Below, piece by piece: positions 1-44,212 of a DNA stretch of 44,212 nucleotides. Where the stretch lies: assembly GCA_022705345.1 (NCBI GenBank), contig JAKJEQ010000002.1, positions 1 through 44,212 on the forward strand. The letters are read 5' to 3'. The notes below the pieces were generated by a model that saw only the letters and a list, made by a program, of their open reading frames with translations, was not told the origin of the DNA and did not search any database. The DNA is from Planctomycetota bacterium. Lineage in GTDB: Bacteria > Planctomycetota > Phycisphaerae > Sedimentisphaerales > UBA12454. Numbering within the stretch: position 1 is the first letter of the stretch; each line of letters starts with the position of its first letter. Both the position numbers and the translations under genes were made by a program.

Positions 1-101
1 CCAACAGGGCTTTCCTGCATAAATACGTCATAATTATTTTGTGCATAGCTCATTGAAACAAAACAAAAAATGACACAAATAAAAAAGCAATAACGTAACA
101 T
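1..101 (-). CDS. 5' end of a secreted-protein gene running off the left edge (partial)
   Basis: Reverse-strand ATG at 99-101 opens MLRYCFFICVIFCFVSMSYAQNNYDVFMQESPV..., a hydrophobic signal-peptide-like N-terminus. The frame stays open to the window edge. It is too short to appear in the ORF track. Confidence 0.35.
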   Translation of the reverse strand, partial: MLRYCFFICVIFCFVSMSYAQNNYDVFMQESPV

Positions 102-485
102 TTTTAATCCTTGTTCGCCGCCGACCTAAAAGCTTCGGCAGCTCTTTCAATAAGAATTTCTTCTTCAATTAGATCAACGTCAAATAACTTCTTCTTATTG
201 ACTCACTCAAGGATTCCATTAGAACTTTTTACGATTCCTTCCTGTTAATATATAAAACTTCCCAACTCTTTATGCGGCAATAAATAAAAACATCTTTATA
301 AAAAGACGAAAATTGCGGCATATCCATTATTAAATTGCGTAGAATCGCAATGCGAGTTAACCCATCTCCAGATTGAAATAAACATCTTGAGTATTAATGC
401 AAATGTTTATTTTTAAGTGTTTTCACCAACTCCCCAGTTAAAAGAATTATATCCTGCTTTTTAGAAAATGCAAGATAATAAATTT

Positions 486-1238
486 TTAATCTGGGATTTC
501 ATACCCAAAAGAAGTATTACCGCCCAAAAGACGTTCATACTTCTTTCTGATGAAAGAGGTGAAAACTCCGGCGGCCATGAGGCATAAGCCCCCCGGCTCT
601 GGAATAGGGTTATAATCATATGTTAATGTTAAAGAACCATCCGTCCAAACAGGCGGAGTACAGGAATATTCGATCTCAGTTACGTTCTCGCCCGAAAACT
701 CGGTAAGAGATATCAGCGAATAAGGAATAACAAATTTTCCGGTTCCCAGAAAACCTTTATTCCCCTGTGACCAAAACGAGCTTGCAATAAAACCGCTATC
801 TGACACAGTTTTATCTGTGCCAATTGCAATAGCGCCATCAGGGGCACTCTCATCATAATTGTTTTTGCCATCACCATTGTCAGGAGCGAGAATAAAATCA
901 AAGCTTGTGAAAGCATAGACATTTCCATTATCGAAAATCAACTGATATGAAGAATCCAACAGGCTGACATCCGAAGTATCTTTTATGTCAACGGCTGCAC
1001 CGAACAAAAGAGTGCCGATAGCTTCGGATGCGCTGTCGTTATCGTAATTAATTTGTCCGCCGTAGATGTTCAATGTCAAATCAAGCCTGATAAAATTAAG
1101 TATCCCTTTACTGCAATCGAATTGGTCGAATATTCCGTCACTGCCTAAATCTACTTTCTGGGTTATTGTATCAGCAAAAGAGAATGAGCCAAATGCAAGT
1201 AACCCATAAAATAACCGCGTAATTTGTTTGGACGTCAT
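486..1238 (-). CDS. Secreted protein with a PEP-CTERM-like sorting motif near the C-terminus
   Basis: 250-aa ORF. The N-terminus is signal-like (LFYGLLAFGSFSFA). Near the C-terminus, PIPEPGGLCLMAAGVFTSFIRKK gives PEP, a hydrophobic helix and a basic cluster. An unusual extra tail of ~17 aa follows. Confidence 0.6.
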   Translation of the reverse strand: MTSKQITRLFYGLLAFGSFSFADTITQKVDLGSDGIFDQFDCSKGILNFIRLDLTLNIYGGQINYDNDSASEAIGTLLFGAAVDIKDTSDVSLLDSSYQLIFDNGNVYAFTSFDFILAPDNGDGKNNYDESAPDGAIAIGTDKTVSDSGFIASSFWSQGNKGFLGTGKFVIPYSLISLTEFSGENVTEIEYSCTPPVWTDGSLTLTYDYNPIPEPGGLCLMAAGVFTSFIRKKYERLLGGNTSFGYEIPD

Positions 1239-1263
1239 AGATTTCGGCCTTTTGCAGTTACAA

Positions 1264-1857
1264 CTACTTAGCTATTCTTTTTCTGAAAACTGACAATGCT
1301 CCGAGACTCAGCATTGCAATGGTCGCGGGTTCTGGAATAGAGTTAACCGTGAAATTAGAAGCCGCGGTGGTGAAACTTGTCGAAGTAAAATCGTCAATAC
1401 CGCTTGGAACAAAAAACGTAATATTAACGATATCACCAATGGAACCGAAATCTGTAACAAGCGAACTGCCTGGCGACACTGTGAAAGCGCCTATGCCTGC
1501 AAGCATTCCGCCGCCATTAAACACTTCGACGATGTTAAAAGATGTGATCGTGCCCGACAAATAATTAGTACTGCCGTCAGTGAAAGCAAATGAGCCGGTT
1601 GTACTTGGTTTCAGGTTCGCGGTCGCTGTGGTTCCGGCAGGAACATTCTGCAAAAACAGGTTAAGCGTAAATGTTCCGCTAAGAGCTACATTGCCTGATT
1701 CGTATATAACTAAACCGCCGGTGCCTGTCATTTCAAAAAGACCGTTCGTATGGTTGAAATTTGTGACCGCGTTATTTGCGGTTATAGATTGGATTGTCGC
1801 GGCGTAAGTAGTTGAAGCCGCAATCAGAATTAAACAGATTTCTAATGTTTTTTTCAT
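1264..1857 (-). CDS. PEP-CTERM domain secreted protein
   Basis: 197-aa ORF with signal peptide MKKTLEICLILIAASTTYA. The C-terminus IPEPATIAMLSLGALSVFRKRIAK is a canonical PEP-CTERM anchor. Confidence 0.75.
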   Translation of the reverse strand: MKKTLEICLILIAASTTYAATIQSITANNAVTNFNHTNGLFEMTGTGGLVIYESGNVALSGTFTLNLFLQNVPAGTTATANLKPSTTGSFAFTDGSTNYLSGTITSFNIVEVFNGGGMLAGIGAFTVSPGSSLVTDFGSIGDIVNITFFVPSGIDDFTSTSFTTAASNFTVNSIPEPATIAMLSLGALSVFRKRIAK

Positions 1858-1921
1858 TCCTTGTACCTTTCAATAATTTTTTCCAAAAAAGTTTACTGCT
1901 ATGCGCAGAATTTCCGCGCAA

Positions 1922-2039
1922 AATAACTTGAACTCCTGGAAAACTTGCGCCTCCAAAACGCGGTACTACGTTGCTTTAAAACGCGCGCAAGACATGCGCT
2001 GAATAACTTGATCTCCTGGAAAAGATGACTGCCTCCAAA
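1922..2039. repeat. Two ~37-bp direct repeats spaced ~80 bp apart, upstream of the PEP-CTERM gene
   Basis: AATAACTTGAaCTCCTGGAAAA..GCCTCCAAA at 1922-1957 recurs as AATAACTTGAtCTCCTGGAAAA..GCCTCCAAA at 2002-2039. Both lie in the 5' region of the minus-strand gene that starts at 1857. Confidence 0.5.
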
Positions 2040-2229
2040 TAAGCTCAAAACGTAAAAGCGAAATTAAAAAAGAAAGAGCTTGTGTTTCGTGTTTCTCCCA
2101 CCTCATTTATAGCGTGCATTATACCACAGTTAATTGCAAATGCAAGAGAAAAATCTACTTTTTTTTGAGTATAAAAAAGCCCCTTTTTGAGGAGCTTTTT
2201 GGGAATTATAACATGTTTGTCAATTAAAC

Positions 2230-2652
2230 TCAGGAGAATAATTTGCTTATAAAACCCTTTTTGCCGGATTTGCCGTTAATTTTTTCAAGATGCTTTTGAA
2301 CCATGTCCGGGATCTGAAAAGCGTTAAATGGTTTTACGATATAATCGACAGCGCCTTTGGTGATCGCTAAATCGATATCCTTCGAATCTTCCTTGCAGGT
2401 GAGCATGACGACGGGGATGTACATTGTTTTGCTGTCGCGTTTTAGTTCGGTCAGGACTTCCATTCCGTCCATTTCCGGCATGAGCCAGTCGAGAAGTATA
2501 ACATCAACCAGTTCGGAACGTGCAATTTTTAAACCTTCTGCGCCTCTGGATGTGCTTTTAACATTAAAACCTTTGTTTGAAAGAGTGCTGTTCAGCAGTG
2601 TCCTTATTGTGATATCGTCATCTATGACAAGTATTGTGACTTTATCCTGCAT
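2230..2652 (-). CDS. Single-domain response regulator (CheY-like receiver)
   Basis: 140-aa ORF. ILVIDDD acidic pocket, ILLDWLMPEMDG phospho-acceptor Asp context and a conserved K in VKPF. No output domain. Confidence 0.85.
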   Translation of the reverse strand: MQDKVTILVIDDDITIRTLLNSTLSNKGFNVKSTSRGAEGLKIARSELVDVILLDWLMPEMDGMEVLTELKRDSKTMYIPVVMLTCKEDSKDIDLAITKGAVDYIVKPFNAFQIPDMVQKHLEKINGKSGKKGFISKLFS

Positions 2653-2894
2653 ATAGCTCCTGTTTATTCATAAAGATTATCGGCTTTAAAAGTTTAAAAG
2701 TTGAACGAATTTTTATGCCAAAGAATTTTTTTACGAAGTCCTATAAAAGCCGAGTCTTAACTAAAATGAAACGTTATTACTCAATTAAGGTTTTCAGTTC
2801 GGTCTAAACGGCTTGGATAAAAAATACGATTTTCATATAATGAAAGCGAAGGCTGATGTTTAAGTCAGTAATTTTTGGTTCATTTTTGCCCTTT

Positions 2895-2926
2895 CCCGCA
2901 TTTGTCCTTAAATGCGGGATTTTTTT
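2895..2926 (+). terminator. Rho-independent-terminator-like hairpin with no obvious upstream plus-strand gene
   Basis: CCCGCATTT-gtcctt-AAATGCGGG is a perfect 9-bp stem, followed by ATTTTTTT. It lies between a minus-strand gene and the plus-strand SMR gene. Confidence 0.4.
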
Positions 2927-2931
2927 GCGCT

Positions 2932-2960
2932 TTGACGAAATGGCTGCGATGGTTTAACAT
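2932..2960 (+). promoter_or_regulatory. Candidate sigma-70-type promoter for the SMR gene
   Basis: TTGACG (2932-2937), a 17-nt spacer, then TAACAT (2955-2960). It ends ~24 nt upstream of the GTG start at 2984. Pattern match only. Confidence 0.25.
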
Positions 2961-2983
2961 TGAGATATTAAATAAGGTTTGCT

Positions 2984-3301
2984 GTGAGCTGGGTATATTT
3001 ATTTATCGCCGCGATATTTGAGGTCGGTTGGCCGCTTGGTTTTAAATTGGCACAAATAACGCATCATAAGATTTTTTGGATTTTATTTGCCGTAATCAGT
3101 ATGGCATTGAGCGGATGGTTTCTGTATATCGCGCAAAAAGCTTTACCTATCGGAACCGCATACTCGGTATGGACCGGAACCGGCGCGGTTTGCACATTTC
3201 TGATCGGAGTTGTTTTCTTTCACGATGCGATGAGTATGCTTAGATTTTTGGGAATTATTCTTATTGTTTGCGGTATTATTTTTTTGAAGGCTGCTCATTA
3301 A
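2984..3301 (+). CDS. sugE: SMR-family small multidrug resistance / guanidinium exporter (SugE/Gdx-like)
   Basis: 105 aa with four predicted TM helices. The N-terminus MSWVYLFIAAIFEVGWPLGFK carries the conserved membrane-embedded Glu typical of the SugE subfamily. GTG start. Confidence 0.8.
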   Translation: MSWVYLFIAAIFEVGWPLGFKLAQITHHKIFWILFAVISMALSGWFLYIAQKALPIGTAYSVWTGTGAVCTFLIGVVFFHDAMSMLRFLGIILIVCGIIFLKAAH

Positions 3302-3426
3302 ATTGCGATGGCGGGGGGCCTAGCGCACATAAGAGCTTTTTTTAGCGGGAATTGGGATGAAACAATTCTTGATTGAAAACGTAATTTCGATTAAAATTCC
3401 ATCTTTTAACTCTTTAGAGAGTATTT

Positions 3427-4632
3427 ATGGAAGATATAAACCGGCAAATTGAACAGCTAAAACGCGGAACTGTTGAAATTTTCAATGAAAAGGAGCTAAC
3501 CGATCGCCTTGTCGAGGCGGCAAAGGAAAAACGGCAGCTTCGAATCAAGCTCGGAATGGACCCGACCGCGCCGGATATTCATCTGGGCCATACTGTCGTT
3601 ATGCGCAAGATGCGGCAGTTTCAGGATATGGGGCACAAGGCTGTTCTGATTATAGGAGACTATACCGCTCGAATTGGCGACCCGACAGGTGTTAACACAA
3701 CTCGGCCGATGCTTTCGCCAGAGCAGATCGAGAAAAACGCACAGACTTATATCGCTCAGGCGGGCAAGGTGCTCGATACTTCCAACGATAAACTGGAAGT
3801 CAGATATAACGGCGAATGGTTCGACAAGATGAGCCTAATGGAACTCATCCAGCTTGCGGCCAAAAAAACAATAGCACAAATGCTGCAAAGAGACAGTTTC
3901 AAACAGCGGCTGCAAAACGATATCGATGTTTACACTCACGAATTTTTGTATCCGCTGATGCAGGGATACGATTCGGTGGTGGTGAAAAGTGACGTCGAAC
4001 TGGGGGGGACCGACCAGACGTTTAATAACCTTGTCGGCAGAGATGTGCAAAGGGCTTACGGGCAAAAAGCACAGATTGTAATTACTATGCCGATACTTGT
4101 CGGACTTGACGGCGTTCAGAAGATGAGCAAATCGAAAGGTAATTATATTGGCGTAACGGATTCGCCTAAAGAAATGTTCGGCAAAGTGATGAGCATCAGC
4201 GATGAGATGATGGAAAATTATTATACTCTGCTGACAGACATACCAATGGAAAGAATCAAAGAATTGGTTGATTCCGGCAAGACCCATCCGAAAGAAGCGA
4301 AGGTTTTCCTCGGCAAAACCATTATAAAGCAATTTCACGACGAAGCTGCTGCGCAAACCGCTGCCGATGAATTTGAAAAAGTATTTGCCCAGAAACAGTT
4401 GCCGCAGGATATGCCGGAAGTTAAAATATCAAATGAGGCGATAACCGCGGCTAAGCTTCTGACGGCCTGCAATCTTGTCTCAAGCGGCGGAGAAGCGAAA
4501 AGGCTTATCGCCGGCGGCGGAATGAGTATCGATAGTGAAAAGATTAGCGACCCGAATAAATCGATAATACCTGTAAATGGAATGATTGTTCGTGCGGGAA
4601 AACTTAAATTTGCGAAATTGCTGATAAATTAG
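3427..4632 (+). CDS. tyrS: Tyrosyl-tRNA synthetase
   Basis: 401 aa. HIGH motif (HLGH), KMSKS motif present verbatim, and a C-terminal S4-like RNA-binding region (GEAKRLIAGGGMSID). Confidence 0.95.
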   Translation: MEDINRQIEQLKRGTVEIFNEKELTDRLVEAAKEKRQLRIKLGMDPTAPDIHLGHTVVMRKMRQFQDMGHKAVLIIGDYTARIGDPTGVNTTRPMLSPEQIEKNAQTYIAQAGKVLDTSNDKLEVRYNGEWFDKMSLMELIQLAAKKTIAQMLQRDSFKQRLQNDIDVYTHEFLYPLMQGYDSVVVKSDVELGGTDQTFNNLVGRDVQRAYGQKAQIVITMPILVGLDGVQKMSKSKGNYIGVTDSPKEMFGKVMSISDEMMENYYTLLTDIPMERIKELVDSGKTHPKEAKVFLGKTIIKQFHDEAAAQTAADEFEKVFAQKQLPQDMPEVKISNEAITAAKLLTACNLVSSGGEAKRLIAGGGMSIDSEKISDPNKSIIPVNGMIVRAGKLKFAKLLIN

Positions 4633-4658
4633 AACTGTGCAGTCGGATTTTTGGTATA

Positions 4659-4898
4659 ATGGAGTATAACTTTACAAATTATTTTGAAAATGAAGTATTG
4701 CGGAAACGCCCTTATATTAAAAAAGAATGGTGTATAGAAGTGGTAAAAAATCCAATTAAAGTTGAACCGCAGGAAAATAACCGCTTCAGATATTGGGGCA
4801 AAATTGAAGAATTTGGCAACAGAATATTGCGAGTGGTAACGCTGGCTGATAAGCTGACAATACACAACGCTTTTTTTGACAGGAGCTTTAAATTATGA
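4659..4898 (+). CDS. DUF4258-like small protein (putative toxin of a DUF4258/DUF2283 pair)
   Basis: 79 aa. Its stop overlaps the next start by 4 nt (ATGA). The call rests on pairing with a DUF2283-like partner plus size and sequence style, from memory of the family and not from a search. Confidence 0.55.
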   Translation: MEYNFTNYFENEVLRKRPYIKKEWCIEVVKNPIKVEPQENNRFRYWGKIEEFGNRILRVVTLADKLTIHNAFFDRSFKL

Positions 4899-5113
4899 AG
4901 CTGAATTATTATCCTGAAACTGATTCGTTATATATCGATCTTGCTGAAAAAGATGGAACTGAAAGCAGAGAAGTATCCGAAGGTGTTGTTCTGGACTACG
5001 ATGAAAAAGGTGATCTTGTTGGGATTGATATAGATAACGCAAGTAAAAAAATATCGCTTGAGACACTTACACTTGTAAAACTGCCGAGTGAAGTTAAAAA
5101 GTTTTCTGCATGA
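4895..5113 (+). CDS. DUF2283-family small protein (putative antitoxin partner)
   Basis: 72 aa. MKLNYYPETDSLYIDL....VLDYDEKGDLVGIDIDNASK matches the characteristic DUF2283 pattern (Y..e.D.lyi.l ... G.lvGIei..AS). Confidence 0.7.
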   Translation: MKLNYYPETDSLYIDLAEKDGTESREVSEGVVLDYDEKGDLVGIDIDNASKKISLETLTLVKLPSEVKKFSA

Positions 5114-5126
5114 GGGGTCTAACTGG

Positions 5127-5708
5127 ATGAAATTACCTGAAATGAAAAATGCTGAAAAATACAAGGGCCTTTATGTTGTCGATTTCGGAGACCATAGCGG
5201 AGTTGGTTTTACCGCTGAGGAAGTTGCCGAACTTCTCGAAAGTGAAAAATTCAAGGACATAAAAGTTTATAAAATTTACAGGGCCTACCCTGACGGCAAA
5301 ATGGAACTTAAAGGCGTGCCCAATTCGATATTCGAGCTTGAAGCCGGAATGTTCTTTTATGAATCCGATGAAAGCACAGCGCGAGGCGATTATAAAAAGC
5401 TGGTAAATTCAGCCGTTTCAACCGCGCCTCCGACAAAGGCGAAAGTTCATCTTGCAAAATACGACAATGGAAAATTTGTAACCGCTATTATTTATCCGGC
5501 CGAGCAAAACGATGAGGTCAGCAAATGGCTTTTGGATATTGATTATAAAACACAGGGTCTTGTCGAAGGCGGCATAGATGCGGTTAAACATTATTATAGC
5601 GATGAGCCGGAAGTTCTGGAAAGACATCAGTTGTTCAGCAGTTCGCAAATAGAAAGCCTTACAGGCGAGCAGCTTTTGGCGGCGACGAAAATGGCACGAG
5701 TTAGATAA
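5127..5708 (+). CDS. Hypothetical protein
   Basis: Long ORF. The ATG at 5127, preceded by GAGGGG, is preferred over the GTG at 5088, which overlaps the previous gene. No recognisable motif. Confidence 0.6.
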   Translation: MKLPEMKNAEKYKGLYVVDFGDHSGVGFTAEEVAELLESEKFKDIKVYKIYRAYPDGKMELKGVPNSIFELEAGMFFYESDESTARGDYKKLVNSAVSTAPPTKAKVHLAKYDNGKFVTAIIYPAEQNDEVSKWLLDIDYKTQGLVEGGIDAVKHYYSDEPEVLERHQLFSSSQIESLTGEQLLAATKMARVR

Positions 5709-5906
5709 ATCGAAGAATTAAGATTGAAGATTGAAGAATTTAAAATTGCCGTCATAATGTTTATTTCCTCGTTGTTAAAGCCTAAACAGAAACCTCATGA
5801 TTTAAAAAAGATAGAATTTTCAAGTTCTGCACAAAAAATGGGAATCACATTCACGGACAAAATCCGCGAAACTTTTCGCCGCAAATGGATCAAAAAGTCA
5901 TAACAA

Positions 5907-8900
5907 TTACGCGTTTTGGCCGTGGCACTTCTTGTACTTTTTACCGCTGCCGCAGGGGCAGGGATCGTTTCGGCCGACTTTCGGCTTTTCGTGAACGATC
6001 TGTTTGACTTTGGCGGCTTCGCCTTGCGGGGCCTGTGCGGCGGCTCGCTGCTGTTCAGAAACTTCGAAATGATCAACTTCCTGATGCTGCGTTCTGCCCG
6101 ACTGCCAGACGTTTCGCGTTCTCGTGCCTGCTTCGAGACGAACTTTGAAAATCGTGTCAGTGACTTTGTCCTGGATCGAATCGAGCATATCGCTGAACAT
6201 TCTGAAGCCTTCGCTTTTGTATTCTATCTTGGGGTCTTTCTCGGCGTAGGCTCGCATAAAGATGCTTTCCTTTAGGCGGTCCATCGAATAGAGGTGGTCT
6301 TTCCACGCTGAATCGTAAAATTGCAGCAGAACATATTTTTCAAGTTCGCTAAGCTCGGTACGCAGAAAATCTTTGCCTGCTTTGAGAAGCGTTTCTTTTG
6401 CCGAGTCATTATTATTACCGGTCGCTGACGCTCGCGGCTCTGATGCGAGATCATCGCTATTTAAATTTGCCTTGAATCTGGCGTTAGCCCACTCGGCAAG
6501 CAGGGCGGGAGATTGAGCCGAGGCGATGTGTTCATCGATTTCTTTCTCAAGGCCTGTGGTGTGATATTCTTCGCTGATTTTCAAAAGCTCTTTATGGATG
6601 GTGTTCGGCGAAGTTTCCTGAAGATATGAAACAGGCATTTCCGCCGCGAACCTGTCTTTTAGCCACTTCGACAAAGTTTCAAAAGCGTAAACGTTAACGC
6701 TGTCGCCGCGGAAGGTCATGCTCATCGCGAACTCGATCGGGTATTCTATTTCACGTCTTGTATAACGAACGCGGACCTGCTCAAGCAGTTTTTCGTAAAC
6801 CTGCTCGGGTTTTAAATCTTTTAATTCATTCACGTCGAGCTTAATCGCGAATTTATTGGCAGCCCAATTTACGAAAGTCTTGATTCTGAAATCAGGGTCG
6901 AGGAACGTACTGATTATCGAACAATCTTTTTTATCTATCTGTTCTGCGGATGCTTCAATCAGGTTCTGCTGAATTTCCTCAGCGGTCATCTGGCGGATTT
7001 TGCTGCCCGAGAGATTAACGCTGAACGTGCTCATCGCCCACTTGACGAGCGATTCGATGTTCCATGTGTTTCGGTCTTCGAAATCTTCGAGATATTCGCC
7101 GAGCGTAACGGAAATATTATTTGCCGCATCGTTTTTCGCGGTTCTCTTAATAATTTCCTCGACGTTTTCGGCGTCCAAATCCGTGAACCGTTTTGGACTG
7201 ATATCGACTCCGAAAGCGGTTTTTGCCCATTCGGAGATTCCTTTATACTGATAACCTTCTGCCAGGATCGTGCTGGCCGCGGTATCGATGGTTGCTTCAA
7301 TCATAGCGGTGATAACTTCCTTAAGGCCGATGCCGTCGATTACCTGTCTTCTGCGAGAGTAGAAGGTTTTTCGCTGGTAGTCCATGACTTCGTCATATTC
7401 GAGAAGGCTTTTTCGCGCCTCGAAGTTTCGCTGCTCGACTTTTTTCTGAACCTTTTCAATTTGTTTGCTGATGGTTCGATGAAGAATCGGTTCGCCTTCC
7501 TTCCATCCGACAAGACTGAGAAGTTTTGGGATTCTTTCTCCGCCGAAGAGTTTCATCAAATCGTCGTCGAAGCTCAAAAAGAACTGGCTTGAACCCGGGT
7601 CTCCCTGTCTGCCTGCTCGGCCTCGAAGCTGATTGTCGATTCTTCTCGCTTCGTGTCGTTCGGTGCCGACGATGTGAAGGCCGCCGGCGACTTTCGTGTT
7701 TCCATTTGTCTGAAAGACGTTTGCCAGAAGGTCGGTCGATTTGTATGTTGTCGTATTTTCGGTTCCGCCCTGCTTCAAAGTATAGATTTCAACGCTGCTG
7801 TCTTCGGGGTCTGGTTCTGTTTTTACAACTTCCCAAAGTACGCTCGGAATCAGCTTTATATCCGTTCCCCTGCCTGCCATGTTGGTTGCGATTGTAACGT
7901 TGCCGCAGAGATTGCCGCTGCGGTCAGTGTGCTGTTGGCCTGCTTTTTCGACGATCAAGGCTTCGCGCGCGTGCTGCTTTGCGTTGAGGACTTCATGTTC
8001 AAGGCCGTATTTTTTGGTAAGGGCGTTTGAGATTGCTTCGCTTTTCTCGACGCTGATTGTGCCGACAAGAACGGGTCTGCCGGCGGAGCTGACCTGGTGA
8101 ATTTCATCGACGATGGCGTTGAATTTTTCGCGAAGGCTTTTATAAATCATATCGTCTTTGTCGTCGCGAACGCAGGGTTTATTTGTCGGTATCGTAATTA
8201 CTTCGAGCTTGTAAATTTGTGAAAATTCTTCGGCTTCCGTCGCGGCAGTGCCGGTCATACCCGCAATTTTTTTGTAGAGCCTGAAAAAGTTTTGCAGCGT
8301 AATAGTCGCAAGGGTCTGCGACTCTTCTTTTATCGTTACGTTTTCCTTGGCTTCGACAGCCTGGTGTAATCCGTCCGACCATTGTCTGCCGTGCATCAAT
8401 CGGCCGGTGAACTCATCGACGATGACGACTTTGCCGTCCATAACGACATAGTCTTTTTCTCTTTCGAAAACGGTATGAGCGCGAAGGCTCTGCTCGATTA
8501 GGTGTTTCCATTCTGTATTTGCGCCGACGAAGAACGAGCCTACGCCGACTAAATCCTGTGCTGCGCCGGTGCCGTCGTGATTGAGGTGTGCGCTCTTGCG
8601 GTCATATTCGACTTCGTAAAATTGTTTAGCGGATTCGAGACGAGGCTGAAGATTTTCGATTTCGATTTTTGATTTATCAATAACCTGCTGAGCCTTTTGC
8701 ATTCTCGTTTCGTCTTTTGCTTTTTTTGCATCGGACAATTCGCCCTGCGCGTTGGCTAAAGTTTTTTGAGCGGTATCAATATTCTGCTTTATGCGGTCGT
8801 ACTCGCTTTGCATTTTTATGAGCTGTCTTGCTACGCCGTCGGCTTTTTTGTATCTGCTGACATCGTCGAAAGCGGGGCCTGAAATAATCAGCGGCGTTCT

Positions 8901-9584
8901 GGCCTCGTCGATAAGGATCGAGTCCACTTCGTCGATGATAGCGTAGTCGAGCGGGCCCTGCGCGAGCTGCTCCGCTGAGACTTTCATATTATCGCGGAGA
9001 TAATCGAAGCCGAACTCGTTGTTCGTGCCGTAAGTTATATCGCAGCCGTATTGGGCTTTGCGTTCGTCGCCGCTTGTGTCCATATCGGCCTGAATAGCGC
9101 CGACAGAAAGGCCGAGCGCTTTGTAAATCGGGCCCATCCATTCGCTGTCGCGTTTGGCAAGATAGTCGTTTACTGTAACGATGTGAACTTTTTTGCCTGT
9201 GAGGTGAACCAGATACGCGGCCAGAGTAGCGACGAGAGTTTTTCCTTCGCCTGTTGCCATCTCGGCGATTCTGCCGTCGTAGAGGACGTTTCCGCCGATG
9301 AGCTGGACATCGAAATGCCGCATATTGACTGTTCGCCTTGCCGCTTCGCGGACGACAGCGAAAGCCTCGGAAAGAATATCATCGGGGTTCTGCCCCTGCG
9401 CGAGACTGTTTTTAAATTCCTGAGTCTTGGCCTTGAGGGCATCGTCAGTAAGATTTTTTATTTCCTCTTCGTATCGGCCCGCGGCAAGAGCGGTCTGCAT
9501 ATAGCCTTTAACGAGTCTTTCATTGCGAGAGCCGAAGATCTTAACGAGAAATTTACTTATTGCGCTTTGTGCCATAAAAAACAA
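5907..9584 (-). CDS. secA: Preprotein translocase ATPase SecA (extended, 1225 aa)
   Basis: Walker [70 protein letters not shown] and the C-terminal zinc site [14 protein letters not shown]. Confidence 0.95.
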
Positions 9585-9610
9585 TTCAAAAAAAACAAAA
9601 AACTACTTAT

Positions 9611-9682
9611 AGCCACGAAGACACAAAGGCACGAAATATTTGATATAGATTAATTTCTTTGTGTCTTAGTGCCTTAGTGGCT
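9611..9682 (-). terminator. Long imperfect palindrome between efp and secA (terminator/REP-like)
   Basis: AGCCAC..ACACAAAG...CTTTGTGT..GTGGCT arms enclose an AT-rich loop. It sits directly downstream of the efp stop on the minus strand. Confidence 0.4.
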
Positions 9683-9686
9683 TTCA

Positions 9687-10241
9687 TTAAACGCGCGTAA
9701 CGTAATCGCCGGTACGCGTATCGACTCGGACGACATCGCCGATTTTCACGAATGTCGGAACGTAAACGACAGCTCCGGTTTCAAGCGTCGCGGATTTTTT
9801 CTGGCCAGTCGCTGCCGCTCCTTTGATATCGGGCGGACAATCCGTGACCTTTAAATCGACGGTATTGGGCAGGACAATCGAAATCAGTTTGCCCTGATAA
9901 GAGCTTACGAGCAATTCGGTATTGGGTTTGAGGTATTTTTTGCCGTCGCCGAAGGCATCGTCGTCGAGCGTAATCTGGTCGAACGTTTCCAAATCCATAA
10001 TAATATGGCCGCTCGGTTCGGAATAAAGATATTCATATTTCCGTTTGTCCAGAGTCGCCTCTTCGATGTATTCTTCGGAGCGGATTCTTGCGTTTGAAAT
10101 CAGGCCGTCGGTAACGCTCTTGAGCTTTGTCTGGTAAATCGCTCCGCCTTTGCCGAGTTTTACATGTTCGAAATCTATGATCGTATAGAGCTTGCCGTCA
10201 ATGATGACGACTTGCCCTTTTTTCATTTCAGCGGCCTTCAT
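9687..10241 (-). CDS. efp: Elongation factor P
   Basis: 184 aa. N-terminus KKGQVVIIDGKLYTIIDFEHVKLGKGGAIYQTKLK carries the KOW-like domain with the conserved GKG loop. The C-terminus has two OB domains (ATLETGAVVYVPTFVKIGDVVRVDTRTGDYVTR). Confidence 0.95.
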   Translation of the reverse strand: MKAAEMKKGQVVIIDGKLYTIIDFEHVKLGKGGAIYQTKLKSVTDGLISNARIRSEEYIEEATLDKRKYEYLYSEPSGHIIMDLETFDQITLDDDAFGDGKKYLKPNTELLVSSYQGKLISIVLPNTVDLKVTDCPPDIKGAAATGQKKSATLETGAVVYVPTFVKIGDVVRVDTRTGDYVTRV

Positions 10242-10345
10242 CCCGTTAGACCTCTCAATAAGTTAGTCATTTTCTTACCTATATTAAAAAACACATTACT
10301 CTTTTATAATTCAAAACTTTCGGTATTAAAGAGGTCTAACGGGAT

Positions 10346-10618
10346 TCATCCCTCAGTAAGACCTTTTTTCATCCTATTCTTCAAATATCTTTTTCCCATA
10401 CCGGTTTTTAGATACCTTTCTCTTCGAAAAGCATCGGCCTTATCTAAACAGCCTTCAAAATAAATCAATTCAACCGGCAATTTATATTTTGTAGAATATA
10501 CCTCACCTTTCTGGTGCTGTTTTAATCTCTGTTTAAGGTTGCTTGTGCAACCAGTATAAAACGTGCTAGTTTTTTGGCATTTTAAAACATATGTATAATA
10601 CCAGCAAGGTTTAATCAT
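10346..10618 (-). CDS. GIY-YIG nuclease-family protein (UPF0213-like)
   Basis: 90 aa. YTYVLKC....FYTGCTSNLKQRLKQH has the GIY-YIG core spacing. It is followed by ERYLK.G.GKRYLKNR. Confidence 0.8.
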   Translation of the reverse strand: MIKPCWYYTYVLKCQKTSTFYTGCTSNLKQRLKQHQKGEVYSTKYKLPVELIYFEGCLDKADAFRRERYLKTGMGKRYLKNRMKKGLTEG

Positions 10619-10648
10619 ACTTATAGTATCGCAGAAAAGCGTTGAAAG

Positions 10649-11296
10649 TCAAGAATTAGCCAGTAAGGCTTTTATCTGCTTGCGGCGGTTTTTCTCGAAC
10701 TCCTCCGGAGTCATCAAAGGAGTGTGTCTCAGGGCTTTTTGCTTAAGGATGTCGCTGTATTTGATTCTGCCGGTTGGCCCGGAGGCGGAGTTTTCTTCTG
10801 ACGTCTTTGCCTGCTCTTGAGCGGGCAAAGGCAAAGACGTCGCCTTTATATTCATTCTTCTATTCCTTTCTAATAGGTCGAACCGCTGTTCGGGCGAAAA
10901 CGCAATATTGTACGGCGGCGAAGCGCCCAGATGTTCGGTTTGCCGACCGTCCGGCTGTTCGGGCTCAATCCAGTTTATCGGCGTAGAGCATTTGTCGCCA
11001 AAGCACTGCGGCACAATCACTCTTACCGTGTGATGTTTTCCTTTTTTTTCAGAATGCGCATAACCTTTTTTGATGATCTTCTTCTTCGCCAGCCTTCGCA
11101 CGAGCATTTCGACATATCTTTCGCTGACAGCGAGACTTTTGGCGATCGAGGCGTTAGAGCCCCAGAACGGCGAAGGCCAGAAACGACACAGAACTATCAG
11201 TATGAGCTTTTCGGCCACTGTCAAATCATTACGTTCGAGCAGAAAAGCGTACGCTCTCAAAAAAGGCAGAGCTGTTTTTGTTTTGCTTTCAGGCAT
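10649..11296 (-). CDS. Helix-turn-helix domain protein (phage/plasmid replication-initiator-like N-terminus)
   Basis: 215 aa. LTVAEKLILIVLCRFW...SNASIAKSLAVSERYVEMLVRRLAKKKIIKK is a winged-helix style DNA-binding segment. The rest is low-complexity. Confidence 0.5.
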   Translation of the reverse strand: MPESKTKTALPFLRAYAFLLERNDLTVAEKLILIVLCRFWPSPFWGSNASIAKSLAVSERYVEMLVRRLAKKKIIKKGYAHSEKKGKHHTVRVIVPQCFGDKCSTPINWIEPEQPDGRQTEHLGASPPYNIAFSPEQRFDLLERNRRMNIKATSLPLPAQEQAKTSEENSASGPTGRIKYSDILKQKALRHTPLMTPEEFEKNRRKQIKALLANS

Positions 11297-11880
11297 AAAA
11301 AATCTTTCGGTTTCGAGGTAAGTAAAAAACTTTTAAACGGTTCGTTTTTGAAGCATGGAAAATTCAGCGGCGCATATTCCTCGTCGCCCGCCTGCAAGAC
11401 GAATTTATCGCGCATAAAAGCGGCGAGAATTTTGTTTTGAGTGGTGTCCGGCACAGTGAAAATCAGCCTTTCGCCTGTCTGCGGTTTGAACGAAGCTATT
11501 AAACTTGTGCGGTTGTTGGAGGTCCTTCTTGAAACGCCGAAAAAACCGGTGTTGCTTCGGCAGCCTTTGTTCAGGTTGTTCTGCCGGATGGTCGCGATTC
11601 GAAGGTTCTGCCTTCTGTTGTCCAAAGGATTGCGGTTGATGTGGTCGATCACCTTTCTTTTTTTCGGAATCATCAGCATCCTTGCGAGCGATACGGTTTT
11701 TGAATTTGAAGCGAAATAGCCTCGAACGACGCCTTTGTCGAATTTCAGGGCGGTGATTTTTTTGAATTTGTGATAAGGACGGGGCTTTTCGGTGCCGTGA
11801 ACGCGATAATAAGTTTCCTCGTCGAGCAGCAAAGTGCCGAATTTCCGTTCGAGCGTTCTGTAATCCGATGAAACTTCCAT
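11257..11880 (-). CDS. HNH endonuclease with AP2-type DNA-binding domain (homing-endonuclease-like)
   Basis: 207 aa. VIDHINRNPLDNRRQNLRIATIRQNN is an HNH_3-type motif. It is followed by GFFGVSRR....ASF...GERLIF...AAFMRD, which is AP2-like. Confidence 0.75.
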   Translation of the reverse strand: MEVSSDYRTLERKFGTLLLDEETYYRVHGTEKPRPYHKFKKITALKFDKGVVRGYFASNSKTVSLARMLMIPKKRKVIDHINRNPLDNRRQNLRIATIRQNNLNKGCRSNTGFFGVSRRTSNNRTSLIASFKPQTGERLIFTVPDTTQNKILAAFMRDKFVLQAGDEEYAPLNFPCFKNEPFKSFLLTSKPKDFLCLKAKQKQLCLF

Positions 11881-11910
11881 TTTTCAGTCTCCTTAAAGAG
11901 TTTTTGAAGT

Positions 11911-12216
11911 TTAAACCTGTACTGAAACGGCTTCGGGACTTTGCGTTTGTTCCTGAGCGGAAAAGCCTTCGCCTTTGGGGGTTTTGGATTTCCTGGCGTA
12001 CGGTCTGACTGCGTAAAGCGGACAGGCAAGCGAGGTGCATTCCGTAATTTCGGTTTTCTTCCACATGCAGCACTCGAGGCAGAACGCCTTGATTGCCGCC
12101 GATTTGCTTTTGCCGGTGACCGCTTTTTCGTAGGCAGGGCGGTAGATTTTTGGAATTTTAGAGATGTGGCGTTTGATTTTTTGCCGGCGTGTGTCTTCTG
12201 CGCATAAATTTTCCAT
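11911..12216 (-). CDS. Small Cys-rich hypothetical protein (phage-like)
   Basis: 101-aa ORF. CLECCMWKKTEITECTSLACPLY suggests a metal-binding knuckle. It lies upstream of, and on the same strand as, the HNH gene. Confidence 0.45.
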   Translation of the reverse strand: MENLCAEDTRRQKIKRHISKIPKIYRPAYEKAVTGKSKSAAIKAFCLECCMWKKTEITECTSLACPLYAVRPYARKSKTPKGEGFSAQEQTQSPEAVSVQV

Positions 12217-12340
12217 AATAATTCTCCTTTAAAATAAGATGAAATGTTAAATTGGGGGGTTAGTAAGTTGAATTTTGAATAATGAAGATTGAAGAATGCT
12301 TCTGAAGGCATTTTCAATCTAATCCTTAAATTTTAAGGTA

Positions 12341-12432
12341 ATCTCTAAAAATTGTCATCTCGAGGAGTTTTTGCGGCTTTTTAGCCTACAAACGACGAAG
12401 CAGTCTCAATCCTTCGAATTATTAGAGGCTCC
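12341..12432. repeat. REP-like palindromic element, left copy of an inverted pair flanking citrate synthase
   Basis: TCTAAAAATTGTCATCTCGAGGAG...CGACGAAGCAGTCTCAATCCTTCGAATTATTAGAGGCTCC is the reverse complement, with a different central loop, of 14306-14381. Confidence 0.7.
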
Positions 12433-12535
12433 ATTAAATTATAGTCGGTATTTTACCATATTTTTTTTTAAAAGCAAGGATTTTCTGTAAACTATTTATT
12501 TTTTTTACTAAATATATAACAAGTTCAATAAAAGG

Positions 12536-12777
12536 TTCCTGATACCTTTTGTCTCTATTGTCAGAAAAAGACTCCTGACACCTTTTATCTCTATTGTTCA
12601 CAAGGACTTAGGAAAGCAAATTTATGAAAATTGTACCTGACCTTTTTAAGGCTGCATCAGGCAACGCCGTCAGAAAAAGACTCCTGACACCATTTATCTC
12701 TATTGTTCACAAGGACTTAGGAAACAAATTTATGAAAATTGTACCCGACCTTTTTAAGGCTGCATCAGGCAACGCCG
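12536..12777. repeat. Tandem direct duplication (109 bp + 108 bp) preceded by a ~25-bp partial copy
   Basis: 12561-12669 and 12670-12777 are near identical, differing by a few substitutions and one 1-nt indel (GGAAAGCAAA vs GGAAACAAA). 12536-12560 (TTCCTGATACCTTTTGTCTCTATTG) repeats the CTCCTGACACCTTTTATCTCTATTG core. Confidence 0.85.
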
Positions 12778-12910
12778 AGCGTTGAAAATCAAGACGGTTC
12801 GTATGCCGCAAGAAAGATTCTTGAATTAGTCATCCATATCCATTATAGTATGCCGTCTTATCGAGTGATGAGGCGGTTTTTTGGATTTTTCTTAAATTAA
12901 CAGGTGGAAA

Positions 12911-14305
12911 ATGTCAGACGCAATTACTCCGGATATCGAAGGTATCATACCCGAAAAAACACCCAAGGACCCGTTTTTAACTGATTTAGCAAGGCTCGCG
13001 AAGCAGAACAACAAAATAAATCCCGACCTTTATGAGCAGTTCCAGGTCAAACGCGGCCTGCGCAACGCGGACGGCACGGGCGTTCTTGCCGGTCTTACCG
13101 AAATCGGCGATGTGCACGGCTATATCGTCAGCGAAGGCGAAAAAGTCGCCATCAATGGAAGACTGAGATATCGCGGTATGGAAATCGAAGATATCGTCGC
13201 CGGTTTTCAGAAGGAAAAAAGGCACGGCTTCGAAGAGACCGCTTATCTGCTGCTGTTTGGCGAACTGCCGAAGAAAAAAGAATTGACGAAATTCTGTCAT
13301 ATGCTCGGAAAAAACCGAAAGCTCCCTGACGGCTTTACGGAAAATATGATCCTCAAAGCGCCGAGCAATAACGTAATGAACAAACTGGCAAGAAGCGTTC
13401 TGGCGGCGTATTCCTACGACAAGACGCCGGAAGACCGCTCGCTCAAAAATATTCTGCGTCAGTGCATCGGACTTATCGCGAGATTTCCGATTTTCGCGGC
13501 ATACGGCTATCAGGCAAAATCGCATTATTATGATGGCGAGAGTTTATATATTCACACGCCTGATGAAAAATTATCGACAGCCGAAAACTTTTTAATGCTG
13601 ACAAGGGCGGACAAGCAGTTTTCAAAAATGGAAGCGGATCTGCTCGACTTGTGTCTTGTTCTGCACGCAGAGCACGGCGGCGGAAACAATTCGACTTTCA
13701 CGACTCACGTAGTCACATCATCGGATACGGATGCTTACTCGGCGATAGCCGCGGCGATAGGTTCGCTGAAGGGTTTGAAGCACGGCGGAGCTAACATCCA
13801 GGTTATTAAGATGATGGACGATATCAAGCAGAACGTAAAGAATTGTGAAAGTGAAAACCAGGTTGCCGATTATCTTGCCAAGATAGTGCGGAAAGAAGCG
13901 TTTGACGGCACGGGGCTGATTTACGGTCTTGGCCACGCGGTTTATACAATATCCGACCCGCGCACGGCATTAATTAGAAAACAGGCTGCGCGGCTTGCGA
14001 AAGAAAAGGACCTCGAATGGGAATTCGATTTGTACGCCATGGTCGAAAGGTTAGCGCCGGGGATTTTCCAGAAAGTGAAAAAATCCGACAAGCGGGTATG
14101 TCCGAATGTGGATTTCTATTCAGGTTTTGTATATAGGATGCTCGGTATCCCGACCGAACTTTATACTCCGCTTTTCGCGATCGCAAGAATTTCGGGATGG
14201 TGCGCTCATCTGATTGAAGAAACGGTCAGCGGCGGAAGAATAATCAGGCCCGCGTATAAAAGCGTAGCGGAAGAAAGAGAGTATATTCCGACATCGAAAA
14301 GATAA
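12911..14305 (+). CDS. gltA: Citrate synthase
   Basis: 464 aa. HAEHGGGNNSTF, GLGHAVY (the GxGHxVY catalytic His motif) and NVDFYSG are all typical of the citrate synthase family. Confidence 0.9.
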   Translation: MSDAITPDIEGIIPEKTPKDPFLTDLARLAKQNNKINPDLYEQFQVKRGLRNADGTGVLAGLTEIGDVHGYIVSEGEKVAINGRLRYRGMEIEDIVAGFQKEKRHGFEETAYLLLFGELPKKKELTKFCHMLGKNRKLPDGFTENMILKAPSNNVMNKLARSVLAAYSYDKTPEDRSLKNILRQCIGLIARFPIFAAYGYQAKSHYYDGESLYIHTPDEKLSTAENFLMLTRADKQFSKMEADLLDLCLVLHAEHGGGNNSTFTTHVVTSSDTDAYSAIAAAIGSLKGLKHGGANIQVIKMMDDIKQNVKNCESENQVADYLAKIVRKEAFDGTGLIYGLGHAVYTISDPRTALIRKQAARLAKEKDLEWEFDLYAMVERLAPGIFQKVKKSDKRVCPNVDFYSGFVYRMLGIPTELYTPLFAIARISGWCAHLIEETVSGGRIIRPAYKSVAEEREYIPTSKR

Positions 14306-14381
14306 GGGAGCCTCTAATAATTCTTAGGATTGAGATTGCTTCGTCCCTCTAAGGGGTCCTCGCAATGACAATTTTAGAGGT
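14306..14381. repeat. REP-like palindromic element, right copy (inverted relative to 12341-12432)
   Basis: GGGAGCCTCTAATAATTCTTAGGATTGAGATTGCTTCGTC...CCTCGCAATGACAATTTTAGAGG. It shares the GAGATTGCTTCG / CTCGCAATGAC core with the MITE copies. Confidence 0.7.
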
Positions 14382-14400
14382 TACGATAATGATTAAAATG

Positions 14401-14437
14401 AAAAGTGCATAAGCTTCAAACCTTATGCACTTTTTTT
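14401..14437. terminator. Terminator hairpin between convergent gltA and trxB
   Basis: AGTGCATAAG-cttcaaac-CTTATGCACT stem followed by TTTTTTT on the plus strand. An A-run precedes it and could serve the minus strand. Confidence 0.6.
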
Positions 14438-14453
14438 ATGCGCGTATTTTAGC

Positions 14454-15452
14454 TTACCATTCGCATGGCATAATCTTGTCGGAGACCGGTTTAGTCCACC
14501 AGTTGGGGTCTCTTAAATATTGCTTGGTCATCATTGCGGCGTTTACTCCGTCGCCGACAGCGGTCGCAAGCTGCATCGCGGCGCCCATTCGGCAGTCGCC
14601 TGCAACGAAAACGCCTTTTACTTTAGTGCGCAAAAAGCCGTCATTGCATCTGACGAAGCCAAGTTCAGAGAGGTCGACAAATCCCTTGAGAAAAGAGGTG
14701 TTCGGCACTGTTCCGACAAAAATAAAAACGCCGTCGCACTCGACATGCTGCTGGATATTAGTTTGAACGTTTCGGACAAGAACCCGTTCGACTTTTTTGT
14801 CTCCTTCGATGGCGATTACGACGCTGTCGAGCATAAGCTTGATATTGGTGTTTGGTTCTTTAACTTTATTCATTAACTGTTCAACGAGAATTGTGGTTGC
14901 CCTGAATTCCTGTCTGCGGTGTATGAGTGTGAGTTGCGAAGCGAAATTCGCGACGTGCATCGCTTCTTCGATAGCGGTATTTCCTCCTCCGACTGCGACA
15001 ACTTTTTTACCTTTGAAAAAGGGAGCATCGCAAGTACCGCAGTAGCTGACGCCTGCGCCGGCGTTGCGGAACTTATCTTCGCCGGGAACGCCGAGCTTTT
15101 TATAATCGCTTCCGCAGGCAAGGATAACCGAACGCGAGATGAATTCTTCCTTTCCGCAGATAATTTTAATATTTCCGTCTTCCAACTGTTCAAGTTTTGT
15201 TACTTCGGTACCAGTTTTAAATTCAGCGCCGAAATTCTCGGCCTGTTTTCGCATCGTGTCTGCTAAATCAGCTCCTGAAATGTTCTCGTAGCCCGGGTAG
15301 TTTTCGATACGGTCGGTGTTTATAATCTGTCCGCCCGGATAGAAGCGGTCTATCAGTAGAGTTTTCATTCTGTCTCTTGCGTTATATATCGCGGCGGCCA
15401 ATCCGGCCGGGCCTGCGCCAATAATGATGCTGTCGTAAATGATTTGCGTCAT
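14454..15452 (-). CDS. trxB: Thioredoxin-disulfide reductase
   Basis: 332 aa. FAD site GAGPAGLAAAIY, redox-active CGTCDAPFF (CxxC) and NADPH site VGGGNTAIEEA. Short C-terminal extension. Confidence 0.85.
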   Translation of the reverse strand: MTQIIYDSIIIGAGPAGLAAAIYNARDRMKTLLIDRFYPGGQIINTDRIENYPGYENISGADLADTMRKQAENFGAEFKTGTEVTKLEQLEDGNIKIICGKEEFISRSVILACGSDYKKLGVPGEDKFRNAGAGVSYCGTCDAPFFKGKKVVAVGGGNTAIEEAMHVANFASQLTLIHRRQEFRATTILVEQLMNKVKEPNTNIKLMLDSVVIAIEGDKKVERVLVRNVQTNIQQHVECDGVFIFVGTVPNTSFLKGFVDLSELGFVRCNDGFLRTKVKGVFVAGDCRMGAAMQLATAVGDGVNAAMMTKQYLRDPNWWTKPVSDKIMPCEW

Positions 15453-15462
15453 TTGTCTTTCC

Positions 15463-16833
15463 TTATCTTGATCGTTGATTTTTTTTATTTTGAGACTGCT
15501 CTAATTGCTGAATTTTGTCGAGCCATTGCGGAAAATCGGCGAGGATTGCGGCCCTTGTGGTTCTTTCGAGCCTGAAGGTGAAATTTCCCTGTATATCCGC
15601 AGAGACGAGCCTGCCGCGACCGTCAAAATACATTTTTTGCGATGTAGCGACCGCACCTAAAAAATCGGCCTGCGCGGCCGAACGCTCCGGCAGAGCGGCA
15701 GTTTCGGTCGATTTGATTCTTGATAAAATCACAGGCGAGATTCTGCCGTCAGCCTGAAGCGACTCGATATAAAGAGTACTGAAATCACTCTTGAGAAAAC
15801 TCGCGACGACCAGGTCGAACAGTGAATCGGGAATCATTATCTCCGTAAACGGCATTTGCTCGAATCGTCCGGATTTTTCTATTGTAAGTACATCAGCTCG
15901 AAGCTGGATTATTGTTCTCTGCTGGCGGTTTGTGAGCATAAAGCCCTGGCTGATTGTCCAGTCGAACGATGTTAATTTTGTATCCGACCTGAAAAGCGAA
16001 TGTTCGGCGAAAGTATCGGATGAAGGACTGTAAAAAAGGAGGTTCCCCGATGACAGGGGCAAATTGTTGTCTGATTGATCCGAGTAACTTAGAGTATCGG
16101 TCGTAAATCCGATCGTATTTCCGGCTGTATCTTTTATACGGTAATAATCGGAAATCATTTGTTCGGACAAATCGGCGTCTGCAACATCAGGCATAAATTT
16201 GTTTTTGAAATCATCCAGGAAAAGTGCGCCTTTTACAAATGAATTATCGGCATTGTATTTCGCCGATGCAAGAAGAGCCTTGAAAAGTTTTTCAGAAAGC
16301 TCGACAGCGGTTCCCTGCCCAACGACTTCGAGAACAAGATTTCTGCCGTTAGGCAGAACGGCAGTTCCGACAAAGATGAAGGCTTTTTGCGATTCGATCC
16401 TTGCGTAATCGAAAATAAACTGCCCGAATTCTTCTGCGCCCGCGTATTGAATATGCCCCTGGAGAGAAGCGGCGATTTGGAGGAAACGTTCGTTGGGGTC
16501 AGTTTTTTGAGGGATAAGCAAATATCTCCATGTTGCCGAAATTGCGGAATCGCTGCTTATCCGCATAATCGCGGAAATACGAAATTCGTTGTTTTCGTAT
16601 TTGAAATCATTGGATAGAAGTTTCCAGTTTTCCGAAGAAGGCATCGAAACTTCAAGACCTGTTCCTTTAAGAGCGATTGAGCCTGAAAGATTAAAAGAAG
16701 TCTTTGAAGAAATCACAAACTTCGCGATGATTAACCCAAGCATCAGTAAAATCAAAAAAGCGGCTTTATCGAGTCCCATTCGTCTTAATTTTTCGCTATT
16801 CGGCATTTTTTTCCTTTTGAAATTCCTGTTCAA
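15463..16833 (-). CDS. Hypothetical membrane-anchored protein
   Basis: 456-aa ORF with one N-terminal TM helix (AAFLILLMLGLIIAKFVI). No recognisable motif. Same strand as, and tightly packed with, arsC and trxB. The start may be the internal MPNSEKL. Confidence 0.6.
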   Translation of the reverse strand: MNRNFKRKKMPNSEKLRRMGLDKAAFLILLMLGLIIAKFVISSKTSFNLSGSIALKGTGLEVSMPSSENWKLLSNDFKYENNEFRISAIMRISSDSAISATWRYLLIPQKTDPNERFLQIAASLQGHIQYAGAEEFGQFIFDYARIESQKAFIFVGTAVLPNGRNLVLEVVGQGTAVELSEKLFKALLASAKYNADNSFVKGALFLDDFKNKFMPDVADADLSEQMISDYYRIKDTAGNTIGFTTDTLSYSDQSDNNLPLSSGNLLFYSPSSDTFAEHSLFRSDTKLTSFDWTISQGFMLTNRQQRTIIQLRADVLTIEKSGRFEQMPFTEIMIPDSLFDLVVASFLKSDFSTLYIESLQADGRISPVILSRIKSTETAALPERSAAQADFLGAVATSQKMYFDGRGRLVSADIQGNFTFRLERTTRAAILADFPQWLDKIQQLEQSQNKKNQRSR

Positions 16834-17269
16834 GACTTTGCGGCAGAGTCAAAATATAATTTTTGATATCGTCACGTGTTTTTCTGAACGCGTTCATAAT
16901 CGATTCGTCGCTGCCGACAGCAAACATCGGGTCCGCGAAAGGTTTATGAATGAGTTTGCCTTTTCCATAAAAAACCGGGCAGTTTTCGTTGGCATAGTCG
17001 CACAGAGTGATAACATAATCGAAAGATATGCCTTCAAGATCGTTTACGTGCTTTGAATACTGCCTTGAAACGTCGATGCCGACTTCAGCCATAACTTTAA
17101 CGGCTCGAGCGCTCACAGTCGCGGGCATTATACCTGCGCTGAAAGCTTTGATACAGTCGCTTTTGAGCGTTCTTGCCCATCCTTCAGCCATCTGACTGCG
17201 GCAGGCATTACCCGTACAAAGGAAAAGTATGTTCAGTTTATGTAATTTTTCGGACACCTTCATTCTCAT
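16796..17269 (-). CDS. arsC: Arsenate reductase / low-molecular-weight phosphotyrosine phosphatase family
   Basis: ILFLCTGNACRSQMAEGW is the CX5R(S/T) P-loop of the LMW-PTP/thioredoxin-coupled ArsC family. Additional Cys residues in TLCDYANENCP. Confidence 0.8.
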   Translation of the reverse strand: MRMKVSEKLHKLNILFLCTGNACRSQMAEGWARTLKSDCIKAFSAGIMPATVSARAVKVMAEVGIDVSRQYSKHVNDLEGISFDYVITLCDYANENCPVFYGKGKLIHKPFADPMFAVGSDESIMNAFRKTRDDIKNYILTLPQSLEQEFQKEKNAE

Positions 17270-17279
17270 TAGAAACGGG

Positions 17280-18511
17280 TTATTTTAACCTTTTAGCGGC
17301 GGATTTTCCAGTTAGAAAACCGCTCGAAAAAGCGAATTGCAGATTATAGCCTCCGCACGGGCCGTCAACGTTCATTACCTCGCCCGCGAAAAAAAGTCCC
17401 GGCACGATTTTAGACTGCATAGTTTTGCTGTCAATCTGCGTAATATCTACGCCGCCTCGTGTAACGGTTGCCCGCTCGATATCCTGAGGCGAAATGATGT
17501 TGAAGGGATAATTTTTTATTTTCTCGGCGACTTTTCTGCGAATTTTTTTGTTTATCTGGCAGACTTCGATTTGGGGAATATTGTTTTCACTGCATATTGC
17601 CGCCGCAAGCGCCTTCGGAAAGAAGTTCGAGAGTATTTGAGTGATGTTTTTTTGGGGCCCTGAGCGATTAATTCAGACAATTTCCTGTCAAGCTCGTCGA
17701 TGTTTATATCAGGTAAAAAATCAATGAAAACCTGATAATCTTTTTCAAGAATTCCCGCGATATTTCTGCTCAAATCAAAGACCGCCGGGCCGCCTATACC
17801 GCTGTGGGTAAAAATCATCGGGCCTTTGTCGATGATTTTTTTGTCTCCGATTTTGCAGCTTATGGTTACGTTTGGGATGCCCAATCCTGCTAAGTCCCTG
17901 CAAAACTTTTCTGCCGCGATAAGCGGAACGATTGCTGCCGCGGGTTTAACGATATTATGGCCGAACCGTGACGCGAAATTGTAGCCGTCGCCTGTGGAAC
18001 CGGTTTGAGGCCAGCTTACTCCGCCGGTGGCGATTACCAGGTTTTTGGCGGAAACTGTAACTTTTTCGGTCGGTACAACGAATAATTCGTTTTGTTTTTC
18101 AATGTTCTGAATTTTTCTTCCGTAAAAGATTTGAACCTGCTTGTTTTGCAGCTCCTGAATCAAAACATTATTTACGTCTGTCGAAGAATGCGTAGAAGGG
18201 AAGATGCAGCCGTCTTCTTCGATTACGGTATTCAATCCCCGTCCGAGAAAGAAATTCAAAAGCTTCTGCGGCGGATATTCATAGATGCAGTGACGCACGA
18301 ATCTGTCGAACGGTTTAAAAGCCCTGATTATTTCATCAGGTTTTCCAGTATGCGTCAGGTTGCAGCGTCCTCTGCCTGTGAGCAGGAGTTTTCTGCCTGT
18401 GGTAGTATTAGTTTCAAAAATAACGACTTTCTTCGAGTATTCCGCCGCTGAAATTGCGGCCATCATTCCCGAAGGCCCTGCGCCGATTATGCAAATATCA
18501 GATTCAATCAT
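17280..18511 (-). pseudogene. HI0933/BaiN-like FAD flavoprotein interrupted by a 1-nt frameshift at a 7-nt homopolymer
   Basis: The N-terminal 319-aa ORF has GAGPSGMMAA. In another frame the family C-terminus is intact (ITQILSNFFPKALAAAIC...VPGLFFAGEVMNVDGPCGGYNLQFAFSSG, stop at 17280-17282). The span is 1232 nt, which is 2 mod 3. The frames meet at T7 (17647-17653), and one extra base there restores a 410-aa ORF. Confidence 0.8.
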
Positions 18512-18579
18512 ATTTATTTTGAAAAGAGAAAGATTTCAGATTACCATATTACCCTTATTCTATATTCTATGAAAATATA

Positions 18580-20022
18580 ATGAAAGAAAATACAGAAAAA
18601 AGCAACATAAATGAAGGCGGCTGCAAGCAAGTGCTCAAAATCGCGTTTCCGCTGATACTTAGCACATCGGCGATGACGCTGCAAATGTTTGTGGACAGAG
18701 TTTTTCTGATGTGGTTCGACCGCGACGCGATGAGCGGCGCGATGCTCGGCGGAATACTGAGTTTTGTTCCTTTCAGCTTGTTCCTGGGAACCGCGACATA
18801 CGCGAGCACCTTCGTATCCCAATACGACGGCGCCAAAATGCCGAACAGAATCGGACCTGCCGTCTGGCAAAGCGTTTATTTCTCCTTTGCTGCCGGTTTG
18901 ATAATGGCATGTTTTGCTTTATTCGACAAAAATTTGATTGCGATGGTAGGACACGAGCCGCAGATTGCACAATATGAGCTTGTTTACTTCAGGATTATGA
19001 TTCTGGGTTCTATGCCGGGAATCCTTGACTCGGCTCTTTCTTGCTTTTTAACCGGACGAGGAAAAACATGGACGGTAATGTGGATTAATTTATTCAAAAC
19101 CCTGGTCAACATTGTTCTTGATTATGCTCTAATTTTCGGGCATTTCGGTTTTCCCCGATGGGGAGTTGCCGGTGCGGCAGCGGCGACCGTAATAGCGAAT
19201 ATTTCGGCTTGCGCAATTTATTTAATTATTTTCTTTTTGCCCTCGAATCGAAGAGATTTTTTCACTTCAAATTATTTTTTCGACAAAGACCTTTTCGGCA
19301 GATTGATGAAATTTGGTTTTCCAAGCGGCGTTCAATTTATGCTCGACGTGCTCGGTTTTACTCTTTTTGTCGTTTTCATCGGCAGGATCGATCCGGTATC
19401 CTTCGCGGCTTCATCGATGGTATTTCAAATCAATATGTTAGCTTTTATGCCGATGATTGGTTTTGGAATGGCAACAACAATACTTGTGGGCAGGGAAATC
19501 GGAGCGGGAAAACCAGAGCTTGCGCAGAAGGCGACATGGTCTGCGGCTAAGCTGACTTTCGGTTATATGATTACTGTTGCGGTCAGTTATTGGCTTTTTC
19601 CTGATTTGTATTTCCTTCCTTTCAGCGCTGGAGCGGATCCTCAGCAGATGCAGGCGTTAAGGCCTATAGCAGTCGTATTGCTTTATTTCGTCAGCTTCTA
19701 TTGCATCTTCGATACGGGCAATATTATTTTTTCCGCGGCTCTTAAAGGCGCAGGCGATACGAGGTTTGTGATGTATGTATCGATATGGCTCAACTGGCTC
19801 ATTATGGTGATTCCAAGCTGGGCGGCGATAACTTATTTGCATGGAAGGGCACGCCTATTTGTCGCATGGGCAGCTCTGTCGGGCTATGTTTGTGCGCTTG
19901 CGGTTTTGTTTTTACTGCGGTTTTTATCAGGAAAATGGAAATCGATGCGCGTAATCGAAAAATCGCCCGGAATGCCTCCTGAATTGCCGGCTATGCCTGC
20001 GATTGAATCGGATATAGGCTAA
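18580..20022 (+). CDS. MATE-family efflux transporter
   Basis: 480 aa, about 12 hydrophobic helices, and MATE-style N-terminus (LKIAFPLILSTSAMTLQMFVDRVFL). Confidence 0.9.
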   Translation: MKENTEKSNINEGGCKQVLKIAFPLILSTSAMTLQMFVDRVFLMWFDRDAMSGAMLGGILSFVPFSLFLGTATYASTFVSQYDGAKMPNRIGPAVWQSVYFSFAAGLIMACFALFDKNLIAMVGHEPQIAQYELVYFRIMILGSMPGILDSALSCFLTGRGKTWTVMWINLFKTLVNIVLDYALIFGHFGFPRWGVAGAAAATVIANISACAIYLIIFFLPSNRRDFFTSNYFFDKDLFGRLMKFGFPSGVQFMLDVLGFTLFVVFIGRIDPVSFAASSMVFQINMLAFMPMIGFGMATTILVGREIGAGKPELAQKATWSAAKLTFGYMITVAVSYWLFPDLYFLPFSAGADPQQMQALRPIAVVLLYFVSFYCIFDTGNIIFSAALKGAGDTRFVMYVSIWLNWLIMVIPSWAAITYLHGRARLFVAWAALSGYVCALAVLFLLRFLSGKWKSMRVIEKSPGMPPELPAMPAIESDIG

Positions 20023-20310
20023 AGGTTTGTTGCAGTAAATAGTAAGCCTAATTTGTTAAAGTATAAAGGTTTATATTTTTTATCTTTTTTTATTTTTTTT
20101 ACTTGATTTATCAGACTTTTCGGTTATTATATCATTGGAGCAGGAGAATTCCTTTACACGCATAGTATGTCCTCATAGATTGTATTGAGACAGGCGAAGA
20201 ATGTTTATTGTACAGGGATTCTGTAAGCACATCATTTCTTCTCTCGTTTCCGGGTAAAGTTGCAGCAAGTTGGTTTTTAAACTGCTTGAAGAATTTTTCT
20301 GGAGAAGAAC

Positions 20311-21051
20311 ATGAGACGCACTTATTTATTTTTAACAATCATTTTATGCGCACTTTTATTTTCCTCGCCTTTGTTTGCTGTTCTGGAGTTAACCGCTGAA
20401 TGTACGATAGACTGGTCGTCTTTGACTATTACCAATATGGATAAAATCAACTGGGACGAAAAACATTCGGAAGTATTTATCGCGGCACTCGATGATTCCG
20501 GAATGGACAACCTTAATCGGGCAAGAGCCAAATGGTCAGATATAAGTGTTTCGAGTGAGTTAACCAATGCTTCGGCGGAAGCTATCGTTAACAATTCAGC
20601 GCCTATCGCAGCATCCCAGGTATATAGAACCGAACCGTTCTTAATTCTCCCTGAATCGTACGCAAGTTTCGTGAAGGGAGGATTCTTCACAGTAACTGAA
20701 GATTGCATCCTGACGTTTGCGGTAAATTATACTATATTCTATGAAGCATCTTTAGACCCGCACGAATATGAGGGCGATATTTATGCTTTCTCGGAGGTAT
20801 CATTAGATAATAATGACGACGAGTTGTATGAAGTGGCGGACTTTGAAATAGTCCATATTCATTTAAGTCAGGGGCATATCGAAGATACACTTAGCGGAAA
20901 GTTTATTGTTTCGGTCGCCTTTAACGCCGGTGATACAGGTTATTTTGGCGTAACAGGCCTAACAAATACATACTTTATGGAACTTCCTGAACCATCGACT
21001 ATTTGCATTTTAGGTTTTGGACTTTTAACTCTGATAGCTAAAAAGAAGTAA
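20311..21051 (+). CDS. PEP-CTERM domain secreted protein
   Basis: 246 aa with a signal peptide. C-terminus LPEPSTICILGFGLLTLIAKKK. Confidence 0.75.
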   Translation: MRRTYLFLTIILCALLFSSPLFAVLELTAECTIDWSSLTITNMDKINWDEKHSEVFIAALDDSGMDNLNRARAKWSDISVSSELTNASAEAIVNNSAPIAASQVYRTEPFLILPESYASFVKGGFFTVTEDCILTFAVNYTIFYEASLDPHEYEGDIYAFSEVSLDNNDDELYEVADFEIVHIHLSQGHIEDTLSGKFIVSVAFNAGDTGYFGVTGLTNTYFMELPEPSTICILGFGLLTLIAKKK

Positions 21052-21056
21052 GTTTA

Positions 21057-21235
21057 CTCAAACTGACCGATTTTGATAATGATATTTATATAACTCATTA
21101 TTTTCTAAATGATAACACACTTTATAATTTATGGTTTGAGATTGCTTCGTCGTCCCGAAGCGGGACTTCTCGCAATGACAAAAATGGCGTTTTTGTGTCA
21201 TTGCGAGGCGGTCTATCGGCTGTCTGGCAATGTGA
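21057..21235 (-). mobile_element. MITE-like element, copy C (inverted orientation, far end degenerate)
   Basis: Starts with the terminal repeat CTCAAACTGACCGATT. It aligns to the reverse complement of 22081-22283 and 30317-30520 through ...GTCATTGCGAGG, then diverges and lacks the second terminal repeat. Confidence 0.75.
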
Positions 21236-21265
21236 ATTTTAAAATTTTTTTAAGGAGAAACTCAA

Positions 21266-22009
21266 ATGAAACATCTGTTAGTTGGGATTTTAATGTTGGT
21301 TGCTGTAACTTCGGTCTTTGCTTTACCGTCGGACAATTTCGATGATAATTCAAGAAACGCGTCTGTGTGGAATTATTACGAGAGCGACGGCGCTACAGCC
21401 TGGATAGAGGAAATTAATGGGAGAATGGAATTTCGTTCAATAGCAGACGGCTTGGATATAGACGATGCCAAAGAAGCCGGCTATAGCTCGAATGGCTGGG
21501 GCCTTTCTGTAGAGGAAGACTTTTCTTTGAAAGTCGATTTTCATCATTTTGCAAATGATATGATTGACACAAGCATTTGTTTCGGGCTTTATACTGACCC
21601 TGAAAACAATCTTGCGATAGGCGCAGGTTGTTTCAGTAATGTTAAAGATTTATGGTATGAAATTTTAACGAATGATGAGGTAACTGAAGAATATTGTGAA
21701 GTGAGAACAGACGAGAGTGGTTCTTTTTATATTTCTTATGACGAATCTGAAGATGAATTATATCTTAGCGTTACAGGTTATGGACAAGCCAACGCCTGGA
21801 AAATCATCGATGGCTCTTCGCTTTGGGAAACTGATACAGTTGGAATATTTATGGGCGGGGATGCCTGCAACTCAACTATAGATTCAGGCAATGCGTGGTT
21901 GGATAACTTCGTTATTGATAGCGGAACGATTGTCATCATTCCCGAACCTGTTACTTTATCGATATTTGGTTTGGGCGCTTTGATATTATTTAGAAAACAA
22001 AATAAATAG
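21266..22009 (+). CDS. PEP-CTERM domain secreted protein
   Basis: 247 aa with signal peptide MKHLLVGILMLVAVTSVFA. C-terminus IPEPVTLSIFGLGALILFRKQNK. Confidence 0.75.
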   Translation: MKHLLVGILMLVAVTSVFALPSDNFDDNSRNASVWNYYESDGATAWIEEINGRMEFRSIADGLDIDDAKEAGYSSNGWGLSVEEDFSLKVDFHHFANDMIDTSICFGLYTDPENNLAIGAGCFSNVKDLWYEILTNDEVTEEYCEVRTDESGSFYISYDESEDELYLSVTGYGQANAWKIIDGSSLWETDTVGIFMGGDACNSTIDSGNAWLDNFVIDSGTIVIIPEPVTLSIFGLGALILFRKQNK

Positions 22010-22080
22010 ATTGAAGACTAACCAATGGCGCGTTTTGTCATTCTGAACCGGGCAAAGCTTAGTGAATTTCATGTGAATTG

Positions 22081-22283
22081 CTCAAACTGACCGATTCAGC
22101 GGTGGAGATTGCCGCGGCTGTCTGCGGACAGCCGCGCAATGACACACAAACGCCATTTCTGTCATTGCGAGAAGTCCCGTTTCGGGACGACGAAGCAATC
22201 TCAAACCATAAATAATAAAGTGTGTTATCATTTATTAAATGATGAGTTGTATAAATATCATTATCAAAATCGGTCAGTTTGAG
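22081..22283 (+). mobile_element. MITE-like element, copy B (complete, 203 bp)
   Basis: CTCAAACTGACCGATT at 22081 and its reverse complement AATCGGTCAGTTTGAG ending at 22283. Internal nested palindromes: GCTGTCTGCGGACAGC, CGCAATGACA..TGTCATTGCG, GTCCCGTTTCGGGAC. No coding capacity. Confidence 0.85.
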
Positions 22284-22301
22284 TTTTGAAAATGAAATTT
22301 T

Positions 22302-22932
22302 GTTCAGCGGATCTATAAGCCGGGTTCTGTCTCGCCCCGTTACTATTTGTACTGACTGACTGATTGGATAAAATGCGTTAGTAAAAAAGATAATCAGCAT
22401 CGAATCTAAAACGAGAACAATACAAATAGTAACGGGGTTAAGCGACCATTTCTCTGGGGTCGCCATTACTGGCGGCCTCAAGCAGCCTACCCGCTGAAGT
22501 AACGCTCGGGCCGAGCATTTCAGCATACTTGGCCTTGCAGACGGTGGGGTTTGCCGTGCCGATCCTGTCGCCAGAATCGCGGTGCGCTCTTACCGTCCTG
22601 CTTCGCTTACTTTCGTAAACTGGCAGGATTCATACTGTTTTGCTTGGAAGCTACGCAGGATGAACACCATTTCACCCTTACCAATTTGAAATCTCAAATT
22701 GGCGGTATACTTTCTGTTGCACTTTCCCGTCCCGCACTTACTTCATATTCTCGCAAAATGGATTTATTGCCAAAAGAATACCAAGTAAGTGCGGGAGGTG
22801 GCCGTTAGCCATCACCGTGCCCTGTTCTGCCCGGACTTTCCTCCCCGCACCTGCTCCGTATTCTTCTAAGAATCTATTACTTATTAAAAAGAATACCAAG
22901 CAGGTGCGGGGCGATCGCCCGACCCGCTGAAC
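22302..22932 (-). ncRNA. rnpB: RNase P RNA, bacterial type A core with large helix expansions (~631 nt)
   Basis: The reverse strand contains GGAAAGTCCGGGC (P4 5' strand), CAACAGAAAG, GGTAAGGGTGAAA, GGTAAGAGCGCACC, GGGTAGGCTGCTTGAGG and ACAGAACCCGGCTTATAG (P4 3' strand). The ends pair as GTTCAGCGG / CCGCTGAAC (P1). Confidence 0.85.
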
Positions 22933-23092
22933 AAAACTTTTTCATTCCCATTGAGTATACGTAAAAACAGCGAAATAAGCAATTTTAATATATAGACTTA
23001 AAAAGGTAATGAAAATCTTTTAATGTCTTTATTCTTGCAAAACAAGGGCTTATAGAATATAATACAACCTTGCAAAGATTTTTATAGGAGGG

Positions 23093-26000
23093 ATGATGAA
23101 GGAAAAACCGGTCTGTCGAGAGAAATGGATTCTAAATTTTCAAAAGCTTCTGACTGTTGCGGTCTGTCTTAGTTCTTTAAGTCTGCCGCTATATGCGGCC
23201 GTTCCGGCATTTCCCGGAGCGGAAGGTTCGGGGCGATGGGTATTTGGCGGACGAGGCGGAGAAGTTTACGAAGTTACAAACCTGAATAACAGCGGCCCCG
23301 GCTCTATTGTCGATGCGCTTAGCCAACCCAACAGAACGATCGTCTTCAGAGTCTCAGGAACGATAGAACTTGACGGAGTTAAGCTTTATCCGAAATCATA
23401 TACCACTATCGCGGGCCAAACAGCGCCAGGCGAAGGCATCTGCATAAAAGGCAGAATCCATCTTAAAGACGATGTGCACGATATAATTATTCGATACATT
23501 CGCGTCCGTGTTGACGAAGGGGCGGCAAACTCCAGCGGCGACGCAATCGATATGGATGAATGCTTCAATGTAATAATCGACCATGTTACCGCATCGTACT
23601 CTCGCGATGAGGGCATTTCCTGCCAGGAAGATTCTGATCACATTACAGTTCAATGGTGCATCATCAGCGAATCGCTGACTTATGAAGATCACAGCTATGG
23701 GTCGCTGGTTCGCGGTCAGTTCGGGCAGAGGAAAACATATCATCACAATCTTTACGCTCACAACAAAGGCAGAAATCCAAGACCTGGAAATTATCTGGCC
23801 TCAACTTTAGACCGACAGGGCCTATATTTCGATTTTAGAAATAATGTGATGTACAACTGGTCCGGCAATTACGCGGGATACAATGACGATACGTCAACGA
23901 TCAGCAGGTACAACATCATAGGAAACGTTTTTATTCGCGGCCCAGAATCGGGTCATTCCTACGGTGATGTAGGCTTTCGCGAAAAATGCAAAGTTGGTTA
24001 CGGGTATTTTGCGGATAACTCTTATGACGGGATTGTCTCTGCTAATCCGTGGAGCATAGTTTATTTTGCAGGCATGAGCGATGCCGAGATTGCCGCATAT
24101 AAAAATCGTTCTTACCGTTTGCCGATGGAGTATGTAACTACAACATCCGCTGCGCAGGCCGAAGCAGATGTACTCGAAAAAGCAGGCGCAAGTTTTCCAA
24201 AGCGCGACATCATCGACACTCGTATCGTAAACGATGTTATCAATAAGACGGGCCATTCGATATCGACAACCGAAATGCAGCCCGAAGGCGCATGGCCCCA
24301 GCTTGCTTCGATTGACGCTCCGCAAGACAACGACCATGATGGAATGCCTGATATCTGGGAGGTTCTTTACGGCCTTGATTATCATAACCCCGAAGACCGC
24401 AATTATTACGATCTAAATAATGATTATACCAATCTTGAAGTTTACCTTAATAATCTTGTTGGAAGTATGGCGCCGTGTGTCTGGAACGGGACGTTTGGCG
24501 GCAGTTCCAATTCAAACGATTATGCGGTTGATATCGCTTCAGACGTAAGAGGAAATGTGTTTGTAACAGGATATGCGAAAAACGCGGGAACAAATTATGA
24601 TATTGTAACAATCAAATATCATCCTGATGGAACGCCTCTCTGGTCGCAAAGTTACAATCGCACCGGTTCGAGTAACGATTATGCTCAGGCGGTAACAATC
24701 GACAACGGAAGCGCAATTGTCGCGGGGTATAACTATACGAGCTATTATGGTTATGATGCGGTAATTTTAAAATATGCCTCTCTTGGTTCGCAGATTTTCA
24801 AGTCGGTATATAATTCTGCCGGCACGAACGATGACAAGTTTTTTGATGTTGAGGCCGATGCGGAAGGAAATATTTACGCGGTAGGAATTACAAACCATAA
24901 CTGGCTGATAATTAAATATGCGTCGGACGGAAGAATTCTCTGGACACAAACTTACAACGGCTCAGCAAACGCATACGATGCGCTATACAAAGTCGCTGTT
25001 GACGGCACAGGAAATGTTTATGTATGCGGAGAGGTTTCGCAAAGCAGTTACGGGCGAAACTGTGCGGTCGCAAAATATTCTTCCGCCGGAACGCAGCTTT
25101 GGATAAGAACATACGGCGACTTCGATAATGATTTTCTTGAGTCGATGGTTCTTGACAACAGCGGCAATGTTTATGTTACCGGCTCAATGGAAAACTATAC
25201 AGATTGCGATTACGTTACTTTGAAATACTCCGCTAACGGTCAATTGCTTTGGGATTCTTATTACGATTGTATTGGATGGGATGAAGCAATCGATATCGCA
25301 CTTAGCTGCGATGGAGATGTTGTTGTTACAGGATACAGTTTCGGGGAGAACGTCGATTCGGCGACGGTAAAATACGATTCAGAGACCGGCGAGCAAGTCT
25401 GGGTCCGGCGGTATAACGGCAGCGGCAATTCAACGGATTATACTGAAGCAATAGCGGCCGACAAATTCGGGAATATTTTTGTGCACGGCAAAAGCTGCGA
25501 AATCGGGTCAACAGATTATATCACCATCTGCTATGACTTAGAGGGCAATATAAAATGGAAAAATAACTATAACGGAGCCGCTTCGCTGTCCGATTTGGGT
25601 TTAGCAATGGTTGTTGTCGAAAGGGCAGAGGAAATCAAAAGCAGCGTTTATGTTACCGGCAGCAGTCAGGTTTCCGGCTCGAATTATGATTATTTGACTT
25701 TAAAGTACAGAGCGGAGAATTCCGGCGTTTCTTATCCGTGTTATACGCCTCCGGCCGGGGATTTGAATGCTGATTGCAAAGTTACTTTTGAAGACTGCTC
25801 TCTTTTTGCCTGGAATTGGCTTTATACGATTACCGGCGGAATTGAGCAGTATATGGTCGCAGCCTGGGGAGATAATGAATATGGACAAGCCGCGAGTTTG
25901 TCCGGAAATGAATTTGTTGCGGTTTCAGCGGGAACCGCTCACAGCCTTGCCTTGAAAAAGGATGGAACGATTGTGGGCTGGGGCTTAAACGATTCAGAGC

Positions 26001-26494
26001 AAAATATTCCCGAAGGAAACGACTTCAAAGCCGTGGCCGCAAGTTATTCGCACAGTCTTGCTCTTAAAAATGACGGGACTATCGTAGGCTGGGGAAATCC
26101 ATATTGTCTGGAAGGTCTGCCCGACGGAAATGATTTTATTGCTATTTCTTCTTCGGGTTATCATAGCCTGGCTTTACGAAAAAATGGAACTATCGCGGCA
26201 TGGGGAGACAGCGCAAACGCCTGGGGACAGTTAGACGTTCCGGACTCTAACGATTTCAAAGCAATCGCCGCAGGATGGTCATATAGTGTCGCGCTTAAAA
26301 ACGACGGCAGTATTTGCGCCTGGGGATATAACGAAGAGGGTGAAACAAATGTTCCCGCTGGCAATGATTACATAGCGATAGCCGCTTATTCGCTTGGCGG
26401 AATAGCTCTGAAGTCTGACGGCTCTATCGTGAGATGGGGGAGCAATAATTATGAGCCTCCTGCCGGAAACGATTTTACGGCTATTGCGGCATGA
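23093..26494 (+). CDS. Giant secreted multidomain protein: pectate-lyase-like domain + SBBP beta-propeller repeats + dockerin-like motif + RCC1-like repeats, ending at an in-frame TGA
   Basis: Signal peptide. N-terminal AFPGAEGSGRWVFGGRGGEVYEVTNLNNSGPGS is PL1-type. There are many Y/W..YNG...D.A..V..D..GN.YVTG repeats (SBBP-like), a GDLNADCKVTFEDCSLFAWNW motif, then repeats of the form DF.A(I/V)AA...HSLAL(K).DG(T/S)I..WG. Confidence 0.8.
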   Translation: MMKEKPVCREKWILNFQKLLTVAVCLSSLSLPLYAAVPAFPGAEGSGRWVFGGRGGEVYEVTNLNNSGPGSIVDALSQPNRTIVFRVSGTIELDGVKLYPKSYTTIAGQTAPGEGICIKGRIHLKDDVHDIIIRYIRVRVDEGAANSSGDAIDMDECFNVIIDHVTASYSRDEGISCQEDSDHITVQWCIISESLTYEDHSYGSLVRGQFGQRKTYHHNLYAHNKGRNPRPGNYLASTLDRQGLYFDFRNNVMYNWSGNYAGYNDDTSTISRYNIIGNVFIRGPESGHSYGDVGFREKCKVGYGYFADNSYDGIVSANPWSIVYFAGMSDAEIAAYKNRSYRLPMEYVTTTSAAQAEADVLEKAGASFPKRDIIDTRIVNDVINKTGHSISTTEMQPEGAWPQLASIDAPQDNDHDGMPDIWEVLYGLDYHNPEDRNYYDLNNDYTNLEVYLNNLVGSMAPCVWNGTFGGSSNSNDYAVDIASDVRGNVFVTGYAKNAGTNYDIVTIKYHPDGTPLWSQSYNRTGSSNDYAQAVTIDNGSAIVAGYNYTSYYGYDAVILKYASLGSQIFKSVYNSAGTNDDKFFDVEADAEGNIYAVGITNHNWLIIKYASDGRILWTQTYNGSANAYDALYKVAVDGTGNVYVCGEVSQSSYGRNCAVAKYSSAGTQLWIRTYGDFDNDFLESMVLDNSGNVYVTGSMENYTDCDYVTLKYSANGQLLWDSYYDCIGWDEAIDIALSCDGDVVVTGYSFGENVDSATVKYDSETGEQVWVRRYNGSGNSTDYTEAIAADKFGNIFVHGKSCEIGSTDYITICYDLEGNIKWKNNYNGAASLSDLGLAMVVVERAEEIKSSVYVTGSSQVSGSNYDYLTLKYRAENSGVSYPCYTPPAGDLNADCKVTFEDCSLFAWNWLYTITGGIEQYMVAAWGDNEYGQAASLSGNEFVAVSAGTAHSLALKKDGTIVGWGLNDSEQNIPEGNDFKAVAASYSHSLALKNDGTIVGWGNPYCLEGLPDGNDFIAISSSGYHSLALRKNGTIAAWGDSANAWGQLDVPDSNDFKAIAAGWSYSVALKNDGSICAWGYNEEGETNVPAGNDYIAIAAYSLGGIALKSDGSIVRWGSNNYEPPAGNDFTAIAA

Positions 26495-26758
26495 CGGATG
26501 TTTAAGGTCGCTCTAAAATCCGACGGCTCGTTAGTCACATGGGGAGACGCCTATAACGGATGGCTGACTCCGCCAGAAGGAAATACCTACGTTTCAATTA
26601 GCGCCGGAGACAATCATGCGCTTGCGCTTCGCGCTGTAAATCAGCAAGCTGATTTTAACACCGATAATCACATTGACTTGTTTGATCTTGCTGTAATCGG
26701 CCAGAATTGGCTTGATTGCGGTTTAGTTATTCAGGAAAACTGCTGGCAGCTAAAGTAG
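26495..26758 (+). CDS. In-frame continuation of the preceding gene (last RCC1-like repeats plus a second dockerin-like motif)
   Basis: Same reading frame as 23093-26494. FKVALKSDGSLVTWGD... completes the repeat cut by the TGA at 26492-26494. It ends with DFNTDNHIDLFDLAVIGQNWLDCG. Confidence 0.7.
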   Translation, partial: RMFKVALKSDGSLVTWGDAYNGWLTPPEGNTYVSISAGDNHALALRAVNQQADFNTDNHIDLFDLAVIGQNWLDCGLVIQENCWQLK

Positions 26759-26849
26759 AATAATCAAATTGTGATTTTCGGATAACATTAAAGAGAGCAG
26801 AGGGGCTGCTTATATATTTACATATCTAATTTTTCTTGAGGAGGATGCT

Positions 26850-28316
26850 ATGTCCATATCTTGTTTAACAGAAGAGCAATTATTCGAAGCTGTCGGTGCT
26901 ATTAAAGCAACTAAGAGCAAAAGGCCGATCACTCGGACCGATTTAAAAAATTATGTCTCTTCGTTTTTGAATATCAATATCAGCGACCAGAAACTCTGTC
27001 CGGGCCACGATTCGCCGATGGATTATTTATGGCACAGTTATAACAGCGATTTTGACTCCAGCGCTAACGGGGATTGCGTAGTGTGGGCGGGCAGGGGCGG
27101 CGGCAAAACATTCATCGCCTCAATCGCCGCGCTTCTTGACTGTGTATTCAAACCGGGATGCAAAACGAGGATTCTCGCAGGCAGCGAAGAGCAGGCGCAT
27201 CTGATGTATGACAATCTGGCAAGTTTGGCACAGGACCATTTTCCTTACCTGCTTTTTGAGAAGCAAAAAAACAAGTGCCGATTTGTCAATGGTTCCGATG
27301 TCCAGGTGCTTACGCAGTCAATGGCTTCGGTTCGCGGCAGTCATATTCATAAGATTCGCTGCGATGAAGTCGAGCTTTTTGAAAGGCCGATTTTTGAGGC
27401 CGCAAAGTTCATTACAAAAAGCAGCGGCGGCATCGTCGGAGCTATGGAAACTCTGAGCACAATGCATCATCCTTTCGGGATTATGCACGAGCTTGTGGAA
27501 AAAGCGAAAGACAACGGAACAAAAATATTCAAATGGTGCATCTGGGAAGTGATCGAAAATTGCAGGGACAGAAGCTGCGGCCAATGTCCATTGAACAATG
27601 ATTGCCGAGGGCGGGCAAAAAAAGCTAACGGCTTTTATAAAATAGATGACGTAATTGCGCAGCTAAAACGAACAAGCAGGGCGATGTTCGATTCGGAGAT
27701 TCTTTGTTTGCGGCCGTCGCTGCAAAATGTAGTCTTCGCGGAATTCGATCCCAATTTACATATAAAATCTGTTGAATATAATTCCGAACTTCCTCTGTAT
27801 CGCTCGATAGATTTTGGGTTTGTTAATCCTTTTGTATGTTTATGGATCCAGGTGGACAGCAAAGGCGTTGTCAGGGTCATAGATGAATATGTCCAGAGCC
27901 GAAGGACGATAGATTATCATGCGGATGTATTGAAAAACAGAAAGCCTTACAATGAAGAGAAAGTGATAATGACTTTTTGCGACCCGGCCGGTTCGGGCGT
28001 TAACGATGTTACGGGCACAAGCCCTGTCAGTATGCTGCGGGCGAAAGGAATCAGGCTTCGCTACAAACGAAGCTTGGTTCTCGAAGGGGTAGAACTTGTC
28101 AGAAAGGCTCTTCGGACAGGCGACGGAAAAAGCAGTTTAGTAATCAGCTCGCGATGCGGCAATTTGATACAGGCAATGCAGAGTTACCATTATCCGCAGA
28201 GCGGCTCAATTGAAACTCCGCAGAAAGACGGCGTTTACGATCATCCAATCGACGCGTTGCGTTATTTCTTTGTAAATCACAACAGTTTGTCGCCAGCAAA
28301 AACAAGAAATTACTGA
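26850..28316 (+). CDS. Phage terminase large subunit (TerL-like), orphan
   Basis: 488 aa. Walker A VWAGRGGGKTF, Walker B IRCDEVELF, and nuclease-domain acidic motifs IDFGFVNP, TFCDPAGS and YDHPIDALRYF. Good RBS (GAGGAGG) upstream. Confidence 0.8.
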   Translation: MSISCLTEEQLFEAVGAIKATKSKRPITRTDLKNYVSSFLNINISDQKLCPGHDSPMDYLWHSYNSDFDSSANGDCVVWAGRGGGKTFIASIAALLDCVFKPGCKTRILAGSEEQAHLMYDNLASLAQDHFPYLLFEKQKNKCRFVNGSDVQVLTQSMASVRGSHIHKIRCDEVELFERPIFEAAKFITKSSGGIVGAMETLSTMHHPFGIMHELVEKAKDNGTKIFKWCIWEVIENCRDRSCGQCPLNNDCRGRAKKANGFYKIDDVIAQLKRTSRAMFDSEILCLRPSLQNVVFAEFDPNLHIKSVEYNSELPLYRSIDFGFVNPFVCLWIQVDSKGVVRVIDEYVQSRRTIDYHADVLKNRKPYNEEKVIMTFCDPAGSGVNDVTGTSPVSMLRAKGIRLRYKRSLVLEGVELVRKALRTGDGKSSLVISSRCGNLIQAMQSYHYPQSGSIETPQKDGVYDHPIDALRYFFVNHNSLSPAKTRNY

Positions 28317-28327
28317 TACAATTCCAT

Positions 28328-28933
28328 TTACTTGTTTTGTTTGATATAGACAAGTTTTTCTGAGGATACAATCCTGTAATGCGAAGGATAATTTTGGCTG
28401 AATTCTTTGCTGTGGTGGACTACATATTGATTTTTTTCGAGCAGCGAATGGATAAATTCTTTGTCCTGCTCGAAATTTTCAAAATCTGGTTTCTGCTTTT
28501 CGATTTCCGCCAGAATCCTCGGCCAAATTTTTTTCCACTCCTGGATATCTTTATCGCTCACCGGCTTTGCGCTTTTTACAAAAACATCCGCGAAATCCTC
28601 GAGCGATATTTTACCATCCCTGACGAGTTTTAAATTTACACGTACATATTTTCCATCAGGCGGAAGTTTATGAAAATCGTAATCCTCGAAGTCGTTTGCC
28701 TCGGCGATTTCCCGCCTGATATATTCTTTCGCCGATTTTGGGTCGGTGATTAGATGCGCAGGGCCGAAAAATCCCTGGAAGAAAGTTTTATAAACATCGA
28801 CAAGCCTCTGCTCGGGGTATCTCTCAATCTCCTGTTTGACTATTTCCGATAATTTTTCGTCATCAGCATATCGGCATGATATATTCATAATAACCGCTGA
28901 CAGAATAAATATAAATATTTTCTTGGCATCCAT
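28328..28933 (-). CDS. Hypothetical lipoprotein/secreted protein
   Basis: 201-aa ORF. N-terminus IFIFILSAVIMNISC looks like a lipobox. No other motif recognised. Confidence 0.55.
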   Translation of the reverse strand: MDAKKIFIFILSAVIMNISCRYADDEKLSEIVKQEIERYPEQRLVDVYKTFFQGFFGPAHLITDPKSAKEYIRREIAEANDFEDYDFHKLPPDGKYVRVNLKLVRDGKISLEDFADVFVKSAKPVSDKDIQEWKKIWPRILAEIEKQKPDFENFEQDKEFIHSLLEKNQYVVHHSKEFSQNYPSHYRIVSSEKLVYIKQNK

Positions 28934-29051
28934 TAAATACTAAGTTCTAAATGTTTGGAACATTTGAATTTTTGGTAATTCGATATTGTTTCGAGATTCG
29001 TATTTCGAATTTACGTTAGTCTAACTCTCCATCCGCAATTTGTCAATCGGA

Positions 29052-29708
29052 CTATCTGCCCCCTCGTCCTCCTCCAAACCCGCCTCGCCCCGGCATTGAC
29101 ATTCCGCGTTCCTGCATCCGTTTCTGCATCGCCGCCATAAATTGTGTTCTTTGTGCTCGCTGTAAAGCGGTGCCTCTTTCTGATCTTGCGCGAGCATTTG
29201 CAGGATTGGCGCGCCGAGCGGCTCTTTCTGCCTGCCGCGCCTGTCGGTTAGGATCGTTCATATCTCTCGGCCGTTGCGGCCGGGGGGTATCCCGTCGCAT
29301 TTGTTCAAAATTTGCACGTTGTGCCTGCATCTCATCGATCATTCTATCAAGATATGCAGTTTGCTGTTCTTTTGGTACAGTAAAATATGTTTCGATATGA
29401 TAATCCATCAATTTTCGACCGCTCGCCATTGTATAAAGGAATTTTTCTCTATCCGAAAGCTGTTTGTATCTTTCGCTGCTGCGGTAATCGATGATCTGTT
29501 TTGCGCTTTGCTTTTCAGGATTAGGCATATTGGTATCTGACCAGTTGATCCTGCGTCTGCCGAATGTATCAGGCTCTTGGCCGCCTTTGAACATTACATA
29601 CAATCCCCCCGATGCTGACAGAACAATGACAGAAACGATTGCGATTATAATTGTGATTTTCTTTTTATTTGGTTCCGGCTTTTTAAGTTTTCCATTTATC
29701 GCTGCCAT
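29052..29708 (-). CDS. Hypothetical membrane-anchored protein with an Arg/Gln-rich tail and RGG terminus
   Basis: 218 aa. One TM helix (ITIIIAIVSVIVLSASGGLYV). C-terminal low-complexity region ...RQARQAERAARRANPANARARSERG... ends in GRGGFGGGRGGR. Its start overlaps the stop of the upstream prepilin-like gene by 1 nt. Confidence 0.55.
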   Translation of the reverse strand: MAAINGKLKKPEPNKKKITIIIAIVSVIVLSASGGLYVMFKGGQEPDTFGRRRINWSDTNMPNPEKQSAKQIIDYRSSERYKQLSDREKFLYTMASGRKLMDYHIETYFTVPKEQQTAYLDRMIDEMQAQRANFEQMRRDTPRPQRPRDMNDPNRQARQAERAARRANPANARARSERGTALQRAQRTQFMAAMQKRMQERGMSMPGRGGFGGGRGGR

Positions 29709-30247
29709 TATTTGTTCCTTTCTCTATCTGCTACGAGCGTGTCTGCGTACATATACATAACTGAACCGGATTTTCCGTCTTTTCCGTGAAAAGGCTCATA
29801 ATCTTTTAATATCCAAACTTCGCTTGTGCCGAACCTTTTTGCAAACCAACTGTCCTCTATTTTTCTGCCGCCAAGCCGATTATTATATTCGTAACTAGCT
29901 CCTTCTTCTGCAAAAAAAGTAGTGTTTTTGCCGTACCACTTGTCAGCCGGACATTTAAGTGCCTCCTTACCGGACAAATATTTCCCCAAAGTTCCATAAA
30001 GCGAAACGGAATTAGGTTCTTCCTGCTTAGTCGAATTTGGCAAATTGAAAATAACCGGCATTACATTGCGGTTCTCATCCAGATACATCCGAAATGCGAT
30101 TGAACACCCGTGGAGGTTTTGTTTGCAGCCGACACGGTAAGCGCTTCGCCTTGCCGCACCAAGCGCGGGCATCAATATTCCCATCAAAAGAGCGATTATC
30201 GACAGAACAACCAACAATTCAACCAGTGTAAAACCCTTTTTCTGCAC
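29708..30247 (-). CDS. Prepilin-type N-terminal cleavage/methylation domain protein (type II secretion pseudopilin-like, DUF1559 style)
   Basis: MQKKGFTLVELLVVLSIIALLMGILMPAL is the canonical G/FTLVE prepilin leader plus hydrophobic helix. Confidence 0.85.
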   Translation of the reverse strand: MQKKGFTLVELLVVLSIIALLMGILMPALGAARRSAYRVGCKQNLHGCSIAFRMYLDENRNVMPVIFNLPNSTKQEEPNSVSLYGTLGKYLSGKEALKCPADKWYGKNTTFFAEEGASYEYNNRLGGRKIEDSWFAKRFGTSEVWILKDYEPFHGKDGKSGSVMYMYADTLVADRERNK

Positions 30248-30316
30248 TTTTCCGTTCCTTGACTTTAGACCAATTCTTCGTAGCTTATAGTGTTCTCTTA
30301 CTCATTAAGGTAAATA

Positions 30317-30520
30317 TTCAAACTGACCGATTCAGGTTTCGAGATTGCCACGGCTGTCTGCGGACAGCCTCGCAATGACACAAAAAACGCCATTTTTGTC
30401 ATTGCGAGGAGTCCCGCTTCGGGACGACAAAGCAATCTCAAACCATAAATTATAATGTGTGTTATCATTTAGTAAATAATGAGTTTTATAAATATCATTA
30501 TCAAAATCGGTCAGTTTGAG
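30317..30520 (+). mobile_element. MITE-like element, copy A (complete, 204 bp)
   Basis: TCAAACTGACCGATT...AATCGGTCAGTTTGAG termini. Near-identical to copy B along its length. It sits in the divergent intergenic region and ends 13 nt before the DUF72 ATG. Confidence 0.85.
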
Positions 30521-30533
30521 TTATATATATTTT

Positions 30534-31274
30534 ATGCCGAAGACAAAAGCAAGCAATCAAATTCTGATCGGGACAAGCGGGTGGTATTATAAACACTGGT
30601 ACAGGCTTTTTTATCCGGAAGATATCGCAAAAAATAAATGGTTTAAATACTATACGGAAAACTTCGATACGGTTGAATTAAACAATTCTTATTACCGTTT
30701 TCCAACAGAATCAGCCGTGAAAAAATGGTATGATTCCAGTCCCGATAATTTCGTTTATGCCGTAAAAATGAACAGGTATGTAACCCATATAAAAAAAATG
30801 AAAGATGTCGAAAGGCAGACCGGCGATTTCCTGACAACAGTTAGCGCGTTGAAGAAAAAGCTCGGGCCGATTTTGTTTCAGTTTCCGCCGACCTTTAAAA
30901 AAGATTTGGAAGTTTTGAAAGCTTTTGTGCCGCTGCTGAAGAAACAGAAGCAATGTGTTTTTGAGTTCCGGAACAAATCGTGGTATGACGATGAATGTTT
31001 TACGCTGCTGGACAAAAATAAAATCTCGTTCTGCATTTATCACATGGGCGACATCGAAACGCCGCGGGTAATAACAGGCGATATAATCTATATCCGTTTT
31101 CACGGCACAAGCGGCAAATACGGCGGCACATATCCAGATAAAATACTTAAAGAGTGGGCCGACTGGCTAAAGAAAAACAAAAAAGCCAAATTGTGCTATG
31201 CGTATTTTAATAATGATCTGAACGCTTATGCGGTAAATAACGCCAAAACTCTGAATAAATTTCTGGCAGAATAG
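30534..31274 (+). CDS. DUF72 (YecE-like) family protein
   Basis: IGTSGWYYKHWYRLFYPEDI....YYTENFDTVELNNSYYRFP is the DUF72 signature. The ATG at 30534 is preferred, because the track's 30516 start is a TTG inside the MITE terminal repeat. Confidence 0.85.
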   Translation: MPKTKASNQILIGTSGWYYKHWYRLFYPEDIAKNKWFKYYTENFDTVELNNSYYRFPTESAVKKWYDSSPDNFVYAVKMNRYVTHIKKMKDVERQTGDFLTTVSALKKKLGPILFQFPPTFKKDLEVLKAFVPLLKKQKQCVFEFRNKSWYDDECFTLLDKNKISFCIYHMGDIETPRVITGDIIYIRFHGTSGKYGGTYPDKILKEWADWLKKNKKAKLCYAYFNNDLNAYAVNNAKTLNKFLAE

Positions 31275-31276
31275 CT

Positions 31277-34015
31277 CTATTCGAGCCAGCTTTGGCCGAT
31301 GTTTATATCGACTTTGAGCGGGACATTAAGCTTTATCGCGCCAGTCATTTCATCGCTGAAAATTTCGGCAAGCTCATCTGCCCTGCTTGAGGCAGCTTCA
31401 AAAACAAGTTCATCGTGAATTTGCAGAATCATTTTGGCCGGCAGGTTTTCATTCTCAATGCGGTTTTGAATTCTGACCATCGCAATCTTAATCAAATCCG
31501 CGGCCGACCCCTGCACAATGGTATTTATGACAACTCTTTCGGCAAGCGCACGGACGTTTCCGTTTCTGCTGTCAAGGCCTGTGATTTTGCGTCTCCTGCC
31601 GCAGATTGTCTCCGCGTAACCGGTTCTTTTCGCCACTTCGACGGCTTCTTTCTTGAATCGCTGAATTGAACTGTATTTGGCGAAGTAATCATCAATGAAA
31701 TTTCTCGCTTCGCCGACGTTCATTCCGGTTGTTTTACTTAAACCGAAAGCGCCCTGGCCGTAAATTAAACCGAAATTAACGGCCTTGCATCGCGATCGCA
31801 TTTCTGACGTAACATCCTCAATTTCAACATTATAAATTTGCGAAGCCACGAAACTATGAATGTCTATGTCCTGCGCGAAGGCTTTTTTTAGTTCCTTATC
31901 GTCGCTGAAATGCGCAACCATTCGAAGCTCGATTTGCGAATAGTCAAGGCTTATGATTTTATCTTCGCTTTTTTCGGCGACAAATGCGCTGCGAATTTTC
32001 TTTCCGATCTCGGTTCTAATCGGGATGTTTTGCAGGTTCGGGTCGGAAGAACTCAATCTTCCGGTTGCGGTAATAGTCTGATTGAAACTCGCATGTACCC
32101 TGCCGGTTCGAGGGTTGATCAGCGAACCGAGTTTATCGGTATAAGTGTTTTTGAGTTTGCTTAGCTGACGATACTGAATGATAAGTTCGATAATCGGATG
32201 CAGGCCGGAAAGTTCATCGAGGACATCAGCATCAGTACTGAAACCCGTTTTGCCCTGTCGAGGCGGATTCAGGCCGAGCGTATCGAAAAGTACATCGGCG
32301 AGCTGTTTCGGAGAATCGATATTGAACGCCCTGCCTGCGTGTTTATGAATGGCAGCGCTTAGATTTTCGAGCTGATCATCAATATCGACCGAGAGATTTT
32401 TCAGGATCGGCACATCCAGCCTGACGCCATTAAGCTCCATTTTGGTCAGAACATCGACAAGAGGCATTTCGATTTCTTCGAAAAGTTTTTTTAATTTTGG
32501 TTCACTTTCAAGTTTGCCGGCGAACAAATAATAAAGCTGCAAAGTCAAATCCACGTCTTCGCAGGAATAATCGCAGGCCGAAGCGGTATCGACCATATCG
32601 AAACTTACCTGTTTTTTGCCTTTGCCGATAAGGTCAGAAATAGGGATTGCACGATACTGCAGAAAATCCATTGCCATATTGTCAAGCGAATGGCTCCTGC
32701 GCTCGGCATCGAGAACATACGAGGCAATCATCGTATCGAAGATCAGTCCCCTTGTCGGCATACCCGCATTGTGCAGCACAATCATATCGTACTTTGCGTT
32801 CTGGCAGATTTTTTTTATTTTTTCATCAGCAAAAATCTCGGCAAGTTTCTGGCGAACAATCGATAAGCCAAACTGCTTTGCCATCATAGGGCCTTTGACC
32901 GCAATATAATAGCCCGTGTTCGGATGCCATGAAAAACTTATCCCGACAAGCTCAGCCCTGTGAGCGGAAAGAGATGTTGTTTCAGTATCGACGGTGATCA
33001 ATTTCTGCTTCTTCAATTCCGCATAAAATTCTTCGAGCTTCTGGGGCGTATCGATTAACTGGTAGTTGTGTTTGACTGTTTTTAATGATTTCTGCTGTTG
33101 CGCAGTTTCAAAAGAAAGCTGTAATTCGCCCTGCGCTGGTGTCGGCATTTCAGCGGGTTTTAAGTTCATTTGCGATAAAAGCCTGTTAAAGCCAAGCTCG
33201 GTAAATATCGAGGATAGCTTCGCTTCATCGAATTTTTTTAACGAAAAAGTTGCTTTATCGATATCGACCGGCATTTGACAATTTATCGTAACAAGCTGTT
33301 TACTAAGAAACGCCTGCTCTTTTGCGCCGCGAAGATTATCGCCGCGTTTGCCTTTTATTTCGTCTGCATGCTTGTAGAGATTTTCGAGAGAACCATATTT
33401 TACGATCCATTCTATCGCGGTTTTAGGGCCGACATCTGGAACGCCGGGTACGTTGTCGGCCTTATCGCCCTGAAGCGCAAGGACGTCAATAAACTGCTTT
33501 GGCTCCAATCCGCTTTGCTTTTTGAAAGATTCGCAATCGCTAACGATATCGCTGCGGGCATCGTACATATAAACGCCTTTTTCGCACATCAACTGAATCA
33601 TATCCTTGTCTTTGGAACAGATGAAAACGTCAAGGCCGGCTTTAGAGCCTTTGCAGGCAAGGGTTCCGATTATATCGTCGGCCTCGAAAGTGCTGTGCTG
33701 AATTATAGGGATTTTCATCGCTTCGAGAATCTGCTTTATGCGATTTATCTGCACGGGCATATCTTCGGGCATCGGCTGACGATGAGCCTTGTATTCTTTA
33801 TATATCTCTGAGCGAAAACTCGGCTCGGGCGAATCCATCGCTACGACAATCATGTCCGGTTTCCTGGTTTCGAGCAGTTTGAGAATTATGGTCGTGAAAA
33901 TATACGCGGCCTTAGTCGGCTCGCCTTTTGGACTGGTCAGCCTCTGGCTCATTGGAGCGTAATAAGCAGCGTAAATATGAGAATGTCCGTCTATTATGTA
34001 CAGGTTTTTTGCCAT
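31277..34015 (-). CDS. polA: DNA polymerase I
   Basis: 912 aa. 5'-nuclease domain, 3'-5' exo motif VDTETTSL, and polymerase motifs DYSQIELR (A), RSRCKAVNFGLIYG (B) and QIHDELVFE (C). Confidence 0.95.
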   Translation of the reverse strand: MAKNLYIIDGHSHIYAAYYAPMSQRLTSPKGEPTKAAYIFTTIILKLLETRKPDMIVVAMDSPEPSFRSEIYKEYKAHRQPMPEDMPVQINRIKQILEAMKIPIIQHSTFEADDIIGTLACKGSKAGLDVFICSKDKDMIQLMCEKGVYMYDARSDIVSDCESFKKQSGLEPKQFIDVLALQGDKADNVPGVPDVGPKTAIEWIVKYGSLENLYKHADEIKGKRGDNLRGAKEQAFLSKQLVTINCQMPVDIDKATFSLKKFDEAKLSSIFTELGFNRLLSQMNLKPAEMPTPAQGELQLSFETAQQQKSLKTVKHNYQLIDTPQKLEEFYAELKKQKLITVDTETTSLSAHRAELVGISFSWHPNTGYYIAVKGPMMAKQFGLSIVRQKLAEIFADEKIKKICQNAKYDMIVLHNAGMPTRGLIFDTMIASYVLDAERRSHSLDNMAMDFLQYRAIPISDLIGKGKKQVSFDMVDTASACDYSCEDVDLTLQLYYLFAGKLESEPKLKKLFEEIEMPLVDVLTKMELNGVRLDVPILKNLSVDIDDQLENLSAAIHKHAGRAFNIDSPKQLADVLFDTLGLNPPRQGKTGFSTDADVLDELSGLHPIIELIIQYRQLSKLKNTYTDKLGSLINPRTGRVHASFNQTITATGRLSSSDPNLQNIPIRTEIGKKIRSAFVAEKSEDKIISLDYSQIELRMVAHFSDDKELKKAFAQDIDIHSFVASQIYNVEIEDVTSEMRSRCKAVNFGLIYGQGAFGLSKTTGMNVGEARNFIDDYFAKYSSIQRFKKEAVEVAKRTGYAETICGRRRKITGLDSRNGNVRALAERVVINTIVQGSAADLIKIAMVRIQNRIENENLPAKMILQIHDELVFEAASSRADELAEIFSDEMTGAIKLNVPLKVDINIGQSWLE

Positions 34016-34160
34016 TGCTTACCACTCTATTTATATGCGGCAAAATGTCAAGCCAATTAACCATTAAAGGAGTTTATTCGTACTTGAGATTGTCACGGCT
34101 CCTCTGCCGAGAAAACTCGCAATAAATTCTAATCTGAATTTTCATCCGAATTTGGCGCAG

Positions 34161-35809
34161 CTATTTTGAGCCGTCCTCTTTTTTCTGAGTCTTTTTGAGC
34201 CTTAGCTCTTTGATCTTTTTTAGCCCTTCTTTGGCTTCTTTAGAATCGGGCGCGTAAACAAGGGCCTCTTTAAATCTTCTCTCGGCCTGATCCAAATCGC
34301 CTTTCTCAACGAGTATCCTGGCAAAATTTATATTCGAATTTACATATAAATTTCTTATTAATGGATAATCTGCCCGCGAAACATCTACTCGTCTTGGAGC
34401 GTTTATTTCTCCGGGAAGGGGCACAAGTAATTTCTCGTACATCTTCGCCGCTTCATTGATATCGCCGGTAATTATGTACGTTTTGGCAAGATCGTAAAAC
34501 ACACCGGCGTTATCAGGATATATATCCAATGATTTTTTGAAATGTTCGATTGCCTCGGCGTATTTTTCACGGGAAGCAAACTCTTTTCCCATAAAATTAT
34601 GCGCCCACCAGTTATCTTTTGTGACATTTATCGCGTGAGAGTAAAGAGTCAGGCTGTTCTTCCAGAAGAACGTCTGAACATAAGTTTTCAATCCCAATGC
34701 AATGAGGATCACACCGGCAATAAAACACAATACGATTTTACCTCGCCTCATTTTTGAGGATAAATCGTAAATCCACCACGTAATCGAAATGAATAATCCG
34801 ATATATGGAATATAACTGTACCTGTCGGCATACGCCTGCAATCCAACCTGAAAAATTCCAATCACAGGTACGAGAGTTCCTAAAAACCAGAATAATCCGA
34901 CAGCTATGTACGGCCGAGTACGTAACTTTTTCAATGCGATAAATATCAATAATCCAAGAATCAGAACAGCCGCCGTAATCTGCCAAAGCTCAATACCGCC
35001 TTTTGGGTGCGGATAAAAAATCGCCAAATCCACAGGCCAAAACATTTTTTTGATATAAATCAAATATGAATAAACGGCGTTCTCAATTCGCCACCAGAAC
35101 GAATATTTCGATAATGATTTAACAAGCCCGGTACTGTATTGAACTGCCAATGTAACAAAACTCGATAACACGGTTAAAATAATGAAAGGAATTTTTTCGG
35201 CGATAATCCTGCCGACATTATTTTTTCTGAAGCGATCGAACGGCCAATAATCCAGAAGCAAAAGAACAAAGGGCAATGTCACTAACATCGGCTTGGACAA
35301 AATCGTTTTTTTGTCGGCCGCTCAAGATAAAAAGAATATGACAGTATCGTCAGCATCCAGAAAAGCGTGCTCAATACGTCTTTTCTCTCGGATGCCCAGG
35401 CCACTGATTCCACATGCATCGGATGAATCGCAAACAACGCGGCAACTATCGCCGCGGGAAATATCTTTTTTGTGATTCGGCTTAAAAGATAAAACAGCAG
35501 AATTGTATTTACAATATGCAGCAGCAAATTGGAAAGGTGATGGCCAGGCGGCCAAAGCTTGTAAATCTGGCAGTCGATGATGTGCGATATCGTTGTCAGA
35601 GGATGGTAATTATTCGAATGGACGTTTGTGAACGCACCGATTATATTCTCAAGCTTCAATCCAGTATATACGGCAGGATTGTCGTATATATATTCATCGT
35701 CATCGAAACTGACAAAGCTGTTGTGAAGTATCGGCTCAAAAGAAATGAAAGTCGCAATCGCAAGCGATATACAAATAAGATGAACCTTGTATTTTTTGAA
35801 TATCTCCAT
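34161..35809 (-). pseudogene. GT-C/TMTC-like membrane glycosyltransferase with C-terminal TPR repeats, split by a 1-nt frameshift at a 7-nt homopolymer
   Basis: The N-terminal ORF (35282-35809) has FVSFDDDEYIYDNP and HPMHVESVAWASERKDVLS. The C-terminal ORF (34161-35300) starts only at a TTG with LSKPMLVTLPFVLLLLDYWPF and ends in TPR repeats. The span is 1649 nt, which is 2 mod 3. One extra base in T7 (35306-35312) fuses them. Confidence 0.65.
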
Positions 35810-35829
35810 TATGTCAGAGCGTGAAATTA

Positions 35830-36975
35830 TCAGCTGTACTGTTTGCGCGTTCGATAGCCTGCTTGCGCCCCATTGCCGTTTTCATCGGACCCGTTGGCAG
35901 ATTTTTCGTATTTCCCGAAAATCATTCTGCCTGCCGAAGTCTGCAGCGCACTGGTAACGACAATCTGCACCCTTTCGCCGATTTTGCCCCGGCCCTCTTC
36001 TACGACAACCATTGTGCCGTCATCGAGATATCCAATTCCCTGCTGGGATTCTTCGCCTGGCTTTATGATGCGAACCTGCATAGTTTCGCCGGGGAGCACA
36101 ACTGTTTTCAATGAATTTGTCAAATCGTTGATGTTGATAACATCCACCTGGCGGACTTGCGCAACTTTGCTCAAATTGTAATCGTTCGTAATGAGTTTGC
36201 CGTCACAATTTTTGGTAAAAGCGACCAGCTTCTGGTCAACCTGCGCATGCTCGTCAACGCCCGGCGGAGGCGTATCATCGACTTTGACCTCTATGTGCGG
36301 GTTTTCCTGGAGTTTATGCAGGATATCAAGACCGCGGCGTCCTCTGGTTCGCTTGAGCTTATCGGCGGAGTCAGCAATTAATTGCAGCTCGTTCAAAATG
36401 AACCTCGGAACTATAAACGGGGCATCAAACAGCTTCGTCTGGCAAATATCAGATATTCGGCCGTCAATAATCACCGAAGTATCGAGCACCAAAGGCCTGA
36501 CACCTTTTGTCTGACGTGAAAACTCAACATAAGGAATAATGAATCTAACTTCATCCTTAGTACGCATTATGAAACTGATAACAAAATAGCAAATGCAAAT
36601 ACCCATCATCCACTTAGTAAGCTTTAGATTGCTCCCTTCAAGCCCGATCTTGAAGACCTCGTTAATCATGTCCAAAACAAGCGTTAAGGCCCAACTGAAA
36701 AATATACCGACAATAAGGCCGAAGAAAACACCCGCCAGCGCACTTAAGGAACGTTTGGGCAGGAGCCAATCGATAAACAAAACCACAACCGCAAGCACAA
36801 GACCGCCTATGAAAACTATCCAGATTTGGGTCTGGGTGAGCCGTTGTGCTTCGTCAGGATCTTCGACCTGACTTGTGATACTAAGGAATAATGCCGCAAA
36901 TAAAATGACAATAAAAAAGAAGCGAATAAAGTGTAATAACATATAACGTACTCCAAAAAATATAATAAAAAACAA
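35830..36975 (-). CDS. PIN/TRAM domain membrane protein (YacL-like)
   Basis: 381 aa. N-terminal TM helices, PIN motif LVLDTSVIIDGRI, and a C-terminal TRAM-like beta domain (GETMQVRIIKPGEESQQGIGYLDDGTMVVVEEG). Confidence 0.8.
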   Translation of the reverse strand: MFFIIFFGVRYMLLHFIRFFFIVILFAALFLSITSQVEDPDEAQRLTQTQIWIVFIGGLVLAVVVLFIDWLLPKRSLSALAGVFFGLIVGIFFSWALTLVLDMINEVFKIGLEGSNLKLTKWMMGICICYFVISFIMRTKDEVRFIIPYVEFSRQTKGVRPLVLDTSVIIDGRISDICQTKLFDAPFIVPRFILNELQLIADSADKLKRTRGRRGLDILHKLQENPHIEVKVDDTPPPGVDEHAQVDQKLVAFTKNCDGKLITNDYNLSKVAQVRQVDVININDLTNSLKTVVLPGETMQVRIIKPGEESQQGIGYLDDGTMVVVEEGRGKIGERVQIVVTSALQTSAGRMIFGKYEKSANGSDENGNGAQAGYRTRKQYS

Positions 36976-37049
36976 TATTACAAAGAGCGAATGAACTAAC
37001 TTACTTATTTATAACTACTTATAATATCGGCAAACTAAGGTATAATAAT

Positions 37050-37919
37050 CTACTTTTTAAATTTAATATGACAAATCACTGCCAGCGACCACAGGATATC
37101 AGCGGAGGCAATGAGTTTCGTTTCGTATTTTTCGTTAATCGGGATAAGATGAACGGAGGAACCGTCCATCCTTACCAGCTTGCAAGTTACGCCAATGGCG
37201 TTGTTTATGCGAACTACAGCGGGCATTCCTTCGACGGCGGCAACAGACGGGCTGACAATAACTATGTCGCCATCGTTAATCTGCGGGGCCATACTGTCGC
37301 CATCGACCTGCAAGGCAAAACTATCAGGGAAAAGATCGTGAATCTCGCTGCATTCGACAAATTGAGTGACCTCAAGATCATTGGCGGCAGTTATTGAGTT
37401 TATGACCGAAGCGTTCAGATGGCTGCTGACCAGTTGCTCGATTTGCGTTTCGACGAGTTTTGAATCGGTGCCTATTGCCTTGCTCCACAGGCCGGCAATG
37501 CCGGCGGCAGTTCGGCCGAGAACGGGAATCCAGCCGTTTCTCGTGGAACTTTTTGGTTTTAGCCGAGATTCAAGGGCGGATTTTTCTTCCAGCAACGTCA
37601 GAAATGCGGAAATTGCGTTGGCAGATTGCGGCTGCGAAAGGAGGATTTTCTGGGTTTTTTCGATAATTTTGAGGTTTTCGCCAGAAACATCCCCCGCACC
37701 TGATTTTCGGCCGGTTAAAAGCCAGTTCAGGTCGATGCCTGCAATTTGGGAGATTTTTATTAATATGGGCACCGGCGCAAGGCGGTCTTTTTCATAATAA
37801 CTGTACGTAGAGGGACTTAGGCCAAGCAATTTGGCGAATTTGTTTCGGCCGCGCACGCCGGCTGTCGAAGTTCGGACCTCGATAATCCTCTGTATTATGC
37901 TATTTTCGAGTTCATCCAT
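37050..37919 (-). CDS. CI/LexA-type repressor: XRE-family HTH + S24 peptidase domain
   Basis: FAKLLGLSPSTYSYYEKDRLAPVPILIKISQIAGIDLNWLLTG is an HTH_XRE motif. The C-terminal LQVDGDSMAPQINDGDIVIV....VTCKLV carries the S24 Ser/Lys dyad context. The start is set at the internal MDELEN (37919), not the hydrophobic upstream extension. Confidence 0.8.
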   Translation of the reverse strand: MDELENSIIQRIIEVRTSTAGVRGRNKFAKLLGLSPSTYSYYEKDRLAPVPILIKISQIAGIDLNWLLTGRKSGAGDVSGENLKIIEKTQKILLSQPQSANAISAFLTLLEEKSALESRLKPKSSTRNGWIPVLGRTAAGIAGLWSKAIGTDSKLVETQIEQLVSSHLNASVINSITAANDLEVTQFVECSEIHDLFPDSFALQVDGDSMAPQINDGDIVIVSPSVAAVEGMPAVVRINNAIGVTCKLVRMDGSSVHLIPINEKYETKLIASADILWSLAVICHIKFKK

Positions 37920-38048
37920 AAAAAATATTCGCTTATGCGAAGTTTTCTCTTGCAATATTCGCAAATGCGTATAAAACAAGACTGAAATGTGTAATATTTC
38001 TAAGAATAATAACACAAAAAGGGATAATAGTCAAGGAGCGTTATCAAA

Positions 38049-38207
38049 ATGAAGAGCAGCAAAAAACGAAAAACCGCGCGGACAAAGAATAAAATCAGGC
38101 CGGCAAAAATGGCTAGAATCCATGAGCATGTCAAACAACTTATAGCGTTACTATCTATGCAGCAAGCCGTTACGCACAATCTCGAAAGGGAAATCAATAA
38201 CCCATAA
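38049..38207 (+). CDS. Possible 52-aa basic small ORF divergent from the repressor
   Basis: ATG at 38049 preceded by AAGGAG. It encodes MKSSKKRKTARTKNKIRPAKMARIHEHVKQLIALLSMQQAVTHNLEREINNP. It is below the ORF-track cutoff and has no recognisable fold, so this is speculative. Confidence 0.2.
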   Translation: MKSSKKRKTARTKNKIRPAKMARIHEHVKQLIALLSMQQAVTHNLEREINNP

Positions 38208-38364
38208 TCGCAAGATAACCTGAGAATAACGCGCGGATTTAAAAACGCCTCATTGGGAATTCCAGGGAACCCAGGCAAGTATGCCGAACTGAATAGCTTT
38301 AAATCCGCGCATATTTTATCTGCGTGGTTTTTGCGCAATTGTGCAATTTGTTGACGCATAAGCG

Positions 38365-38495
38365 CAGAAAAAGTGCAAAAAAAAGGTGGGGAAAAAGTGC
38401 GAAATTAGCGAAAAAAAGTGCGAAAAAAGCGGAAATAAGTGGTGTAAAAGTATCTGAAAAGTGGGTGAAAAGACGGAAAAAGTGTAAAAATAGAA
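38365..38495 (+). repeat. Iteron-like array: six degenerate direct repeats with ~21-bp period (core GAAAAAGTGYRAAA)
   Basis: AAGTG cores start at 38371, 38395, 38416, 38437, 38459 and 38480, giving spacings of 24, 21, 21, 22 and 21 nt. They are embedded in A-tracts. The ORFs called here are low-complexity artefacts. Confidence 0.6.
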
Positions 38496-38628
38496 ACAAT
38501 TCATTATCTCAAATTACTGGTATATTGTAACTTAAAATTATCTGGAAAGCAAGAGAAATAGTTGATCAGTTCCGCCTGAGGCGGATAAATGTCAGTTGTC
38601 ATTATCGATAAAATATTGAGATTTTTGG

Positions 38629-38656
38629 TTGAATTTGGTTTTTATAATAATATAAT
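38629..38656 (+). promoter_or_regulatory. Candidate sigma-70-type promoter for the four-gene operon
   Basis: TTGAAT (38629-38634), a 16-nt spacer, then TATAAT (38651-38656). It ends ~90 nt upstream of the first gene. Pattern match only. Confidence 0.3.
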
Positions 38657-38744
38657 GCGTAATGAGGTAAATTGTTATGGATGAACAAAATCGTACCCTT
38701 AAGGTATTTATTTCGTAATAATAATTCAATATGAGGGAAAATCT

Positions 38745-39311
38745 ATGTCTAAAATTTCAAGTAGAAATATGTTACTTTTGATGCTTGGAATTGCTAAAAA
38801 ACCAAAGATTGTGGGTGAAGGAATCAATGGTATTACACGCCTGCAAAAACTACTGTTTTTATTGGAAAAAGAAGGTTTAATTAAAAAAGTAGAAGGAGGT
38901 TATCAGTTTCAAGCATATAAAGCAGGCCCATATTCTCCTACACTATATGATGATTTAGAATTTTTAGAAAATCTTGGTTTTATTAAAAGTGAGGTTTCTG
39001 GCACTGCAACTGAAGAAGAAGCTGCTGACATGGATTTTACATTTGAAGAATTAATGGATGAAGAAGTAAAAACAGCGGACGTGTACGATGAGAAACGTTT
39101 TACTTTGACTGAACAAGGGCAAAACAAAGTTAAAACTTTGATTGAATCAACTGATTATGAACCATTAATTGAAGGAATTAGAAAAATAAAATCAAAATAT
39201 GGTGATTATTCTTTGGATGATTTGCTTTATTATGTTTATACCAAATACCCTGAAATGACTACCGAATCAGAAATTAAAGATCATGTCCTACGTAAAGGGC
39301 GGAAAAGGTGA
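38745..39311 (+). CDS. Panacea/DUF4065 (SocA/GepA-like) domain protein, possible antitoxin/regulator
   Basis: 188 aa. GITRLQKLLFLLEKEG....YQFQAYKAGPYSPTLYDDLEFL matches the Panacea pattern (T.LKLQKLLY ... F.AW..GPV.P.lY) recalled from the family. RBS GAGGGA. AT-rich codon usage. Confidence 0.55.
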   Translation: MSKISSRNMLLLMLGIAKKPKIVGEGINGITRLQKLLFLLEKEGLIKKVEGGYQFQAYKAGPYSPTLYDDLEFLENLGFIKSEVSGTATEEEAADMDFTFEELMDEEVKTADVYDEKRFTLTEQGQNKVKTLIESTDYEPLIEGIRKIKSKYGDYSLDDLLYYVYTKYPEMTTESEIKDHVLRKGRKR

Positions 39312-39913
39312 CAAAAACTTTACTGGAATGGTCGTTAGGTGGTCATGTTGCGATTATTGTAGTTGCATTGACTTTTTACAAATTTGTCTTTTCAGAAATA
39401 GCTGAAAATGTCTTAGAAAAAGGGAAGATGATCGCCAAAAAAATCGAAGCAAAGATATTTTTGGAACTATCTATAGTTTTGAAACCTTTTCTCGACAAGG
39501 AACGCACTAGTTCAATTATCATAGTAAGCCAATGGAATATTGATAGTGAAGAATACAAGGAGCAATGTATAGATATCCAAGGGACTGAACAATACAAAAA
39601 TGCAATCCATGATTTTATAAAGAGTAATACGAATCCGATGTTAGATTTTAGATTTCTCAAAATAAAAATAGATAGATGCCTTTTTTGGAAACGCTACTTA
39701 AAAAAATCTGTAACAATACTTGTTGGTTTCCATTTGTTAATTGTAGCGTTTGAAGTTGTTTGCAAGATATACGGAATCTGTAGTGATAATAAATTAGTTT
39801 TGGTTGTTTTAATTTTGTCATCATTTTTGACGATTGCAAATTGCTTTTTTCCACTTTGGCCAATTAGCCATTACAATGATGATATAGAAGACATTGAAAG
39901 ACTCTATGCTTGA
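39308..39913 (+). CDS. Small membrane protein (one N-terminal and two C-terminal TM helices), no known family recognised
   Basis: 201 aa. The GTG start overlaps the upstream stop (GTGA). TM segments are HVAIIVVALTFYKFVF, VTILVGFHLLIVAFEVVCKIYGI and LVLVVLILSSFLTIANCFFPLW. Confidence 0.6.
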   Translation: MTKTLLEWSLGGHVAIIVVALTFYKFVFSEIAENVLEKGKMIAKKIEAKIFLELSIVLKPFLDKERTSSIIIVSQWNIDSEEYKEQCIDIQGTEQYKNAIHDFIKSNTNPMLDFRFLKIKIDRCLFWKRYLKKSVTILVGFHLLIVAFEVVCKIYGICSDNKLVLVVLILSSFLTIANCFFPLWPISHYNDDIEDIERLYA

Positions 39914-40322
39914 TTTAACAAAAGAAGCGTCGTTGTTACAACCAGTAACAGGTTATATAAAAAGAAAAGGATTCAATGTACAAGGAACAGAAATTCCATT
40001 CTACAATCGAAGCGTTGACATATACGGTTTTTCCAAAAAAACAAATAAAACAATAGCTATTGAATTGAAACTGAATAAGTGGAAGAAAGCCTTTTCACAA
40101 GCAGTCATTTATCAGTTGTGTGCTGACGAATCTTACATTGCGATGCCACATAAATATACTATACGAGTAGATAGAAATTTACTAATAACTTTTGGAATCG
40201 GATTAATCGCAGTAAATGATATTGGCAGGTGCTTCAAAATGATTGAAGCACGCCAATCGTCAGTTGTCAAAAACTATTATAAAAAAAATCATATCGAATT
40301 TCTTAAAAGGTTGGAAAAATGA
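39906..40322 (+). CDS. Small PD-(D/E)xK nuclease-fold protein
   Basis: SVDIYGFS....KTIAIELKLNKWKKAFSQAVIYQ...ESYIAMP fits the hhhD-x(10-15)-hhhExK core with the following helix and strand. The ATG at 39906 overlaps the upstream stop by 8 nt (the track start at 39894 is a TTG). Confidence 0.5.
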   Translation: MLDLTKEASLLQPVTGYIKRKGFNVQGTEIPFYNRSVDIYGFSKKTNKTIAIELKLNKWKKAFSQAVIYQLCADESYIAMPHKYTIRVDRNLLITFGIGLIAVNDIGRCFKMIEARQSSVVKNYYKKNHIEFLKRLEK

Positions 40323-41635
40323 GTAATAAGCCACAACTTATCATTCGAATGGGAAGTCATGCCGAAAAAGAATACATTATGAAATTAAATCATAAAGTTT
40401 TCGATGGAATTGTAATTGGGGCTAACGTAGTGGAAGCAACAGCAGGTGCTACTGCTAGTTTGATTGGTAAAAAATTGAATTTACCTTATTATATCGATCC
40501 AATGACTTATGTTTTCGGTTGTGATCTAGATGGCATCAAATCAGAACAAAAAAAAATGATTCAAGGAAAAAAGAAAACAGTAAGAGATTACAAGCGGTCA
40601 TATTTAGGATTAGCTGATGAATTAGGATATGTATTTGTAAATGCACTAAAAACTGATACATGTATTCAGCCGGACATTTTCAATCCGGCAACTATAAAAA
40701 GAACTTGTCAAAACGTTATAGAATATCAACGCAATAGAATTGTTGAGGAATTTAAGAAAGATGAAGAATATGAAGAATATGCAGATGCAATTAAACCACC
40801 TGCTGGAATTTTTTCGCCATATTTCTATGTGAATAACAGAAGAAGTTTTGAATTATTTCTAGAATTAGCTCATGCAACAACAATAATAGAAACAAATTTA
40901 CCTGTTTATTCTGTTTTATGTGCAGATGTAAATTCATTAAACGATGAATCGTTCATCGAAAAAGTTTTAGAAGAAGTCCCTAAAACAGGTATCTACGGTG
41001 TATGGCTTTGGTTTTCAAAATTTGATGAATTCGAATCAAATATGAAGACGCTCAGAAATTTCAAAAATTTAGTTCATGGATTAAGTAAAAATGGCTTAGC
41101 TGTTTTTAACAGACATGGGGGATATTTTAGTATGGTTTTAAATAAATTGGGTATGACCGGCATAAGTCATGGTATTGGTTATGGAGAAAAAAAAGACGTA
41201 TTTCAAATAGAAGGCCCTCCCAATGCTCCAGTCGTACAATATTATTTACCCGATTTGTTTAAAAGATTTGGGATTGATAACATCGAAAGATGTTTCGACG
41301 AATTAGGCGTTACAAAGCCCCAACATTTTCATAATTCTATTTGCGATTGTGTTATATGTAAAGGAGTTATTAAAAATAATATTTCTGAATTTAGAGAATT
41401 TGGAGAAACACATTATGCCAGACTTGAATCTAAAAGAGAAACTCAAACTCCAGCAGCTGCTAAACGCAGCCGTTTCCATTTTTTGATGAACAGAATTAAA
41501 GAAAAAAATTTTATTAATAAAAGCAACTTGAAAGAGATTATTGAAAAGATGCAAGAGTCACAAGAAAAATGGGAAGATCTTGACTCAGTTATCCATTTCA
41601 ATTATTTAGATAATTGGATCAATTCTCTTAATTAA
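40319..41635 (+). CDS. 438-aa protein with a TGT/DpdA-type zinc motif (CxCxxC...H) and an alternating beta/alpha (TIM-barrel-like) pattern; function unknown
   Basis: The ORF itself is solid (the ATGA overlap couples it to the previous gene). NSICDCVICKG....RSRFHFLMNRIKEK resembles the CDCxxC...H-hydrophobic helix of tRNA-guanine/archaeosine transglycosylases. The confidence value refers to this functional family call. Confidence 0.4.
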   Translation: MSNKPQLIIRMGSHAEKEYIMKLNHKVFDGIVIGANVVEATAGATASLIGKKLNLPYYIDPMTYVFGCDLDGIKSEQKKMIQGKKKTVRDYKRSYLGLADELGYVFVNALKTDTCIQPDIFNPATIKRTCQNVIEYQRNRIVEEFKKDEEYEEYADAIKPPAGIFSPYFYVNNRRSFELFLELAHATTIIETNLPVYSVLCADVNSLNDESFIEKVLEEVPKTGIYGVWLWFSKFDEFESNMKTLRNFKNLVHGLSKNGLAVFNRHGGYFSMVLNKLGMTGISHGIGYGEKKDVFQIEGPPNAPVVQYYLPDLFKRFGIDNIERCFDELGVTKPQHFHNSICDCVICKGVIKNNISEFREFGETHYARLESKRETQTPAAAKRSRFHFLMNRIKEKNFINKSNLKEIIEKMQESQEKWEDLDSVIHFNYLDNWINSLN

Positions 41636-41750
41636 TAAAAAAAACTAATTAAAGAATCTTACAAAGCTATCTTTGATTCTGCCCAAAAAAAATAGCAATA
41701 CGAATTTTTCCAAGAGGATGCTTAACGGCAAAGCTCACCCTACTAAATCC

Positions 41751-41808
41751 GGAGATTGCCACCCCTCGCCTGCGCGGGGGTAAACTTGCTTCGCTCCTCG
41801 CAATGACG
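41751..41808. repeat. REP-like palindromic unit of the GAGATTGC...CGCAATGAC family
   Basis: GGAGATTGCCACCCCTCGCCTGCGCGGGGGTAAACTTGCTTCGCTCCTCGCAATGAC. It has the same end motifs as the MITE core and the gltA-flanking elements. Confidence 0.6.
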
Positions 41809-41816
41809 GAAACACA

Positions 41817-41901
41817 AATAAAAAAGGGCGAACTCCGATTAGATACTTGCAGATTCTTCAAAGAAGCTAATCGACGTATCTAACGGGGCAAGCATATCGG
41901 A
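41817..41901 (+). repeat. ~85-bp direct repeat, copy 1 (contains a 13-bp-stem hairpin)
   Basis: AAATAAAAAAGGGCGAACTCCGATTAGATACTTGCAGATTCTTCAAAGAAGCTAATCGACGTATCTAACGGGGCAAGCATATCGGA. The arms CCGATTAGATAC / GTATCTAACGG pair. Confidence 0.8.
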
Positions 41902-42082
41902 CAAATGAAGATTGACCCATTCGGCTTCGCTCAGGACGGGGATTGAAGATTTGAGAACCGGTAAGATTTGGTATTTTTCAGCGTTGATTTTTTATGGAGG
42001 CCGGATCCTTCGACTCCGCTGCGCTTCGCTCAGGATGACAAAGGGCAGGCGGGGCAGGCATAAAACTAATATCAAAATTTAA

Positions 42083-42166
42083 AATAAAAAGGGCGAACCC
42101 CGATTAGATACTTGCAGATTCTTCAACGAAGCTAATCGACGTATCTAACGGGGCAAGCATATCGGA
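42083..42166 (+). repeat. ~85-bp direct repeat, copy 2 (a third, truncated copy lies at 42217-42244)
   Basis: Near-identical to 41817-41901, with a few substitutions and one missing A. AAAAAAAAAGGGCGAACCCCGATTAGAT recurs at 42217-42244. Confidence 0.8.
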
Positions 42167-42275
42167 AAAGCAGGCAATACGAATTTTAAATTTGAAATTG
42201 AGATTTCAAAATTCAGAAAAAAAAAGGGCGAACCCCGATTAGATTTCTTTAAAAACGTTGACTGATCTTCGAGAT

Positions 42276-42384
42276 GAAAACCCCCGGTACAGGCCCGGGG
42301 GCTAAACACGGGAATAAAAAAACCCCCAACATAAAGTTGGGGGCTTATGGAGTTTTTATTTTCCCCCTGCACGGGTCAGGGGGT
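42276..42384 (-). terminator. Three tandem GC-rich hairpins downstream of the PFOR gene; two have T-runs on the minus strand
   Basis: Reading the minus strand: CCCCCTG-acccgtg-CAGGGGG, then CCCCCAAC-ttta-tGTTGGGGG + TTTTTTT, then CCCCCGG-gcctgta-CCGGGGG + TTTT. Confidence 0.65.
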
Positions 42385-42397
42385 TAAACAGAAATCG

Positions 42398-44212
42398 TTA
42401 TTCCGATTTCTTGCATTGTCCGCATTGTAATGCGGCAAGCTGCTGGACGAGATTGAAACGTTCAATGACGTCCTGCTTTGCCTGGTTCATCAGCTCGGCA
42501 GCAATCTGGGGTTTGGCATTCTTCAATGTGCGATACCTGTTTTCGCTATAAGCGTATTCAGTGAAGTCCGCGGTCGGAGCTTTTGAATCAAGCTGCAACG
42601 GGTTCTGGCCTTGCGCCTTCAAATCAGGATTGAACCTGTAGAGCGGCCAATAACCACTTGCGACGGCCTGCTTCTGGTGTTCGTAGCCGTTAAGGAGATT
42701 GTAGCCGTGCGCGATACAATGCGAATAGGCGATAATCAGCGACGGTCCATTGTAGTTTTCCGCTTCGACAAATGCCTTTACGGTTTGAGCCATATTTGCG
42801 CCGAGCGCGACTTTTGCGACGTAAATGCTGCCGTAAGTCATCGCGAGCATCGCAAGGTCTTTCTTGGCAAGGGATTTTCCTGCCGCGGCGAACTGAGCAA
42901 CAGCGGCGCGCGGGGTAGATTTCGACATCTGGCCGCCTGTGTTGGAATATACTTCTGTGTCGAGAACGAGAATGTTGACGTTCTTTCCGCTTGCCAGGAC
43001 GTGGTCGAGACCGCCGTAGCCGATATCATAGGCCCAGCCGTCACCGCCCAAAGCCCAAACGCTTTTGCGTACGAGGTAATCTGCGACGCTGAGGAGCTGC
43101 TCGCATTGCGGGCATTTCTTCTGTGAGCAGATGTCTTTGAGTTTGGCAACTCTTTGGCGCTGCTTTTCGATTTCGACTTGTGACGGGTCGTTGGCGACAG
43201 CGGCCTGTTTGATCTCGTCAGCGAAAGCTGCTTCGAGGCAGTTGTTCTTTGCGGCGAGGTCGAGCTGTTCGATTGCGAAACCTTTGAATTTATCGACAGC
43301 CAGGCGCATGCCCATAGCGAACTCTGCATTGTCTTCGAATAAGCTGTTGCTCCATGCGGGGCCTTTGCCGTCGGGTCTGACGGTGTATGGCGTTGTGGGG
43401 AGATTTCCGCCGTAGATCGAAGAGCAGCCGGTGGCGTTGCCGATGAGGGCACGATCGCCAAAGAGCTGGGTCAGCAGTTTTACGTATGGCGTTTCGCCGC
43501 AGCCGGCACAAGCACCGGAGTATTCGAAGAGCGGCTGGACGAGCTGGCTTCCTTTTACAGTGTTGACTTTGAACAGCGACTGGTCGGTGTTCGGGATGGA
43601 AAGGAAGTGAGCGTAATTTTCTCTTTCGGAGGCACGCAGCGGTTCCTGCAGAGACATATTGATAGCCTTTTTTCCAGTGGGCTGTTTGTTTGCGTCTCTT
43701 TCGATGCCGGGGCATGTCATAACGCAATTTCCGCAGCCGGTGCAGTCTTCGGGGGCGACCTGAACGGTGAATTTCATGCCTGCGAATTCCTTGCCTTTCG
43801 CGTCGGCGGCCTTGAATGTCTTTGGCGCGTTATCGGCGTATTTTTTGTCGTAGGCTTTGACTCTGATTGTCGCGTGCGGGCAAACGAGAGAGCACTGGCC
43901 GCACTGGATGCAGAGGCTCGGTTCCCATGCGGGGATGTGAACGCCGATGTTGCGTTTTTCATATTGGGTTGTTCCGCTTGGGAATTTGCCGTCGATTGGC
44001 ATTTTGCTGACGGGGATTTTGTCGCCTTTGTCGGCGATGATTTCGCCGAGGACTTCCTTGACGAACTTCGGAGCGTCTGCGGGAACGGCCGGCGGCATTT
44101 GCTTTTTGCTTGTTACAGATGCCGGGACTTTTACTTCAAACACTTCGCTCAGCGCGGCGTCAACGGCGGCGTTGTTCATATCTACGACCTTCTGGCCTTT
44201 TTTGCCGTAGGT
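42398..44212 (-). CDS. nifJ: Pyruvate:ferredoxin (flavodoxin) oxidoreductase, C-terminal ~600 aa (partial, continues beyond the right edge)
   Basis: Two 4Fe-4S motifs (CIQCGQCSLVCP, CTGCGNCVMTCP), GCGETPY, and the TPP-binding region GGDGWAYDIGYGGLDHV. The frame stays open upstream of the listed Met (..TYGKKGQKVVDMNNAAVD) to the window end. Confidence 0.9.
   Translation of the reverse strand, partial: TYGKKGQKVVDMNNAAVDAALSEVFEVKVPASVTSKKQMPPAVPADAPKFVKEVLGEIIADKGDKIPVSKMPIDGKFPSGTTQYEKRNIGVHIPAWEPSLCIQCGQCSLVCPHATIRVKAYDKKYADNAPKTFKAADAKGKEFAGMKFTVQVAPEDCTGCGNCVMTCPGIERDANKQPTGKKAINMSLQEPLRASERENYAHFLSIPNTDQSLFKVNTVKGSQLVQPLFEYSGACAGCGETPYVKLLTQLFGDRALIGNATGCSSIYGGNLPTTPYTVRPDGKGPAWSNSLFEDNAEFAMGMRLAVDKFKGFAIEQLDLAAKNNCLEAAFADEIKQAAVANDPSQVEIEKQRQRVAKLKDICSQKKCPQCEQLLSVADYLVRKSVWALGGDGWAYDIGYGGLDHVLASGKNVNILVLDTEVYSNTGGQMSKSTPRAAVAQFAAAGKSLAKKDLAMLAMTYGSIYVAKVALGANMAQTVKAFVEAENYNGPSLIIAYSHCIAHGYNLLNGYEHQKQAVASGYWPLYRFNPDLKAQGQNPLQLDSKAPTADFTEYAYSENRYRTLKNAKPQIAAELMNQAKQDVIERFNLVQQLAALQCGQCKKSE

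Follow-up and report, generated by a model that had tools for sequence, protein, structure and literature searches.

Four translationally coupled genes in a low-G+C segment

The stretch of DNA analyzed here (44,212 nucleotides of a Planctomycetota contig, referred to as the window) carries a cassette of four plus-strand genes, designated A to D. Gene A (38745-39311) encodes 188 amino acids, gene B (39308-39913) encodes 201 amino acids from a GTG start, and gene D (40319-41635) encodes 438 amino acids, all as given in the open reading frame list. Gene C (39906-40322) encodes 138 amino acids; an alternative TTG start at 39894 would give 142, and alignment with homologues favors the ATG at 39906. 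The earlier note on this DNA described the genes as a single translationally coupled operon, and the junctions, read directly, bear this out. At the A/B junction (letters GGTGA), the stop codon of A and the start codon of B overlap as GTGA and share 4 nucleotides; at the B/C junction, which reads ATGCTTGA, the start of C overlaps the stop of B; and at the C/D junction, the start of D overlaps the stop of C as ATGA. Purine-rich stretches resembling Shine-Dalgarno sequences precede A, B, and D. A candidate sigma-70-like promoter lies on the plus strand at 38629-38656, approximately 90 nucleotides upstream of A (TTGAAT-16-TATAAT, 10 of 12 consensus matches); promoter-like sites in the cassette region do not exceed shuffled controls in number, and this site is a consensus match only. 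No Rfam family scored above threshold in the cassette region, and no tRNA gene was found in the window.

The cassette has a G+C content of 31.5%, versus 44.2% in the rest of the window, and same-size windows elsewhere in the stretch average 44.0% (standard deviation, 2.1; minimum, 38.8%). The third codon position shows the same shift, with GC3 values of 20 to 29% in genes A to D versus 45 to 64% in neighboring genes. The dip reported in the earlier note is thus large and survives proper computation within the window; the accompanying figure of 52 to 58% for the flanks was an overestimate, since only the right-hand pyruvate:ferredoxin oxidoreductase (PFOR) gene reaches 54%. Nucleotide homology to a syntenic relative (L068), in which no homologues of A to D were found, ends at window position ~38201. 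We place the acquired low-G+C segment (~31 to 34%) at 38202-41700, with the right edge approximate because it is drawn from the G+C profile only. No clean empty site was obtained: on its far side, the relative differs and has no PFOR gene within 8 kb. The cassette was acquired horizontally.

The surroundings of the cassette in the window are not a defense island. The flanks consist of housekeeping genes (Pol I, a TRAM protein, and PFOR), and the earlier note's description of a setting typical of such islands did not hold up here. The S24 LexA/CI-type helix-turn-helix repressor gene that adjoins the cassette in divergent orientation was considered as a part of it and rejected: the gene is native, is syntenic in the relative that lacks the cassette, and is absent beside other cassettes. 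What had been called an iteron-like array on the left is a phased A-tract repeat, and the REP units and direct repeats on the right all belong to a single hairpin element, present locally three times. The local-context argument for defense is weak.

Predicted features of the four proteins

We screened the four proteins against Pfam, NCBIfam, and PADLOC-DB v2.0.0 (2023). B, the window's C, and D matched nothing in these collections (for D, at E values of ≤1 in Pfam and NCBIfam, with the Pfam TGT model included). A gave only partial PADLOC matches: its Panacea-like N-terminal part (A residues 30 to 95) matches PDC-M19A (E value, 6.7e-14), and there are further matches with DarG, in its C-terminal region, and with a Type I S-subunit model. 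Literature searches returned no description of the four-gene cassette and none of PDC-M19. These results agree with the earlier claim that the combination corresponds to no named system, and the four domain assignments made at the same time were likewise recovered as far as sequence and predicted structure can show, as set out below.

A is probably a divergent Panacea/SocA (DUF4065) domain protein, an assignment that is borderline but consistent. Its match to Pfam SocA_Panacea (PF13274) covers 107 of 113 profile positions with an E value of 1.1e-4; at 23.5 bits, it falls short of the cutoff of 25.7. The same profile is matched by 25 of 35 members of the A family, some homologues carry precomputed PF13274 matches, and NCBI and UniRef label homologues as "Panacea domain-containing protein," "DUF4065," or "SocA." The protein carries an acidic insert at about residues 84 to 120. 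PDB sequence searches with the A profile returned nothing meaningful. We predict that A acts as a regulator, antitoxin, or sensor; it is antitoxin-like in its Panacea/SocA type and in its first position in the operon, which is usual for antitoxins.

B has one N-terminal transmembrane segment, a soluble region of approximately 100 amino acids, and two C-terminal transmembrane segments. This topology, noted earlier as that of a three-transmembrane-segment protein, recurs in more than 40 homologues although their mean identity is only 21%, and Chloroflexota cassettes retain the architecture even where the sequences can no longer be recognized as similar. In an archaeal locus (L057), the B slot is occupied by a translationally coupled PIN_3 protein (E value, 9.7e-13). 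Because the topology is kept at such low identity, because a PIN_3 protein replaces B in that locus, and because B is absent from Haloarcula cassettes, we predict that B is a swappable effector. Any one of three of these proteins might be the toxin, so the division between "effector" and "core" is one that we infer from variability alone.

C is predicted to be a PD-(D/E)xK nuclease whose catalytic motif (D38 and E53-x-K55) is intact. The alignment of homologues shows invariant residues E7, E29, D38, E53, K55, W59, and Q65, and an AF2 model (pLDDT, 89.6, built on a shallow alignment of database homologues) displays the alpha-beta-beta-beta-alpha-beta core (H-E-E-E-H-E) expected of the minimal fold that had been proposed. 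The top Foldseek match of this model is SPO1766 (PDB 3dnx; E value, 1.4e-6; TMq, 0.70); after it come NucS/EndoMS, restriction enzymes, and Hjc. At the sequence level, the C family shows weak Pfam matches to MTES_1575, YhcG_C, PDDEXK_9, NERD, Hjc, MmcB-like, and Mrr_cat, the MmcB-like match coming from a homologue in locus L058; PDB sequence searches with the C profile gave nothing meaningful.

D belongs to a family of 924 clusters at 50% identity. In its AF2 model (pLDDT, 92.4), a barrel of eight strands precedes a predicted C-terminal zinc subdomain (C342-x-C344-xx-C347 ... H387). The TGT-type CxCxxC...H motif read from the letters of the 438-amino-acid protein is nearly constant in the family, with CxCxxC found in all but 3 of 131 diverse members (128 of 131). 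D60, E237, and E290, each placed just after a barrel strand, are near universal. In Foldseek searches, the top PDB match was ArcTGT (1iq8_A; E value, 3.7e-4), with a TMq of 0.49 versus ~0.3 for generic barrels and with query coverage clearly above that of other barrels; in E value, however, the D matches (~4e-4) do not stand out from unrelated TIM barrels. DpdA (7ui4) was ranked 28th and bacterial Tgt was unranked among the D matches, while a viral "queuine tRNA-ribosyltransferase" was ranked second in BFVD. Searches of PDB sequences with the single D sequence or a profile gave no meaningful match, and an hhalign comparison of the D profile with E. coli Tgt returned a probability of 0.8%, with the CDCxxC stretch alone aligned. 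Longer family members, inspected for domain fusions that might hint at function, proved to be chimeric or extended and contained no informative domain. Together, these models suggest that D is a TIM barrel with a TGT-like fold and a predicted zinc motif, linked to TGT by fold only.

Conservation, carriage, and genomic neighbors

We found 50 cassette loci among 185,579 species genomes. The order A-B-C-D holds at all examined loci with enough upstream DNA. More than 40 independent loci contain all four genes arranged in this way, and across loci the four genes covary in pairwise identity (r, 0.73 to 0.85). With one gene order shared by so many independent loci, the association is more than chance; the cassette is a conserved four-gene unit, and the check for a conserved neighborhood proposed with the original observation came out positive. 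None of the refuting outcomes named in the earlier note (a match to a described system, scattered homologues, or loss of the G+C dip) was observed.

Cassettes range over at least 12 phyla, bacterial and archaeal, and occur on both chromosomes and plasmids. Plasmid copies include one on Arthrobacter pSI-1, beside a relaxase gene, and two on Haloarcula plasmids, where the B slot is empty and the unit consists of three genes. The cultured Gimesia maris (DSM 8797) also carries a cassette. Because the cassette is present in this strain and on the Arthrobacter plasmid, it is directly testable. In 39 of 40 loci, the cassette is poorer in G+C than its flanks (mean difference, −8.4 points; Wilcoxon P, 3.6e-12), and different loci have different flanking genes; among 12 loci, we saw no conserved operator or terminal repeats flanking the cassettes. 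Four copies (L032, L045, L055, and L056) have decayed or been disrupted. No homologue of D was found in 50,697 phage records, and the Tgt matches in the phage collection are all bacterial-type Tgt; IMG/VR yielded three matches to D, all in retron- or prophage-like regions. We regard the cassette as mobile because of its G+C content below that of the flanks, its varying flanking genes, its absence from the syntenic relative, its carriage on plasmids, and its sparse occurrence.

The association with defense islands that was proposed for the window, where it is lacking, is present in other genomes. Cassettes elsewhere often, though not always, adjoin retrons, restriction-modification, CBASS, SIR2, or toxin-antitoxin genes. 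Such cases include a locus neighbored by Abi_alpha, E1/E2/JAB genes, BrxR, and SMODS+SLATT CBASS (L130) and another neighbored by VapBC, HigBA, ResIII+MTase, and an AAA_21 ATPase (L124). In three loci (L064, L065, and L125), a retron reverse transcriptase gene lies directly upstream of the cassette (RT_VI; E value, 6.7e-55); one cassette neighbors a type IIG/DrmMI methylase gene (L061; 6.5e-102), and another has a SIR2_2/PDC-S25 protein gene directly 3′ of D (L063). Purely metabolic flanks occur as well, in L007, L009, and L126. In a crude scan of three genes on each side, which gives rough counts without a null model, only ~10 of 244 neighbors match PADLOC models.

A proposed conflict module and its relation to known systems

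The explanation that we favor, with a probability of about 50%, is that the block is a self-contained mobile conflict module, serving anti-phage or anti-plasmid defense, or addiction, and encoded in one coupled operon. In the working scheme, whose binding partners, substrates, trigger, and outcome we infer, the antitoxin-like A, encoded first, would bind the other components and either hold them inactive or sense a trigger. B would be an interchangeable toxic effector with a cytoplasmic domain and a C-terminal transmembrane hairpin, comparable to the membrane-depolarizing PanT toxins. C and D would form an invariant enzymatic core acting on nucleic acid, in which D would attack a base-sugar bond by base excision or exchange and C, as a small structure- or lesion-directed nuclease, would make the cut. 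Infection or loss of the element may lift the restraint by A, and nucleic acid damage, membrane depolarization, or both would then stop the invader or the cell. The coupled and conserved unit, the signs of mobility, the conflict-related neighbors in other genomes, and the features of the four proteins favor this explanation; the fold-only link of D to TGT, the housekeeping or metabolic flanks of the window and several other loci, the low count of PADLOC-matching neighbors, and the lack of D homologues among phage records weigh against it. A more specific version, possible but doubtful, makes D a new TGT-like branch that acts on invader DNA or tRNA by excising or exchanging a base, after which C cuts, while a Panacea sensor gates a swappable suicide effector. 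Defense would then combine base excision or exchange with abortive infection. Possible targets of D in such a base exchange include hypermodified or 7-deazaguanine-containing phage DNA, as well as tRNA.

Three other readings account for parts of the same evidence. The TGT-like fold and zinc motif of D, the presence of DpdA among its structural matches, and the restriction endonuclease fold of C, which always overlaps D and forms with it the invariant core of all variants, would suit a restriction-modification system of the Dpd type. Here, D would insert a modified base, for example a 7-deazaguanine from the host queuosine pathway, into host DNA as a self mark and C would restrict unmarked DNA, with A and B as accessory or regulatory proteins. 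We consider this unlikely. Genes for preQ0 synthesis and DpdB, DpdC, or helicase partners are missing in and beside the cassette, and D has no Pfam TGT match; C has only 138 amino acids and no specificity domain, and its closest folds are structure or lesion specific (MmcB-like, NucS, and Hjc). Such a system would also leave the Panacea protein and the swappable membrane/PIN slot without a role.

Another reading is a pure addiction element, in which the toxins would be B together with C and/or D, and A would be their unstable antitoxin; the cassette would serve only to stabilize itself or its plasmid, with no antiviral role. The Panacea domain of the first-encoded protein, the plasmid copies, the resemblance of B to membrane PanT toxins, the many chromosomal copies that lack defense neighbors, and the decay of several copies all speak for it. 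A conserved 438-amino-acid enzyme and a separate nuclease nevertheless far exceed what an addiction module needs, and the repeated positions inside clear defense islands, together with the precedent that many toxin-antitoxin-like modules proved to be defense systems (PMC10440598), make addiction alone improbable. Very unlikely, in our estimate, is a niche DNA repair or damage tolerance cassette in which D would act like a glycosylase on a damaged base and C as an MmcB-like repair endonuclease. The structural matches of C (3dnx, then the repair nucleases NucS/EndoMS) and the weak MmcB-like match of one homologue are consistent with repair, as is the adjoining divergent S24 repressor gene of the window; however, that gene is native, keeps its place in the relative without the cassette, and lies beside no other cassette. 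The patchy distribution, low G+C content, plasmids, Panacea partner, PIN substitution, and defense neighbors also fit repair poorly.

If the conflict module functions as proposed, it would be a widespread system, in at least 12 phyla, that current defense system finders miss, and it would provide the first functional setting for the D family, whose 924 clusters have no Pfam, NCBIfam, or PADLOC model. It would also extend the set of TGT-fold enzymes recruited into immunity and would extend Panacea, as a universal regulator or sensor, beyond single toxins to a multienzyme module.

Among known systems, PADLOC PDC-M19 shares with the cassette a match of A to the N-terminal 62 of 294 model positions; B, C, and D match nothing in it. 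TGT family enzymes are known in defense, with DpdA in Dpd systems (PDB 7ui4; PMC12839542) and Cap10 in type IV CBASS (bioRxiv 10.1101/2025.04.06.647259). Like these, D has a predicted (β/α)8 barrel followed by a predicted CxCxxC...H zinc subdomain, but it lacks detectable sequence homology to the superfamily and its Cys-to-His spacing is longer (39 residues). The conserved acidic residues of D are D60, E237, and E290, candidate counterparts of the catalytic aspartate pair of TGT. Unlike the DpdA and Cap10 systems, the cassette has no QueC/preQ0 genes, DpdB/C, or CD-NTase; DpdB (ParB-like), DpdC (DUF328), the DpdD-K helicases and nucleases, and preQ0 genes are absent from both the cassette and its conserved neighbors, and none of A to D matches the PADLOC Dpd models. 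C shares the minimal core and the E...D...ExK...Q pattern with MmcB-like and NucS nucleases (3dnx, 2vld, and 5gke), to which its sequence matches are weak and scattered. It has no counterpart of the N-terminal DNA-binding domain of NucS and, unlike these nucleases, always occurs in an operon overlapping D.

The PanA-PanT modules pair a Panacea antitoxin with a toxin (Kurata et al. 2022, PMC8832971; Ernits et al. 2023, PMC10440598). PanA antitoxins neutralize membrane-disrupting toxins with C-terminal transmembrane segments (PMC8832971), and a sensor role has also been suggested for Panacea (PMC10440598). As in PanAT, A is of the Panacea type and is encoded first, overlapping B; B has C-terminal transmembrane segments like those of validated membrane-depolarizing PanT toxins; and the partner slot is swappable, with a PIN RNase in one archaeal cassette. 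The adjacency in the PanAT definition (at most three genes, toxin within 100 nucleotides) is present here and the gene number is exceeded, and the survey pipeline left out operons of more than three genes (PMC8832971). A also differs in scoring below the Pfam gathering threshold and in carrying the acidic insert. Whereas PanAT modules have two or three genes, the cassette has four, adding to the Panacea protein and its partner the enzymes C and D, which are more constant than the presumed toxin.

A low-G+C operon among housekeeping genes

The ORF listing of the window contains four plus-strand genes exactly where the earlier note had placed them: A (38745-39311), B (39308-39913), C (39906-40322) and D (40319-41635). 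The A/B, B/C and C/D junctions, read directly from the window, are GGTGA, ATGCTTGA and ATGA, and each downstream start therefore overlaps the preceding stop codon, as the note had described. A candidate promoter (sigma-70-like, TTGAAT-16-TATAAT, 38629-38656) lies upstream of gene A, which is also preceded by the Shine-Dalgarno-like sequence GAGGGA. The cassette has a G+C content of 31.5% versus 44.2% for the remainder of the window, where same-size windows never fall below 38.8%; the four genes have GC3 values of 20-29%, versus 45-64% for neighboring genes. The reported G+C dip is thus real, although the flank values of 52-58% reported with it are too high for all but the PFOR gene.

The flanks of the cassette are housekeeping genes (Pol I, a TPR protein, a TRAM protein, the S24 repressor, and PFOR), and the defense-island setting proposed for the window does not hold. 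The CI/LexA-type repressor reported on the left is present as a 321-amino-acid HTH and Peptidase_S24 (LexA/CI-like) protein encoded divergently from the cassette (37050-38015, minus strand), but it is native to the lineage: orthologs with 57-66% identity adjoin the same TRAM-domain gene in two relatives that lack the cassette (L068 and L069). Synteny between the window and the metagenomic contig L068 runs from Pol I up to and including the S24 repressor (93% identity for the TRAM protein), and homology ends at window position ~38201. The segment absent from L068 includes a purine-rich repeat array (38368-38484; units like AAAAAGTGCGAA, periods of ~10-12 and 21 nt) that precedes the candidate promoter by 140-260 nt. 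This array had been called iteron-like; the repeats are there but look like phased A-tracts, and DNA curvature, a silencer-binding region, and a remnant are all possible roles.

On the right, where REP units and direct repeats had been reported, the interval from gene D to the PFOR gene carries a hairpin-forming element three times: twice in full (89 nt, 94% identity; 41816-41904 and 42081-42169) and once as a 28-nt partial copy (42217-42244). The rest of the window contains no further copy of this element (MFE, -24 kcal/mol; z, -3.3), and Rfam gives no match to it; a REP/MITE-like repeat and a small RNA are both possible identities. The reported orphan TerL corresponds to a large-terminase-like gene (Terminase_6N and Terminase_6C; 26850-28316, plus strand) at a distance of ~10 kb from the cassette, and no other phage genes were recognized in a scan of ten ORFs around it. 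A prepilin-type N_methyl protein is encoded at 29708-30247.

Predicted products of the four genes

Sequence and structure predictions agree with the domain assignments proposed in the earlier note for all four proteins. Protein A (188 amino acids) matches the Pfam SocA_Panacea model across almost the full profile, at slightly below the gathering score, and the same model matches 25 of 35 family members. NCBI and UniRef names for its homologs are Panacea, DUF4065, or SocA; partial matches extend to PADLOC PDC-M19A and to the C-terminal part of DarG.

In protein B (201 amino acids), ~100 soluble residues separate an N-terminal transmembrane helix from a C-terminal pair of such helices. This topology is common to more than 40 homologs despite a mean identity of 21%, and in Chloroflexota cassettes B is identifiable by architecture only. 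The archaeon "Candidatus Wolframiiraptor" (L057, contig QMUP01000062.1) has a PIN_3 domain protein instead of B between A and C (1304-1717), translationally coupled through 4-nt overlaps on both sides, and two Haloarcula plasmids carry a three-gene A-C-D cassette from which B is missing. The core of the cassette is therefore A, C, and D, and B fills a replaceable slot.

The active site of protein C (138 amino acids), a predicted PD-(D/E)xK nuclease, is intact. E7, E29, D38, E53-x-K55, and Q65 are invariant in the homolog alignment, and the AF2 model (pLDDT, 89.6) has an alpha-beta-beta-beta-alpha-beta core. Its best Foldseek match is 3dnx/SPO1766 (E value, 1.4e-6; query TM-score, 0.70), followed by NucS/EndoMS, restriction enzymes, and Hjc.

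Protein D (438 amino acids) has no sequence match in Pfam, NCBIfam, PADLOC, or PDB, and its family comprises at least 367 clusters at 90% identity and 924 at 50%. In the confident AF2 model (pLDDT, 92.4; pTM, 0.91), eight strands form a TIM barrel into which a hairpin and a helical region are inserted. The subdomain after the barrel contains C342-x-C344-xx-C347...H387, the tRNA-guanine transglycosylase (TGT)-type motif that the earlier note had recognized. The top PDB match is the archaeosine TGT 1iq8 (E value, 3.7e-4), with a query TM-score of 0.49 versus ~0.3 for generic barrels of similar E value; DpdA (7ui4) is also among the structural matches, and a putative queuine tRNA-ribosyltransferase ranks second in a viral structure library. 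Among 131 diverse family members, CxCxxC is present in 128, and D60-P61, Q137, P167-Y168-F169, W231, E237, Y288-G289-E290, H387, and W433 are near universal. An hhalign comparison with E. coli Tgt paired ICDCVICKG with ECDCYTCRN and nothing more, and was not significant. Because the modeled fold and the motif resemble those of TGTs but this alignment is not significant, we call D TGT-like rather than a demonstrated TGT homolog. The D homolog of the Arthrobacter sp. AK-1 plasmid pSI-1 (L062, 5926-7155) retains equivalents of D-P, G-Y-F, and G..E without CxCxxC, so at least one lineage appears able to do without the predicted zinc site; the motif is also missing from two further members (P0163 and P0195).

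Conservation, mobility, and genomic context

Among 185,579 species, each represented by a single genome, a scan recovered 50 loci. Their bacterial hosts are Planctomycetota, Acidobacteriota, Gemmatimonadota, Pseudomonadota, Sumerlaeota, Latescibacterota, Ignavibacteriales, Bdellovibrionales, Armatimonadota, and Chloroflexota, and two archaeal lineages are also represented. Iterated local HMM searches recovered the order A-B-C-D at all loci with enough upstream DNA. Plasmid pSI-1 (NC_010494.1, ~61,825-64,653) also carries A-B-C-D. Pairwise identities of the four genes covary across 33 loci (r, 0.73-0.85), which indicates that the four genes travel together. No D homolog was found in the phage record collection searched. 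A cultured Gimesia genome carries the complete cassette (L128, 10001-12957; CP042910.1, ~4,921,781-4,924,737; and L129, ABCE01000009.1); we take the strain to be Gimesia maris DSM 8797. NCBI names its protein A "Panacea domain-containing protein [Gimesia]," and an 861-amino-acid GHKL/HATPase_c_3 protein is encoded 3.5 kb downstream. Decayed copies also occur, with C split (L032), D split (L045), B split and D truncated (L056), or, in a member of the Vicinamibacterales (L055), ~5 kb between a truncated B and a D fragment, via insertion or rearrangement.

G+C content is lower in the cassette than in its flanks at 39 of 40 loci (mean, -8.4 points; P = 3.6e-12), and the flanking genes vary from locus to locus. 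The context is mixed, with clear defense or mobile-element surroundings at some loci and housekeeping or metabolic flanks at others (L007, L009, and L126, in addition to the window). One locus (L130) is surrounded by Abi_alpha, JAB/ThiF/E2, BrxR, and a SMODS+SLATT CBASS; another (L124) by VapBC, HigBA, ResIII plus methylase, and an AAA_21 ATPase; and a third (L127) by a Prim-Pol element and RHS genes. On three related contigs, a retron-type reverse transcriptase (PADLOC RT_VI, 6.7e-55) with a 176-amino-acid partner lies directly upstream of the cassette (L064, 1677-3310; L065, 1-1622; L125, 5535-7156) and adjoins a prophage-like region; in L125, an IS element (DDE_Tnp_1) separates the two. The plasmid loci, pSI-1 included, also belong to the group with defense or mobile-element surroundings. 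In Haloarcula sinaiiensis pHsi540 (L063, 9369-10856), A-C-D is followed by a SIR2_2/PDC-S25 protein, and in the Haloarcula sp. JP-L23 plasmid (L061, 700-4965), a 1,421-amino-acid type IIG/DrmMI-like methylase lies just upstream of A-C-D, with a 405-amino-acid zinc-ribbon protein and a 271-amino-acid membrane protein downstream. When the three nearest genes on either side were scanned crudely with PADLOC, without a null model, ~10 defense-like matches turned up among 244 neighbors.

Proposed function and comparison with known systems

Panacea antitoxins bind and neutralize very diverse toxins, including membrane-depolarizing proteins with C-terminal transmembrane helices (PMC8832971), and a sensor role has been proposed for Panacea (PMC10440598). 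TGT-fold enzymes with an immune role are already known in DpdA and Cap10. From this literature and the anatomy of the cassette, we infer a conflict module under Panacea control that includes a new and conserved pair of enzymes. A would gate the module; B would be an interchangeable suicide effector, with PIN in that role in L057 and possibly SIR2 after D in L063; and C and D would form a constant core directed at nucleic acid, in which D would attack the base-sugar bond and C would cut. We consider a conflict module of this kind more probable than a Dpd-like restriction-modification system with self-marking, a pure addiction module, or a repair cassette, all of which we rank lower.

The earlier view that the combination matches no named system is supported: B, C, and D match no PADLOC model, A alone does, in part, and full-text literature searches returned no description of the cassette. 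Since candidate defense operons are numerous, the surprise is moderate; interest is raised by the unannotated TGT-like enzyme family and a clear experimental route. The cassette falls outside the PanAT definition on architecture, and D falls outside the TGT family on sequence membership. The nearest published TGT-containing defense candidate, the BRC system, is unrelated to the cassette and centers on HerA, PglZ, and a STAND NTPase.

Follow-up and report, generated by a model that had tools for sequence, protein, structure and literature searches.

The window, that is the whole stretch of 44,212 nucleotides that was analysed, carries on its forward strand a four-gene operon, g1-g2-g3-g4, at positions 38745–41635. 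The first two genes, open reading frames 38745–39311 and 39308–39913, overlap by the tetranucleotide GTGA, and the second encodes a protein of 201 amino acids; overlap and protein length agree with a first-pass annotation of the DNA. GC content within this cassette is 31.5%, against 44.3% in the flanks. Mean pairwise identity is 22% for g2 against 45–54% for g1, g3 and g4; with the highest value (54%), g1 is the slowest-evolving of the four cassette proteins.

A consensus scan places a promoter-like site (TTGAAT, a 16-nt spacer and TATAAT, with 10 of 12 positions matched) at 38629–38656 on the forward strand, ca. 90 nt upstream of g1. It is at best a weak candidate for the operon promoter, and promoter-like sites in the region are in no excess over the shuffled expectation. 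When the sequences upstream of g1 were aligned between close relatives, no conserved operator emerged, which lends no weight to autoregulation by g1. As island boundaries, direct repeats at the flanks and att-like sites were looked for and none were found, no tRNA genes are present anywhere in the window, and an Rfam search returned nothing inside or beside the cassette.

Proteins of the cassette

Gene g1 (38745–39311, forward strand, ATG start) encodes an acidic protein of 188 amino acids (pI 5.1), with TRLQKLLFLLE at residues 31–41 and FQAYKAGPYSPTLYDDL at residues 55–71. It has 656 homologues. The Pfam profile PF13274 (Panacea/SocA, DUF4065) matches g1 at 23.5 bits (E 1.1e-4) over profile positions 1–107 of 113, which is below the gathering score of 25.7 bits. 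Among 34 relatives of g1, 16 match this profile at E<0.01 (best 2.5e-5), a few close homologues have a precomputed PF13274 match, and the Haloarcula homologue is named “SocA domain-containing protein” by PGAP. Partial PADLOC matches were obtained to PDC-M19A (6.7e-14), to DarG (5.5e-4) and to a type I S-subunit fusion. The Panacea signature is a conserved G-P-V in strand beta2, beside a conserved central helix (PMC8832971). At the corresponding position of g1 the pair G61-P62 is invariant in all 105 relatives, followed by tyrosine in the window protein (Y63, GPY) and by phenylalanine in the homologues from Arthrobacter and Haloarcula (GPF). The helix before this motif, RLQKLLFLLE, is likewise conserved, with K35 and L39 each present in 104 of the 105.

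The AlphaFold model of g1 is of moderate quality (pLDDT 73). Searched against the PDB with Foldseek, it finds the DarTG complex as its best match (7yk3_B, E 1.9e-4; 7yk3_D, E 7.5e-4; TM-score 0.52–0.53), followed by weak matches (E>0.1) to the winged-helix proteins PadR, MarR and F-93. DUF4065 is stated to be a homologue of the C-terminal domain of DarG (PMC13621843). This domain is the only solved relative of Panacea, and it is the one that the predicted fold of g1 matches, with the moderate quality of the model to be borne in mind. PDB sequence searches with g1, g3 and g4, both single-sequence and profile-based, gave nothing meaningful. The sub-threshold Pfam match, the invariant G61-P62 pair and the Foldseek result together support placing g1 within the Panacea/DarG-C-terminal-domain fold, as a probable distant member. 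The Panacea-like nature proposed in the first-pass annotation is thereby upheld by motif and predicted fold, while the profile search itself stays short of its threshold. Between residues ca. 83 and 118, g1 further contains a disordered acidic loop with 14 D/E and 3 K/R, the family mean being 14 and 2.

Gene g2 (39308–39913, forward strand, 201 amino acids) begins with GTG within the 4-nt overlap at the stop of g1, a start supported by relatives that begin with the same M-T residues. Kyte-Doolittle analysis predicts one N-terminal hydrophobic helix (residues ca. 9–27) and two C-terminal ones (ca. 137–153 and ca. 160–183), with a hydrophilic domain of ca. 105 amino acids between the first helix and the hairpin formed by the other two. 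The same profile recurs in the family alignment and in 67 of 71 non-redundant proteins from this position, hereafter slot 2. The topology suggested beforehand is therefore borne out, as is the lack of a recognisable family: no significant match was obtained in Pfam, NCBIfam, PHROGs or PADLOC. Charge distribution in 60 relatives follows a positive-inside pattern that predicts an external N-terminus and a cytoplasmic central domain. Exhaustive phmmer searching recovers 32 representative-level homologues, and a word-indexed search finds only g2 itself.

Positive selection on g2 was considered and rejected, dN/dS being below 1 in all informative pairs, and close pairs point to purifying selection (0.05–0.44). 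Between loci L005 and L007, g3 and g4 are 81% identical and g2 is 26% identical; between L087 and L089, dS is 1.12 for g2 against 0.41 for g4. On these sequence comparisons, slot 2 is replaced discontinuously between close relatives, by recombination, and slot replacement explains the extreme divergence of g2 better than positive selection does.

Gene g3 (39906–40322, forward strand) overlaps the end of g2 and encodes a basic protein of ca. 138 amino acids (pI 9.8). Its longest open reading frame starts from TTG at 39894, but translation probably begins at the ATG at 39906, where relatives have MLDLTKE as their first residues. Numbered from the 39894 start, residues D42, E57, K59 and Q69 are conserved in all 115 relatives, across all cassette types. 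By this catalytic D...(D/E)-x-K motif in a conserved core, g3 is assigned to the PD-(D/E)xK nuclease superfamily. Pfam matches of its relatives, to MTES_1575, Mrr_cat, PDDEXK_9, Hjc and NERD, are all sub-threshold, and PADLOC gave no match.

Gene g4 (40319–41635, forward strand), the signature gene of the cassette, overlaps g3 by ATGA and encodes a protein of 438 amino acids with a predicted TIM barrel of the tRNA-guanine-transglycosylase (TGT) fold. Its AlphaFold model (pLDDT 91.9, pTM 0.91) was compared with the PDB by Foldseek, and the top 19 matches are all TGT or ArcTGT enzymes, including the ArcTGT 1iq8 (E 4e-5 to 4e-4, TM-score 0.37–0.55); TGT enzymes lead the list (E 4e-5, TM-score 0.46–0.55), ahead of ArcTGT. 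DpdA (7ui4) matches at E 1.9e-3 and, in BFVD, a viral queuine tRNA-ribosyltransferase at E 1.8e-3. The protein carries a zinc motif, C342-x-C344-x2-C347...H387, whose ligands are kept in 111–114 of 116 relatives; a distant Arthrobacter homologue is without the Cys motif. In an hhalign comparison with E. coli Tgt, the CDCVIC of g4 aligns with the zinc site CDCYTC, and the correspondence covers the zinc motif only: the catalytic residues and an equivalent of the nucleophile could not be mapped. Two acidic residues, D60 (116 of 116 relatives) and E290 (109 of 116), each follow directly on a predicted barrel strand and are candidates for the counterparts of the catalytic Asp pair of TGT. Searches of Pfam (including PF01702), NCBIfam and PADLOC gave no match to g4, and neither did PDB sequences. 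The TGT assignment thus draws only on the zinc motif and the modelled fold (TM-score ca. 0.5); no link between g4 and TGT is made by sequence profiles.

Conservation, effector exchange and mobility

The order g1-g2-g3-g4, with overlapping genes, is found in ca. 45 of 50 genome loci from more than 10 bacterial phyla, in most metagenome loci and on the Arthrobacter plasmid pSI-1. Whichever gene was used to fetch the loci, and in every architecture and with whatever effector, g1 was never found without g3 and g4.

The remaining component is exchangeable. At eight loci, one of them archaeal, slot 2 is occupied by a PIN protein (Pfam E 1e-10 to 1e-18) consisting of the bare domain. A SIR2-like protein follows g4 in ca. 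22 loci, matching PADLOC defence SIR2 models at 3.8e-13, and an annotated SIR2 protein belongs to the cassette on the Haloarcula plasmid pHsi540. In these SIR2-type cassettes g1 is followed directly by g3 and the effector comes after g4; in locus L117 and on pHsi540 the effector and g1 are not neighbours. Genes g1, g3 and g4 persist in both PIN- and SIR2-type cassettes. Membrane, PIN and SIR2 types are interleaved in the g4 tree, which indicates that effector swaps have recurred. No docking domain shared by the g2, PIN and SIR2 effector families emerged from hhalign. Since the slot holds PIN nucleases in related cassettes, or SIR2 is carried instead, g2 is by analogy very probably a toxic effector.

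The distribution of the cassette is patchy, extending over more than 10 bacterial phyla and archaea. In 67 of 79 loci its GC content is below that of the flanks, and any excess over them is at most 3 points; the flanking context differs in every lineage. Both features are signs of horizontal transfer. Some copies lie on plasmids, and some beside integrases, a transposase, a serine recombinase, a methyltransferase and ResIII pair or an nSTAND1 gene; many others stand among ordinary housekeeping genes (rnpA/yidD, purF/purM, serA) and not in recognisable defence islands. A PADLOC census of 118 flanking open reading frames gave some defence-family matches, a count that comes without a baseline, and is therefore not taken as strong evidence, and in which some models are generic. 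One copy, at locus L148, is decayed. A viral origin was also considered and rejected, as the cassette was found on only two or three of the 2.9 million IMG/VR contigs and in none of the 50,697 phage genomes searched, and the BFVD comparison gave no close structure.

A putative conflict system and the alternatives

By a narrow balance of probability, the cassette is regarded as a horizontally mobile conflict system of the anti-phage or abortive-infection type, composed of a three-protein core and one interchangeable effector, which here is g2. It is conservation that marks out the core, judged from the alignments to comprise the Panacea-fold g1, g3 with its intact catalytic motif and g4 with its zinc subdomain and two acidic residues. 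The effector is identified by the pattern of substitution among sequences: here it is the putative membrane protein with three transmembrane helices, while in sister cassettes a PIN RNase takes over the slot or a SIR2 NADase stands behind g4.

In such a system the four proteins would be made in fixed proportion from their overlapping genes and might assemble into a complex at the membrane via the cytoplasmic domain of g2. In the uninfected cell g1 would hold the system off, as the C-terminal domain of DarG and standalone PanA do by direct binding, its conserved acidic loop possibly serving as a nucleic-acid mimic towards g3, which is very basic, or towards g4. Upon invasion, either g4 and g3 would engage a feature of the foreign nucleic acid or g1 would sense a trigger; with inhibition lifted, g2 would dissipate the membrane potential and the cell would stop before the invader completes its cycle. 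The targets that g4 and g3 would recognise in this scheme, and the partner that g1 would control, are pure conjecture.

An alternative proposed from the outset, in the first-pass annotation, is that g1 and g2 form a PanA/PanT-type antitoxin-toxin pair embedded at the head of the operon. Taken as a self-contained type II pair, in which g1 neutralises the membrane toxin g2 and g3 and g4 are separate passengers, this reading is very unlikely. It accounts well for the Panacea-type fold and GP motif of g1, for the 4-nt overlap with g2 and for a slot-2 partner that varies (membrane protein or PIN) while g1 stays constant, recalling the hyperpromiscuity of Panacea; moreover, validated PanT toxins include small membrane depolarisers, and a standalone Panacea can neutralise a transmembrane toxin directly. 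Nevertheless, none of the loci fetched has g1 without its companions g3 and g4, the catalytic motifs of these two are invariant in all cassette types, and in the SIR2 type g1 runs directly into g3, with the effector after g4. With 54% mean identity g1 is also the most conserved of the set, which would be unlike typical antitoxins. What survives of the proposal is the fold of g1 and an effector-type slot beside it; the autonomy of the pair does not, since g1 is inherited with g3 and g4, and an embedded two-gene module is contradicted by conservation of all four genes in more than 10 phyla and by the position of the SIR2 effector. The definition of PanA/PanT pairs itself leaves out conserved operons of more than three genes (PMC8832971). 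A housekeeping operon for nucleic-acid modification or repair, with no role in conflict, is extremely improbable. The many copies flanked by core genes, e.g. rnpA/yidD, purF/purM and serA, and the strong conservation of the core proteins would suit it, but not the patchy distribution over more than 10 bacterial phyla plus archaea, the GC content consistently below that of the flanks, the copies on plasmids or beside integrases, the toxin-type modules carried (PIN, SIR2 or a small membrane protein) or the decayed copy at L148.

Two further readings place the weight on the chemistry of g3 and g4. An arrangement resembling restriction-modification carries a small but real probability: g4 would mark the host's own DNA or tRNA by exchanging or excising a base, g3 would cut what is unmarked, g1 would be a winged-helix controller, and g2 an accessory membrane anchor and not a toxin. 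All characterised canonical enzymes of the TGT family exchange bases in tRNA or DNA, DpdA of Dpd among them; the zinc subdomain, which stabilises nucleic-acid binding in canonical TGTs and is lost in Cap10, is kept in g4; and g3 has, as judged by its motif, a restriction-endonuclease fold with a full active site. After DarG, the fold search ranks PadR, MarR and F-93 next for g1, which fits a controller, yet these matches are weak (E>0.1) against the one to the C-terminal domain of DarG, and no conserved operator lies upstream of g1. Furthermore, no genes for deazapurine synthesis, DpdB/C or an ATPase stand beside g4, and PIN in slot 2 or the addition of SIR2 is hard to explain for an anchor. 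Decidedly unlikely is a core of nuclease and glycosylase, in which g4 excises a base and g3 cuts the invader's DNA under the control of g1 as an inhibitor or DNA mimic, the membrane, PIN or SIR2 protein being a second-line suicide module. The invariant residues of g3 and g4, which resemble active sites, are compatible with it, as are the conserved acidic loop of g1, the strongly basic g3 and the inhibition of a DNA-modifying toxin by the C-terminal domain of DarG through ssDNA mimicry; against it stands the putative character of the glycosylase role, the nucleophile of TGT having no equivalent that could be mapped in g4. This last reading overlaps with the favoured one and differs in placing primary immunity in g3 and g4.

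Within the favoured reading of a conflict system, a more specific proposal can be advanced tentatively, the balance lying against it. The cassette would represent an unrecognised immune family in which g4 and g3 read or process a feature of the invader's nucleic acid, e.g. a modified or exchangeable base, and gate the effector by way of g1, a Panacea-fold protein that would serve as adaptor or inhibitor and carry a loop mimicking nucleic acid. As effector the system would take a protein with three transmembrane helices, a PIN RNase or a SIR2 NADase, and possibly a HipA-like kinase. Base-exchange chemistry would then be newly used as an immune sensor or trigger, and Panacea would act beyond two-gene toxin-antitoxin pairs.

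Relation to known systems

Compared with the systems catalogued in PADLOC-DB 2.0.0 the cassette has no consistent match, with partial matches for g1 only and none for g2, g3 or g4. The literature searched held no description of the gene combination (TGT-like, DUF4065, SIR2, PIN, YwgA), and the four-gene cassette appears to be undescribed. If the interpretation is true, a widespread defence-type system has been missed by the catalogues, probably because its carriers are, almost without exception, uncultured members of the Planctomycetota, Acidobacteriota, Chloroflexota and similar groups. Cultured carriers that would make the system tractable are Arthrobacter sp. AK-1 (plasmid pSI-1) and Haloarcula sinaiiensis ATCC 33800 (pHsi540). 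The role of Panacea would be widened from two-gene toxin-antitoxin pairs to the regulation of a multi-enzyme complex, and the TGT fold would gain a third defence context after Dpd and type IV CBASS, here without a deazapurine-synthesis partner. It would then have to be asked whether base chemistry serves to detect or damage invaders, and of which kind it is.

PanA/PanT pairs are type II toxin-antitoxin systems (Kurata et al., 2022, PMC8832971; Ernits et al., 2023, PMC10440598), for which Panacea has been proposed as a neutraliser or sensor (PMC8832971; PMC10440598). The cassette resembles them in the Panacea-type core and GP(V) motif of g1, in the small membrane protein adjoining it and in a neighbour that varies by lineage (membrane protein or PIN). 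Unlike them, it is an obligate set of four genes, in which the constant companions of g1 are a nuclease and a TGT-fold enzyme and not a toxin. In addition, g1 lies below the Pfam threshold and has a conserved acidic insertion of ca. 35–40 amino acids, and the SIR2-type effector does not adjoin it. The likeness to DarTG lies in 7YK3, where the C-terminal domain of DarG is bound to DarT, as the best structural match of g1. By binding directly and mimicking ssDNA, this domain inhibits an enzyme that modifies nucleic acid, and g1 too accompanies a putative nucleic-acid-modifying enzyme, g4. However, g1 has no macrodomain, the cassette has no DarT-like ADP-ribosyltransferase, and identity is only 15–17%.

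TGT-family proteins are known in defence from DpdA of the Dpd 7-deazaguanine DNA-modification system and from Cap10 of type IV CBASS. Both share the predicted TGT TIM-barrel fold of g4, and its CxCxxC...H zinc motif is kept as in DpdA and TGT but not as in Cap10; at the sequence level, in contrast, g4 matches none of the TGT, DpdA or Cap10 models of Pfam and PADLOC. Companions of Dpd or type IV CBASS (DpdB/DpdC, helicases, CD-NTase, QueC/Cap9) were found neither in the cassette nor in its conserved neighbourhood, the partners of g4 being instead a PD-(D/E)xK nuclease and a Panacea-fold protein. With CBASS, Thoeris, Pycsar and short pAgo systems the cassette shares a conserved sensing or regulatory core accompanied by alternative small membrane proteins, nucleases or SIR2 NADases, and a compact, horizontally transferred form with a GC content below that of its surroundings. 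Where those systems have a nucleotide cyclase, TIR or Argonaute, the cassette has none, and its effectors are without a recognisable second-messenger sensor domain; it joins a Panacea-fold protein, a nuclease and a TGT-fold enzyme in a core composition that appears to be undescribed.

The four-gene cassette and its setting

The Panacea-like gene g1 (38745-39311, plus strand, ATG start, 188 amino acids) is followed by g2 (39308-39913, plus strand, GTG start, 201 amino acids), which encodes a three-helix membrane protein and overlaps the g1 stop by GTGA. The g1 protein contains both TRLQKLLFLLE and FQAYKAGPYSPTLYDDL, and the span of the pair, the length of g2, the TRLQKLLFLLE motif and the overlap all agree with the first-pass annotation. 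Its suggestion of a self-standing PanA/PanT-type antitoxin-toxin pair is not borne out, as g1 and g2 are half of a conserved four-gene operon. They are followed by g3 (probable start ATG at 39906, ca. 138–142 amino acids), a PD-(D/E)xK nuclease candidate, and g4 (40319-41635, 438 amino acids), with consecutive genes linked by overlapping stop and start codons. The block has 31.5% GC in a window of 44% GC.

Neighbourhoods of g1 and g4 homologues repeat all four genes in unchanged order. Scanning one genome per species with a g4 profile gave 50 loci, ca. 45 of which carry g1-g2-g3-g4 while the remaining 5 are broken by a contig end. Bacterial carriers span Planctomycetota, Sumerlaeota, Gamma- and Alphaproteobacteria, Acidobacteriota, Gemmatimonadota, Latescibacterota, Ignavibacteriales, Bdellovibrionales, Armatimonadota and Chloroflexota, and two archaea hold relatives whose content differs at the position after g1 (slot 2). 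Three additional g1 homologues on long contigs all lie within the cassette, one of them decayed. Full-text searches of the literature yielded no account of this gene combination.

Of 79 loci, 67 have a cassette GC below that of the flanks, and in none does it exceed the flanks by more than 3 points. The insertion site varies by lineage, frequently amid housekeeping genes, and some copies adjoin integrases, a transposase, a serine recombinase, a methyltransferase and ResIII pair or an nSTAND1 gene. At L091:8824-10326, L147:2863-3798 and L148:1423-2478 the gene directly adjoining the cassette encodes a large serine recombinase or tyrosine integrase. Locus L148, with an nSTAND1 gene and a group II intron reverse transcriptase in its vicinity, is apparently decayed, the g3 ORF being missing and a 291-residue ORF standing in the g4 position. 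A distant, complete cassette of the window type occurs on the mobilisable plasmid pSI-1 of the cultured Arthrobacter sp. AK-1 (NC_010494.1, 61825-64653); in the g4 of this copy the CxCxxC zinc motif is gone but the DP and GISHGVG-x-SE motifs remain. The cassette is nearly absent from viral collections, and its neighbours in the window are unremarkable (a PIN-TRAM membrane protein, a CI/LexA-like repressor, PolA, SecA and PFOR). Evidence for a defence island is mixed.

Several further features were observed in the window. The repressor gene (HTH_3 and Peptidase_S24; 37050-38015, minus strand) is divergent from the cassette, in a region whose GC is like that of the host; at L091, where the cassette is of the SIR2 type described below, an S24 peptidase is likewise found upstream, and a small Xre-HTH gene abuts g1 at L146. 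Such neighbours may point to SOS or repressor control, or be coincidence. The membrane-anchored PIN and TRAM protein (35830-36975, minus strand), with several N-terminal hydrophobic helices, lies beyond the low-GC block. The 730-bp intergenic region 5' of g1 holds several copies of an A-rich 16–21-nt motif (AAAAAGTGCGAAA...; 38368-38493), which is not conserved 5' of related cassettes. The 760 bp that separate g4 from the pyruvate:ferredoxin oxidoreductase gene are filled by three copies of an 89-nt repeat, found nowhere else in the window (41816-41904 and 42081-42169, full and 94% identical; 42217-42244, partial). The repeat contains a hairpin followed by a T-run on the minus strand, its fold being not significantly more stable than that of shuffled sequence (z -1.4). 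A single terminase large subunit-like ORF among cellular neighbours (26850-28316, plus strand; Terminase_6C 4.5e-8, Terminase_6N 4.6e-6) may be a prophage remnant. The class A bacterial RNase P RNA (22300-22930, minus strand, 240.8 bits) measures 631 nt against a 367-position model and therefore contains large insertions.

The constant components

The resemblance of g1 to Panacea, recognised at first pass, is borne out, though it is distant. PF13274 matches over its whole length slightly below threshold (23.5 bits, cut-off 25.7, E 1.1e-4), DarG and SocA models match weakly (PADLOC, NCBIfam), and G61-P62, coinciding with the Panacea GPV signature, is kept in 105 of 105 relatives. The predicted structure is of moderate quality (pLDDT 73) and comes closest to the DarTG complex 7YK3 (E 1.9e-4, TM 0.52), with winged-helix regulators ranking far below. 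The matched chain is the DarG C-terminal domain, which binds the toxin. DUF4065 is regarded as homologous to that domain (PMC13621843). A disordered, conserved acidic loop contains ca. 14 D/E against 2 K/R. Almost none of the 656 g1 homologues has a name.

Residues 30-95, in the N-terminal half of g1, also match the PADLOC candidate-system component PDC-M19A (6.7e-14) and phrog_14939, a functionally uncharacterised phage protein family (3.2e-14), and the N-terminal half matches the C-terminal end of a type I restriction S-subunit model (5.9e-9). Judging by these profile matches, the module seems to be re-employed in further defence-related proteins.

The g3 protein is strongly basic (pI 9.8) and matches Pfam nuclease families below threshold only, while D42, E57-x-K59 and Q69, the PD-(D/E)xK signature, are kept in 115 of 115 relatives. 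For g4, whose 367 homologues are nearly all unnamed, the structure is predicted confidently (pLDDT 91.9). The top of its PDB match list is occupied entirely by tRNA-guanine transglycosylases (TGT), after which come archaeosine TGT and the DNA preQ0 insertase DpdA. In alignment its CDCVIC falls on the E. coli Tgt zinc site. Among 116 non-redundant relatives, all have D60, 109 have E290 and 111–114 have the Cys/His ligands. Sequence profiles do not reach TGT from g4, so that on the predicted model it is a TGT at fold level only. Neither g3 nor g4 matches a PADLOC 2.0 model.

The variable position

Kyte-Doolittle hydropathy confirms the annotated layout of g2, with one N-terminal and two C-terminal hydrophobic helices separated by ca. 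105 hydrophilic residues. Its described lack of a recognisable family also stands, with no significant match in Pfam, NCBIfam, PHROGs or PADLOC. BLAST divides the 71 non-redundant slot-2 membrane proteins into 11 clusters, yet 67 of the proteins share the C-terminal hairpin and hydrophilic middle. From the distribution of charges, the N-terminus is predicted to lie outside and the central domain in the cytoplasm.

In pairwise comparisons g2 averages 22% identity, and the other three genes average 54% (g1), 45% (g3) and 46% (g4). Positive selection as the cause of this divergence is rejected because dN/dS is 0.05–0.44. Instead, g2 shifts discontinuously among cassettes that are otherwise closely related (26% identity between L005 and L007, where g3 and g4 are 81% identical; dS of 1.12 in g2 and 0.41 in g4 between L087 and L089), which points to replacement through recombination.

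Scanning metagenomes from the most divergent g4 sequences as seeds revealed three architectures. Besides the window type (g1, three-helix protein, g3, g4), eight loci, including the archaeon Wolframiiraptor, have g1, PIN, g3, g4, with every PIN match exceeding the Pfam threshold. In the third, g3 directly follows g1 and a SIR2-like protein of 345–495 amino acids follows g4, arranged g4-SIR2-g1-g3 in ca. 20 loci and g1-g3-g4-SIR2 in one (L117); these proteins match PADLOC defence SIR2 models (3.8e-13). In Haloarcula sinaiiensis ATCC 33800, the megaplasmid pHsi540 encodes, in this order, a SocA-domain protein, two hypothetical proteins and a SIR2 family protein. The three types are intermixed on the g4 tree, and swaps have therefore occurred repeatedly.

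At L079, which lacks a slot-2 gene, g1 has ca. 150 additional N-terminal residues and lies immediately downstream of a HipA/PI3K-like kinase ORF (L079:2844-3614 and L079:3598-4569). The kinase match is weak (DRHADN motif, sub-threshold Pfam E 3.8e-5) and may represent a fourth effector type.

Comparison with known systems

By analogy with the DarG C-terminal domain and PanA, g1 would act as an inhibitor or sensor, and its acidic loop may mimic nucleic acid toward g3 or g4. In Cap10 the zinc subdomain was lost on remodelling for protein binding, whereas g4 retains it, a hint that g4 may still engage nucleic acid.

The alternation of a small membrane protein, a PIN nuclease and a SIR2 NADase on a constant core resembles modular abortive-infection systems. 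From this substitution pattern we hypothesise that g2 is a membrane effector and that g1, g3 and g4 form a sensing and regulatory core; the earlier proposal of g2 as a toxin-like effector is probably right, given that PIN and SIR2 proteins substitute for it as they do in such systems.

Follow-up and report, generated by a model that had tools for sequence, protein, structure and literature searches.

A low-GC four-gene cassette coupling a predicted MmcB-like PD-(D/E)xK nuclease to a divergent TIM-barrel protein in a Planctomycetota genome

The window, the whole 44,212-nucleotide stretch of Planctomycetota DNA analyzed here, contains a low-GC island at 38450..41650, which is seen in the composition profile; the cassette that it carries also occurs in unrelated contexts in other phyla. 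GC content is about 0.28-0.34 in the island versus 0.40-0.57 in its flanks. Within the island lies a translationally coupled cassette of four genes on the + strand: g1 (38745..39311, 188 aa), with a divergent Panacea-like (SocA/DUF4065) domain; g2 (39308..39913, 201 aa), with three predicted membrane helices; g3 (39906..40322, 138 aa), predicted to be an MmcB-like minimal PD-(D/E)xK nuclease; and g4 (40319..41635, 438 aa), a TIM barrel carrying a putative zinc knuckle. Read from the sequence on the + strand, g1 and g2 overlap by GTGA (39308-39311), the g2 stop and g3 start share eight nucleotides, ATGCTTGA (39906-39913), and the g3 stop and g4 start overlap by ATGA (40319..40322). The last overlap had already been recognized in an earlier, sequence-only reading of this DNA. 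About 90 nt upstream of g1, also on the + strand, a promoter-like site (TTGAAT-16-TATAAT, 38629..38656) is a candidate g1 promoter; it was located by consensus scan with 10/12 matches, and such sites are no more numerous in the region than expected from shuffled sequence. Rfam gave no match within the island or its flanks. Coverage by a metatranscriptome contig is shallow and confined to the 5' end of g1, and it therefore does not establish expression of the cassette. A gene for a LexA/CI-like HTH-S24 peptidase adjoins the cassette in the window.

The g3 reading frame runs from the ATG at 39906 to the TGA at 40320-40322 and encodes 138 aa. An in-frame TTG at 39894, upstream of this ATG, would yield 142 aa; the ATG fits as the start because homologues begin with M[IL]D[LI]TKE. 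A chance ORF at 39906-40322 was ruled out because g3 is conserved among its homologues. The sequence-only reading had assigned a minimal PD-(D/E)xK fold to this protein, and the AlphaFold2 model (pLDDT 90.2, pTM 0.85, 40-sequence alignment) bears the assignment out. Its elements (H7-20, E24-30, E35-43, E48-54, H59-69, and E75-81) give the expected core order alpha-beta-beta-beta-alpha-beta. The residues singled out earlier also fall where they should, with D38 of SVDIYGF on strand 2 and E53 and K55 of IAIELK on strand 3, followed by the helix WKKAFSQAVIYQ (H59-69) and the strand SYIAMP (E75-81).

Foldseek comparison of the g3 model with the PDB, of the kind that the earlier reading had proposed against Hjc/MmcB-type nucleases, returned 3dnx as the best match (E 1.2e-6, TM 0.69), followed by EndoMS/NucS, PaqCI, HindIII, a 'restriction endonuclease-like fold' protein, Hjc, and tRNA-splicing endonucleases. 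3DNX (SPO1766), which we take to be a member of the Pfam MmcB-like family PF06319, aligns with the g3 profile in the helix-1, strand-1 Glu, Asp, and ExK segments. Proteins of that family are, like g3, stand-alone PD-(D/E)xK proteins of about 140-150 aa. The core fold and the placement of catalytic residues are likewise common to g3, Hjc, the C-terminal domain of NucS/EndoMS, REase_MTES_1575, and UPF0102/YraN. However, nucleases of the Hjc/NucS type are structure- or mismatch-specific housekeeping enzymes, and the scores of g3 against them are weak; nothing in the analysis suggests that g3 acts on junctions or mismatches.

We found 40 close g3 homologues, and an exhaustive profile search gave 1475 clusters at E<=1e-3. 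The window protein itself matched no Pfam family, PF06319 included, and searches of g3 against Pfam, NCBIfam, PADLOC, and PHROGs returned nothing significant, with traces of NucS (E 0.17) and phrog_12193 (E 5e-5). Conservation was scored over 150 representatives whose identity spans 26-63% (27-49% for all except three). Weak Pfam matches of these relatives fall only in PD-(D/E)xK families, namely REase_MTES_1575 (n=23), MmcB-like (n=6), UPF0102, HSDR_N_2, Hjc, and NucS_C; for PF06319, the matches in 6 of the 150 relatives are weak, with a best E of 3.5e-6, and one relative is labelled 'MmcB-like (weak)'. The broad family profile matches 3dnx at E 0.01 with the E, D, and ExK positions aligned, and apart from this match PDB sequence and profile searches with g3, g4, and g1 gave nothing significant. 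A second g3 subfamily, about 30-35% identical, has the same neighbours.

Inactive PD-(D/E)xK domains exist in other systems, and activity in the g3 family is a prediction; g3 might thus be a degenerate, non-catalytic domain whose sole role is to serve g4 as a structural part or as a DNA-binding subunit. The conservation pattern makes this reading extremely unlikely. Six residues are 94-100% conserved across the 26-63% identity range (E7 in 130/130 representatives, E29 in 135/143, D38 in 149/150, E53 in 149/150, K55 in 148/150, and Q65 in 147/148) and are also kept in proteins where g3 is fused to g4. These six are candidate catalytic residues; W59 is present in 148/149. Taken together, fold and conserved residues confirm g3 as a PD-(D/E)xK (restriction-endonuclease-type) nuclease with predicted activity.

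The association of g3 with g4 is nearly invariant. The survey covered 58 non-redundant g4 loci, of which 54 carry enough upstream sequence for g3 to be assessed; 53 of these have g3 immediately before g4 or fused with it, and the sole exception (L051) is a disrupted cassette. Coupling of the nuclease to the downstream gene, proposed earlier from the window, is therefore stronger than one sequence could tell. Two natural g3-g4 fusion proteins, P0287 (557 aa) and P0289 (560 aa), were found, and at the locus of the former (L066) g1 and a membrane ORF precede the fusion. Where upstream DNA was sufficient, g1 was present in 48/51 loci, and g2 was recognized by HMM in 42/51.

The model of g4 (AF2, pLDDT 92.6) is a (beta/alpha)8 TIM barrel. 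All of its Foldseek matches are TIM barrels, with ArcTGT (1iq8) first and DpdA (7ui4) at rank 24; among solved structures ArcTGT reached a TMq of 0.48, and every other match shown was at 0.35 or less. Against viral predicted structures, Foldseek returned generic TIM barrels, with a phage TGT at rank 50. Membership of g4 in glycoside hydrolase clan GH-A was considered and dismissed, since its conserved carboxylates come after strands 3, 6, and 8 instead of 4 and 7. The fold is shared with the TGT superfamily (TGTs, DpdA, and Cap10 of type IV CBASS), and g4 further resembles it in a large insertion that follows strand 8 and is anchored by a CxCx2Cx(n)H motif, and in an Asp-x3-aromatic motif following strand 3. 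In g4 the first of these motifs reads CxCx2Cx23-39H, its Cys residues coming behind strand 8 and its His lying in the long helix that follows; C342, C344, and C347 occur in 29/30 sequences and H387 in 30/30. The window protein separates Cys and His by x39, the g3-g4 fusions by x23. In TGT and DpdA the structural Zn site has the form CxCx2Cx22-25H; its Cys residues belong to the strand-8/helix-8 insertion, and helix 8 contributes the His (PMC10164549). A distant Arthrobacter homologue of g4 is without the Cys triad. Other conserved g4 residues include D60-x3-Y64, E237, and W433, with D60 at the end of strand 3 in 28/30 sequences and Y64 at +4.

The TGT-like label that the sequence-only reading gave to g4 is only partly supported: the barrel and the best structural match speak for it, and the zinc motif is placed as in TGT and DpdA, but neither a significant profile match nor the full catalytic Asp set was found. 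Pfam TGT (PF01702) matched none of 47 g4 members. Comparisons by hhalign with E. coli Tgt and with a 7-sequence bacterial TGT alignment gave non-significant probabilities of 0.7% and 5.8%, and the alignments span the Cys-motif region only. No significant match to g4 was found in Pfam, NCBIfam, PADLOC, PHROGs, or PDB sequences, the sole PADLOC match being Cmr5 at E 0.18. A scan of viral contigs with E. coli Tgt for DpdA/TGT diversity recovered only near-identical tgt genes. TGTs have an invariant Asp set consisting of a general acid after strand 3, a base-recognition Asp, and a nucleophile ending strand 8. By sequence and secondary structure, one of these three, D60, has a plausible counterpart in g4; no counterpart was found for the base-recognition Asp and no conserved one for the nucleophile. 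The post-strand-8 position in g4 is Glu290, which is gone from the second subfamily and the fusions. These results suggest that g4 is possibly a very divergent TGT-superfamily enzyme. Its chemistry is a guess, because g4 has no significant sequence relation to any characterized family.

The sequence-only reading saw in the pair the logic of a restriction-modification scheme by base exchange, in which g4 would replace a guanine or other base of host DNA by a modified one, as DpdA does, and g3 would cut unmarked or, conversely, foreign-marked DNA. The structural rank of TGT and DpdA, a zinc-motif topology as in TGT/DpdA, the D60-x3-Y64 pair, which mimics DpdA Asp95 and Phe99, and the tight, in places fused, g3/g4 linkage all speak for it. 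Set against this are the missing TGT profile signal and the state of the active site, where the base-recognition Asp is not found and the nucleophile Asp has no conserved counterpart, E290 being lost in the second subfamily and in the fusions. The cassette also lacks preQ0 or other base-synthesis genes, DpdB/DpdC-like partners, and a specificity domain on g3, and the scheme leaves the conserved g1 and g2 unexplained. Under strict protection of self, the split g4 beside an intact g3 at one locus (L045) would be lethal, unless it is a sequencing error. Nothing found here speaks specifically for restriction-modification, and we consider this scheme quite unlikely. Known TGT-family defence systems, Dpd and Cap10, are organized differently. 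In Dpd, dpdA is accompanied by dpdB, dpdC, the dpdD-K helicase/nuclease genes, and preQ0 synthesis genes, none of which is matched by cassette genes; in type IV CBASS, Cap10 occurs with Cap9 and CD-NTase partners, both absent from the cassette.

The nuclease gene and its downstream partner, as first read, are the second half of the four-gene cassette; the half formed by g1 and g2 had been missed. PF13274 aligns across the full domain of the window g1 at 23.5 bits against a cut-off of 25.7, and the full-length domain scores 18-25.6 bits in the window protein and 7/10 homologues, all copies tested lying below the cut-off. PADLOC models matching g1 are PDC-M19A, over the N-terminal 60 residues only (E 7e-14), and a type I S-subunit model; matches to DarG and SocA are weak. 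With homologues 56-80% identical, g1 is the most conserved cassette gene. The fastest-evolving is g2, whose homologues are only 20-28% identical and which has no family match in Pfam, NCBIfam, PADLOC, or PHROGs. Its membrane helices are predicted at about 5-23, 134-152, and 163-181. In each of 8 homologues a hydropathy scan counted 3 or 4 hydrophobic stretches exceeding the threshold, and the N-terminal segment and the C-terminal pair are common to all. In some distant versions, such as that on the Haloarcula plasmid, g2 is absent or another ORF takes its place, so g2 may not belong to the core mechanism.

The presence of a Panacea-type protein and a membrane protein shifts the logic of the cassette toward a regulated defence or toxin-antitoxin system. 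Panacea antitoxins neutralize many toxins by direct binding, membrane-disrupting ones included, and the antitoxin gene is usually first (PMC8832971). Validated PanT toxins include membrane-spanning depolarizing proteins (PMC8832971). The cassette resembles PanAT modules in encoding the Panacea-type domain first and a membrane protein after it, as in membrane-targeting PanT pairs. It might accordingly be read as an addiction module in which g1 neutralizes the membrane toxin g2, g3, or both, and which is selfish and has no dedicated anti-phage role. The position and full-domain (below cut-off) Panacea alignment of g1 favour this reading, as does carriage on plasmids and beside other toxin-antitoxin pairs. 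The PanAT survey left out operons of more than three genes; this cassette would therefore have been missed by it. However, PanAT modules are operons of two, at most three, genes, whereas the cassette is a conserved four-gene operon with a nuclease and a TIM-barrel enzyme, and g2, at about 200 aa and with a soluble domain besides its three helices, is no small peptide toxin. The invariant core consists of g3-g4 and g1, not of g2, and a conserved 438-aa enzyme would be odd as an accessory gene. Toxin-antitoxin and defence roles are, moreover, compatible with each other. A purely selfish module is possible in our judgment, though rather unlikely.

The cassette is rare, with 42 loci in 185,579 species-representative genomes, and it is horizontally mobile. 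Copies sit in unrelated surroundings across Planctomycetota, Acidobacteriota, Gemmatimonadota, Gammaproteobacteria, Latescibacterota, Bdellovibrionales, and archaea. Plasmid copies were found on Arthrobacter pSI-1 and on one Haloarcula plasmid, and prophage-like copies on IMG/VR viral contigs; a tblastn search with g4 found nothing in 50,697 phage records. Flanking genes vary from locus to locus. Defence-type neighbours (retron, R-M, TIR, toxin-antitoxin) are frequent in raw occurrence. They include a retron type VI-like reverse transcriptase, a type III R-M system with a Ppl/LmuB-like ATPase, type II restriction enzymes, a TIR protein, DUF4238, and the toxin-antitoxin pairs MazE-PIN, HigB, and HipA. 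At least three contexts (L012, L063, and L006) have no defence neighbour.

This distribution bears on a further reading, in which the cassette is a DNA-repair module and an MmcB-like nuclease and a base-excising TIM barrel act together on bulky or cross-linked lesions. The closest structural relative of g3 is 3DNX, and a LexA/CI-like gene adjoins the cassette in the window. MmcB is an SOS-regulated PD-(D/E)xK endonuclease that guards Caulobacter against mitomycin C (PMC9578287). Unlike g3, which is operon-locked to g4, the mmcB repair gene has no g4, Panacea, or membrane-protein partner. The sporadic and rare occurrence, low GC, horizontal transfer, plasmid and prophage carriage, and defence-island context of the cassette argue against a repair role. 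Panacea and membrane proteins would be unexpected in a repair pathway, and the S24 neighbour is not conserved at other loci. We regard repair as very unlikely.

No significant PADLOC-DB v2.0.0 (2023) model was found for g2, g3, or g4, and the four proteins are 'hypothetical' wherever a source names them, bar one g1 homologue, from Haloarcula, labelled DUF4065. The open-access literature contains no description of this gene combination; a recent account elsewhere is conceivable. Both g3 and g4 lie outside every Pfam, NCBIfam, and PADLOC model and any paper found, and the cassette is undescribed.

Based on these results, we favor, with about even confidence, the view that g3 is the nuclease arm of an undescribed anti-mobile-element defence or toxin-antitoxin-like four-gene operon in which g4 is its obligate partner. 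In such an operon, g3 would act as an active MmcB-like PD-(D/E)xK endonuclease. Target recognition would fall to g4, whose barrel pocket would engage a nucleotide or base and which may excise or exchange it, as TGT-family enzymes do. The nucleic acid would then be cut at that place by g3 in complex with g4. Like other Panacea proteins, g1 may serve as a direct protein neutralizer or as an adaptor silencing the toxic parts, while the fast-diverging g2 could be an infection sensor or a second effector that disrupts the membrane. A bolder form of this proposal is a new immune class in which a highly divergent TGT-superfamily g4 flips out and excises or exchanges a base in invading nucleic acid (it could be a hypermodified phage base, say, or one of a tRNA), the resulting lesion licenses the cut by the MmcB-like g3, and the Panacea and membrane-sensor proteins gate the response. 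We offer it as a speculative and, on balance, unlikely possibility.

Herein, our findings reveal a nuclease/TIM-barrel pair that is conserved, and at times fused, from Planctomycetes to haloarchaea and that travels on plasmids and prophage-like elements amid defence genes. The cassette is carried by two cultured organisms, Arthrobacter sp. AK-1 (on plasmid pSI-1) and Haloarcula sp. JP-L23, and can therefore be tested directly. Should it prove to be a defence system, it would represent a new effector pairing of a minimal PD-(D/E)xK nuclease with a TGT-like barrel, and it would extend the reach of the TGT fold past tRNA modification, Dpd, and CBASS Cap10. It would also mean that Panacea domains control multi-enzyme systems and not just single toxins. 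Were lesion-licensed cleavage to hold true, the cassette would constitute a base-excision-coupled restriction mechanism in bacteria and archaea.

The third of four consecutive plus-strand genes (g1 to g4), g3 is a 138-aa ORF (39906-40322, ATG to TGA) that the sequence-only reading had proposed as a minimal PD-(D/E)xK nuclease. An alternative in-frame TTG lies at 39894; the ATG is favoured because g3 homologues begin with M[IL]D[LI]TKE at the N terminus. AlphaFold2, supplied with an alignment of 40 homologues, gave a confident model (pLDDT 90.2, pTM 0.85) with the canonical alpha-beta-beta-beta-alpha-beta core (H7-20, E24-30, E35-43, E48-54, H59-69, E75-81). Of the candidate catalytic residues, D38 falls on strand 2 and the E53-x-K55 pair on strand 3. 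The best Foldseek match in the PDB was 3dnx (SPO1766; E 1.2e-6, TM 0.69), which we take to be a structure of the Pfam MmcB-like family. EndoMS/NucS, PaqCI, HindIII, a "restriction endonuclease-like fold" protein, Hjc and tRNA-splicing endonucleases followed.

Sequence libraries did not recognise the window g3, the sole traces being NucS (E 0.17) and phrog_12193 (E 5e-5). An exhaustive profile search placed it in a family of 1475 clusters at E<=1e-3 (258 at E<=1e-10), and the family profile reached 3dnx at E 0.01 with the Glu, Asp and ExK segments aligned. Weak Pfam matches of family members fell only in PD-(D/E)xK families: REase_MTES_1575 (23), MmcB-like (6), UPF0102, HSDR_N_2, Hjc and NucS_C. 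Conservation was scored on 150 representatives (26-63% identity, all but three at 27-49%). The acidic residues E7 (130/130), E29 (135/143), D38 (149/150) and E53 (149/150) were kept, as were K55 (148/150), W59 (148/149) and Q65 (147/148). Since the core fold is present and the acidic and lysine residues are conserved, the nuclease observation stands, and g3 is a predicted PD-(D/E)xK nuclease with its active-site residues intact. That it is instead a non-catalytic domain is hardly credible. MmcB-like and Hjc/NucS-type minimal nucleases are its closest structural relatives and may also resemble it in action; g3 falls under the PF06319 (MmcB-like) threshold.

The gene 5' of g3, g2 (39308-39913, +), encodes 201 aa and overlaps it by ATGCTTGA. 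It is preceded by the co-directional g1 (38745-39311, +, 188 aa), with a GTGA overlap. The 438-aa g4 (40319-41635, +) follows g3, and the window sequence bears out the ATGA overlap previously reported between the g3 stop and the g4 start. The four genes together occupy an island of low GC (about 0.28-0.34, versus 0.40-0.57 in the flanks). Direct repeats of about 21 nt, rich in A (AAAAAGTGCGAAA..., 38368-38433), lie 5' of g1, just beyond the island, and might be operator or promoter-region repeats. Divergent from the cassette is a 321-aa LexA/CI-like gene (37050-38015, -; Peptidase_S24 E 9e-17, HTH_3 E 2e-6), a neighbour not kept at other loci. The spacer between g4 and a minus-strand pyruvate:ferredoxin-oxidoreductase-like ORF, identified by eye, holds a repeated minus-strand hairpin followed by a U-run (41816-41904, 42081-42169, 42217-42244). 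Two copies are full length (89 nt, 94% alike) and one is partial; the 19-nt core is found 3 times in the window, for an expectation of 0. No Rfam family matched this repeat, which resembles a terminator-like element that has been duplicated.

Around g3 and g4 homologues, the same four genes, order and overlaps recurred in unrelated genomic contexts, with sizes of about 190, 200, 140 and 440-450 aa. Among 185,579 species scanned, one genome each, there were 42 cassette loci, all in MAGs. The sources were Planctomycetota, Acidobacteriota, Gemmatimonadota, Gammaproteobacteria, Latescibacterota, Bdellovibrionales, Ignavibacteriales and two archaea. Linkage was counted by running HMMs for the four proteins over every fetched locus, giving 58 non-redundant g4 loci. 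Where at least 450 nt lay upstream of g4, g3 was directly upstream or fused in 53 of 54 loci. Where at least 1700 nt was available, g1 was present in 48/51 loci and g2 was recognisable by HMM in 42/51. The sole locus lacking g3, L051, carries a disrupted cassette. There (1-6513), g1 and a g2 fragment lie about 5 kb from a g4 fragment; elsewhere g3 is split into two ORFs (L035, 5581-5995), or g4 is split beside an intact g3 (L045, 5965-7340). Pseudogenes or errors of assembly could account for these decayed cassettes.

A second g3 subfamily shares about 30-35% identity with the window protein and keeps the arrangement of the same g1, a variable ORF, g3 and g4. Two homologues, P0287 (557 aa; locus L066, 5001-6674) and P0289 (560 aa), are natural fusions of an N-terminal g3 nuclease domain to a C-terminal g4 TIM barrel. 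The collection lists P0287 in 92 blocks, and at its locus g1 and a membrane ORF come before it. In P0182 (252 aa), a complete g3 is in frame with the first ~100 residues of g4; a frameshift or contig-end artefact is a more probable origin than a true fusion. Linkage and fusion together are strong evidence that g3 and g4 would act together physically. The gene pair first proposed is firmly coupled and forms half of a four-gene cassette.

The g4 model was a confident TIM barrel (AlphaFold2, pLDDT 92.6). Its top solved match was the archaeosine TGT 1iq8 (Foldseek E 4e-4, TMq 0.48, 463 aligned columns); the remaining matches among those listed were generic TIM barrels at TMq <=0.35, with DpdA (7ui4) at rank 24. 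In TGTs the zinc site is CxCx2Cx22H, with Cys in the strand-8/helix-8 insertion and His in helix 8; the general-acid Asp ends strand 3 with an aromatic residue at +4, the nucleophile Asp ends strand 8, and a further Asp recognises the base (PMC10164549). In g4, C342, C344 and C347 (29/30) come after strand 8 (279-285) and before the long helix 378-401, where H387 (30/30) is located; the D60-P-M-T-Y64 stretch is at the strand-3 end. Cys and His are spaced x39 in the window protein and x23 in the P0287/P0289 fusions, the latter close to canonical TGT and DpdA. After strand 8, g4 has Glu290, which is lost in the second subfamily and the fusions. Conservation and model secondary structure revealed no evident base-recognition Asp; besides D60, the most conserved carboxylate is E237, after strand 6. 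Pfam TGT matched 0/47 g4 members, PDB profile searches found nothing, and a comparison with the viral structure library yielded no TGT signal. In hhalign comparisons with E. coli Tgt and with an alignment of 7 TGT sequences, g4 matched only in the Cys-motif region (probability 0.7% and 5.8%). The g4 of Arthrobacter plasmid pSI-1 (L061, NC_010494.1, 4926-6155) lacks the CxCxxC triad and keeps D60, E290 and the H387 equivalent, so the putative zinc site appears dispensable in at least one lineage.

The earlier "TGT-like" label therefore survives in part. Fold, Cys3-His position and D60/Y64 resemble TGT and DpdA, but conserved counterparts of the nucleophile and base-recognition Asp are not evident and the profile tests fail. 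It is a reasonable structural lead pointing to a remodelled active site; because the sequence-level tests fail, membership is not established. Restriction-modification by base exchange, as the sequence-only reading had it, is unlikely. On linkage and model, g4 is an obligate, sometimes fused, TIM-barrel partner of g3 with a putative zinc site.

The window g1 and 7/10 homologues aligned to the whole Panacea/SocA domain (PF13274) at 18-25.6 bits, in every case below the Pfam cut-off of 25.7. It is the most conserved cassette gene (56-80% identity), and g2 is the fastest-evolving (20-28%). All 8 g2 homologues examined share a hydrophobic segment at the N terminus and a pair at the C terminus, with three or four segments above threshold. 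The cassette opens with a Panacea-like gene, and g2 is a diversifying, predicted membrane protein. Panacea antitoxins directly bind diverse toxins, membrane disruptors included, and their gene usually comes first (PMC8832971). A pure Panacea toxin-antitoxin or addiction module is a minority possibility; PanAT is a two-gene pair, which the cassette is not, and the PanAT survey deliberately left out operons of more than three genes.

The cassette is horizontally mobile and, on a raw listing of PADLOC and Pfam neighbours within about 9 kb, frequently found in defence islands. Neighbours included a retron type VI-like reverse transcriptase, a type III R-M pair with a Ppl/LmuB-like ATPase, type II restriction enzymes, a TIR protein, DUF4238, MazE-PIN, HigB and HipA toxin-antitoxin pairs, and IS elements; some contexts, L012 and L063 among them, had none of these. 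The window copy is a compositional island, and distant versions occur on two plasmids. That of Arthrobacter sp. AK-1 pSI-1 has genes of 184, 200, 148 and 409 aa. On the archaeal Haloarcula sp. JP-L23 plasmid (CP050019.1, L060, 1-8711), a DUF4065 protein gene is followed by g3 and g4 with no intervening g2 or other membrane gene, directly after a large N-6 DNA methylase (its CDS covers ~4.3 kb of the record). Next come genes for a 405-aa Cys-rich and a 271-aa membrane protein, and a PAPS-reductase-family gene is nearby. At L010/L011 the reverse transcriptase (1535-2560, PADLOC E 4e-57) and a DDE transposase are directly upstream; many small prophage-like genes lie downstream in this lineage. 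Of three IMG/VR viral contigs, two (62-73 kb; L074, L075) carry whole cassettes that closely resemble those of L010/L011 and stem from one and the same series of samples, and the third only g3 and the first ~40 residues of g4. Metagenomes from anaerobic digesters and wastewater contain the window sequence. A single metatranscriptome contig, of low depth, spans the start of g1 only, insufficient to establish expression.

We consider it about an even call that g3, working with g4, provides the nuclease arm in a new conflict system of four genes. The g4 barrel pocket would recognise a nucleotide or base and possibly excise or exchange it, and g3 would cleave at that site. A neutralising or adaptor role could fall to g1, as in Panacea antitoxins (PMC8832971), and g2 may be a membrane infection sensor or a second, membrane-disrupting effector. 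A DNA-repair module, suggested by analogy with MmcB (PMC9578287), seems very unlikely. The cassette is not a Dpd system and corresponds to no system in PADLOC-DB v2.0.0, and we found no description of this gene combination in open-access text or the 2023 defence database. We rate it as a putative multi-gene defence or toxin-antitoxin-type cassette with a predicted PD-(D/E)xK effector, in an undescribed combination of parts. The evidence for it is solely comparative yet unusually clean, and because cultured plasmid-borne copies exist, it is experimentally testable.

Follow-up and report, generated by a model that had tools for sequence, protein, structure and literature searches.

A mobile four-gene cassette combines a TIM-barrel protein carrying a TGT-type Cys3-His site with a predicted nuclease and a Panacea-like protein

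The last gene of a four-gene cassette in a 44,212-nucleotide stretch of the Planctomycetota bacterium contig JAKJEQ010000002.1 (hereafter the window) encodes a 438 aa TIM-barrel protein with a predicted zinc site of the type found in tRNA-guanine transglycosylases (TGT). We propose that this gene (gene 4, 40319–41635, forward strand, ATG start) is the first member of a strongly diverged and so far undescribed branch of the tRNA/DNA-guanine transglycosylase superfamily. The gene order of the cassette is Panacea-like protein, three-transmembrane (3-TM) protein, PD-(D/E)xK nuclease and TGT-like enzyme. The best reading, to which we assign a probability of roughly 0.4, is that the four genes form an antitoxin-guarded defence or addiction module that attacks nucleic acid.

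The predicted zinc-site residues of the gene 4 protein are C342-x-C344-xx-C347 and H387, encoded in the segment C342-x-C344-x2-C347-x39-H387 at 41342–41479 on the forward strand. The C-terminal peptide in which the original prediction had recognized a CxCxxC...His motif corresponds to residues 338–396, and the motif is invariant in 35 of 35 close homologues and in 72 of 72 sequences of a wider set that extends down to 24% identity. The conserved histidine is H387, in the context RFHFL, and not the nearer histidine of ETHYARL. Eight columns only are invariant among the 72 homologues (D60, P61, Y168, C342, C344, C347, H387 and E395), and the Cys3-His residues make up four of these eight, an invariance that, judged from the alignments, far exceeds chance. 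The CDCxxC spelling is shared with E. coli Tgt, which reads CDCYTC, as had been pointed out. The Arthrobacter relative contains no cysteines at all. At 50% clustering, the family has 920 representatives. A fusion of genes 2 and 4 (P0125) was considered and rejected as a domain architecture, since it looks like a deletion or an assembly artefact.

The AlphaFold2 model of the gene 4 protein (pLDDT 92.1, pTM 0.91) is an eight-stranded (beta/alpha)8 barrel, in agreement with the TIM barrel expected from the sequence, and the hydrophobic segments that had been listed as strands (GIVIGAN, YYIDPMTY, IFSPYFYV, VYSVLCADV, GVWLWFSKFD and LAVFNRHGG) are beta2 to beta7 of the model. The barrel strands are followed by an insertion at residues 291–377 and then by a helix at residues 378–401. 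The three cysteines are located within this beta8/alpha8 insertion and H387 on the helix, which is the last of the barrel. This corresponds to the structural zinc site of TGT and DpdA, in which three cysteines lie in the beta8/alpha8 insertion and the histidine on helix alpha8 (PMC10164549). The placement, like the active-site equivalences given below, is derived from the strand order of the model.

Structural searches with Foldseek against the PDB placed Z. mobilis TGT at all of ranks 1–16, with E-values from 2.6e-5 to 3.7e-4, about 460 aligned columns and TM-scores of up to 0.46/0.52. The best PDB matches are thus tRNA-guanine transglycosylases, at modest TM-scores and high RMSD, and these matches are the only ones that span the C-terminal zinc subdomain. 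The top viral match was a putative queuine tRNA-ribosyltransferase. Neither a non-TIM fold nor a high-probability match to another characterized family emerged.

HMMER searches against Pfam, NCBIfam, PADLOC and PHROGs assigned no family to gene 4, and the same searches with 72 members of its family yielded scattered chance matches only. Neither the gene 4 protein nor family profile A1 produced a match by phmmer or hmmsearch against PDB sequences, and no significant match to PF01702 or to solved TGT/DpdA chains was obtained with gene 4, the 72 members or the family profiles. Comparison by hhalign with an alignment of bacterial Tgt gave a probability of 9.7% for the whole protein and 18% for its C-terminal part. 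With the single E. coli Tgt sequence the CDCxxC motif alone was aligned, and the global mode gave no meaningful alignment. In local mode against a seven-sequence Tgt alignment (E 0.003, probability about 10%), the CDCxxC motif was paired with CDCYTC of E. coli Tgt and H387 with the zinc-ligand histidine. The same alignment set GYGE, after strand 8, opposite AVGE of TGT and left the GxDxFDC stretch with the catalytic Asp of Tgt opposite a gap. We judged the barrel register of this alignment unreliable and used the zinc-motif part alone. No signal was detected by hhalign against an alignment of phage DpdAs, which are themselves devoid of the CxCxxC motif. Thus, the TGT/DpdA-like reading of the original prediction is supported in part, by the fold and by the position of the zinc site, but not by any significant sequence or profile match. 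Homology of gene 4 to the TGT superfamily is in our view probable, whereas its assignment to the TGT family, and to base exchange as its chemistry, is tentative.

The active site of the enzymes in this superfamily contains three Asp residues at strand ends: that of strand 3 is the general acid/base (Zm Asp102, DpdA Asp95), that of strand 4 recognizes the base (Zm Asp156, DpdA Asp130), and that of strand 8 is the nucleophile (Zm Asp280, DpdA Asp256). Catalytic Asp residues at strand ends had been suggested as a check on the TGT/DpdA assignment, and a candidate for one of them is present in gene 4. DSSP analysis of the model places D60-P61 (codons at 40496–40501, forward strand) at the C-terminal end of barrel strand 3, and the pair is invariant throughout the homologues, the Arthrobacter and Haloarcula versions included. 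D60 is a candidate general acid/base, matched to TGT Asp102 and DpdA Asp95 from topology alone. In strand 4, the corresponding Asp appears from the topology to be replaced by P167-Y168-F169, which contains no conserved acidic residue. At and after strand 8 lies the segment H284-G-I-G-Y-G-E290 (codons at 41168–41188, forward strand), with H284 (conserved in 93%) within the strand (279–286) and E290, a glutamate and not an aspartate, one turn further on. E290 is retained in 93% of the homologues, with three that have Asp instead, and in every plasmid-borne relative; both H284 and E290 are substituted in a few members of the family. The only acidic residues common to all relatives, including the archaeal ones, are D60 and E290, with Asp in place of the latter in the three cases. 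E290 is a candidate second carboxylate and may be equivalent to the nucleophile Asp of TGT and DpdA. On the basis of the model, the canonical Asp triad of TGT appears not to be retained as such. Conserved polar residues are nevertheless located at the C-terminal ends of strands 1, 2, 3, 4, 6, 7 and 8, a pattern that, if the model is correct, is as in an active barrel enzyme.

Gene 4 resembles bacterial Tgt (Z. mobilis, E. coli; PF01702) in the barrel, in the placement of the CxCxxC...His site and in the large insertions that follow strands 3 and 8. It differs from Tgt in the spacer between the last cysteine and the histidine (39 residues compared to 25 in E. coli Tgt), in having no N-terminal beta-sheet lid and, according to the topology mapping, in the missing base-binding Asp of strand 4 and the Glu, not Asp, after strand 8. 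It is also encoded in a mobile cassette with a nuclease, as compared to the location of Tgt beside queA.

All three gene junctions of the cassette overlap. The GTG start of gene 2 (39308–39913) overlaps the stop codon of gene 1 (38745–39311), gene 3 (39894–40322) overlaps both genes 2 and 4, and the start of gene 4 overlaps the gene 3 stop in an ATGA; all four genes are on the forward strand and, as read from these overlaps, are translationally coupled. A promoter-like site, TTGAAT-16-TATAAT, is located about 90 nt upstream of gene 1 (38629–38656, forward strand); it is a consensus match only, and such sites are not more numerous near the cassette than in shuffled sequences. A locus scan with the gene 4 alignment A1 recovered the same gene order in approximately 33 loci from at least nine bacterial phyla. 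In each of 28 loci compared, the cassette has a lower GC content than the sequence on either side (the difference in the window is 12.8 points), and the insertion sites differ between loci. Thus, the sequence comparisons indicate that the four genes are a horizontally mobile cassette. Neither tRNA genes nor flanking direct repeats were found as signs of an integration site.

Relatives of the cassette are carried on plasmids in Arthrobacter sp. AK-1 (pSI-1) and Haloarcula sinaiiensis ATCC 33800, where the neighbours include genes for Eco57I/MmeI-type restriction-modification (R-M), SIR2_2 and RES toxins. One homologous locus is flanked by VapBC, HigBA and a type III R-M-like set, another homologous locus has a prophage-like region in its neighbourhood, and on two IMG/VR contigs the cassette is situated close to the contig ends. 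Several loci have purely housekeeping neighbours, and in the window itself the 20 largest other ORFs were identified by Pfam as housekeeping genes only. The Haloarcula version consists of three genes and has no membrane gene 2, which suggests that the conserved core comprises the Panacea-like protein, the nuclease and the TGT-like enzyme. The Panacea-type gene 1, the membrane gene 2 and the mobile four-gene cassette had escaped the original prediction, and no description of this cassette or combination was found in the literature searched.

Gene 1 encodes a putative, divergent Panacea/SocA (DUF4065, "YwgA"-like) protein of 188 aa with an acidic insert and a pI of 5.1. Its match to PF13274 (E 1.1e-4, 23.5 bits) is below the gathering cut-off of 25.7, and 13 of 29 family members match PF13274 at E<=0.01, the best with E 1.3e-5. 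Some homologues have a precomputed PF13274 match and are named "DUF4065" or "YwgA", and the Haloarcula counterpart is named "SocA domain-containing" in RefSeq. A PADLOC match to PDC-M19A (E 6.7e-14) covers residues 30–95 only. Gene 1 shows 57–74% identity between phyla and is better conserved than the other three genes, an uncommon feature in an antitoxin. This observation is at odds with the best reading, as are the sub-threshold Pfam score and the loci with housekeeping neighbours.

The 201 aa membrane protein encoded by gene 2 has one N-terminal and two C-terminal hydrophobic helices according to hydropathy analysis. It evolves fast, with 20–26% identity between phyla, and its topology is kept even in the most distant loci; HMMER searches of Pfam, NCBIfam and PADLOC assigned it to no family.

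Gene 3 encodes a protein of 142 aa, or of 138 aa if translation begins at the ATG at 39906, with a pI of 9.8. Its AlphaFold2 model (pLDDT 95.3), built with database homologues, has a PD-(D/E)xK nuclease fold, and the best Foldseek match was 3dnx (SPO1766; E 5.4e-6, TM 0.70/0.66), followed by NucS/EndoMS, SfsA and HindIII. Invariant in 24 sequences are E11, D42, E57-x-K59, W63, A66, Q69 and D78. The alpha-beta-beta-beta-alpha-beta core of the model and the D...(D/E)xK motif together place gene 3 in the PD-(D/E)xK superfamily, which bears out the suggestion of an adjacent nuclease. The protein shares the fold and the E...D...ExK...Q signature with SPO1766 and with the catalytic domain of NucS/EndoMS (2vld, 5gke), but at only 15–19% identity and without an N-terminal DNA-binding/dimerisation domain as in NucS.

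According to the best reading, the Cys3-His zinc site of gene 4 would pin the strand-8 insertion to the last barrel helix, and the enzyme would act on a flipped-out nucleotide of nucleic acid, with Asp60 (strand 3) and Glu290 (after strand 8) breaking the glycosidic bond in a base excision or base exchange. Since strand 4 appears to lack the guanine-binding Asp, the substrate base need not be guanine or 7-deazaguanine. The basic gene 3 nuclease, forming one unit with gene 4, would cut the damaged or marked strand, and the acidic Panacea-type protein of gene 1 would restrain both, as Panacea antitoxins restrain their toxins. The membrane protein of gene 2 might serve as an optional second effector or as an anchor, and the whole cassette would be a self-contained, horizontally mobile, toxin-antitoxin-like unit. 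We consider a defence or addiction role of the cassette somewhat favoured, and the glycosidic-bond chemistry of gene 4 on nucleic acid a tentative assignment.

A parallel to this arrangement is provided by the PanA-PanT systems, in which Panacea antitoxins bind and thereby neutralise diverse toxins, among them membrane toxins whose genes follow immediately downstream (PMC8832971). In the cassette, the first gene encodes a Panacea/DUF4065-like protein and is overlapped by a second gene for a protein with C-terminal transmembrane helices, the feature in which gene 2 resembles validated membrane-targeting PanT toxins. However, the Panacea match of gene 1 is weak, and PanAT loci have two, rarely three, genes, as compared to the two further obligatory enzymes here.

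A different and rather unlikely explanation is that the cassette is a minimal Dpd-like R-M system, in which gene 4 would mark host DNA, gene 3 would cut unmarked DNA and gene 1 would be a regulator. The mark could be a 7-deazaguanine, with preQ0 drawn from the queuosine or archaeosine pathway of the host, or another non-canonical base. The Dpd system and phage DpdA prove that DNA modification by TGT-like enzymes is possible (PMC10164549), and TGT homologues without DpdB/C have been proposed as DNA markers in BRC systems (PMC12839542). DpdA (7ui4; PMC10164549) is a TGT-superfamily enzyme used in genetic conflict, and the 436 aa protein of S. Montevideo resembles gene 4 in size, in having no N-terminal lid and in the large strand-8 insertion pinned by a Cys3-His site, although with the spacing CXCX2CX22H as compared to 39 residues in gene 4; an active-looking nuclease is also encoded next to gene 4. 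However, DpdA retains all three catalytic and base-binding Asp residues, and the strand-4 Asp that reads guanine or 7-deazaguanine in all TGTs and in DpdA is apparently replaced in gene 4 by the invariant P-Y-F. Nor was DpdA among the best 50 structural matches of gene 4, and no similarity to the phage DpdA profile was seen. DpdA furthermore needs the ParB-like ATPase DpdB and is linked to DpdC, DpdD-K or preQ0 genes, none of which accompany the cassette. The lack of 7-deazaguanine biosynthesis genes had been noted from the sequence, and tblastn and Pfam searches of the 44-kb window agree: no folE, queC/D/E, queA, tgt or dpdA-like sequence was detected (with phage 9g and E. coli sequences as queries, tblastn returned no match under E 0.3). 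Genes of the que, folE, dpdB or dpdC type were likewise absent from the window and from the annotated surroundings of six homologous loci. The nuclease of 140 aa has no specificity domain, and gene 1 is of antitoxin type, unlike a typical R-M controller. The Panacea gene, the membrane gene and the mobility thus favour a toxin or defence reading over one of simple DNA modification.

The absence of biosynthetic genes is on the other hand in line with modification-dependent restriction, for which they are not needed. Here, gene 4 would excise hypermodified bases of phages, for example 7-deazaguanines, or restore guanine, and gene 3 would cleave the resulting lesions. Glycosylases that attack phages with modified guanine are a recently recognized defence class (bioRxiv 10.1101/2025.10.29.685425), 7-deazapurines would be naturally read by a TGT-like pocket, and distorted base pairs are the site of action of NucS/EndoMS-like nucleases, to whose fold class gene 3 belongs. 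We nevertheless regard this explanation as improbable, as here too the base-binding Asp appears to be missing and the Panacea-like and membrane proteins would be left without a role.

We also considered that the likeness to TGT might be convergent or too remote to be meaningful, in which case gene 4 would be a generic TIM-barrel enzyme, for instance a hydrolase, an aldolase-like protein or a repair enzyme, whose zinc knuckle is unrelated to that of TGT. The cassette would then have its role in DNA repair or metabolism and not in conflict. Generic barrels, including GH10, GH53 and methylisocitrate lyase, do follow close behind TGT in the Foldseek list, from E 4e-4 and with about 320–370 columns, the nearest structure of gene 3 (3dnx) is of unknown function, and some loci lie among housekeeping genes. 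The sole PDB match of the wide family profile A5 by HMMER was a GH53 galactanase (E 0.05). We rejected a GH53 identity because the column aligned with the nucleophile Glu varies across the gene 4 family. The TGT matches alone reach the C-terminal zinc subdomain (about 460 compared to about 350 columns), and the order and placement of CxCxxC...His relative to strand 8 and helix 8 is a feature specific to TGT and DpdA. A housekeeping role is moreover difficult to reconcile with the consistently low GC content, the variable insertion sites, the plasmid carriage and the defence and toxin-antitoxin neighbours, and we hold this explanation to be quite improbable.

Finally, it is very improbable that gene 4 is a non-catalytic or protein-directed scaffold that binds a partner or a modified protein, in the manner of eukaryotic QTRT2 or of Cap10 of type IV CBASS (bioRxiv 10.1101/2025.04.06.647259), a TGT fold recruited to an anti-phage system and repurposed for protein binding: the Asp triad indeed appears not to be intact in gene 4, but the zinc site and the surface that binds tRNA and nucleic acid are gone from Cap10, whereas the zinc site is invariant in the gene 4 family, the dense conservation on the catalytic barrel face points to an enzyme, and in place of the QueC-like Cap9 and the CD-NTase the partners of gene 4 are the nuclease and the Panacea-like protein.

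The known roles of the TGT fold are in the synthesis of queuosine and archaeosine in tRNA, in the introduction of 7-deazaguanines into DNA (Dpd, phages) and, in remodelled form, in type IV CBASS. The gene 4 family adds a large group that is named by no family library, in which the zinc-pinned architecture is kept and the active-site make-up is different. Its members are tied to a small mobile cassette that ranges from Planctomycetota to haloarchaea. More speculatively, and with less confidence than in the best reading as such, the cassette could represent a new immune or addiction system of Bacteria and Archaea, in which a TGT-derived enzyme would kill or mark by cleaving the glycosidic bond of a base other than guanine or 7-deazaguanine in DNA or tRNA, with a minimal nuclease as its partner and a Panacea-type inhibitor as its control. 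Since versions of the cassette are present on plasmids of cultured strains, these hypotheses are directly testable. If the enzyme does excise or exchange a base, prokaryotic immunity would gain a chemistry not known before, for an effector or for marking, which could also be a new activity of base-editing type. If the reading of gene 4 as a TGT-derived effector is true, it would be the first TGT-fold protein to act as an effector, a glycosylase or base-swapper, and not as a modifier.

The open reading frame predicted at positions 40319–41635 of the plus strand (gene 4) is present, starts with ATG and encodes 438 amino acids. The CxCxxC motif and downstream histidine described in the original prediction lie in a peptide that corresponds to residues 338–396. 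C342, C344, C347 and H387 displayed no variation across 35 homologues with 44–63% identity, and an alignment of 72 homologues, the most distant with 24% identity, left just eight invariant columns (D60, P61, Y168, C342, C344, C347, H387 and E395). Thus, the motif is real and, as judged from the alignments, under very strong selection, with H387, within 'RFHFL', as the predicted histidine ligand of the zinc. E. coli Tgt does share the CDCxxC spelling, its sequence being CDCYTC; the spacer from the cysteines to the histidine is 39 residues in gene 4, as compared to 25 in E. coli Tgt and 22 in the DNA-guanine transglycosylase DpdA.

The AlphaFold2 model of gene 4, which rests on a 35-sequence alignment, was confident (pLDDT 92.1, pTM 0.91) and displayed a (beta/alpha)8 barrel, in agreement with the TIM barrel originally proposed. 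The eight strands span residues 6–11, 30–34, 57–60, about 164–171, 196–203, 227–233, 261–264 and 279–286, and the hydrophobic runs listed in that proposal are strands 2–7. Strand 3 is followed by an insertion of roughly 100 residues, containing a beta-hairpin and helices, and strand 8 by an 87-residue insertion (291–377) bearing all three cysteines. H387 is located on the next long helix (378–401), which by its order in the model is the barrel helix alpha8. The model contains no N-terminal lid. In the superfamily of tRNA-guanine transglycosylases (TGTs), the zinc is held by CXCX2C of insertion 8 and a histidine of the terminal barrel helix, the insertions after strands 3 and 8 contact nucleic acid, and DpdA is without the lid (PMC10164549). 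The modelled layout of insertions and zinc ligands in gene 4 matches that described for the superfamily, DpdA included (PMC10164549).

A Foldseek search of the PDB with this model placed the Z. mobilis TGT at ranks 1–16 (E 2.6e-5 to 3.7e-4; about 460 aligned columns; TM up to 0.46 by query and 0.52 by target). Unrelated TIM barrels, such as GH10, GH53 and methylisocitrate lyase, started at E 4e-4 with about 320–370 columns. The margin of TGT over other barrels is thus about one order of magnitude, and the preference arises because the extra C-terminal subdomain aligns. The best match among viral models was a putative queuine tRNA-ribosyltransferase (E 1.4e-3). None of the sequence methods confirmed that gene 4 belongs to the superfamily: no family match was returned by Pfam, NCBIfam, PADLOC or PHROGs, PDB sequence searches with the protein and the family profiles returned nothing relevant, and phage DpdA gave no profile signal. 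Against a bacterial Tgt alignment, hhalign assigned the whole protein a probability of only 9.7% and its C-terminal part one of 18%; in both runs the two CxCxxC motifs were paired, and H387 fell opposite the zinc histidine of Tgt. Of the TGT/DpdA-like identity first put forward, the fold stands, whereas membership is not confirmed by sequence. We consider gene 4 to be probably homologous to the TGT superfamily, and it founds a separate family, with 920 representatives at 50% clustering, of which 738 have E ≤ 1e-10.

Conserved residues stand at or just past the C-terminal ends of the strands in the model and the alignment. These are the polar or glycine residues R10, G12 and E16 (strand 1) and N36 (strand 2), followed by D60, P61 and T63 (strand 3), P167, Y168 and F169 (strand 4), W231 and E237 (strand 6), G267, G268 and S271 (strand 7), and H284, G285, Y288, G289 and E290 (strand 8). 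On the predicted structure, the residues are distributed as in an active barrel enzyme. Three aspartates are invariant in TGTs and DpdA, serving as acid/base (strand 3), in base recognition (strand 4) and as nucleophile (strand 8) (PMC10164549). Compared by strand order only, the gene 4 family keeps the invariant strand-3 aspartate, D60, has no acid on strand 4, and carries, one turn past strand 8, Glu290, which is Asp in three sequences; we infer the equivalence of these carboxylates from their order in the model. Among the acidic positions, D60 (in D60-P61) and E290 alone are retained throughout the most distant relatives, archaeal ones included. With both retained and the strand-4 acid missing, the model suggests that two-carboxylate chemistry may survive in gene 4, whereas the guanine-reading residue does not.

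Gene 4 closes a run of four overlapping genes. Gene 1 (38745–39311; 188 aa, pI 5.1) encodes a putative, divergent Panacea/SocA-like protein (DUF4065, 'YwgA') that carries an acidic insert; PADLOC matched only a part of it, to a candidate model. The membrane protein encoded by gene 2 (39308–39913) has one helix at its N-terminus and two at its C-terminus; its sequence drifts (20–26% identity) while the topology is retained. Gene 3 (39894–40322; pI 9.8) encodes a predicted PD-(D/E)xK nuclease with invariant E11, D42, E57-x-K59 and Q69; its model (pLDDT 95) best matched 3dnx (TM 0.70), followed by NucS/EndoMS, SfsA and HindIII. The order 1-2-3-4 is the same in about 33 loci, from metagenome-assembled genomes of Planctomycetota, Sumerlaeota, Gammaproteobacteria, Latescibacterota, Acidobacteriota, Gemmatimonadales, Ignavibacteriales, Bdellovibrionales and Chloroflexota. 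The GC content of the cassette is lower than that of the flanking DNA at 28 of 28 loci (mean difference −7.8 points; 31.5% versus 44.3% in the window), and insertion sites vary between genomes. Some loci have housekeeping genes as neighbours; elsewhere the cassette lies near a retron-type RT together with a transposase and prophage-like genes, or near a type III R-M-like set with VapBC and HigBA. Only three IMG/VR contigs carry the cassette, two of them as complete copies close to contig ends, and it was found in none of the phage records. Some copies look degraded, either through genuine decay or through errors in long-read assembly: gene 3 is split at locus L030, gene 4 is split at L037, and at L046 the gene 1/2 fragments lie about 5 kb from a gene 4 fragment. 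In the database protein P0125 (520 aa), an N-terminus resembling gene 2 is fused to gene 4 from residue 62 on, with gene 3 absent; this protein probably reflects a deletion or a chimeric assembly.

Distant copies were found on plasmids by tblastn and confirmed with family profiles (E 1e-36 to 1e-40 for gene 4, about 1e-16 for gene 3 and about 1e-33 for gene 1). Plasmid pSI-1 of Arthrobacter sp. AK-1 carries all four genes, adjoined by a RES-domain toxin. Its gene 4 (5926–7155 of region L064) contains zero cysteines and keeps D60-P61 and SHGVG..E; from its sequence, this homologue has lost the zinc knuckle, and the phage DpdA sequences examined are likewise without CxCxxC. Plasmids of Haloarcula sp. 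JP-L23 (region L063, 5032–7278) and H. sinaiiensis ATCC 33800 (region L065, 5092–7269) carry a three-gene version that keeps CECxxC and has no membrane gene; the conserved core therefore consists of the Panacea-like, nuclease and TGT-like genes. The cassette directly follows a 1421-aa Eco57I/MmeI-type restriction-modification enzyme in JP-L23 and directly precedes a SIR2_2 protein in H. sinaiiensis, where the stretch 1900–5092 of L065 has no gene listed and may hide a pseudogene. Such neighbours are the company of defence and toxin-antitoxin islands.

Several other features were observed in the window. A LexA/CI-like repressor (HTH_3 and Peptidase_S24; 37050–38015, minus strand) lies divergent to the cassette, about 730 bp upstream, and is not conserved at the other loci examined. 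Four degenerate A/G-rich repeats (AAAAAGTGCGAAA...; 38368–38493) are located in a low-complexity region upstream of the promoter-like site of the cassette. The 760 bp separating the cassette from a PFOR-like gene contain an 89-nt direct repeat (41816–41904 and 42081–42169, 94% identical; third partial copy at 42217–42244). On the minus strand, each copy forms a hairpin with a U-run after it (z −1.8); these may be terminator-like or REP-like elements. A bacterial class A RNase P RNA (22300–22930, minus strand; 240.8 bits) spans 631 nt on a 367-position model and therefore has large insertions. A lone terminase large-subunit-like ORF (Terminase_6N/6C; 26850–28316, plus strand) amid chromosomal genes may be a prophage remnant, and HNH_3 and HTH_36 ORFs are located at 10649–11880 (minus strand).

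The absence of 7-deazaguanine genes claimed for the window was borne out, as folE, queC/D/E, queA, tgt, dpdB and dpdC were found neither within the 44 kb nor in the flanks annotated at six homologous loci. A restriction-modification system of a minimal, Dpd-like type that draws on host preQ0 is unlikely, since the base-binding aspartate, to judge by strand order, and the partners are both missing. Somewhat less likely is a modification-dependent system stripping hypermodified bases from phage DNA, for which defence glycosylases are a precedent (bioRxiv 10.1101/2025.10.29.685425). We regard as improbable a module for repair or metabolism in which gene 4 would be a generic barrel enzyme whose zinc knuckle is unrelated to that of TGTs. 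A Cap10-like non-catalytic scaffold is very improbable, as loss of the zinc site is reported for Cap10 (bioRxiv 10.1101/2025.04.06.647259), whereas the gene 4 family retains it.

The TGT-fold proteins known from conflict systems are DpdA (Dpd systems, phages), Cap10 (type IV CBASS) and the TGT of BRC systems (PMC12839542), none of which has the partner set of this cassette. A full-text literature search found no description of the cassette, although absence there is no proof of its being undescribed. We propose gene 4 as a candidate new family of TGT-like fold in a new candidate system, the function of which we infer as follows. The TGT-like enzyme and the nuclease would form a nucleic-acid-attacking pair, in which gene 4 would cleave the glycosidic bond or exchange the base and gene 3 would then cut the strand. 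PanA antitoxins neutralise very different toxins by binding them directly, among them membrane toxins whose genes follow at once downstream (PMC8832971); by analogy, the acidic Panacea-like protein would hold the pair inactive, and the gene 2 membrane protein would be an optional additional effector or anchor. At a probability of roughly 0.4, the cassette would be a guarded nucleic-acid-attacking pair, acting as an abortive-defence or addiction module.
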